Shown here one piece after another: positions 1-17,439 of a stretch of 17,439 bases of DNA (positions are counted from its first letter, which is position 1; each line of letters begins with the position of its first letter). Source of the stretch: a bacterium (GTDB lineage: Bacteria > Bacteroidota > Ignavibacteria > UBA10030); the NCBI GenBank assembly GCA_043803945.1, contig JAZDJN010000005.1:1-17439 (forward strand). The letters are read 5' to 3'. The translations under genes and the position numbers were made by a program. The notes below the pieces were generated by a model that made no database searches, was not told the DNA's origin, and was given only the letters and a program-made list of their open reading frames with translations.

Positions 1-381
1 GCCGTGAACTTAGTACGACGTGTTCCCACGTCTTACCTCACGGTGGCTTCGACTTGAACGACAAATTTCGCCGTATGGTTCTTTCATCCATATAGGTATT
101 TTGTTATGTTGTTGCTACGCACGCCTCGTGGCGTACCAAAGAACACAAAGTATACAATGTAATTAATTTGAAATTTTTTCACTTTTATAGATCTTCCTTC
201 GTGAACTTAGTGGTTAAATTATTTTCTATACTTTTCAACCGGGTTTTTAGGAATGATCTTTGCAAGAAGACGGACTTCTTTATATTTTTGGCGTGAATGC
301 ACTCAGCAAGTTCAGCAGTCCCTTGAGTGCCTTCTTTTCTATTTGTGGGTGACTAAAAAGTACGCCAAGGGTGTCACGGTC

Positions 382-417
382 CCTGCCCGACATATTTGAT
401 CTAAAGGGGCAGGCGGG
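382..417. repeat. 36-nt palindromic mini-repeat, copy A
   Basis: CCTGCCCGAC-N15-GGGCAGGCGGG, with the same length and ends as 1930-1965. Confidence 0.7.
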
Positions 418-633
418 CACACCGTGACACATGAAATCTGAATATTTTCCGCATTTTGCGTCACGAAGTGGTTCGTGACGCCCTAGGTTTTTTTCTTTTT
501 GGACTGCCTCAATTTACTACTCATTCGAATTACAATTCATTAATCAAGTCATACGGCGTTTGCAAGAGATGGACTTGATCCTGAAGCTGTGAATATTACG
601 CTGAGTAAATACGCGGGCATTAGAAATTCAAGG

Positions 634-1098
634 TCATTCCGGATAAAACCTGAACGACACTCCGAGACCGACTCCCATGCCTATTTTCGGAATAACCATC
701 AATGCCGGGCCAAGCTCGATTGATAGTTCAAATGGATGACCGGGAATCATGTAATTTGCTCCAAACACACCACGGATGCCAAGCCCCACTTTTTGATTCT
801 CAATTTCCGGTCCACCCAAAAGTTCGCCCATAAAAGCGCCCGGTCCGTAATAAAATCGCCAATCCTTATTCCGAAATGTTTCAGTATGATAGAGGTAATC
901 GGCAACTGCAACAACGCCATGCCCGCTGCTGCCAATGGCGCCCTGAACTGCAGTTCTATCCGAGTCCCAATACTTCATTGTGAATCCGGAAGGCGAGCCC
1001 AGAATAACACCGAACCCGAATTTCTCCCGCTTCGTGTCAGCCGAAAAAAGCTGGCTCACAATCAACGATAGAAGAAAAACACATATTCCTTTTTTCAT
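634..1098 (-). CDS. Small secreted protein, probable outer-membrane beta-barrel (DUF3996/BAPKO_0422-like)
   Basis: 154 aa ORF with a signal peptide (MKKGICVFLLSLIVSQLFSA), Gly/aromatic alternating strands (FGFGVILGSPSGFTMKYW) and a C-terminal aromatic strand (GVSFRFY). AGGAG lies upstream on the minus strand. Family named from memory only. Confidence 0.6.
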   Translation of the reverse strand: MKKGICVFLLSLIVSQLFSADTKREKFGFGVILGSPSGFTMKYWDSDRTAVQGAIGSSGHGVVAVADYLYHTETFRNKDWRFYYGPGAFMGELLGGPEIENQKVGLGIRGVFGANYMIPGHPFELSIELGPALMVIPKIGMGVGLGVSFRFYPE

Positions 1099-1457
1099 TA
1101 AGCTAATCTCCTAAATAATTTTCTCTTTTCATTCTCTGTGTCGGTCCTCATCTTTCATCTTCCGTCTACCATTTACCGTTTACCTCTCTATCATCTCACT
1201 TCTCTCATCTCTTCTTACTTACTCACGTTACGCTGAGTAAAAATTGAAATCCTGTGCTTAAAGATCTGAACCGCCAAGTGCGCCAAGGGCGCCAAAGTTA
1301 TTTATATGTTAAAAAGGATCTGAGAACAATTCATAAACATCTTGGTGTTTTGGTGTTCTTGCCCGCCGGCGGGCGGGCAGAGCGGTTACTCTTTTCCTAT
1401 CACTGTTCTCAAATCTTTATTAATGCGTAATATCAGTTTCTTCATACTTAATACTTT

Positions 1458-1823
1458 CTACTTCTTCAATTTTACATTCAACACCGACAAGAGTTTCGAA
1501 AGTGAAAATGGTTTTGGAATATAGTCTTCTTCACTCAGTTTCATTTTATCGATAAGGTGTTCCGGATTCGGGTCCGCCGTCAGAAAAACAAACGGGATCG
1601 GAGAGAGCTGCGGATCGTTTCGGAACTCCTGGAAGGTTTCAAATCCATCCATAACCGGCATTGTAACATCGCAGATGATCAGATGCGGAAGTTCAGCACG
1701 TGCAAGTGCCAGGCCCTCGGCTCCATGTTCGGCAAGAATCACCTGATAGCCTAACTTCTCAAGAGTCTTCTGGATAACCAGCCTCGTTGTTCGATCATCA
1801 TCAATGATCAGTATTTTCTGCAT
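1458..1823 (-). CDS. Single-domain response regulator receiver (CheY-like)
   Basis: KILIIDDD acidic pocket, LIICDVTMPVMDG phosphoacceptor Asp, FLTA and YIPKPF motifs. Start placed at the ATG at 1823 (GGAGG upstream) rather than 1868. Confidence 0.9.
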   Translation of the reverse strand: MQKILIIDDDRTTRLVIQKTLEKLGYQVILAEHGAEGLALARAELPHLIICDVTMPVMDGFETFQEFRNDPQLSPIPFVFLTADPNPEHLIDKMKLSEEDYIPKPFSLSKLLSVLNVKLKK

Positions 1824-1929
1824 TGCCTCCTCCTTCGACTTCTCAAGACGATCATGCACAGAAACCAACTTAGTGGCTCACATTACGCAAAAACAAAAAA
1901 TAAGACTCTTTGAAAGAAAATCTGGCCGC

Positions 1930-1965
1930 CCTGCCCGACTTAGAGTATCCGCTTGGGCAGGCGGG
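1930..1965. repeat. 36-nt palindromic mini-repeat, copy B
   Basis: CCTGCCCGAC-N15-GGGCAGGCGGG. Related shorter or variant copies lie near 1361-1381, 2070-2128 and 7148-7208. Confidence 0.7.
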
Positions 1966-2180
1966 CAAGTGCGCCCCAGCCCGCCATGCGGTCTGGCGGG
2001 AAGAATTTTATTATTTGATTGTTTTCATAAGGATCTGAACATCTATCACACTTAAATCTTGGTGTTTTGCCTGCCTGCTGCAGGCAGGGCGTTCTTGCCC
2101 GCCTGTGCGCCGCTTGCGGCGGGCAGGGCGGCAAATCTTTCTCTTTTTCTGATCTTACTCAGTTCCATGCGTAACATAAG

Positions 2181-5045
2181 TTAGTGAGTTACCAGATATT
2201 TTTTTAAATATTTGCCCGTGTGCGATTGTGGTACAGATGCAATTTGTTCCGGAGTCCCTGTGGCCACAACTTGCCCGCCTGCAGCGCCGGCCTCCGGGCC
2301 CAGGTCGATGATGAAATCGGCGCACTTCACAACATCCATATTGTGCTCGATGACAATGAGTGAGTGTCCTGCTTCAACAAGAGCGTGGAAGCAATTTAAA
2401 AGTTTGGCAATATCGTCAAAGTGCAGCCCGGTTGTCGGTTCATCGAAAATAAAGAGTGTCTTCCCCTCTGCCTCTGATGCCTGAAGATGATTCGCCAATT
2501 TAATACGCTGTGCTTCGCCCCCGGAGAGTGTGGTGGCGGGCTGCCCAAGTCGGAGGTATCCCAGGCCCACATCATTGAGCACTTTGAGTTTATGGACCAC
2601 TCTTTTTGCATGAGGAATGTCAGAGAAGAAAACGATCGCCTCGGTGACAGTCATGCGCAGAATATCATCCACATTCTTTCCATGGCAGCGAATTTCCAGC
2701 ACCTCTTGCTTAAAGCGTTTTCCTTTACATGATTCGCATGTAAGATGGAGGTCTGCAAGAAATTGCATTTCAATCTTCTGCACACCATCCCCTTCGCAGA
2801 GGTCGCATCTGCCGCCAGGGACATTGAAAGAAAAATGCCCCGGCTTGAAACCGCGAATCTTGGCGGCCTGAGTTCCTGCCAGGAGATCGCGGATTAGATC
2901 AAACACTTTTATGTAGGTGGCCGGATTGGAGCGAGGGGTGCGGCCGATGGGAGATTGATCGACCAATTCAATCCCATGGATGTGCTCTCCTCCCTGTATC
3001 GATTCCACCTTGCCGACGCTTCCTTCAAATCCTCCCTTCTGCTTCTGAAGCCCCGCAAAAAGGATTTCGTGGACGAGCGTACTTTTTCCCGATCCACTGA
3101 CACCCGTGATACACACAAACATGTTCAACGGAATTCGAACATCGATATGTTTTAAATTATGCTGTGATGCACCTTTGACGTACAGTGAGCGTTCGCCATC
3201 CTTCCGGCGCTGCAGCGGCAATGGAATGACTGACTGCCCGTTGAGATAGTGCGCTGTCAGCGATTGCGTGTTCGAGAGCAATGCCTCCGTTGGCCCGACG
3301 AATACAACTTCACCTCCGTATTCACCGGCCCGCGGCCCCATATCCACCAGAACATCAGCCGCGCGCATCATATCTTCATCATGCTCGACGACGATGACAG
3401 TATTGCCGACATCCCGCAACGATTGAAGAATAGCAATGAGCTTGTTGTTGTCGCGTGGATGCAGGCCGATGCTTGGTTCATCGAGCACGTAGAGCGACCC
3501 GACGAGTGTCGAACCGAGTGCTGTGGCAAGATTGATACGCTGCGACTCGCCGCCGGAGAGTGTCATGCTCAGCCGTTCCAGCGAAATATATCCGATGCCG
3601 ACATCATAGAGGAATTTCAGTCTGCGGCGTAGTTCATCCAGAATTCGGCGGGCAATATCCATTTCGAAGGGGCTCAATTCAAGCGAGAGGAAAAATTGAT
3701 AGGCCTCATCGATTGTCATGCGGACAATATCGTGAATGGTTTTTCCGGCAACACGAATGTTCAGGGCATCGCTGCGAAGCCTGGCACCGCTGCACAAATC
3801 GCAGGTCGTGTATCCCCGATAGCGCGAGAGCAACACACGGTAATGAATTTTATACGATTTGCTCTCGATGAATTTGAAAAACTTGAACAGGCCGTCGAAC
3901 TTGCCGTGGCCTTTCATAATGATTTCGCGGTGTTTTTCCGAGAGTTGGCTGAACGGTACATTCACGGGCAGCCCTGCGGAAAAAGCAACGTCGAGCATTT
4001 CCAACGCATATTTACGCCACTTTGGAGTTGTCCATGGATGGATAGCACCCTGCCGGAGTGTTTTCTTTGGATCGGGAACAACGAGATCCATATCGATACC
4101 CATTGAACGGCCGAATCCCTGGCACTTGGGGCAAGCACCAACCGGATTGTTGAAGGAAAAGAGGCGCGGATCGGGATCCTCATATCGCAGGCCATCGTTC
4201 CGGCATTCATAATGCTGTGTGAAATGGAGGAGATGCAGCGTCTCCATGAAATAGAGATAGCAGTAGCCGTCGCCTTCGACAAAGGCTGCCTCGATAGAAT
4301 CTGCAAGACGCGATTCACTTTCTTTTTCACCTTTTCGGAGGATGATCCTGTCGACGAGGACAAAAATTCCTTTCTTGCTCTTCGCCTTGAATTCCTGTTC
4401 GTTCAAATCGATCAGTTTGCCTTTGACGACAATCCGGAAAAATCCTCGTTTCTTAAGAACATCAAACTCCTCCTTGAGCGAACGGCCTGGATGGTCGTGC
4501 AGTGGGAACATCACATAGAGTTTTGTTCCATCCGGTTCCTGATGCAGCCGGTCAACGACAGTGGAAACTGTATCGCGCTTGACGAGTTCGCCACAGGATG
4601 TGCAATAGGTGTGCCCTATCCTGCCGAAGAGCAGCCGGAGATAGTCATAAATCTCAGTACTGGTAGCAACGGTGGAGCGGGGATTGCGAGTAGAGGTTTT
4701 CTGTTCGATAGCTATGGACGGGCTGATGCCCTGGATGAAATCGACATCGGGCTTATCCATTCGTTCAAGAAACTGGCGGGCATAGGAAGAGAGGCTCTCA
4801 ACGTATCGCCGCTGCCCCTCGGCATAGATCGTATCGAACGCGAGGCTTGATTTGCCCGAACCGCTCACACCGGTAACCACGATAAGCTTATTGCGGGGCA
4901 GCTCCAGACTCACATTTTTAAGGTTATGGACTCTCGCACCACGGATAATGATGGAAGTGAGTTTCCTTGCCGGCCTGATGTTTTCCCCTTCTGCCGTCAA
5001 TTTCTTCTCTTCGGGCTGTTTCGATATGTTCTTTGATTTCGGCAT
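2181..5045 (-). CDS. uvrA: Excinuclease ABC subunit A (UvrA)
   Basis: 954 aa. [13 protein letters not shown], two Walker A motifs (GVSGSGKS), [12 protein letters not shown], signatures LSGGESQRI and LSGGEAQRI, Walker B LDEP/FDEP, and CxxC zinc modules. Confidence 0.97.
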
Positions 5046-5196
5046 GTTTGTAAGTGAAACTTACCCCTCTAAGTTGCGAAATGCAATCAGAAAATATAAT
5101 CGCACCAGTCACCTCGTTCCTTGATCTGAACAACATGCTTAATCACTTCTTTGATTTCTCGTAACTGCTTAGTAATCCAATTACTGATTCATTTCT

Positions 5197-5555
5197 TTCT
5201 CCCCCTTTCCAAAAGGGGGCCGGCCCGCTCCACCGACCTGTCCGCCGAAGTTCGAAGAACAAAGGCCGAAGCGGGAGCGAGGCTGGAGGGGGATTTTAGA
5301 GAAGCTGCAAATAAATCTCATTGAGAACTCCAACTCCAGCGAACCCCCCATATCGGGATTGTCCAAAAAGTAATTTCTAGTGCGAATGCGTCCCCGCCGA
5401 GGATTTTAATTTCGCCAATTCTTTCGGCGAGACGCCTTCGGGCTATCGTTATTTTTTCTTTTTAGACGGCCTCGGGTTGAGTTACTTCTTGCTCTGACTC
5501 ATCCCCACACCCACTTCTCTACAACTTAGAGAAGGGGGATTGAGGGGGTTGAGTA
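5197..5555. repeat. Intergenic cluster of REP-like hairpins between divergent uvrA and the peptidase gene
   Basis: CCCCCTTT-CC-AAAAGGGGG hairpin, TCCCC...CTTCTCTA/TAGAGAAG..GGGGA hairpin, and CGCCGA.../TCGGCG arms. Confidence 0.5.
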
Positions 5556-5862
5556 AGCCTCAAAATGTTCCCGCAGAAGAACATCACTCATCAACAAATC
5601 CGCTCATTATCTTACCCCGTTATATACAAATGGAAAACAAATTATCCTTTGGGTGAACTATGATGAGAAATTACGAAAAAGGAATAGAACCGAAATTATG
5701 GCAGGTGGGAATTTTGGACAGTGTTTCTTTTCCATATGTATAAAGGAATTAAGACATATCCTCTTCCATTGCTTTTCGTGTTGGCTCTCTCTACATTCTA
5801 TCAACATCACCATTGCAATCCTCATGATCAATAATCGTTCATACCTTTCTCAGGAGACCGCC

Positions 5863-7143
5863 ATGAAAAATATTTTAGCTGCTCTTCTCAGTTTAATCTG
5901 GTTTGCGGCTTATGCCCAGGAAGACCAGTTGTTGGTCCGCCTGAAGGCCTTGCCCGATGTGGCGGAAGTACAACCTGCACGAGTCGATCCGCTTTTCAAA
6001 TCGGGGTACGAGCTTCGCATTCGGCAGCCGCTCGATCATGCCAATCCATCGGGAAAGACTTTTCTTCAATCGGTCTATCTTTCACACGCTGATTTCGATA
6101 AACCCGTTTTGTTTGAGACCGAAGGATACTCTGCACGGAGTGGAAGCATGCCGAAGGAGTTGACCTCAATACTCAAATGCAATCAGATTATCGTGGAGCA
6201 TCGGTACTTTGGAAAATCGAGTCCGGATACATTGCACTGGCAGTATCTCACCACAAAACAGGCAGCCGACGATCATCATCATATCGTTCAGTTATTGAAG
6301 AGCCTCTACAGAGGAAAATGGATAAGCAGCGGCACAAGCAAAGGGGGGCAGACGACTTTATTTTTCCGTTACTATTATCCAAAGGATGTCGATGTGAGTG
6401 TTGCCTACGTGGCGCCGGTCAATGTCTCTCAGGAAGATCCCCGTTTGATCAAGTTCCTGCGGGCTGTTGGGACCGAAGAAGTGCGAGAGAAGATTAAAAA
6501 GTATCAGATTGCGATGTTGAAGCGGGAGCCCGAGATGCTGCCGATGATTGACACGTTGGCGAAGAAGAGAAATCTCACCTTTTCTATTGGAAGGACGCTG
6601 GCGTACGAGTATGGTATTCTTGAATATGCATGCAGTTTCTGGCAGTCTGGCCATTCTGCCGATCAGATTCCGCCGCCCGATGCTCCTGCTGACTCGATGA
6701 TGAATTATTTCGATAAGATCGGCACATTATTTTACTACACCGATCGCGGCATTAAAACGTTCGAGCCATTCCAATATCAGGCATACACCGAAATCGGGTA
6801 TTACGGGTATGACATTTCCGATTTCAAGCAATACCTCACAGCGATGAAAAACCCAACGAACAGTATTCTTGCGCCGAGGAATGTCGAGTTAAAATTCAAT
6901 CCGGTGACGATGTATAATGTTTATTCCTGGCTTCGCGACTATGGGAGCAATATCATCTACATCTATGGAGAGACTGATTTGTGGGGAGCTACTGCTGTAG
7001 AGCTTTCGGGCATGACCAATGCTTTGAAGATTGTAAAGAAAGGTGGTGCACATTCTACCAGAATCAGGACTCTCCCGCGCGAACAGCAGGAACAGGTGTT
7101 CGGAGCTTTGGAGGAGTGGCTGGGAATAAATTTGGAATGGTGA
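5863..7143 (+). CDS. Secreted serine aminopeptidase, S37/S28-like alpha/beta hydrolase (PS-10/tripeptidyl aminopeptidase-like)
   Basis: Likely start at ATG 5863 after AGGAG, followed by a signal peptide. Motifs QPLDH, VEHRYFGKS, QAADDHH, nucleophile elbow G-T-S-K-G-G, IYIYGETDLW and GGAH. Confidence 0.85.
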   Translation: MKNILAALLSLIWFAAYAQEDQLLVRLKALPDVAEVQPARVDPLFKSGYELRIRQPLDHANPSGKTFLQSVYLSHADFDKPVLFETEGYSARSGSMPKELTSILKCNQIIVEHRYFGKSSPDTLHWQYLTTKQAADDHHHIVQLLKSLYRGKWISSGTSKGGQTTLFFRYYYPKDVDVSVAYVAPVNVSQEDPRLIKFLRAVGTEEVREKIKKYQIAMLKREPEMLPMIDTLAKKRNLTFSIGRTLAYEYGILEYACSFWQSGHSADQIPPPDAPADSMMNYFDKIGTLFYYTDRGIKTFEPFQYQAYTEIGYYGYDISDFKQYLTAMKNPTNSILAPRNVELKFNPVTMYNVYSWLRDYGSNIIYIYGETDLWGATAVELSGMTNALKIVKKGGAHSTRIRTLPREQQEQVFGALEEWLGINLEW

Positions 7144-7281
7144 ATTGCCTGCCTGCCGGCCTGTCCTGAAACGAAGTGTAGGCGGAAGCACGAACTGCGC
7201 AGGCGGGTGAATAGTATATTCAATGATGTTGCAGCATTCAGTAACTTAGCCAATCAATAAGTTGTTTTTTTCTCGTACCAG

Positions 7282-7310
7282 TTGCTTTTTGCGCAAGAGG
7301 TTTCTACATT
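7282..7310 (+). promoter_or_regulatory. Candidate sigma70-type promoter for the recombinase region
   Basis: TTGCTT-17 nt-TACATT about 60 nt upstream of ORF 7373. Motif match only. Confidence 0.35.
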
Positions 7311-7372
7311 TGCAATGCCTTCGTGCGCCGGGATTGCGGGGGGGCATATCTTAGAGCTACTCAGGTAATGGG

Positions 7373-7657
7373 ATGCAAATCTCCAGAGAGGTTGTGCGAT
7401 ATAAGCCATTACTCGATCGAATGGTTGCGGAATTAAAGCTCAGGGACTATCCAACCAGAGATCGAGTTCTCACACTGTCAAACAGGACAGGCCGATATGA
7501 GACCATCGAGTCAAATCGGAGCTGTAGACGCGCAATCGTTCAACCTGCCTCTTCTCAACAAACCACACAGTGCATCCTTACCATTGAGCTCCGCAAGTGT
7601 GAATTCATTCTCAAAGATATTCAAGACAACTTTTTCGCGAGAGCGTTCCGTGGCTGA
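7373..7657 (+). CDS. Possible small or degenerate integrase N-terminal (SAM-like) domain ORF
   Basis: KPLLDRMVAELKLRDY resembles the recombinase N-terminus KKLFDVLGQEMRLRNY. Its stop lies just after the GTG at 7650. Could be a pseudogene remnant. Confidence 0.35.
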   Translation: MQISREVVRYKPLLDRMVAELKLRDYPTRDRVLTLSNRTGRYETIESNRSCRRAIVQPASSQQTTQCILTIELRKCEFILKDIQDNFFARAFRG

Positions 7658-8513
7658 GAAACCGAAAAAACTGTTTGATGTTTTGGGGCAGGAGATGAGA
7701 CTGAGAAACTACAGTCCTGAGACCATCAAAGCGTATAAATGCTGCATTCGATCGCTCGCCGCTTTCGTCGCGCCAAAGCATCCTCGTGATTTAACCGGTG
7801 AAGATATACGTAAATTTTTGGTCTATCAAGTTGACTTCAAGAAGCTCTCATCTGGAACGATCACCCAGATGATCAACGCGTTTCGATTTCTCTATGTCGA
7901 GATGTATAAACGGCCACTGGTTTTGACCGACCTCAAGCGCCCCCGTAAGGAATATAAACTTCCGGTAGTTCTTTCAGAAGAAGAGGTGAAATCGTTATTT
8001 GAGTCATTGGGAAACATTAAACATCGTGCGATGATGATGCTTGTCTATTCGGCGGGATTGCGGGTTCGAGAGTTAGTGCAGTTAAGGCCTGAGGATATTG
8101 ACAGTGATCGAAAGATGATTCACATCCACGGGGGCAAGAAAAAGAAGGATCGATATACAATTCTTGCTGATGTTGTGTTACAGGGATTGCGAGAGTATTG
8201 GAAAGCATACAGACCCAAGCAGTGGTTATTTGAGGGACGGAGAGAGGGCAAACCATATTCTCGGCGAAGTGCGGAGAAGGTATTTGAAAATGCAAAGGAG
8301 AAAGCGGGTATTTGCAAGCGAGTTTCGATTCATTCTCTGCGGCACGCTTTTGCAACTCATTTATTGGAACAGGGAACAGATATTCGATTCATACAGGAGC
8401 TTCTTGGGCACAGTAGTGTACGGACGACAGAGATCTACACACATGTGAGTAAGAGAAGAATTGAGGCGATCAAGAGCCCGATTGAACAGGTCATGCAGAA
8501 GAAACGGACATAA
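7650..8513 (+). CDS. Tyrosine recombinase, integron-integrase-like (N-terminal SAM_4-type domain plus catalytic domain), lacking the IntI-specific insertion
   Basis: EMRLRNYSPETIKAY N-domain and LPVVLSEEEV. Catalytic residues R (GLRVRE), K (GGKKKKDR), HSLRH, LLGH and Y (TTEIYTHV) are intact. The frame is open from ATG 7497, but similarity starts near GTG 7650, so the start is uncertain. Confidence 0.9.
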   Translation: MAEKPKKLFDVLGQEMRLRNYSPETIKAYKCCIRSLAAFVAPKHPRDLTGEDIRKFLVYQVDFKKLSSGTITQMINAFRFLYVEMYKRPLVLTDLKRPRKEYKLPVVLSEEEVKSLFESLGNIKHRAMMMLVYSAGLRVRELVQLRPEDIDSDRKMIHIHGGKKKKDRYTILADVVLQGLREYWKAYRPKQWLFEGRREGKPYSRRSAEKVFENAKEKAGICKRVSIHSLRHAFATHLLEQGTDIRFIQELLGHSSVRTTEIYTHVSKRRIEAIKSPIEQVMQKKRT

Positions 8514-8583
8514 TCACACTTTTTATTCGCCCATGAACCACATTGTGTTACAAACACGCAATTCGATATTGCAATAGTTATGC
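8514..8583 (+). other. Predicted attI-like primary recombination site (crossover G8577|TT)
   Basis: GTTATGC core at 8577-8583, 63 bp after the recombinase stop, with no attC body upstream. The sequence after it is the imperfect reverse complement of the sequence before the first attC (8996-9025), as at every other cassette start. It is preceded by the palindrome TATTGCAATA. The left boundary is uncertain. Confidence 0.7.
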
Positions 8584-9018
8584 GCGATGGGCTCGGGGCG
8601 TGCACGTTGGTTGAAGACAGCAGAACAAGAACGTCGTGGTGCTTTGCACCACGGCGAGCGAGTATTCATCAAAAAAAGTGGGAATCGATAGAGTTGCCTG
8701 GAATGAACAAAGTGTCGAATGGTAGTGAGTGACCGTCTCATTTGAGACATTCGTGAATTGAGAATATATTGAACTGATAAGGACAGGTATTGTGGAGAGA
8801 TTTCGTTACTCGTCTGAGTGTCTTGCTTGTAGGTCACTCACGAACAGAAGACACTTTGTTCAACACCAAAAAGTCTCTTTTAGTTCCCATTTTTTTGCTG
8901 CATCCACGGTGAAGCTGTGTCTGACTCGCTCTACATTCTTGTTCTATTATAGGAGGTAAGAAGAGACGACGAGGTTGATCGGAGGTCAACAACGGAACGT
9001 GTACCCCTCGCCCACCTC

Positions 9019-9165
9019 GCATAACAATACGGCAAAATGACGCTCGCTCTTTTATACAACCTCCCTAAAGCATTGTGCTCGCTCCATTGCAGCGCAGAAG
9101 GTGAGCTACAATACTAAGAAAGAAGTCAGTTTGCGCTGCAACGGCATTTTGCCTGTACGTTATGC
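9019..9165 (+). repeat. attC-like site 1
   Basis: GCATAAC...GTTATGC with inner stem GGCAAAATG/CATTTTGCC and conserved CGCTCGC and GTGCTCGCTCCA motifs. Confidence 0.9.
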
Positions 9166-9206
9166 GCCACCAATGGCGATCAATTCACTTAAACTAGGAG
9201 AAATCT

Positions 9207-9488
9207 ATGGCAAAAATTTTCGTTGTCGATCAGGAGCACAAAGCCGACGTAAAGGTCTATGCAACAAGCCAAGAATATTCTGCCGACCTTCTATATCACA
9301 TCGTTGACCAAGAGTACAATGCCAAAGGTGATGTGCTCTGGTTCTACGTTAGTGCAGAATATCAGTCTACCTGTAAGATATTCTGGGTTGACCAAGAACA
9401 CAGAGCCGATCTCAAAGTGTTCAAGGTTGATCAAGAGTACCAAGCAAAATGGAATAAGAATCATCGTTTTCAGAACAGACTAGGATAA
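9207..9488 (+). CDS. Small internally repetitive protein, DUF6150-like (cassette gene)
   Basis: 93 aa with AGGAG RBS and repeated (I/V)(F/Y)xVDQE(H/Y)xAD units. Confidence 0.7.
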   Translation: MAKIFVVDQEHKADVKVYATSQEYSADLLYHIVDQEYNAKGDVLWFYVSAEYQSTCKIFWVDQEHRADLKVFKVDQEYQAKWNKNHRFQNRLG

Positions 9489-9495
9489 ACAAGCC

Positions 9496-10038
9496 ATGCC
9501 ATTCTTTATCTATACCATCGACAAGCAATCCAACGAACTTGAATCTTTCTCCAGTCCCAAAGAAATATCTTTGGCAGGTGCAGCAGGACCGATCGCTAAG
9601 TTCGTTCGCAGCAAGATCAACAGTAGCACAAGACCACCTTTTGAGTGGCACATGACCGAACTTGAGCTTGTGCACTCCCTTGGCTTCACCGACGAAGAAA
9701 CATTTTATCGTGCTGTTATCATCGACCTGAAACCAGGGGACAAGTCTCACGCTCACCTTTATAGGATTCGAGACATCTGGGGATACACCTACTCCGATTG
9801 GACTCCTATTTGTGTTCGCCTTGAGGAACTACGGATCGATTCGAAGGTTTCTCCTAATGTTATCAAGAAAGGATTCACAGTATCCGGGTATCTCAACGAT
9901 CCCGTAATTGAGTTTCTCTATCTTCGTGGTGGATTGGATACGAAAGGTTGGCCGTGGGGGCCAGTTGGCTCTGTAAATGGTGTGTTGCTTTGGCCTGATG
10001 CGTTGAAATATTTTTTGTCTGCCATTGGCGGCGCATAA
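9496..10038 (+). CDS. Hypothetical protein (second gene of the same cassette)
   Basis: 180 aa, starting 7 bp after the previous stop. Its TAA lies inside the GCATAAC box of attC2, a typical cassette arrangement. Confidence 0.75.
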   Translation: MPFFIYTIDKQSNELESFSSPKEISLAGAAGPIAKFVRSKINSSTRPPFEWHMTELELVHSLGFTDEETFYRAVIIDLKPGDKSHAHLYRIRDIWGYTYSDWTPICVRLEELRIDSKVSPNVIKKGFTVSGYLNDPVIEFLYLRGGLDTKGWPWGPVGSVNGVLLWPDALKYFLSAIGGA

Positions 10039-10189
10039 CAAACGGCAAACCGGCGCTCGCACACTGGATAGGCGAAGTTGAAACGATGGTTGGCTAGATG
10101 TAAAGTGCTCGCTCCATTGCTCGCCGCCGCAAGGGATGAGTCTTTCATATGCGGCGGCTCACAACGGCGGTTTGCCTTGAACGTTAGCC
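10033..10189 (+). repeat. attC-like site 2
   Basis: GCATAAC...GTTAGCC with stem GGCAAACCG/CGGTTTGCC. Confidence 0.9.
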
Positions 10190-10308
10190 GCCATGCGGCA
10201 CGATTTGGTCAGCTCCAGATTTGGGGAACGCATTTAGCAAAGTGCTAAACAGTAGCTCGCCGCATGCGAGCCAAGAATTGTCAATCAACCCTGGAGGTGC
10301 TAAGTTTC

Positions 10309-11484
10309 ATGCAATGCTTAGGGAGGACGAAAAGAGGGAGATGCAAACTTTCCGTGAACGAACTCTGGCCGTTCTGTTCTCATCATACATGGCAGCCATT
10401 TGTCACGGCATTTGCTGTCCTGAGTGTCATAGGGGTATTTCTTGCGTTCTATAATGATCTGCGCGAGGCAATTCTTGAGCCTCTCAAATCCTCGAACATG
10501 AACGCAGATGCAATCCAAAACGACGGTTTCTTGGAAATGAAGTCCCTAAGGACATTCCAAGGCCCTTTCTATAGCTGCAACATGTTCATCCCGATATTCC
10601 ACATTATGAACTTGCGAAGCGAGGAACTTGTAGTTTCGCAGATTGACTTCTACTTTGTGAATCCGAAGGTACAAGAGCTAATTCCAGGTTTTCCGGCAGA
10701 TCGCTACGGTAGCTACTTCCACTTAAAGCACTCTGGAGGCTACTGGAGAGCCAACGAAGAACGCGTTGTGATGTCAGACTCTTTTCCCACCGGCCCCGTT
10801 TTCATTCCTCGCGAAGTTTACGTGGAGATCTATCATTCGGGATCAGAGGCCGGATCACACTTTCGCTTTGCTCTAAGCAATGACAAAGACGTCGAGTACT
10901 GGACAAAGCCAAGGCATATTGATTTCGATAAGTTGGATGTTGGCATAGATAGATTGCACGCATATCGGCAGGCAAAAGATTTTGCAGACCAGCTGATGCA
11001 CACCAAGGGACTGGCAATGGGTATTCCGATGAAGACAATCGCGACCAAGCTGCCAAACGCATTGGACAACGTAGCGATCACCGAATGGGGTTTCTTGTTT
11101 GCAGGTTTTCAAGAAGGTCGAGGGATATGGGTAAACATTGACAGTGCCGGGGCTAGAGGAGGTGTGGTCACCTCGATATCACACCCCGATCTTTGCGCGT
11201 TCCTAGTAAGAGCATCGACAAAACCGCTCATTATTGGCACCCGTCAGGCAGTATCAATCGCTGATCAGAACAATCTCATCTTTGCAAATACTTGCCAAGG
11301 AGTCTGGCTTGAGCCGGACGGCTTAGTTGGCGAAGAAAGGCATCCGATCTGGAAACTCCCGTATGTAGGTAGCAACTATATGACACTTTTCATAGATGGG
11401 TTCACAGGCGAAGTTCTCGAAGAGGATTTGGAATATCAACGAAAGGGTAAAGGCCCACCATGGAGATTTCGAACTAAAAAGTGA
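10309..11484 (+). CDS. Hypothetical membrane-anchored protein with an N-terminal Cys/His motif
   Basis: Start placed at ATG 10309 (GGAGGT upstream; the frame is open from 10264). CLGRTKRGRC...FCSHH is a putative Zn-binding motif, followed by one TM helix. The C-terminal W...FIDGFTGEVL is reminiscent of PepSY-like ends. Confidence 0.7.
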   Translation: MQCLGRTKRGRCKLSVNELWPFCSHHTWQPFVTAFAVLSVIGVFLAFYNDLREAILEPLKSSNMNADAIQNDGFLEMKSLRTFQGPFYSCNMFIPIFHIMNLRSEELVVSQIDFYFVNPKVQELIPGFPADRYGSYFHLKHSGGYWRANEERVVMSDSFPTGPVFIPREVYVEIYHSGSEAGSHFRFALSNDKDVEYWTKPRHIDFDKLDVGIDRLHAYRQAKDFADQLMHTKGLAMGIPMKTIATKLPNALDNVAITEWGFLFAGFQEGRGIWVNIDSAGARGGVVTSISHPDLCAFLVRASTKPLIIGTRQAVSIADQNNLIFANTCQGVWLEPDGLVGEERHPIWKLPYVGSNYMTLFIDGFTGEVLEEDLEYQRKGKGPPWRFRTKK

Positions 11485-11645
11485 GCAACCTTGACTGAGG
11501 ACAACCGCGATTGGCTCCCACAATCTGAAGAAAAAGAAGGGTCTACTCTCGTCGGATGATGGTTCCAAGGCTGTTACAGCGATTTGACAATAATAGCGTG
11601 AGAATAGAAAAGCATAGCAGGCACACTTATCTTCAAGGAGACATT

Positions 11646-12218
11646 ATGAAATTGGTATTCGCACCGAGCGTCCTTATCGTGCTACTTTGCACCTACTTTG
11701 CGTGTAGTCAACAGAAAAAGCAAGCCAATCAACCTTTCATGATATCAATTGAAGGGGAAGTATTCCAAGAGAGTGATATCAACTTTTTGTATCCCGCGAA
11801 GAGTCAATTGGCTTACAGGGTCAAGGTAAGTCTAAAGAACACTGGAGAACAGACATTGGAGTTTGACCAAATCGAGACTGCGTTTGTACCACAGGGTGGA
11901 ACTCCATTGAAACAAATGAGTGGCATACGCAGAAAAGGATCACAACAAAATGAGAAGGTAACGCTGGAGCCAGGATCTGTCAAAGAGTTTCCAGCGTTTA
12001 CGAGCGATGGCTATACGAACGATCTCATAAGCGATGCCCGAGGTAGACCTCTAAGATTTTCAGTTTCGCTTCTTTCTTTGGGCCAACGCTTGTTCGGGCC
12101 AACCATGGCTGTCCTTCCTGATATCAAGAAGCTAAGTACTTTGCCTTCGTATCATCAATCCTTGTCCGACAAGAAAGTCAAGGGATTTCCATTGACTTTT
12201 TCGTTGTCAAGTCCGTAG
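11646..12218 (+). CDS. Hypothetical lipoprotein
   Basis: AAGGAG then ATG 11646, followed by a hydrophobic stretch ending YFAC (lipobox-like) and a beta-rich domain (VKVSLKNTGEQTL). Confidence 0.7.
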   Translation: MKLVFAPSVLIVLLCTYFACSQQKKQANQPFMISIEGEVFQESDINFLYPAKSQLAYRVKVSLKNTGEQTLEFDQIETAFVPQGGTPLKQMSGIRRKGSQQNEKVTLEPGSVKEFPAFTSDGYTNDLISDARGRPLRFSVSLLSLGQRLFGPTMAVLPDIKKLSTLPSYHQSLSDKKVKGFPLTFSLSSP

Positions 12219-12284
12219 CCTCCGAGGAAGAATGTGAAACATCATCAAAGGAATTATTGTTTTCAGCTTTTGTGCCGCACGAAC

Positions 12285-12428
12285 GGCTAACAAAACTAAG
12301 CACGCCGCTCGCACATTGGCAAGGCTCTCGCACGAGCCAACGCACGCGCAATAAGTTGTGCTCGCTCCACCCCGCCGTCAATTATAGAACATCGATGGCG
12401 GGGCGGCGTGCTTACTCGAACGTTAGGC
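12285..12428 (+). repeat. attC-like site 3 (divergent)
   Basis: GGCTAAC...GTTAGGC with stem TAAGCACGCCGC/GCGGCGTGCTTA. GTGCTCGCTCCA is retained. Confidence 0.88.
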
Positions 12429-12456
12429 GGCATTTGCCATCATAATGGAATGACAT

Positions 12457-12966
12457 ATGGATCGAAATGTTTCAATTGTGCCTTACTATCAATATCAGAG
12501 AGAGTATCAACGAATCAGGATTATTACTCCATTCTCAACACTATTTATTACTATCATTGTTGTCATTTTTTTTCTCATCGGAAATTGGATTTTCAAAGGA
12601 AAAGAAAGTCCTGATGATGCGTTAAAGATGAAGGTAAAAAAAATCGAGGACATTGGGGGAACGCTCGAAGATCTTTCCGAATACTTGCAACAACAGAAGA
12701 CTATTATCATCGCCCAGGATGAGCAGATCAAGAAGCTTAATAAGGCCAATCAGGATCTCGAGCCCATTGTCAAAGCAAAACAAGAGATCGTAGATGCGAT
12801 TATCTTCGAAGCCCAGAAGAAAGCTGAGGACAATTCCTGGCGAGACAGGTTAATTGGGATAGCAATTGGAATTATCAGTTCCTTGTTTGCTACTCTTATC
12901 TGGCATTTCTTCCTTGCAGACAAGTGGATTACTTCAAGAATGAAACCGAGAGCAAACTCAATATAG
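12457..12966 (+). CDS. Hypothetical membrane protein (two TM helices flanking a coiled coil)
   Basis: 169 aa that fills the cassette, with two hydrophobic segments and a heptad-like K/E/Q-rich middle. Confidence 0.75.
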   Translation: MDRNVSIVPYYQYQREYQRIRIITPFSTLFITIIVVIFFLIGNWIFKGKESPDDALKMKVKKIEDIGGTLEDLSEYLQQQKTIIIAQDEQIKKLNKANQDLEPIVKAKQEIVDAIIFEAQKKAEDNSWRDRLIGIAIGIISSLFATLIWHFFLADKWITSRMKPRANSI

Positions 12967-13010
12967 TACCTAATTAACGTAATCCTAAAGGAGTTTTCCT
13001 GGCAAACGCC

Positions 13011-13166
13011 GCCTAACAATCGGCAAACCGACGCTCGCTCTCTGTAGAAGCAAGAGTAAACCTAAGATTGGCTCGCTATAAAGAGCTCGCTCCATTGCTC
13101 GCCGCCGCAAGGAATGGATTTTTCGTATGCGGCGGTTCGCAACGGCGGTTTGCCTGAACGTTAGGC
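13011..13166 (+). repeat. attC-like site 4
   Basis: GCCTAAC...GTTAGGC with stem GGCAAACCG/CGGTTTGCC. Confidence 0.9.
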
Positions 13167-13222
13167 GCCACCGCAACTCACAATCGACATTTTTCTAACC
13201 ATATGGCTGAACACAAAACACT

Positions 13223-14029
13223 ATGGACAATCAACTTGCTCTAGGAAAGATTCGAAAATCCATTGCCGAAGCTCAAAATGCCTTTGAAGAAGCGGTCTTT
13301 TTAGGCCACCCTTCTGATCCGGCTTGGTCCATTGAAACCGCTTTCTTAATGACTCTCTCTCTTGTTGAATCTCTTGGTCTTCACAAGCTACATCAGATGC
13401 TCTTGTCAGATTTCAGAAAGATCAAGAATTCCAAAGAAGGCTTCTCCAAGGACGAGCAGGATGAATTCACCGAAGAACCATACCCAGTCCACCTTTCGAA
13501 GTTGCGTCAATACCTACATTCAATCGAATCATTTTTTCCAGATGACAAGGATACCATCGTTTCGAAAGACGTTCTGAACATATTACGAGACATCCATTAT
13601 ACGATTGCCGACAAAACTCTTTTTGGGTGTGCTCCGAGTTCAGAAAAGGATGTTCACCTGAGGATAGAGGGCATTTTGAAGCCATTGTTCCCCGATTTGA
13701 AACACAAGCCCTCGCTAACAAAACAGATCAAGAATTTCGAGCCTGATACTGGCATCCCCTCTATTAGGACACTCATAGAGTACAAGTATCTCGATTCCAA
13801 GAAGTCGATTCCCGTCCTTGCCGACCAAATCCTCGCAGACACTCGAGGCTATGTGTCTAAGGAATGGAATCGTTTCATCTATGTCGTATATGAGACCAAC
13901 CGATTTCGATCAGAGAAGGATTGGAATCAGTTACTTGCTCAGTCCGGTTTATCAGACAACTCAGTGGTTGTAGTCCTTAGCGGTGAACCATCAAGGAAGA
14001 CGGCACGACGAAGATCTCAAATGAGTTGA
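13223..14029 (+). CDS. Putative PD-(D/E)XK nuclease with a DpnII/MboI-like C-terminal domain
   Basis: 268 aa with SEKDVH...ILKPLFPD...FEPDTGIPSIRTLIEYKY...QILADTRGY, giving an E...PD...ExK arrangement. The N-terminal domain is helical. Confidence 0.65.
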   Translation: MDNQLALGKIRKSIAEAQNAFEEAVFLGHPSDPAWSIETAFLMTLSLVESLGLHKLHQMLLSDFRKIKNSKEGFSKDEQDEFTEEPYPVHLSKLRQYLHSIESFFPDDKDTIVSKDVLNILRDIHYTIADKTLFGCAPSSEKDVHLRIEGILKPLFPDLKHKPSLTKQIKNFEPDTGIPSIRTLIEYKYLDSKKSIPVLADQILADTRGYVSKEWNRFIYVVYETNRFRSEKDWNQLLAQSGLSDNSVVVVLSGEPSRKTARRRSQMS

Positions 14030-14061
14030 CTTTTCTTCATGATTTCTAGGAATGCGGCGGC

Positions 14062-14219
14062 GCCTAACAATCGTGCTTGCGACGCTCGCTCGTTTGGTTA
14101 TGTCGAATAGGAATCTAAACAACGGTATATCAATTGTGCTCGCTCCATGCCGTCCGGCCACGAGAAATGAATCATTCTTACGTGGCCGGTCGGCACGGCG
14201 GTTTGCCTGTACGTTATGC
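14062..14219 (+). repeat. attC-like site 5 (chimeric, inner arms not complementary)
   Basis: GCCTAAC...GTTATGC. The left arm GTGCTTGCG faces the right arm CGGTTTGCC. Confidence 0.85.
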
Positions 14220-14244
14220 GCAATTGGCTTGTGGAGCGTTTCCT

Positions 14245-14814
14245 ATGAAAACCCTTCGTCTTGTTCGCTCGACACACTATCTCGTGGTTGCAATGAGCTT
14301 ACTGCTCGGCCAATCCAGCCTGGAAGCACAACAATCATCAAGTGCTGCTGCGGAGGACTGCCCCATTTGGATGAACATCGGTATGGGTGGCGGGTCAACT
14401 GGTGTCTCGCTCGGAACAAGCCTTTCCTATGAACTTGAGAGTAGCCTCCTCACTCTTCGCTATATTTACAATAAAGAAATAGAATTGTTGGGAGATTCCA
14501 CCCCCTGGGAATCAGTCTCTGACATCGGCGTCCTTTATGGCATCATGACCAAAGCATCATACGGGATGGCTTCCTTATCTGCAGGTATTAGTACTGTCAG
14601 AGGAGTTCGCCGAGGCGGGTTCATAGCAAAGACTGGATTGTTTTCAACCACGTACGCGGAGATACGCTTTTCTACCGCGGGAATCCCATTGGAGGGACGA
14701 CTATATTGGCGGACTTCGTCTAGCTTCGGAATCGGCATATATGTCGTCGGAAATCTGAATGATCAGAAGTCCTTCATCGCTGCGCAACTCTCTGTTGAAG
14801 GAACACTGTGGTAG
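14245..14814 (+). CDS. Hypothetical secreted protein, probable outer-membrane beta-barrel
   Basis: GGAG then ATG 14245, signal peptide ending LEA-Q, Gly/aromatic amphipathic strands and a terminal W. Confidence 0.65.
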   Translation: MKTLRLVRSTHYLVVAMSLLLGQSSLEAQQSSSAAAEDCPIWMNIGMGGGSTGVSLGTSLSYELESSLLTLRYIYNKEIELLGDSTPWESVSDIGVLYGIMTKASYGMASLSAGISTVRGVRRGGFIAKTGLFSTTYAEIRFSTAGIPLEGRLYWRTSSSFGIGIYVVGNLNDQKSFIAAQLSVEGTLW

Positions 14815-14828
14815 CACAAGCCAACTGC

Positions 14829-14984
14829 GCCTAACAAACGGCAACACGGCGCTCGCACGCTGGATAGGCATGGGAGAGGCTAGGATTGGCTAAATGTTAA
14901 GTGCTCGCTCCATTGCTCGCCGCCACAGCTTACCGGTCATTCGATTGTGGCGGCTCGCAACGGCGTGTTGCCTAAACGTTAGGC
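14829..14984 (+). repeat. attC-like site 6
   Basis: GCCTAAC...GTTAGGC with covaried stem GGCAACACG/CGTGTTGCC. Confidence 0.9.
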
Positions 14985-15017
14985 GCAACGCTTCGTCACT
15001 GGACATTTGAGGGCGTC

Positions 15018-15875
15018 ATGAATTCTTCCACCATGTTCGCTAGGATCGTCTTCACCTCCGCCGTTCTGACCGTGCCACTGTTTTCCCAGTACGCTCAAAT
15101 GGAATTCCCTCTACAAGTAGGTGATCGCTGGCAATTCTCCGAAGTCCAGGGACCGCCGGGCGTCGAAGAGTCGCGGGTCATTAGTGAGGCAATCATGGCG
15201 AATGGGCTCAAGTACGCGGTGATCGCCGGCTCGATGGCAGCAGGTAATTATCGCAAAGAAGGATCCAAGGTTTACCAGTGGATATCCTCGGCTGATAGGC
15301 TCATCTGCGATTTCTCGAAGAAGCCAGGAGACACATTGGCTGTTTATCCAAACGGTCCCGATTCCACAATGGTTGTTGTTATGGATCAGGGCCTCTGGAT
15401 GTGTTTCGACCAACTGCGCTTTCAAATGAGGTTCAAACACGTCAGTTATCGATCTCCGGGGCACATAAGAGCCATTTACCACGTCGCGGACAGCGTGGGT
15501 TTCGTCAGGCTGGACCAGGAGACCGTACATTTTTGGCTCGTCGGCGCTGTCATCAACAGCAGACAGTTCGGTCTCGTAACTTCCATTGCCAAGGCTCAAT
15601 CGGATATGCCCACCGGTGCTCAACTCTTGCAGAATTATCCGAATCCGTTCAATGCTACCACAATGATCTCTTTTCGCATCAACGTGGCATCTGAGGTTTC
15701 GATCAGAATCCATGATCTTATGGGTCGCAAGATTGCCTTGGTGCTGTCTAGACATCTTCTGGCCGGTTCATACAGCCTCAACTGGGATGCTTCACTGTGT
15801 CCAAGCGGTGTCTACTTCTGCAACCTTGTCGCTGGCTCGACGGTGAAGACGACAACGATGATTCTGCTCAAATAA
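15018..15875 (+). CDS. Secreted protein with a T9SS type A C-terminal sorting domain
   Basis: Signal peptide. The C-terminus reads LLQNYPNPFNATTMISF...IHDLMGRKI...WDAS..PSGVYFCNL...TMILLK. Confidence 0.88.
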   Translation: MNSSTMFARIVFTSAVLTVPLFSQYAQMEFPLQVGDRWQFSEVQGPPGVEESRVISEAIMANGLKYAVIAGSMAAGNYRKEGSKVYQWISSADRLICDFSKKPGDTLAVYPNGPDSTMVVVMDQGLWMCFDQLRFQMRFKHVSYRSPGHIRAIYHVADSVGFVRLDQETVHFWLVGAVINSRQFGLVTSIAKAQSDMPTGAQLLQNYPNPFNATTMISFRINVASEVSIRIHDLMGRKIALVLSRHLLAGSYSLNWDASLCPSGVYFCNLVAGSTVKTTTMILLK

Positions 15876-15889
15876 GCACGAAGCGCTGC

Positions 15890-16045
15890 GCCTAACAAAC
15901 GGCAAACCGGCGCTCGCACGCTGTATAGGCGGGGGAAGTACAAGAGTGGCTAAATGTAAAGTGCTCGCTCCATTGCTCGCCGCCACAGCCATTGAGTCTG
16001 TTCGATAGTGGCGGCTCGCAACGGCGGTTTGCCTAAACGTTAGCC
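15890..16045 (+). repeat. attC-like site 7
   Basis: GCCTAAC...GTTAGCC with stem GGCAAACCG/CGGTTTGCC. Confidence 0.9.
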
Positions 16046-16081
16046 GCAACCGCTCGTAATAATTTTCTGAAAGGAATAACT

Positions 16082-16468
16082 ATGATATGTCCAGCTTGTA
16101 ATAATACAGCCACGACTGTATTCCGTGATCTCTATTCTCTTCAAGGAGTTACCATTTTCCAGAAGTACAAAGGGTATCTTAATTGCCATTCGTGTGGTGC
16201 GACTCTTCGTGTGGCTGGTTATGATAAAAGGATTTGGTACTACTACATCCCATTACTATTTATCATAGCGGTGTTCGTTTCATTCTATAATTCTTGGTCC
16301 CCAATAGTCTTATCTTGGCTCGAAATCATCGGGCCAGTTGCAACAGTTATTATATCTTTCTGTTTAATCATCCTTATTCCTTTCATAATTGATTATAGCT
16401 TCTTGAAGTATGCTCGTGTCGAGATAACTGGTAATCCCGCTAGCTCGACGATAGGAGTTCATACCTGA
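16082..16468 (+). CDS. Zinc-ribbon (CxxC...CxxC) membrane protein with two TM helices
   Basis: CPAC...CHSC followed by two hydrophobic segments, with an AAGGA RBS. Confidence 0.75.
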   Translation: MICPACNNTATTVFRDLYSLQGVTIFQKYKGYLNCHSCGATLRVAGYDKRIWYYYIPLLFIIAVFVSFYNSWSPIVLSWLEIIGPVATVIISFCLIILIPFIIDYSFLKYARVEITGNPASSTIGVHT

Positions 16469-16497
16469 TTTTTCAATTGTATCTCACGAGCGGCTGC

Positions 16498-16649
16498 GGC
16501 TAACAATCGGCAAACCGACGCTCGCTTGCTGTAAAGTCTTAAACGAACCAAACAGGGCTTGATAAATTGTGCTCGCTCCATTGCTCGCCGCCACGGAATG
16601 AATTAGTCATAGTGGCGGCTCGCAACGGCGGTTTGCCTAAACGTTAGGC
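16498..16649 (+). repeat. attC-like site 8
   Basis: GGCTAAC...GTTAGGC with stem GGCAAACCG/CGGTTTGCC. Confidence 0.9.
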
Positions 16650-16742
16650 GGCATGTGGCTTTTGTAAGTTGATAAGATGTACCATGCTATTCAATGAGAA
16701 GTAGTTATCCATCATATTCTTACATTAGGAGGAGATAACCTT

Positions 16743-17096
16743 ATGCGCCGCAAAGATTATATGTTCATGCTGATTCTTGTTATGCTTTCAAGTTTCCTAG
16801 GTGGAGCCTTCATGAGTTGGTTGCTTTTAGATAAGGTAGCCTTTGCTCAGGTCGATGATAAACCGGCAACAATAATCAGGGCTAAGGCTTTCCAATTAGT
16901 GGATGATAGAGGGAGGATCCGAGCTAATCTATCTTGTTATAATCCTTCAAAGGTTGTAAATAAACGTATAAATGATTCGGTAATGCATTCTCAGATAGAA
17001 GTGCGTCAGGATGAAGTGAGGTTTGAATTGATGGATGCGAGTGGGACGATAGTCTGGTCAGCTCCTCAATCATTTAAACCAACATTTATCAAATAA
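16743..17096 (+). CDS. Hypothetical exported or membrane-anchored protein
   Basis: AGGAGGAG RBS, N-terminal hydrophobic segment ending AFA-Q, and an IRAKAFQLVDDRGRIRA motif. Confidence 0.75.
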   Translation: MRRKDYMFMLILVMLSSFLGGAFMSWLLLDKVAFAQVDDKPATIIRAKAFQLVDDRGRIRANLSCYNPSKVVNKRINDSVMHSQIEVRQDEVRFELMDASGTIVWSAPQSFKPTFIK

Positions 17097-17151
17097 ATGT
17101 TATTGGCTATAATAAATTTCAATCTAGAGACATAACTATATGCCACACGCC

Positions 17152-17307
17152 GCCTAACAATCGTGCTTGCGACGCTCGCTCATCTGGTTATGTCGAATAG
17201 GAATCTACATGGCGGTATGTCAATTGAGCTCGCTCCATTTCGTGCCGCCACGGAATTGAGCTTTTATAGTGGCGTCACTCAACGGCGCAAGCACTCAGAC
17301 GTTATGT
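17152..17307 (+). repeat. attC-like site 9
   Basis: GCCTAAC...GTTATGT with stem GTGCTTGCG/CGCAAGCAC. Confidence 0.9.
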
Positions 17308-17439
17308 GTCATGTCCGCCAGCACTTTTTTTGAAAGTAAAAGAATCACTTGGGGCCTATCTAGTGGTGGTAAATTCTTTAAGCAGTGCCTCGCACAACGG
17401 AAGACCAAATCAATAACGGCTTATTCATCAAGGTGCTGG

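Follow-up and report, generated by a model that had tools for sequence, protein, structure and literature searches.

The window analyzed here, the whole 17,439-bp stretch of DNA and the complete contig C5 of its assembly, probably contains the head of a chromosomal integron-like cassette platform, with an integrase from a clade that lacks the IntI-specific I2 segment. We favor with good confidence the reading that it is an integron variant in which the driving integrase has no I2 helix. Downstream of an attI-like site, at least nine cassettes lie on one strand, each of which is closed by an attC-like site. Family A is the name given to the nine structured attC-like sites of the window, which are 144–158 nt long. 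The features are as follows.

7650-8513, + strand: tyrosine recombinase gene without the I2 insertion (287 aa, protein P0002; Pfam, TIGR02249, 2a3v, IntI1 alignment)
8555-8583, + strand: attI candidate, palindrome GCAAT-TCGAT-ATTGC (8558-8572) and then R-box GTTATGC (8577-8583)
8702-8864, no strand assigned: extra imperfect palindrome in the first cassette, arms 8704-8734 and 8832-8862
9019-9165, + strand: attC-like site 1, family A (R1 model, 107.9 bits)
9207-10038, + strand: two-ORF cassette, 9207-9488 DUF6150 and 9496-10038 no family
10033-10189, + strand: attC-like site 2, family A (R1 model, 166.2 bits)
10264-12218, + strand: two-ORF cassette, ORFs of 406 aa and 220 aa, no family
12285-12428, + strand: attC-like site 3, family A (R1 model, 107.7 bits)
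12457-12966, + strand: cassette ORF, 169 aa, no family
13011-13166, + strand: attC-like site 4, family A (R1 model, 177.4 bits)
13223-14029, + strand: cassette ORF, 268 aa, DpnII/MboI-like restriction-endonuclease domain
14062-14219, + strand: attC-like site 5, family A (R1 model, 152.6 bits)
14220-14814, + strand: cassette ORF, no family (listed frame 14134-14814)
14829-14984, + strand: attC-like site 6, family A (R1 model, 174.5 bits)
15018-15875, + strand: cassette ORF, 285 aa, type IX secretion C-terminal sorting domain (PF18962, TIGR04183)
15890-16045, + strand: attC-like site 7, family A (R1 model, 161.1 bits)
16082-16468, + strand: cassette ORF, 128 aa, no family
16498-16649, + strand: attC-like site 8, family A (R1 model, 167.3 bits)
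16743-17096, + strand: cassette ORF, 117 aa, no family
17152-17307, + strand: attC-like site 9, family A (R1 model, 130.6 bits)

The Recombinase and Its Missing Segment

The open frame of the recombinase extends upstream to an ATG at 7497 (ORF 7497-8513, + strand), and its start at 7650 is that of the called protein of 287 aa. The translation of this ORF includes GGKKKKDRYTILADVVLQGLREYWKAYRPKQWLFEG, and the string LREYWKAYRPKQWLF quoted in the original prediction is also present in it. A Pfam search found both domains that had been proposed as a check, Phage_integrase (PF00589) and Phage_int_SAM_4 (PF13495). The score against TIGR02249, the NCBIfam integron-integrase model, was 214.9, which is under the cut-off of 265. 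The recombinase covered this profile in two parts, positions 4–179 and 242–314, and the IntI-specific part of the profile was unmatched in the search. Similarly, the alignment with the structure of VchIntIA (2a3v), which was the best solved relative both by sequence and by fold, was split into residues 14–182 of the query against chain positions 11–179 and residues 209–279 against positions 248–318. About 40 IntI-specific residues (about 42 by the 2a3v alignment), the I2 segment included, are absent from the recombinase. Compared to IntI1 and three other canonical IntIs, it showed two gaps of about 28–31 and 10 columns, which coincide exactly with the 'ALERKYP...W' segment and with the position just past 'WVF'. 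Moreover, its AF2 model (pLDDT 81.5) had no helix at the place of I2.

The Arg of GLRVxE, the Lys of KDR, HxLRH, LGH and the Tyr of IYTHV were invariant among 40 homologues, and the short recombinase is, on its sequence, under constraint. With the catalytic motifs kept, the TIGR02249 and 2a3v matches split and the gaps relative to IntI1 in place, the claim that the recombinase is intact and without the IntI insertion holds.

Structure of the Sites and Contents of the Cassettes

As originally proposed, nine related sites, all on the + strand, separate unrelated co-oriented ORFs. In their common plan, R'' ends in TAAC and is followed by an unpaired spacer and a 12-bp L stem; beyond a variable central hairpin come L' and an R' box starting with GTTA. 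The two L arms were equally long in 64 of 69 family-A sites. Over a 32-pair structure, the nine window sites were 89.1% paired, compared to 29.5–44.9% when the partners were slid, and compensatory changes occurred at 13 pairs, a number reached in 0 of 500 shuffles. In a set of 68 different family-A sites, drawn from the window plus 17 loci of other genomes, pairing was 88.7% vs. 28.2–41.0% with partners slid. Compensatory cells numbered 452 vs. an average of 160 after shuffling, and none of the 500 shuffles reached the observed number. The site model, however, derives from the window, and alignment A4 was fitted to this model, which favors the structure. The covariation of family A indicates a structure that is conserved while the sequence changes, and the array of attC-like sites is, at the level of sequence comparison, real.

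Individual sites varied. The L arms of site 3 diverge in sequence from those of the other sites with their pairing kept. Site 5 is a hybrid whose arms are unpaired because its left L arm resembles that of site 9 and its right L arm that of site 4. Past site 9 the array continues off the contig end at 17439, and its far end, where a canonical intI might in principle be located, lies beyond the sequence. The extra palindrome at 8702-8864 is an inverted repeat (designated I2, 31 nt, 84% complementary) that was also found by a generic scan for AAC...GTT arm pairing; despite its AAC...GTT ends, its sequence family is unlike family A.

The ORF at 13223-14029 matched Pfam PF18742 (E 2.3e-8) and PADLOC Aga_Helical-REase (E 1.8e-12). 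The frame listed as 14134-14814 opens within site 5, so its true start is probably after 14219.

The attI Candidate and the Crossover Footprint

An attI had been predicted 63 nt past the gene, in agreement with a stop codon that ends at 8513 and GTTATGC at 8577-8583. We infer that its crossover point lies between G8577 and T8578. The palindrome followed about 10 nt on by GTTA aligned just 3' of the stop codon in 12 of 14 homologue loci and was seen again after the stop codon in genus g54, which belongs to a second order. Of the 21 nt past the GTT of attI, 15 agreed with the reverse-complemented attC1 flank. When the reverse complement of each cassette's own R'' flank was compared with the 21 nt past the preceding GTT, 23 of 34 cassettes from six genomes had at least 14 matches, whereas the maximum among 228 non-cognate control pairs was 13 of 21. 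In the attI-proximal cassette, this footprint was found in 3 of the 6 genomes as well as in 2 of 4 further genomes. The pairing of cassette starts with their own attC flanks is the footprint of a crossover at G/TT of the R' box, and this G/TT footprint is seen at both attC and attI. In the cassette at 10264-12218, only 7 of 21 positions at the start matched the site 3 flank, and its two ORFs may therefore be separated by a decayed site.

Distribution of the Short Clade

A full-length homologue of the short recombinase was identified in 15 of 40 relatives (17 loci, 48–55% identity), and the short gene was present in 21 of 151 genomes of the class. Co-oriented family-A sites were found 3' of the homologue at 10 of the 17 same-order loci, plus one weak case, and at the remaining 6 the contig stops 11–759 nt past the gene. 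In the second order, gene and array had the same layout at 6 of 8 loci. The same repeat family thus consistently follows the homologues on the same strand, as had been suggested, and the layout of gene, attI and array is, across the genomes compared, conserved in at least two orders. Two intact short genes had no array in the DNA searched, which was about 19 kb for copy 2 of G175 and 1.7 kb for G082, and none was found near the frameshifted paralogue on C65 of the window's genome. The 80 loci of distant recombinase relatives from other phyla had no family-A site, so the link between gene and array is shown for the short clade only. One weak family-A match in other phyla adjoins a relative that groups with canonical IntI.

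Relationship to Canonical IntI

The window's genome also carries a second integrase, a canonical IntI that is split by a GIY-YIG ORF and heads a separate array, with family-B sites. Together with the profile results, the synteny and the genomes without a detectable IntI, this separate array supports the proposal of a distinct cassette-capture system with a short integrase clade. Part of the original argument was that the gene points into the array. It is indeed co-oriented with the array, but this orientation is not diagnostic: inverted-integrase integrons are known, and the window's genome itself has a canonical intI that points in the direction of its own array.

Alternatively, the array might be a CALIN (an attC cluster without an integrase) that is built and serviced in trans by a canonical IntI, with the short recombinase being a Xer-like neighbor that has another job. 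CALINs are common (Cury 2016, PMC4889954), and a canonical IntI is found in the window's genome and in 13 of 41 genomes of the order. Family-A sites were also present in genomes in which no intact short gene was found (22 sites in G018, 14 in G032, 8 in G017, 5 in G015 and 4 in G031). As G018 has a canonical IntI, IntI may act in trans on its 22 sites; the head of this array lies beyond its contig. Moreover, TAAC/GTTA R boxes and spacer asymmetry are common to families A and B.

Several results argue against such a CALIN. In six relatives, the short gene is the sole TIGR02249 match; they contain 10, 0, 16, 1, 7, and 2 family-A sites and 0, 0, 0, 1, 0, and 0 family-B sites, respectively. In genus g54, 0 of 5 genomes, including nearly complete ones of one and two contigs, had a TIGR02249 match that was above the cut-off or spanned profile positions 181–230. 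Short genes and arrays therefore occur without a detectable canonical IntI. In the window's genome, the interrupted intI is followed by a family-B site. Family B adjoins canonical IntI in G016, G018, and contig C41 of G000 and is close to it by coordinates in G008, G023, and G004. The I2 helix docks extrahelical bases (Escudero 2020, PMC7790495). Exactly two unpaired bases on L'' and none on L' were found in 26 of 27 family-B sites but in 0 of 65 family-A sites, of which 53 were symmetric. Family A, as judged from its predicted fold, lacks the two bulged bases of canonical attC that IntI docks. Finally, a conserved attI with a crossover footprint lies directly after the short gene. Servicing in trans by IntI is thus considered unlikely.

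Phylogeny of the Short Clade

In the trees, the short clade and IntI were separate clades and are possibly sisters; a large radiation of insertion-less relatives of the recombinase was also found. The canonical IntI clade excludes the short clade with a support of 100, so the short clade is not nested within IntI. This placement bears on the possibility that the short recombinase is a non-working IntI relic that lost its insertion and that the arrays are frozen fossils. The AU test did not reject one joint clade of short recombinases and IntI, and decayed copies exist, with TAG in G010, TAA in G117, stops in G167, G107, and G136, a remnant that heads the array of G014 and the frameshift on C65. 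However, the clade is old and diverse (44–80% identity to the window protein) and retains all catalytic motifs, the sites covary with their structure retained despite sequence change, and the contents of cassettes vary from genome to genome with the attI footprint retained. A relic is thus very unlikely.

Least probable of all is that the recombinase is a chromosome-dimer or housekeeping Xer of the host with incidental adjacency to the array: although the NCBIfam XerA model NF040815 scored 224.3, slightly above its cut-off of 220, and XerA structures were the second-best solved match, the gene is patchy (15 of 40 relatives, 21 of 151 genomes of the class), the other Xer-like genes of the window's genome group with an outgroup clade of Xer-like genes, and the position next to the array, the orientation and the attI motif are found again in different orders.

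Comparison with Known Systems

As in canonical integrons, such as those with class 1 IntI1 and Vibrio cholerae VchIntIA (2a3v), the N-domain of the tyrosine recombinase described here is SAM_4, attI lies beside the gene and has a GTT crossover, the promoterless and mostly orphan ORFs share a single orientation, and cassette ends show a G/TT crossover. The sites are likewise folded imperfect palindromes with R''(..TAAC)/R'(GTTA..) boxes, an unpaired spacer, L boxes and a variable center. Different from canonical integrons, the enzyme is without the IntI-specific residues, scores under the TIGR02249 cut-off and is placed outside canonical IntI, and the sites are long and without the two extrahelical bases.

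Integrons whose intI is co-oriented with the cassettes are known from certain Treponema (Cury 2016, PMC4889954), and in archaeal integrons attI is just downstream of intI (Ghaly 2022, PMC9668308). Both have the same one-strand order of gene, attI and cassettes, but their integrases have the additional domain of IntI that the short recombinase lacks. The locus of the canonical intI in the window's genome is also arranged in this order. The "Integron-like" subgroup of simple tyrosine recombinases fits the insertion-less radiation found here (Smyshlyaev 2021, PMC8138268). The sections of that paper available to us term the insertion essential for integron function and report no cassette arrays for insertion-less members, whereas an array is present here.

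In integration of the CTX-phi type, XerCD acts on folded single-stranded phage DNA. Similarly, the substrate of the short recombinase, which has no I2, would be a core of two arms around an unpaired center. Xer-dependent pdif resistance modules of Acinetobacter (PMC7399989) are likewise gene modules bounded by recombinase sites. Different from the system described here, however, CTX-phi and pdif systems use the housekeeping XerC/D of the host and short dif-like sites, and they are not known to have a dedicated attI or a tandem one-way array headed by a recombinase gene.

Proposed Mechanism and Implications

In the integron variant proposed here, the short recombinase itself would catalyze both attI x attC insertion and attC x attC excision. 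The folded site would be recognized as a Xer-type core, in which two paired arms flank an unpaired center, and recognition would proceed without the lock between I2 and the extrahelical bases. Candidates for strand choice may be the spacer asymmetry (4 nt vs. 5–7 nt) and a conserved 1x1 mismatch. The short system and canonical IntI would use private site dialects. Our literature search found no description of an integron variant with an insertion-less integrase. Given that family-A sites are without the bulged bases that the I2 segment normally grips, this system appears to be a second type of integron that has gone unnoticed.

Organization of the Array

The 17,439-bp window is an entire contig (C5) of a 5.5-Mb assembly in 118 contigs. 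Genes for a response regulator, a UvrA-like ATPase and an S37 peptidase lie to the left of a tyrosine recombinase gene, hereafter the short recombinase gene. To its right follows a one-way row of unrelated ORFs, mostly without an assigned family, and between them stand nine related attC-like sites of 144–158 nt, hereafter sites 1–9 of family A. The array reaches the contig end and continues beyond the window. The gene and the candidate attI behind it are as follows.

7650–8513, + strand, tyrosine recombinase gene (open frame back to 7497; called product of 287 aa)
8555–8583, + strand, candidate attI: a palindrome, then GTTATGC at 8577–8583, 63 nt after the stop codon of the recombinase gene

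PADLOC and NCBIfam searches of ten cassette ORFs yielded no more than two domains, one restriction-endonuclease-like and one for T9SS sorting. The cassette at 13223–14029 encodes a protein with a DpnII/MboI-like restriction-endonuclease domain that also matches a PADLOC defence-candidate family; a methylase is absent from this cassette. The first "cassette" of the window has no convincing ORF, and between attI and site 1 is an imperfect palindrome of 163 nt (8702–8864) that belongs to a different sequence family. From 7100 to 9300, four promoter-like sites versus 3.2 expected and one terminator-like site versus 1.8 expected were found, neither above chance, the host promoter type being perhaps outside the coverage of the scan. 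Rfam gave zero matches at E up to 0.1 in positions 7000–17439.

A Recombinase Without the IntI-Specific Segment

The additional domain of IntI, the I2 helix, is treated as the defining mark of integrons and as their enabling invention. Messier and Roy are said to have defined IntI in 2001 by an additional domain near patch III, a definition also used by IntegronFinder through its intI_Cterm profile. The short recombinase consists of an N-terminal SAM_4 domain and a Phage_integrase catalytic domain (PF00589, E 2.3e-42), and its catalytic R-K-H-R-H/W-Y motifs were invariant across 40 homologues. By motifs and fold it is thus a member of the tyrosine recombinase superfamily. Its score with TIGR02249, the NCBIfam integron-integrase model, was 214.9 bits, below the cut-off of 265, and the match came in two pieces, covering profile positions 4–179 and 242–314 and leaving 180–241 unmatched. 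With NF040815, the XerA/"integron integrase" model, the score was barely over the cut-off (224.3 versus 220), and with the XerC and XerD models it was far under theirs. By sequence, the best solved relative was VchIntIA (2a3v, E 4.9e-42), in a split match that left about 42 chain residues without a counterpart; the second best was XerA (5hxy), in a single-piece match. Foldseek ranked the two in the same order on an AlphaFold model with pLDDT 81.5, at a probability of 1.00 for both.

In an alignment that included IntI1, a cyanobacterial IntI and two canonical IntIs from the same order, the short recombinase showed two gaps, one at the "ALERKYP...W" segment, which is I2, and one of about ten residues after "WVF". 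The short recombinase therefore lacks the IntI-specific additional domain near patch III. The original prediction, made from the sequence alone, had claimed the absence of this insertion, and the split TIGR02249 and 2a3v matches and the gaps relative to IntI1 bear it out; the protein string that it quoted is exact in the translation.

Structure of Family-A Sites

On the cassette strand, family-A sites consist of R'' (ending in CTAAC), a 4-nt spacer, a 12-nt L'', a conserved stretch rich in GCTCGC, a G+C-rich central hairpin, L', a 5–7-nt spacer and R' (GTTAGGC). They thus have the build of attC, with an imperfect palindrome, R''/R' boxes of the AAC/GTT type, L''/L' boxes, an unpaired spacer and a variable centre. 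A 32-pair structure of the nine window sites was drawn by hand and then tested. The sites were 89.1% paired, compared with 29.5–44.9% when the partners were slid, and contained 13 compensatory pairs, a number reached by none of 500 shuffles. RNAalifold missed the L stem in its fold of the nine sites, owing to the hybrid site 5, and our own ungapped generic attC detector missed three of the nine.

A search of the window and 17 loci of other genomes with a covariance model built from the nine window sites (R1) yielded 69 sites, 68 of them distinct. Among them 88.7% of cells were paired versus 28.2–41.0% when slid, and 452 cells were compensatory versus a shuffled mean of 160; the alignment was fitted to R1, which favours the structure in both comparisons. 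At least 42 family-A sites, spread over many contigs, were found in the genome of the window.

Site 5 (14062–14219) is a hybrid, of which the left L arm is that of site 9 and the right L arm that of sites 4, 7, and 8. Its two arms are therefore unable to pair. Recombination within sites, and not at the R box, could have produced such a hybrid. The GCTCGC motif occurs in up to four direct copies per family-A site (e.g., 14829–14984), two of which are invariant in all nine sites, and could be bound by the recombinase or by an accessory protein.

Crossover Footprint and attI

Integrons cross over between the G and the TT of R', so that the leading bases of a cassette derive from its own attC and pair with its own R'' flank. 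For 34 cassettes of six genomes, the 21 nt that follow the preceding GTT were compared with the reverse-complemented R'' flank of the same cassette. At least 14 positions agreed in 23 of them, and 228 non-cognate comparisons reached no more than 13. Sites that have decayed or were missed could account for the low values. The footprint extends to the head of the window's array, where 15 of the 21 positions following GTTATGC at 8577 agree with the site 1 flank. The footprint of the first cassette exceeded all non-cognate values in 5 of 10 genomes, namely the window's own (G000), G040, G010, G070, and G142.

Of 14 homologue loci, 12 have a small palindrome behind the stop codon, variable in sequence but still palindromic. 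The motif GTTA(T/G)(G/C)C is found about 10 nt past this palindrome, at one aligned place, and again in four genomes of another order. These features suggest that an attI adjoining the integrase gene serves as the insertion point, with a probable crossover in GTT.

In a run from a peat metagenome, which contained 5% of the words sampled from the window, contigs piled up on the attC sites and their flanks diverged at the site borders. One contig joins 14988 to 15889 and skips the cassette at 15018–15875. This joint was not counted as an excision; its shorter side is only 21 letters and lies within repeats. This metagenome was the one public run listed as containing part of the window, and no RNA run was listed.

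Association of the Gene with Arrays in Other Genomes

Full-length homologues of the short gene were identified in 15 of 40 relatives of the same order, at 17 loci and with identities of 48–55%. Co-oriented family-A sites were found downstream at 10 of the 17 loci, and one more had a weak match. At the six loci without a match the contig extends just 11–759 nt past the gene; repeats break assemblies, as with contigs that end soon after the short gene. In G014, the array is headed by a remnant of the gene. A class-level sample contained the short gene in 20 of 150 genomes, and co-oriented arrays were present at six of eight loci of another order. That the same repeat family follows homologues of the gene, a check proposed with the original prediction, is borne out in both orders. 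Homologues from another order (G142, G117, and G167) were 63–68% identical to the window protein, compared with no more than 58% within its own order, which points to horizontal transfer of the platform as a probable event in its history.

Counting against a system driven by the short recombinase, family-A sites were also present in five genomes in which no intact short gene was found, at least 22 in G018, 14 in G032, 8 in G017, 5 in G015, and 4 in G031. G018 has a canonical IntI, and the head of its family-A array lies beyond the contig. Within the window's own genome, a frameshifted paralogue of the short recombinase with 43–48% identity lies on contig C65 (24474–25297), and a motif scan of the genome placed zero family-A sites on that contig. 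Four near-identical copies of a 253-aa paralogue, 38–39% identical to the window protein, were found on contigs C1, C3, C4, and C9 of G004; this paralogue resembles a mobile element present in several copies more than the head of an array.

Among 80 loci of distant relatives, R1 found no family-A site, and its single weak match is next to a homologue that clusters with canonical IntI. A duplex-energy attC detector gave about 1.6 matches per 10 kb over the same 80 loci, many from G+C-rich taxa. Given this background, the detector neither shows nor excludes arrays beside the distant relatives. Downstream of distant homologues with about 41–44% identity, in Flavobacteriaceae and a Clostridia genome, units of up to about 160 nt are repeated every 0.7–2 kb (L133 of Winogradskyella ursingii, 10250–13570, as well as L112 and L114). 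The units in L133 and L114 contain CAACAA motifs, and many contigs of such homologues break just 3' of the gene. These repeats suggest that arrays are headed by further clades of the family as well.

Canonical IntI and a Second Family of Sites

A canonical IntI, with a TIGR02249 score above the cut-off, was found in 13 of 41 genomes of the order, and the one tested was 54% identical to IntI1. Six relatives had the short gene and no other TIGR02249 match. Their family-A counts were at least 10, 0, 16, 1, 7, and 2, all of them lower bounds from 69 candidates scored per genome, and matches to the pattern of family B, a different attC family headed by canonical IntI, numbered 0, 0, 0, 1, 0, and 0. 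In the five tested genomes of genus g54, including assemblies of one and two contigs, no TIGR02249 match was above the cut-off and none spanned profile positions 181–230.

In the genome of the window, the 5' part of a canonical intI lies at the ends of contigs C45 and C70 and a 3' part on C41. C45 (about 13.6–14.08 kb) and C70 (about 58.5–59.05 kb) end in the same part of the gene, covering profile positions 1–95, and the assembly breaks at the same point of intI in both. Their housekeeping flanks are different, which means that canonical intI occupies two or more loci in the genome. On the minus strand of C41 (locus L016, about 1575–2315), canonical intI is split after "TFRHS" by an ORF for a 94-aa GIY-YIG nuclease and resumes at "FATHLLENGYDIR". 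Because Rfam found no group I intron around this insertion on C41, the split gene is probably a pseudogene or the host of an unclassified mobile insertion. Downstream of it, on the same strand, a 255-aa ORF is followed by a family-B site, TAACCAGnnnCTCAAGCTGAC ... GCAGCTTAG ... CCGTTAGG. Family B also adjoins canonical intI in G016 (divergent; 62 pattern matches in the genome) and G018 (co-oriented), and lies near intI by coordinates in G008, G023, and G004.

The two families differ in their extrahelical bases. In 26 of 27 family-B sites, two single unpaired bases were found on the L'' arm and none on L', whereas this two-bulge pattern was found in none of 65 family-A sites, 53 of which were symmetric. 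The L arms of family A are equal in length in 64 of 69 sites, most with a 1 × 1 mismatch three positions from the inner end. Family A thus lacks the two extrahelical L'' bases of integron sites. The I2 helix is described as docking these bases and thereby blocking second strand exchange, and a "lack of intermediates" is remarked on in the same source (Escudero 2020, PMC7790495). The enzyme without I2 thus goes with bulge-less sites and the enzyme with I2 with bulged ones, even within one genome.

Phylogeny of the Short Recombinases

Insertion-less SAM_4 recombinases form a very large radiation, with 3,704 clusters at E up to 1e-30 in many phyla. Trees were built with FastTree (133 rows) and with a quick search in IQ-TREE under a mixture model (77 rows); the insertion columns were removed from the alignments by a fill filter, and the root was set by outgroup only. 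In both trees, canonical IntI (19 rows, including IntI1) was one clade with support of 100, from which the short clade was excluded. The array-heading proteins of the order formed a clade of their own, with support of 99 (FastTree) and 75 SH-aLRT (IQ-TREE). A Xer-like outgroup clade, with two of this genome's own genes, fell outside both.

Nesting of the short clade inside IntI is not supported, and both trees reject an origin of the short gene by secondary deletion from within canonical IntI. The FastTree tree left the order of the deep clades unsettled. When the short clade and IntI were constrained together, the likelihood was slightly better (+7.3; p-AU 0.629), and a sister relation of the two is therefore possible.

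Discussion

A cluster of attC sites without an integron integrase is termed a CALIN, and IntegronFinder assigns this label where no IntI lies within its distance threshold of the attC sites. Because its integrase fails the IntI test, the present locus would be labelled a CALIN if the attC model of IntegronFinder finds its sites. Fifty recombinases without the domain were found near attC sites and judged to be recombinases that "are not IntI" (Cury 2016, PMC4889954). Archaeal IntIs were defined by the domain (Ghaly 2022, PMC9668308), and the insertion was termed "not fully conserved" in an integron-like subgroup, yet called essential (Smyshlyaev 2021, PMC8138268). Complete integrons have been listed for Chlorobi and Ignavibacteriae (Néron 2022). 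Searches of openly available full texts listed no description of arrays headed by an insertion-less integrase. The present analysis adds a direct comparison between the two systems and between the architectures of their sites.

The layout, the conservation of the folded sites, the footprint in G|TT at attC and attI and the absence of bulged bases are direct observations, and the observation behind the original prediction is confirmed. Its interpretation, a distinct cassette-capture system driven by a short integrase clade, is supported by comparative sequence evidence, namely the layout, the footprint and the linkage across orders, which together argue for such a system as the probable explanation.

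The short recombinase may bind the folded site as a two-arm core made of R stem, unpaired centre and L stem. It would cleave at the R box and exchange strands with attI for insertion or with another site for excision, and the strand could be chosen by spacer asymmetry or by the mismatch. Without I2, resolution might proceed by a single exchange plus replication, the route used by Xer on folded phage DNA, or by full two-strand exchange on extruded or duplex sites. Cassettes would probably be expressed by read-through from the integrase side.

On balance, we lean towards the view that capture at folded sites needs no I2, that integrons of their own are run by a lineage separate from IntI and perhaps its sister, that the attC of this lineage never had or has lost extrahelical bases, and that such bacteria hold two orthogonal systems with private dialects. 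True cassette arrays are here headed by a conserved clade that lacks the domain, and the classical system in the same genomes serves as a natural control. Strand choice and single-strand exchange without I2 are now directly testable, as is whether I2 came after cassette capture. The short recombinase and its sites provide a second recombinase–site pair that may be orthogonal to IntI/attC, and the arrays point to a store of cassettes in environmental bacteria that has stayed hidden, because current finders would overlook it or report it as integrase-less. If the view is true, integron surveys that demand the IntI domain would miss a whole class of platforms, and the lock formed by I2 and extrahelical bases would be a refinement of one lineage, not the invention from which integrons arose.

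Follow-up and report, generated by a model that had tools for sequence, protein, structure and literature searches.

Integron recombination sites and their closest relatives

Canonical integron attC sites are characterized by a folded bottom strand, an R box (RYYYAAC/GTTRRRY), an unpaired central spacer, an L box, and a variable loop, and the canonical integrase, IntI, reads extrahelical bases via its I2 domain. The R box is described as a 7-nt RYYYAAC in PMC7439510. In CTX-phi-type XerCD integration (IMEX), as set out in PMC4792948, a hairpin imitates duplex DNA and the recombinase has no I2-like domain. In the inverted-integrase group, the integrase is co-oriented with the cassettes and is described as having the additional domain (PMC4889954), while archaeal integrons are described, in 10.1101/2022.02.06.479319, with attI just downstream of intI and an integrase that has the additional domain. 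How an integrase that reads a folded single strand arose from Xer-type enzymes, and how cassettes gain their attC sites, are open questions in integron biology.

Here we describe a chromosomal, integron-like array of nine complete cassettes and one truncated cassette downstream of a tyrosine recombinase gene, with ORFs on the + strand (Table 1). The window analyzed is a whole contig (17,439 nt). The cassette starts carry arms of ∼20 bases that pair with the same cassette's end, about twice the pairing measured in ordinary integrons. We regard these repeats, with somewhat more confidence than doubt, as the outer segment of an attC R arm that is bipartite and exceptionally long.

The locus shares much with canonical integrons. 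The R''/R' cores follow the canonical consensus (RYYYAAC inverse core and GTTRRRY core in 9/9 attC sites of the window), the cassettes are co-oriented with an inferred G|TT crossover, an internal loop is followed by a covarying L stem, and each cassette's opening bases form part of its own attC. However, the R arm here is ∼20 bp, not ∼10; position 11 holds a fixed T-G/A-C mismatch; the consensus L stem is an uninterrupted 9 bp; and the neighboring integrase has no I2. The likeness to IMEX lies in a duplex-like hairpin, an I2-less recombinase, and an R-arm core resembling the 11-bp Xer arm. In contrast to IMEX, the recombinase is encoded beside an array in which many cassettes each carry a site, and its similarity to IntI exceeds that to XerC or XerD. 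Co-orientation and an insertion point right after the integrase stop codon are shared with the inverted-integrase and archaeal integrons, whereas the additional domain described for their integrases in those sources is absent here.

Table 1. Integrase, cassette arms, and attC sites in the window
Feature	Position	Strand	Remarks
Tyrosine recombinase, IntI-like, without I2 domain	7695..8513	+	Same strand as cassettes
Putative attI region, integrase stop codon to first crossover GTT	8514..8576	+	Function putative
Start arm, cassette 1	8577..8608	+	Pairs with 8996-9025; A/G at position 11
End arm and R'', cassette 1	8996..9025	+	Start/end comparison
attC 1 (R'' to R')	9019..9165	+	
Start arm, cassette 2	9159..9177	+	Pairs with 10021-10039 (18/19); fold is one continuous stem
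End arm and R'', cassette 2	10021..10039	+	Overlaps final codons of ORF 9496-10038
attC 2	10033..10189	+	
Start arm, cassette 3	10183..10201	+	Pairs with 12272-12291, 1-nt bulge
End arm and R'', cassette 3	12272..12291	+	
attC 3	12285..12428	+	
Start arm, cassette 4	12422..12439	+	Pairs with 13000-13017 (17/18)
End arm and R'', cassette 4	13000..13017	+	
attC 4	13011..13166	+	
Start arm, cassette 5	13160..13175	+	Pairs with 14053-14068 (15/16)
End arm and R'', cassette 5	14053..14068	+	
attC 5, chimeric	14062..14219	+	Alignment: L'' and L' of two attC types, unpaired
Start arm, cassette 6	14213..14233	+	Pairs with 14815-14835 (19/21)
End arm and R'', cassette 6	14815..14835	+	
attC 6	14829..14984	+	
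Start arm, cassette 7	14978..14996	+	Pairs with 15878-15896 (18/19)
End arm and R'', cassette 7	15878..15896	+	
attC 7	15890..16045	+	
Start arm, cassette 8	16039..16057	+	Pairs with 16486-16504 (18/19)
End arm and R'', cassette 8	16486..16504	+	
attC 8	16498..16649	+	
Start arm, cassette 9	16643..16659	+	Pairs with 17142-17158 (16/17)
End arm and R'', cassette 9	17142..17158	+	
attC 9	17152..17307	+	
Start arm, truncated cassette 10	17301..17326	+	Partner beyond contig end

Each cassette start pairs with its own end

An earlier note on this DNA listed nine start/end pairs, two of them looser than the rest, and claimed that the pairing is cassette-specific, with an invariant A at position 11 facing C. 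We took the 34 nt that open every cassette, counted from the G of GTT, and compared them with all cassette ends in reverse complement. Every pair was recovered at the same coordinates, and the seven tight pairs gave the same match counts. With at most one mismatch, self pairs run for 19 nt (9159/10039, 14978/15896, and 16039/16504), 18 nt (12422/13017), 17 nt (16643/17158), and 16 nt (13160/14068), and the 14213/14835 pair extends for 21 nt with two mismatches. As for the looser pairs, 8577/9025 covers 16 nt with two mismatches and then resumes past a 1-nt shift, and 10183/12291 aligns once a 1-nt bulge is permitted. The pairing of 8577-8608 with 8996-9025 puts the boundary of the first cassette at 8577. 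The specificity is clear in this all-versus-all comparison: own-end complementarity is 16-21 nt, whereas non-self pairs are mostly 8-10 nt and stay at or below 13 nt even with two mismatches. The residual non-self pairing is the common core, GTTAKSCGSM. Position 11 is indeed A in 10/10 starts and faces C in 9/9 ends, displaced by one base in the 10183 cassette. Read on the top strand, this invariant mismatch is A-C; read on the bottom strand, it is T-G.

Own-end complementarity begins at GTT in the window cassettes, and a junction on contig C90 of the same assembly is a mosaic of the window's first attC and its last cassette, with the switch at ACGTTATG. From these two observations we infer that crossover occurs at G|TT and that cassettes move as units. 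C90 also carries the sole relative in the assembly of the truncated tenth cassette, a paralogue with 85% identity over 140 nt. Its first 27 nt are identical to the truncated cassette's start. Its end nearly matches their reverse complement, places C against the A, and departs from full pairing by a 1-nt bulge and two mismatched internal nucleotides; the paralogue thereby shows the kind of partner arm that the earlier note predicted for the truncated cassette. The last 25-55 nt of the window were found on no other contig of the assembly. Within the window, attC 5 was missed by both structure-based detectors.

The arms are longer than in canonical integrons

To place these arms in context, we assembled a wider set of 67 unique cassettes drawn from 15 genomes of the same order (21 contigs or loci). 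We detected attC sites by heuristics of our own and retained a start/end pair only with six or more matches among positions 1-7, a filter that removed 37/107 pairs of this class and 49/116 canonical pairs. The arm reaches at least 16 nt ungapped in 42/67 cassettes; if a single 1-nt bulge is tolerated, 59/67 arms span at least 16 columns (median 20). Among 64 cassettes beside canonical IntI from many phyla, in contrast, the median run is 10, the maximum is 15, and none reaches 16. The arms are thus far longer than those of canonical arrays. The statement in the earlier note that self-complementarity of classical cassettes is normally described only for the R''/R' core agrees with the R box as described in the literature above, but the canonical cassettes measured here pair across ∼9-12 nt.

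The integron on plasmid 1 of Gemmatirosa kalamazoonensis (35 cassettes, canonical IntI with the additional domain) offers a comparison. There too, cassettes pair with their own ends through position 11 and have a mismatch of the same polarity, A in the start and G in the reverse complement of the end. However, this mismatch sits at position 12, in 17/32 unique cassettes, and complementarity ends by position 13 (median 11, maximum 15, 0/35 reaching 16). This A/G mismatch, along with canonical pairing that already exceeds 7 nt, is what one would cite if the arms were an ordinary cassette property or a chance likeness inflated by the conserved core. We find this very hard to credit, given that runs of at least 16 nt are absent from both the 64 canonical and the 35 Gemmatirosa cassettes and that non-self pairs of the same arrays remain at background. 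Arm length alone is nonetheless not exclusive to the I2-less clade, because the single complete cassette beside the same genome's canonical IntI pairs without a mismatch over 17 nt, and runs of 9-19 occur in seven cassettes that adjoin canonical IntIs within the order.

Pairing rather than sequence is conserved across the order

Across the 67 cassettes, identity between start and own end is 76-100% at positions 1-10, 4% at position 11, and 78-84% at positions 12-17. Starts carry A at position 11 in 65/67 cases, followed by T in 45/67, and the combination at position 11 is A/G in 52/67. At positions 12-20, self pairs match at a mean of 6.4/9, versus 2.7/9 for 4,422 non-self pairs, and none of 2,000 partner shuffles reached the true mean.

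The semi-conserved positions 11-13 might hint at an accessory sequence-specific site, read as double-stranded DNA by the integrase or a host factor. Yet all four bases occur at each paired column from position 14 outward; it is the pairing, not the sequence, that is conserved, and we give such a site very little credence. The earlier note had likewise raised an extra binding arm, and a sequence-specific one from position 12 onward is unlikely because the sequence differs between cassettes.

Two homologous cassettes (L024) differ by compensatory double changes in the outer arm, at positions 17 and 19, and other cassettes show such changes at positions 5-7. In addition, in-arm mismatches outside the fixed column include 32 of the bottom-strand wobble type versus 8 of the top-strand wobble type. 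Both the compensatory changes and the strand asymmetry of the mismatches count as evidence that the pairing is being maintained, though C-to-T deamination of a bottom strand that is often single-stranded could explain the 32:8 asymmetry just as well.

The arms could instead be a historical trace, left when a palindromic attC module was duplicated on either side of the cargo as the cassette was made; the arms would then match by descent, and the part past position 11 would be functionless at present. Several observations are in keeping with this. Of 24 cassette pairs with near-identical outer arms, 15 lack an interior tblastx match at 1e-6; one arm family, AATTGTTTTGC, is found in four genomes on cargo without detectable homology; and there are ORF-less mini-cassettes with little beyond the arms, e.g., a 141-nt unit in genome G040. 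The sharing of AATTGTTTTGC fits descent from a common attC module as well as it fits selection. However, the long arm is kept in those 59 cassettes across the 15 genomes and several families of the order, and the arms lie mostly in noncoding flanks, where drift should have erased unselected pairing. The compensatory double changes between homologous cassettes and the skew toward bottom-strand wobbles also speak against a mere trace, which we consider rather unlikely.

The full arm is predicted to form in the circularized cassette

The earlier note proposed that the outer stem forms only in the excised circle and suggested circularizing each cassette in silico and folding it. Circularized attCs fold as one continuous stem, with mean energies of -49.4 kcal/mol for the bottom strand and -47.8 kcal/mol for the top strand, compared with -39.8 kcal/mol for the bottom strand in array context. 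By folding, the outer helix contributes ∼10 kcal/mol, and the bottom strand is more stable in 8/9 cassettes. In the array, the R'' flank of an attC pairs with the next cassette's start over a median of only 6-8 nt, with positions 12-20 at background. This bears out the geometry of the proposal: given a G|TT crossover, the full arm is present only in the circularized cassette. RNAalifold on 18 attC sites of the genome found compensatory changes in 19/29 consensus pairs, which indicates that the attC folds in cis. The L box has 5-9 compensatory changes per pair, and its consensus stem consists of 9 uninterrupted pairs with no conserved extrahelical base; some single-sequence folds have a bulged G.

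The weak cis R stem in the array, set against ∼20 bp between a cassette's own ends, could also mean that these ends pair across the cargo in single-stranded DNA, joining the flanking attCs and promoting excision of one cassette, with position 11 as a hinge. We judge this improbable. The L box covaries inside each attC but not between neighboring attCs, and L types differ within the window; the partners would be 0.3-3.5 kb apart; and the fixed identity of the unpaired base is left unexplained.

We therefore return to the bipartite R arm. With the crossover placed at G|TT, each cassette's opening bases become part of the attC at that cassette's far end. The arm would be made up of a semi-conserved core (GTTAKSCGSM, positions 1-10) that on its bottom strand resembles an Xer-type binding arm; of position 11, with A in the start opposite C in the end, which would form a T-G wobble once the bottom strand folds; and of a further 6-12 bp of cassette-specific yet still complementary sequence. 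The bottom strand of GTTATGCGCA-type starts has a 9-mer in common with the 11-mer for XerC in E. coli dif, as given in PMC2731167. The dif site, at which XerC and XerD resolve chromosome dimers, is a single 28-bp duplex in which a 6-bp center is flanked by two 11-bp arms; the likeness observed here concerns the R-arm core. The full 20-bp arm would be complete only once the cassette is excised and circularized, when the closing helix may clamp the base of the folded bottom-strand attC. A free cassette would then be a much better folded substrate for attI insertion than the hybrid array attCs are for excision, and the outer arm may plausibly have a role in directionality. The wobble, which would sit a full turn of the helix away from the point of cleavage and at the outer margin of the integrase arm, may favor the bottom strand. 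In all, the interpretation given in the earlier note is partly supported.

An integrase without the I2 domain

The adjacent integrase scores 214.9 bits against TIGR02249, below the cut-off of 265, and matches only model positions 4-179 and 242-314, with positions 180-241 unmatched. In alignment A1, ∼38 residues are absent relative to IntI1, Shewanella IntI, and Gemmatirosa IntI. The absent segment is the IntI-specific additional domain (∼35 residues near patch III, the I2 helix), while R146, K171, H277, R280, H303, and Y312 (IntI1 numbering) are invariant. The protein scores 153.8 against NF011946 (cut-off 435) and groups outside the canonical IntI clade; among solved structures it is nearest to VchIntIA (2a3v; E = 1e-41, matched as two stretches), with XerD at 1.6e-27. 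XerC and XerD equivalogs were rejected, with scores below their cut-offs (193 versus 335 and 192.5 versus 330). The archaeal XerA model NF040815 is passed marginally (224.3 versus 220), but we do not take the protein for XerA, as this model's name includes 'integron integrase' and the closest protein of solved structure is IntI rather than XerA.

Relatives of this integrase occur in 56/151 genomes searched in the order, and they lie directly upstream of such arrays in 15/15 genomes with downstream cassette pairs. The adjacent integrase is most likely the acting enzyme, although the same genome also encodes a canonical IntI, which is interrupted. Given the missing I2 domain, the enzyme may rely on an arm that is longer and closer to duplex DNA.

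This attC class, with its fixed wobble and a conserved R-arm extension that can be measured, is tied to an I2-less integrase present in about one-third of the sampled genomes of one bacterial order. Tools that define integrons by the I2 region would label such arrays integrase-less. The locus also offers a concrete system in which arm length, wobble, and missing domain can each be separately altered and scored.

More tentatively, these arrays may represent a distinct integron lineage, in which an I2-less integrase branched beside canonical IntI and uses a long arm resembling an Xer site. The long arm would imitate duplex DNA when folded cassettes recombine, the fixed bottom-strand T-G wobble would replace or supplement extrahelical bases as the mark of the strand, and the cassette-specific outer helix would be a circle-only clamp that biases the system to capture over loss. 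If so, the arrays would be a surviving form midway between Xer/IMEX hairpin recombination and integrons, and would give a handle on how attC modules attach to genes.

Cassette starts pair with their own ends

The 17,439-bp window is one complete contig of a 5.54-Mb genome (118 contigs, 46.5% G+C). A tyrosine recombinase gene is followed directly, on the same strand, by an array of nine complete cassettes plus a truncated tenth; nine attC-like repeats (144 to 158 bp) lie between them.

Genes preceding the cassette array in the window
Feature	Positions	Remarks
UvrA	2181-5045	chromosomal gene, left part of window
S37 peptidase	5653-7143	chromosomal gene, left part of window
Tyrosine recombinase gene	7497-8513	likely start 7695; same strand as cassettes

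The earlier note had described long complementarity between the start of each cassette and its own far end, here called the arm, with an invariant A opposite C at position 11, counting from the G of GTT. An all-against-all comparison set the first 34 nt of each cassette, counted from the G of GTT, against the last 34 nt up to R'' in reverse complement; the pair coordinates and match counts given earlier proved correct. Self pairs share prefixes of 16 to 19 nt when a single mismatch is tolerated; two further window cassettes need more leeway, one matching over 21 nt at two mismatches and the other across a 1-nt bulge. Non-self pairs mostly share 8 to 10 nt (maximum, 13), a residue that exists because the core GTTAKSCGSM is common to the cassettes. 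The mismatch is indeed invariant, with A in 10/10 starts and C in 9/9 ends. No continuation of the truncated last cassette was found on the assembly's other contigs.

The pairing recurs across the order

About 34 additional attC-like sites lie on other contigs of the window's genome. Relatives of the window integrase (48 to 68% identity) occur in 56 of the 151 genomes sampled from the same order, covering 41 of 80 genera, and many are located at contig ends, as expected next to repeats. Because nhmmer with a profile of the window attCs found few sites in these relatives, we used structure-based detection instead, locating attCs in the DNA 3' of 26 relative integrase genes with a fold-based detector and an L-stem detector. 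Pairs were retained when consecutive attC sites lay 150 to 3500 bp apart and at least six of the first seven positions matched; of 107 candidate pairs, 70 satisfied this filter, leaving 67 unique cassettes that represent 15 genomes (21 contigs or loci).

In these 67 cassettes, identity between the start and its own reverse-complemented end is 76 to 100% at positions 1 to 10, only 4% at position 11, and 78 to 84% at positions 12 to 17; it drops to 63% at position 18 and roughly 50% at positions 19 and 20, reaching background by position 23. The start base at position 11 is A in 65/67, and the A/G column (A in the start and G in the reverse-complemented end, a T-G wobble on the bottom strand) is found in 52/67. 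When one 1-nt bulge is allowed, 59 of the 67 arms span at least 16 columns (median, 20) and the A/G column rises to 58/67; a variant common to seven cassettes has one extra end-side base just inside the mismatch. Over positions 12 to 20, self pairs match at 6.4 of nine positions versus 2.7 in 4422 non-self pairs, and none of 2000 partner shuffles reached the true mean.

Comparison with canonical integrons

A search with three aligned canonical IntIs yielded 80 loci from many phyla, with 43 to 49% full-length identity including the additional (I2) domain. The detector built on TAAC...GTTA and an L stem was unsuited to canonical sites, and a generalized form detected none, since bulges break ungapped stems; the fold-based detector was substituted. 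With that detector and the same filter, 67 of 116 candidates passed, of which 64 were unique. The class 1 plasmid arrays Rms149 and pYT1, with only one or two cassettes, were left out of the counts, and no attC was detected at a Shewanella plasmid locus with the fold-based detector.

Canonical identity is 89% at position 7, then 72%, 66%, and 55% at positions 8 to 10 and 30% at position 11, with background further out. Allowing up to two mismatches, the longest run per cassette is 10 nt at the median and never exceeds 15, and runs of at least 16 nt occur in 0/64 canonical cassettes versus 42/67 cassettes beside an integrase without I2; long end complementarity is thus not routine in classical arrays. 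Pairing in classical cassettes is not confined to a 7-nt core, since canonical pairs run through about ten positions. Own-end pairing is real, conserved, and distinct from that of canonical arrays.

Cassettes beside canonical IntI genes of the same order (seven pairs) have somewhat longer runs, of 9 to 19, and the sole complete cassette beside the window genome's own canonical IntI has a perfect 17. The position-11 mismatch is absent from all of these. Gemmatirosa kalamazoonensis plasmid 1 (L047, 20900-40000) carries a canonical integron with about 35 cassettes 3' of intI. In this 35-cassette array the median run is 11 nt and the longest is 15. Like the I2-less class, it shows an A/G mismatch of the same polarity, but at position 12 (17/32 unique cassettes), with own-end pairing up to position 11, and its ORFs favor the same orientation 24 to 9. 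A mismatch bordering the R arm may thus predate the I2-less clade and extend beyond it.

The arm as a predicted bottom-strand structure

The earlier note expected the long stem to form only in the excised circle or where the two ends of one cassette pair. When the nine attCs of the window were circularized in silico and both strands folded, the outer arm, R box, and wobble formed one continuous stem. Mean fold energies were -49.4 kcal/mol for the bottom strand and -47.8 for the top; in array context the bottom strand averaged -39.8. In eight of the nine circularized attCs, the bottom strand gave the more stable fold. Within arrays (29 sites), the R'' flank matches the start of the next cassette over a median of 6 nt with one mismatch or 8 nt with two, and the A/G column is still found in 25/29.

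Covariation agrees with the predicted stem. In two homologous neighboring cassettes of one relative, arm positions 17 and 19 have changed on both sides together, and further homologous cassettes show double-sided changes at positions 5 to 7. Among 18 attC sites of the window genome, 19/29 consensus pairs show compensatory changes, with five to nine sequences per L-box pair. These changes argue against register-shifted folding in trans, in which neighboring attCs would pair across a cassette; the L boxes covary in cis, and that arrangement was set aside. The remainder of the attC folds in cis.

The fixed column excluded, arm mismatches comprise 32 of the bottom-strand G-T wobble type, 8 of the top-strand type, and 45 transversions. 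The 32-to-8 bias would arise if bottom-strand pairing is selected or if an often single-stranded bottom strand is deaminated, and both readings point to the bottom strand. The ATG at positions 11 to 13 was considered as a start codon and dropped, as ORFs begin further downstream.

An integrase without the additional domain

The window integrase matches the integron-integrase model at positions 4 to 179 and 242 to 314 only, scoring under the cutoff. Alignment against IntI1 and two more canonical IntIs shows a gap of about 38 residues at the additional domain, with the catalytic residues conserved. Among proteins of solved structure, the Vibrio IntI (2a3v) is the closest relative of the window integrase (E, 1e-41, in two stretches) and ranks above XerA and XerD. 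A quick maximum-likelihood tree (SH-aLRT support only, with four outgroup rows from the window genome) places 45 canonical IntIs in a single clade (support, 100) and 17 I2-less proteins outside it, as a clade or grade; the two groups together split from the four other recombinases of the window genome (support, 96). Canonical IntI genes occur in 63 of the 151 genomes, at times alongside the I2-less type.

The window genome is one such case, with a canonical IntI that has the additional domain: its N-terminal part is found at two contig ends (C45 and C70) and its C-terminal part on contig C41 (L044, 1569-2315, minus strand), where an 86-amino-acid ORF that may encode a GIY-YIG nuclease separates the HSxR region from the LLGH region. 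A different attC type lies 3' of this interrupted gene.

Our literature search found no description of attC arms this long or of arrays beside an I2-less integrase. Recombinases without the IntI C-terminal profile near attC sites have been reported (Supplementary Figures S1 and S5 of PMC4889954) and may bear on the novelty of the I2-less clade. The most fitting reading is that the arms define a new architectural attC variant associated with an integrase lineage that lacks I2.

Crossover point and proposed role of the arm

Contig C90 of the window genome joins the 3' part of an attC that nearly equals the first attC of the window to a cassette with 85% identity to the truncated last one, and a three-way alignment places the partner switch within ACGTTATG. 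Together with own-end pairing, this switch point supports cassettes moving as units that would be cut at G|TT. At two sites of the same genome (C83, ~1726-1900; C90, minus strand, ~256-439), the GTT of R' is replaced by ACTGCTT followed by a common sequence, TCAATGTCAAGAGAA, which suggests a putative element inserted exactly at the crossover point.

The bottom strand of GTTATGCGCA-type starts has nine consecutive bases in common with the 11-nt XerC arm of Escherichia coli dif, in the version given by Carnoy and Roten (PMC2731167). Were the arm 11 bp long from the cleavage site, it would stop at position 12 and place the wobble at its outer margin, roughly one helical turn away from the scissile bond. 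Beyond the wobble the sequence is free yet paired, as would suit a clamp better than a binding site. Such a clamp would be complete only in the excised circle and would therefore bias the system toward free cassettes folding and inserting again, while excision from the array would be poor; we consider this the most likely role of the arm. The wobble would favor the bottom strand over the top strand, the latter bearing A-C. We infer that the arm acts as a circle-specific clamp and a strand mark. Escudero et al. (PMC4792948) describe CTX-phi integration through a hairpin that has no extrahelical bases and so mimics a duplex to Xer enzymes without an I2-like domain; the sites of the window class resemble this logic, but within an integron-type array.

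Arm families and cassette genesis

The outer arm AATTGTTTTGC recurs at loci L022, L023, L131, L141, and L144 and on contig C35 of the window genome, on cassettes of 0.75 to 3.2 kb. In four genomes its cargo has no detectable homology between genomes, so arms may be inherited as part of the attC module, and a reading in which they trace cassette genesis stays alive. A second outer-arm family, CATGTCCGCCAGC, recurs in several genomes (window 17301-17326; C90 and C99 of the same genome; L023 and L026), always with the same 2-nt internal mismatch and with the four bases GTCC in direct, not inverted, order in the two arms. On the reverse strand of L023, 141-nt mini-cassettes (8220-8360 and 17541-17681) contain little beyond two arms and are possibly empty attC modules.

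Several attCs of the window genome (contigs C15, C40, C81, C87, C90, and C99) carry small nested palindromic inserts of 15 to 45 nt (for example, CCCCGCTTCGCGGGG or CCCCGAT...ATCGGGG) in the L box or loop, which resemble miniature mobile hairpins.

Other features of the window

One cassette protein has a type IX secretion sorting domain, which hints that the host may be one of the Bacteroidota-related bacteria. The first cassette (8577-9158) has internal hairpins and no Pfam-recognized plus-strand ORF, and it may be non-coding; Pfam matched neither its two minus-strand ORFs nor the ORF at 16743-17096, and Rfam found no matching family across the window. The ORF at 9496-10038 stops at a TAA within R'', with its last six codons inside the end arm at 10021-10039; the remaining arms are non-coding.

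One public peat metagenome run (Logan contigs) carries 0.06 of the sampled words. Its joints as listed have short sides of only 21 to 27 nt, within repeats, and we draw no inference from them. Coverage is mainly of attC repeats, plus short contigs 97 to 99% identical to the cassette at 14978-15896 (over 15019-15863), which encodes a protein bearing a type IX secretion tail.

The window's first 55 nt are found again within C21 and where contig C9 begins, so the window contig starts in a repeat. The attC at 14062-14219 is chimeric: its 5' half has an L'' of the 17152-17307 type and its 3' half an L' of the common type, and because these come from different attC types, its L box cannot pair. This could reflect homologous exchange in the conserved center or an assembly join.

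Follow-up and report, generated by a model that had tools for sequence, protein, structure and literature searches.

The locus raises the question of whether an array of attC-like sites apparently devoid of extrahelical bases, found behind an IntI-like recombinase that lacks the IntI insertion, represents an integron, and how such sites would be recognized. Analyses of the window (the whole 17,439-nt stretch of DNA studied here) indicated that it is probably the part nearest the recombinase in a chromosomal cassette array that belongs to an integron variant, in which cassette movement would be integron-like and recognition would differ. A literature search for such an integron variant found no description. 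We take the locus to be a new variant of the integron, with a recombinase without the IntI-specific insertion and sites whose L boxes have no bulged bases.

The short recombinase and its array

The Pfam scan of the recombinase (Table 1) identified the Phage_integrase and Phage_int_SAM_4 domains. Against the NCBIfam models, the protein scored 224.3 bits with NF040815 (XerA), barely above the cut-off of 220, and 214.9 bits with the integron-integrase model TIGR02249, below the cut-off of 265 and matched in two pieces; its scores with the XerC (193, cut-off 335) and XerD (192.5, cut-off 330) models were both below threshold. The best solved relative was VchIntIA (2a3v), which also aligned in two pieces; the blocks are separated by 26 residues here and by 68 in VchIntIA. 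In an alignment of 15 recombinases, five of them canonical IntI, a gap was visible at the position of the additional domain of the canonical sequences. The recombinase therefore lacks the IntI-specific domain near patch III, of about 40 residues, that the integron definition of IntegronFinder, Messier and Roy asks of the integrase. An AF2 model of the protein (pLDDT 80) had 2a3v as its top PDB match and XerA as the second-best. In the 2a3v alignment, the recombinase has a His at the position of VchIntIA W157, a residue described in a passage of PMC2095811 as contacting the extrahelical G20''. A tree of recombinases from a quick search grouped the short enzyme with IntI, apart from the XerC/D-like proteins of the genome (SH-aLRT 91).

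Nine attC-like sites of about 145–158 nt were identified on the + strand across 9019–17307, each with the plan RYYTAAC, 4–5-nt spacer, L'', interior, L', 5–7-nt spacer and GTTAKGY. The array reaches the contig end at 17439 and continues beyond. Eight of the cassettes hold one or two + strand ORFs, and cassette 1 has no ORF of at least 60 aa. A DpnII-MboI nuclease-like domain (13223–14029) and a T9SS sorting domain (15018–15875) were identified by Pfam, and the scan of the remaining cassette ORFs found no domain.

Table 1. Coordinates of the recombinase gene, putative junction, sites and cassettes in the window.
Feature	Position	Strand	Description
Short IntI-like tyrosine recombinase	7497..8513	+	ORF of 338 aa; gene called in the protein collection has 287 aa, 7650-8510
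Putative attI-like junction	8553..8583	+	Small imperfect palindrome, then GTTATGC (8577-8583), 64 nt past the recombinase stop codon
Nine cassettes	8578..17301	+	Bounds at G of GTT: 8577, 9159, 10183, 12422, 13160, 14213, 14978, 16039, 16643, 17301
attC-like site 1	9019..9165	+	L stem GGCAAAATG, 9 bp
attC-like site 2	10033..10189	+	L stem GGCAAACCG
attC-like site 3	12285..12428	+	L stem TAAGCACGCCGC, 12 bp
attC-like site 4	13011..13166	+	L stem GGCAAACCG
Chimeric site 5	14062..14219	+	5' half like site 9 (88% over 105 nt); 3' half of site-2 type
attC-like site 6	14829..14984	+	L stem GGCAACACG
attC-like site 7	15890..16045	+	L stem GGCAAACCG
attC-like site 8	16498..16649	+	L stem GGCAAACCG
attC-like site 9	17152..17307	+	L stem GTGCTTGCG

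Fold and strand asymmetry of the sites

All nine sites have integron-type ends, R''/L''/L'/R' boxes and a central spacer that stays unpaired. The folds reproduce the R box and the spacer, with the exception that the R box of site 9 was not formed in its in-array bottom-strand MFE fold. The sequence-only reading had described a 4–5-nt spacer after AAC, which is present in all nine sites, and an uninterrupted, covarying L stem of at least 9 bp in eight of them. That description was borne out: the stems are 9–12 bp long, with five stem sequences changed on both sides, and the five stem pairs it had named are all present and perfectly complementary. Site 5 combines an L'' of site-9 type with an L' of site-2 type and consequently cannot form the L stem. 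Many site copies elsewhere in this genome were chimeric or partial, and only 13 of 43 matches to the site profile parsed with a perfect 9-bp stem, so that some of the array may be in decay, which counts against the explanation proposed below.

Partition-function folding with DNA parameters gave the L stem a mean pair probability of 0.93–1.00 on both strands of the eight intact sites, which leaves no room for a rival fold that would bulge a base out of the L box. Accordingly, a search for an alternative fold with a bulge in the L stem, an outcome named beforehand as one that would count against the reading, found none in these eight sites. Canonical attC sites are described in a portion of PMC5027507 as having two to three extrahelical bases in or near the L box, opposite AAC, the first and last 6 bp apart. 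This pattern of 2–3 bases is not present in the L box of eight of the nine window sites.

The claim that the sites have no extrahelical bases held for the L box but not beyond it, as a large one-sided branch of 44–73 nt directly follows the L stem, on the arm that bears the extrahelical bases in canonical attC. The arm without the branch continues directly into a second helix. Read inward, the bottom-strand MFE folds of the eight intact sites consist of the R box where it pairs, the spacer, the 9–12-bp L stem, 0 nt on the 5' arm versus 44–63 nt on the 3' arm, and a helix of 5–13 bp, and the ensemble probabilities agree with this anatomy; the 5'-arm base after the stem pairs (p 0.62–0.94) with a base 44–63 nt into the 3' arm. 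In addition, the central spacer is unequal between the arms, and some site positions are G.T on the bottom strand and A.C on the top strand. The bottom strand was the more stable in one of the eight window sites and the top strand in five (median difference +0.7 kcal/mol), versus 37 of 49 sites of relatives in which the bottom strand was the more stable. A preferred stability of the bottom strand is absent from the window's own sites, which counts against the explanation proposed below.

Conservation, boundaries and canonical neighbors

In a survey of 60 related genomes, orthologous short recombinases (48–61% identity) were identified in 22, and 15 short-recombinase loci were fetched. Co-oriented downstream arrays of the same site type were present in 11 of the 15 loci; three of the four loci without such an array have at most 1.7 kb of downstream DNA. 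A Leptospira locus, whose recombinase has 46% identity, has the same plan as the window. Profile searches without a pairing requirement gave 70 parsable sites in the 15 loci, 49 of which had an uninterrupted L run of 10–12 bp. The site anatomy is conserved in these relatives: the 57 sites with an L run of at least 9 have 38 distinct L sequences, a helix of at least 7 bp abuts the L' arm in 41 of the 57 (mirror test, 2 of 57; shuffles averaged about 4 bp), and the spacer is 2 nt versus 5 nt in 43. The perfect L stems are far in excess of chance, and they recur across these 38 different L sequences.

These data also bear on whether the short recombinase uses duplex Xer-type sites in two strand exchanges, so that hairpin folding would be irrelevant. 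The regular arms of about 10–11 bp are comparable to Xer core arms, which favors such a use. Moreover, the domain that this enzyme lacks is held in part of PMC7790495 to have enabled single-strand recombination, and a passage in PMC4792948 has IntI keeping an ancestral double-strand activity. A duplex site could do without pairing between L'' and L', but the two are perfectly complementary in all 38 distinct L sequences of the 57 sites, and the second helix and the end-to-end complementarity of the cassettes are maintained as well. We consider use of duplex sites very improbable.

The cassette boundaries lie at GTT. At locus L014, a 321-nt cassette is present in four copies that share common sequence from GTTAGCC to ...GTTA, and one of these copies directly follows the recombinase gene, starting exactly at the junction GTTA. 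In the window, the 5' cassette end and the R'' flank of the same cassette are complementary at 17–21 of 26 positions in eight of nine cassettes, versus 9–12 of 26 for the in-array R'/R'' pairs in eight of nine; in relatives the median complementarity score was 14 for own-cassette ends and 4 for in-array pairs. This complementarity starts at GTT in each cassette. Together, the L014 copies and the end-to-end complementarity place the probable crossover within GTT of R', as the boundaries map within GTTA and are compatible with G|TT. For read evidence of activity, the one public run that was located contained short contigs only. The stretch at 8553–8583 is a putative attI-like site, and the sequence that begins at 8577 complements the site-1 R'' flank at 18 of 26 positions. 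A comparable motif (a palindrome around ACGCAAT, then GTTA) was found 25–110 nt past the stop codon in most of 13 other short-recombinase loci, with the palindrome clear in about seven of the 13.

Repeats that lie between convergently ordered ORFs and form stable folds could instead have a structural or regulatory role between genes, as terminators or REP-like hairpins do, rather than serve as recombination sites. We find this hard to credit given that the repeats carry the integron R''/R' consensus, each unit has one or two ORFs, cassette copies with GTTA boundaries occupy different array positions, including one adjoining the recombinase gene, and the cassette ends are mutually complementary. 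An Rfam scan of the window identified no known RNA family.

The order to which this bacterium belongs also has canonical integrons, as does this genome itself. Next to the canonical IntI genes lie attC sites in which the expected arm bears two one-base bulges; in the order, ten sites beside such genes had one-base gaps on one arm, and seven of the ten were exactly stem, 1, 6 bp, 1. This genome has canonical-type sites and pieces of canonical intI: N-terminal pieces lie at the contig ends of C45 and C70, and C41 carries a C-terminal piece that includes the additional domain. These pieces, and the presence of both recombinase types in 11 relatives, are compatible with the array being an ordinary integron array (CALIN) served in trans by a canonical IntI elsewhere, with the short recombinase an unrelated Xer-like neighbor; a passage in PMC5027507 adds that some attC sites were recombined well by IntI1 after deletion of their extrahelical bases. 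We nevertheless regard this explanation as improbable. Gene order, strand and junction motif are constant in 11 of the 15 loci. The canonical sites are of another, bulged family, and the two families did not cross-match: two short-type site profiles had no matches in 26 canonical loci, and a canonical-type profile, built from sites of relatives, had none in the 15 short-recombinase loci or in the window's contig. The bulge-free sites were paired exclusively with the short recombinase. In addition, TIGR02249 at E<=1e-40 had no match in five array-bearing genomes that are 90–98% complete (G010, G030, G033, G045 and G060), and the canonical intI in this genome is split by an insert of 294 nt.

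The pairing of short recombinases with bulge-free arrays in 11 of 15 loci supports, at the level of sequence comparison, the co-evolution of the two. The sequence-only reading had taken the missing bulges and the missing insertion to suggest another mode of recognition; the relatives uphold that linkage, but the sites do have strand-asymmetric features of their own.

Proposed mechanism, possible origin and comparison with known systems

In the arrangement seen here, the short IntI-like tyrosine recombinase precedes a putative attI-like junction on the same strand, and behind the junction come nine or more cassettes, all of which have a long attC-like site at their end. Cassettes would move in an integron-like manner, with the attC-like site folding as single-stranded DNA; R' would be cut and exchanged at G|TT, with either the attI-like site or a second attC as partner. 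The enzyme would read two regular duplex arms, the R arm and the uninterrupted 9–12-bp L arm, with the unequal unpaired spacer between them, as a Xer-type enzyme does at its core site. In place of single bulged bases, three features would tell the strands apart: the long branch confined to the L'' arm, the unequal spacer, and the positions with G.T wobbles on the bottom strand but A.C mismatches on the top strand. The anatomy of the sites, its conservation, its exclusive pairing with the short recombinase and the cassette boundaries at GTT are observed, while the single-stranded substrate, the strand used, the feature read and a distinct mode of recognition are inferred.

In a tree of 84 recombinases, canonical IntI formed one long-stemmed clade (support 100) among short, domain-less relatives of the Ignavibacteria type, from Leptospira and from others. 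The short clade was not nested inside canonical IntI, and bulge-free arrays were present in at least two short clades. We can only speculate, with doubt outweighing confidence, that the short-recombinase arrays are a surviving proto-integron lineage, that arrays of folded attC predate the additional domain, and that canonical integrons arose within this lineage, gaining the domain and single-base bulges together.

Passages in PMC7790495, PMC5027507 and PMC4792948 present the I2/additional domain and the extrahelical bases as innovations for folded-strand recombination and correct cassette orientation. A natural, widespread system seems to run a cassette economy without either, and its occurrence alongside canonical integrons within one order, and even within a single genome, provides a natural comparison for the roles of domain and bulges. 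Surveys demanding an IntI-specific profile would miss these arrays or file them as integrase-less clusters, so that the cassette reservoirs of Ignavibacteria-like bacteria, Leptospira and other hosts may be under-counted.

Chromosomal integrons of Treponema and others, in which intI is oriented towards the cassettes, resemble the window in having recombinase and cassettes on one strand, sedentary chromosomal arrays and an occurrence in non-proteobacterial phyla. The known enzymes of this type are canonical IntI that carry the additional domain. Treponema is named in a passage of PMC3607928 as the sole integron-bearing spirochaete clade, whereas the Leptospira loci studied here carry short-type arrays.

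Archaeal XerA (NF040815) has a similar length and no IntI insertion, with a score just above the cut-off and the second-best PDB match, but the window has a bacterial host and a cassette array rather than a dif site, and in the PDB search the match to the N-terminal half of IntI was stronger. A precedent for recombination without the IntI domain is described in a portion of PMC3442271, where Xer enzymes exchange a single strand pair between the chromosome and the folded ssDNA of a phage; in this system, that of CTX phage and other IMEX, the folded hairpin mimics a duplex core site. That system uses host XerC/XerD and dif for a one-off phage integration, whereas the window has a dedicated recombinase and a cassette array.

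Canonical integrons, like the window, have a tyrosine recombinase beside an array of mostly promoterless-looking cassettes, with RYYYAAC ... GTTRRRY ends, an unpaired central spacer, an L box, cassette boundaries at GTT and an asymmetry on the arm opposite the bottom-strand AAC. VchIntIA is the best match of the window enzyme in both sequence and fold, with the additional domain only in the canonical enzyme. Canonical sites have one-base bulges in the L box, whereas the sites studied here have a one-sided branch of 14–86 nt after 9–12 bp, and their spacers are given in part of PMC5027507 as five to six nt on each arm, versus 2 and 5 nt in the relatives. Finally, the long end-to-end complementarity of the cassettes (about 19 nt) is a feature of the window, and its putative attI-like junction is located downstream of the recombinase gene, not upstream.

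Recombinase and site structure in the window

The window is an entire 17.4-kb contig of a 5.5-Mb draft genome, on which a uvrA-like gene and an S37 peptidase gene are followed by a tyrosine recombinase gene. On the same strand, 3' of the recombinase, nine repeats of 144–158 nt lie between units of one or two ORFs, and the array continues past the contig end. All nine repeats begin with RYYTAAC and finish with GTTAKGY. An Rfam scan of the window gave no match.

The recombinase (hereafter, the short recombinase) has an IntI-type N-terminal domain (PF13495) and a catalytic domain. The integron integrase model TIGR02249 matched it in two pieces (214.9), not reaching the cut-off of 265, and it narrowly passed the XerA model (224.3 vs a cut-off of 220). 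Among solved structures the closest in sequence was 2a3v, the integron integrase of Vibrio. It aligned as two blocks, between which there are 26 residues in the short recombinase and 68 in 2a3v. In an alignment of 15 recombinases, the additional (I2) domain was present in all five rows of canonical IntI (IntI1, a cyanobacterial protein and three proteins from relatives). The window protein had a gap at this position, and so did the genome's two XerC/D-like proteins and the remaining seven short recombinases. An AlphaFold model (27-row alignment, mean pLDDT 80.1) had 2a3v as its first match and XerA as its second. Based on the 2a3v alignment, the equivalent of VchIntIA W157, a residue described in PMC2095811 as contacting the extrahelical G20'', is a His in the short recombinase. 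The nearest named relatives of the enzyme are from Bacteroidota and Ignavibacteriota MAGs. A second open recombinase frame on another contig of the genome, C65, also had a two-piece match to the integron integrase model without the additional-domain part, and no array was seen near it.

The sequence-only reading had proposed that the L stems of these attC-like sites are uninterrupted, and eight of the nine sites had perfect complementarity, over 9 bp in seven sites and 12 bp in site 3. Between the site ends and the stem there were 4–5 unpaired bases on the left and 5–7 on the right. The five stem sequence pairs it had quoted were all present, and the covariation it described was borne out by five different stem sequences within the window, indicating that pairing had been maintained through changes on both sides. 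The L stem was present in the minimum-energy fold of both strands (DNA parameters), with mean pair probabilities of 0.93–1.00 in ensemble folding. A bulge at the canonical position, named beforehand as contrary evidence, appeared in no stable alternative fold. In the exception, site 5, the left half was 88% identical to that of site 9 and the right half was of the common type; as its halves derive from different site types, its L'' and L' do not match.

Two other approaches to the stems were set aside. RNAalifold on a MAFFT alignment of the nine sites missed the L stem, as the alignment columns were broken by the chimeric site and by one-column shifts; the stems were therefore parsed from anchors by scripts. 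Gapped arm alignment gave low scores for these sites because their arms diverge after 9–12 bp. A genome-wide scan for AAC...GTT palindromes with stems of at least 7 bp was abandoned (126 vs 152 in the reversed-sequence control).

The further claim, that the sites have no extrahelical bases, held for the L stem but not for the region directly beyond it, which was strongly asymmetric. On the AAC-carrying arm of the bottom strand, the L stem passed into a second helix with zero unpaired bases between (first-base pair probability 0.62–0.94), while on the opposite arm 44–63 nt were unpaired or separately folded before rejoining. Two invariant copies of GCTCGC border this branch in the window's sites. 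Canonical attC sites, as described in PMC5027507, have spacers of five to six bases per arm, and their extrahelical bases (position 16, G; position 23 or 24, a conserved T; 6 bp apart) lie on the arm opposite the bottom-strand AAC. [quoted passage not shown]

Coordinates of features in the window and on other contigs of the genome
Feature	Contig	Position	Strand
G+C-rich repeat family, not related to the array	window	381–419, 1372–1409, 1929–1967, 2087–2155
Short recombinase gene	window	7497–8513	+
GTTATGC junction 3' of the recombinase	window	8577–8583
Inverted repeat in the first cassette	window	8704–8734 / 8832–8862
Cassette starts	window	8577, 9159, 10183, 12422, 13160, 14213, 14978, 16039, 16643
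Sites 1–9	window	9019–17307	+
Cassette 2 ORF	window	9207–9488
24-nt unit, four copies	window	9225–9449
Segment compared with run X1 short contigs	window	9745–16779
Cassette 5 ORF	window	13223–14029
Chimeric site 5	window	14062–14219
Chimeric site	C15	35919–36108
Chimeric site	C40	44668–44840
Chimeric site	C83	4652–4811
Second recombinase frame	C65	24486–25291
Insert in canonical intI	C41	1710–2003	−

Several other features of the window were noted. The first cassette has no + strand ORF of at least 60 aa and contains a 31-nt inverted repeat (84% complementary, arms 97 nt apart). The 93-aa ORF of cassette 2 includes a 24-nt unit in four copies and would encode a repeated peptide motif. A restriction nuclease domain of the DpnII/MboI type (Pfam E 2.3e-08) in the ORF of cassette 5 points to a possible defence cassette. 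Upstream of the uvrA-like gene there is a distinct family of short G+C-rich repeats together with inverted repeats (CCCTGCCCG ... GGGCAGGCGGGCA).

Enzyme type and site type in relatives

Orthologues of the short recombinase (48–61% identity) were identified in 22 of 60 related genomes of the same order. We searched 15 loci, the downstream DNA of 14 orthologues and one named Ignavibacteriota MAG locus, with sequence profiles whose score requires no base pairing, and obtained 70 parsable sites. The L run, the longest uninterrupted stretch counted from the spacer, was 11 bp in 38 of these, 10 bp in seven and 12 bp in four; the other 21, at 8 bp or less, were chimeras, incomplete hits or sites that failed to parse. 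In 11 of the 15 loci one or more sites had a run of at least 9 bp, so the match suggested by the sequence-only reading, of a missing IntI insertion with missing extrahelical bases, recurs in relatives. Without exception, sites with such runs followed the recombinase on the same strand, and three of the four loci lacking them end within 1.7 kb. Pooling of 49 sites from relatives with the window's eight gave 57 sites with 38 distinct L sequences. A helix of at least 7 bp directly abutted the L' arm in 41 of the 57 (two in the mirrored test on the other arm; shuffled interiors averaged ~4 bp), and in 43 the spacer was 2 nt on one side vs 5 on the other.

The same plan was seen in a Leptospira locus whose enzyme is 46% identical: a GTTATGC junction there precedes two 162-nt sites. 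Most loci of more distant short recombinases (35–50% identity), the alphaproteobacterial and archaeal ones included, were without clear arrays. At least one nearby site with a perfect 9–11-bp L stem was observed at five loci with enzymes of 40–46% identity: L010 (Leptospira sp.), L022 (Spirochaetota MAG), L031 (Bacteroidia MAG), and L044 and L071 (Patescibacteria), the site in the last two being upstream of the recombinase and in the opposite orientation. Single sites in these distant Spirochaetota, Bacteroidia and Patescibacteria loci are too thin a basis for claiming arrays.

Canonical integrons occur in the same order. The TIGR02249 cut-off was passed in 23 of the 61 genomes of the set, and eleven genomes had both enzyme types. 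In ten sites beside the canonical intI genes of four relatives, the aligned arms showed one-base gaps, on a single arm throughout. Seven of the ten had the pattern stem, 1, 6 bp, 1, and bottom-strand folds gave 6 bp flanked on each side by an unpaired 0-against-1 position. The arrays at all four loci are oriented divergently from intI, which is the textbook integron arrangement. Two profiles of the short-type sites (uninterrupted L stem and one-sided branch) had no hits in 26 canonical loci, and a profile made from the canonical-type sites of relatives had none in the 15 short-recombinase loci. The latter profile gave 28 hits in canonical loci and six in the present genome, none of them on the window's contig. 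One of the six, on contig C41, ~900 nt downstream of a canonical intI fragment, folded with two classical bulges, indicating that the two systems coexist in one genome, each with a site type of its own. The gapped method for canonical-type sites in this genome returned noise (5 vs 4). In five genomes with short-type arrays, canonical IntI was not found at E≤1e-40, which, at 90–98% genome completeness, is not proof of absence.

The canonical intI of the present genome is in pieces at contig ends (C41, C45 and C70). On C41, a 294-nt insert with 11-bp terminal inverted repeats and a GIY-YIG-like ORF of ~88 aa splits the gene exactly between RHS and FATH of the catalytic motif. An Rfam scan of this locus gave no match and no intron.

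A perfect 9-bp stem was parsed in 13 of 43 genome-wide site-profile hits. Site 5 and the sites listed on C15, C40 and C83 have L'' and L' of different types, leaving the L box unable to pair. Such chimeras resemble the outcome of homologous exchange between two sites within their conserved middle, and they would be dead ends for site-specific recombination.

Cassette ends and a proposed mode of exchange

At L014, the Ignavibacteriota MAG locus, a 321-nt cassette was present in four copies whose common sequence ran from GTTAGCC to ...GTTA, with both flanks differing between copies. Three copies followed different attC-like sites and one followed non-repeat DNA, 26 nt past the recombinase stop codon, where a small palindrome around ACGCAAT precedes GTTA. 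A junction of this kind, 25–110 nt past the stop codon, was also found in the window and in most of 13 other loci, with the palindrome clear in about seven. This junction is a plausible attI.

For each window cassette, the initial 26 nt, starting with the GTT of the junction before it, were set against the 26 nt ending at the cassette's own AAC. In eight of nine cassettes 17–21 of the 26 positions were complementary, compared with only 9–12 of 26 for R' and R'' of the site as it stands in the array (eight of nine). The same complementarity was found as the inverted repeats I1, I6 and I15–I17. In relatives, the median alignment score was 14 for own cassette ends (23 of 38 scoring at least 14) and 4 for in-array pairs (3 of 48). 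We read this complementarity, from sequence comparison, as the signature of units cut at GTT and closed into circles, the excised form of which would have an R helix of ~19 bp.

All nine window cassettes had an A on one side at position 11 of this helix where a G was needed for pairing, so that the bottom strand has a G.T wobble and the top strand an A.C mismatch; in cassette 3 there was an additional base beside it. The second helix of the window's sites also has a G.T/A.C-type position (CCA vs CGG). A second class of cassette ends, with one extra base at position 11, was observed in relatives. The bottom strand was the more stable in 37 of 49 sites from relatives, but in only one of eight in the window.

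In a peat-metagenome run, X1, 6% of sampled words were present. Its short contigs matching the window were mainly attC-like repeats with varied flanks, and cassette 7 was represented at 97–99% identity. Three joints were recovered, with sides of 21–26 nt, too short to reveal excision.

The site architecture is conserved, it is associated exclusively with the short IntI-like enzyme, and the cassette boundaries lie in GTT. The short recombinase probably acts on a folded single strand with exchange at G|TT, as integrases do, since otherwise the upkeep of complementarity in L''/L', the second helix and the cassette ends would be purposeless. Lacking the domain for reading bulged bases, the enzyme would bind a pair of regular duplex arms on either side of an unpaired centre, in the way that Xer binds its core site; Xer enzymes can recombine folded phage ssDNA, according to PMC3442271. 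In canonical sites, the extrahelical bases are credited with selecting strand and orientation and with silencing the L-bound subunit (PMC4792948). In the short-type sites these functions would rest on any of the one-sided branch, the unequal spacer and the wobble positions.

Origin of the short lineage and comparison with integrons

A recombinase tree (84 sequences, 299 columns; quick IQ-TREE search with SH-aLRT support only; the fragment row own_C65 excluded) placed 14 canonical IntI in a single clade with support of 100 and a long stem, although their sampling was narrow, with 12 of the 14 from the same order. The window's enzyme fell within a clade of 35 short enzymes (support 97), which was not nested inside canonical IntI. 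Canonical IntI, this clade, and the Leptospira short clade with other short enzymes grouped together (support 84–91), and the XerC/D-like proteins of the genome fell outside this group. The topology fits a short lineage that never possessed the additional domain; its early loss in that lineage is a possible alternative.

Complete canonical integrons have been recorded in Ignavibacteriae and Chlorobi (PMC9024848), and archaeal integrons have been reported with the IntI-specific domain (PMC9668308). In the literature covered by full-text search, with incomplete coverage, there was no account of cassette arrays whose associated integrase lacks the additional domain. The present system is not a member under the accepted integron definition, because the IntI-specific domain and the extrahelical bases were both looked for and neither was found. 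With cassette movement as deduced here, it would nevertheless be an integron in function, and short-type arrays thus provide a natural test of the supposed need of integrons for the I2 domain and bulged bases.
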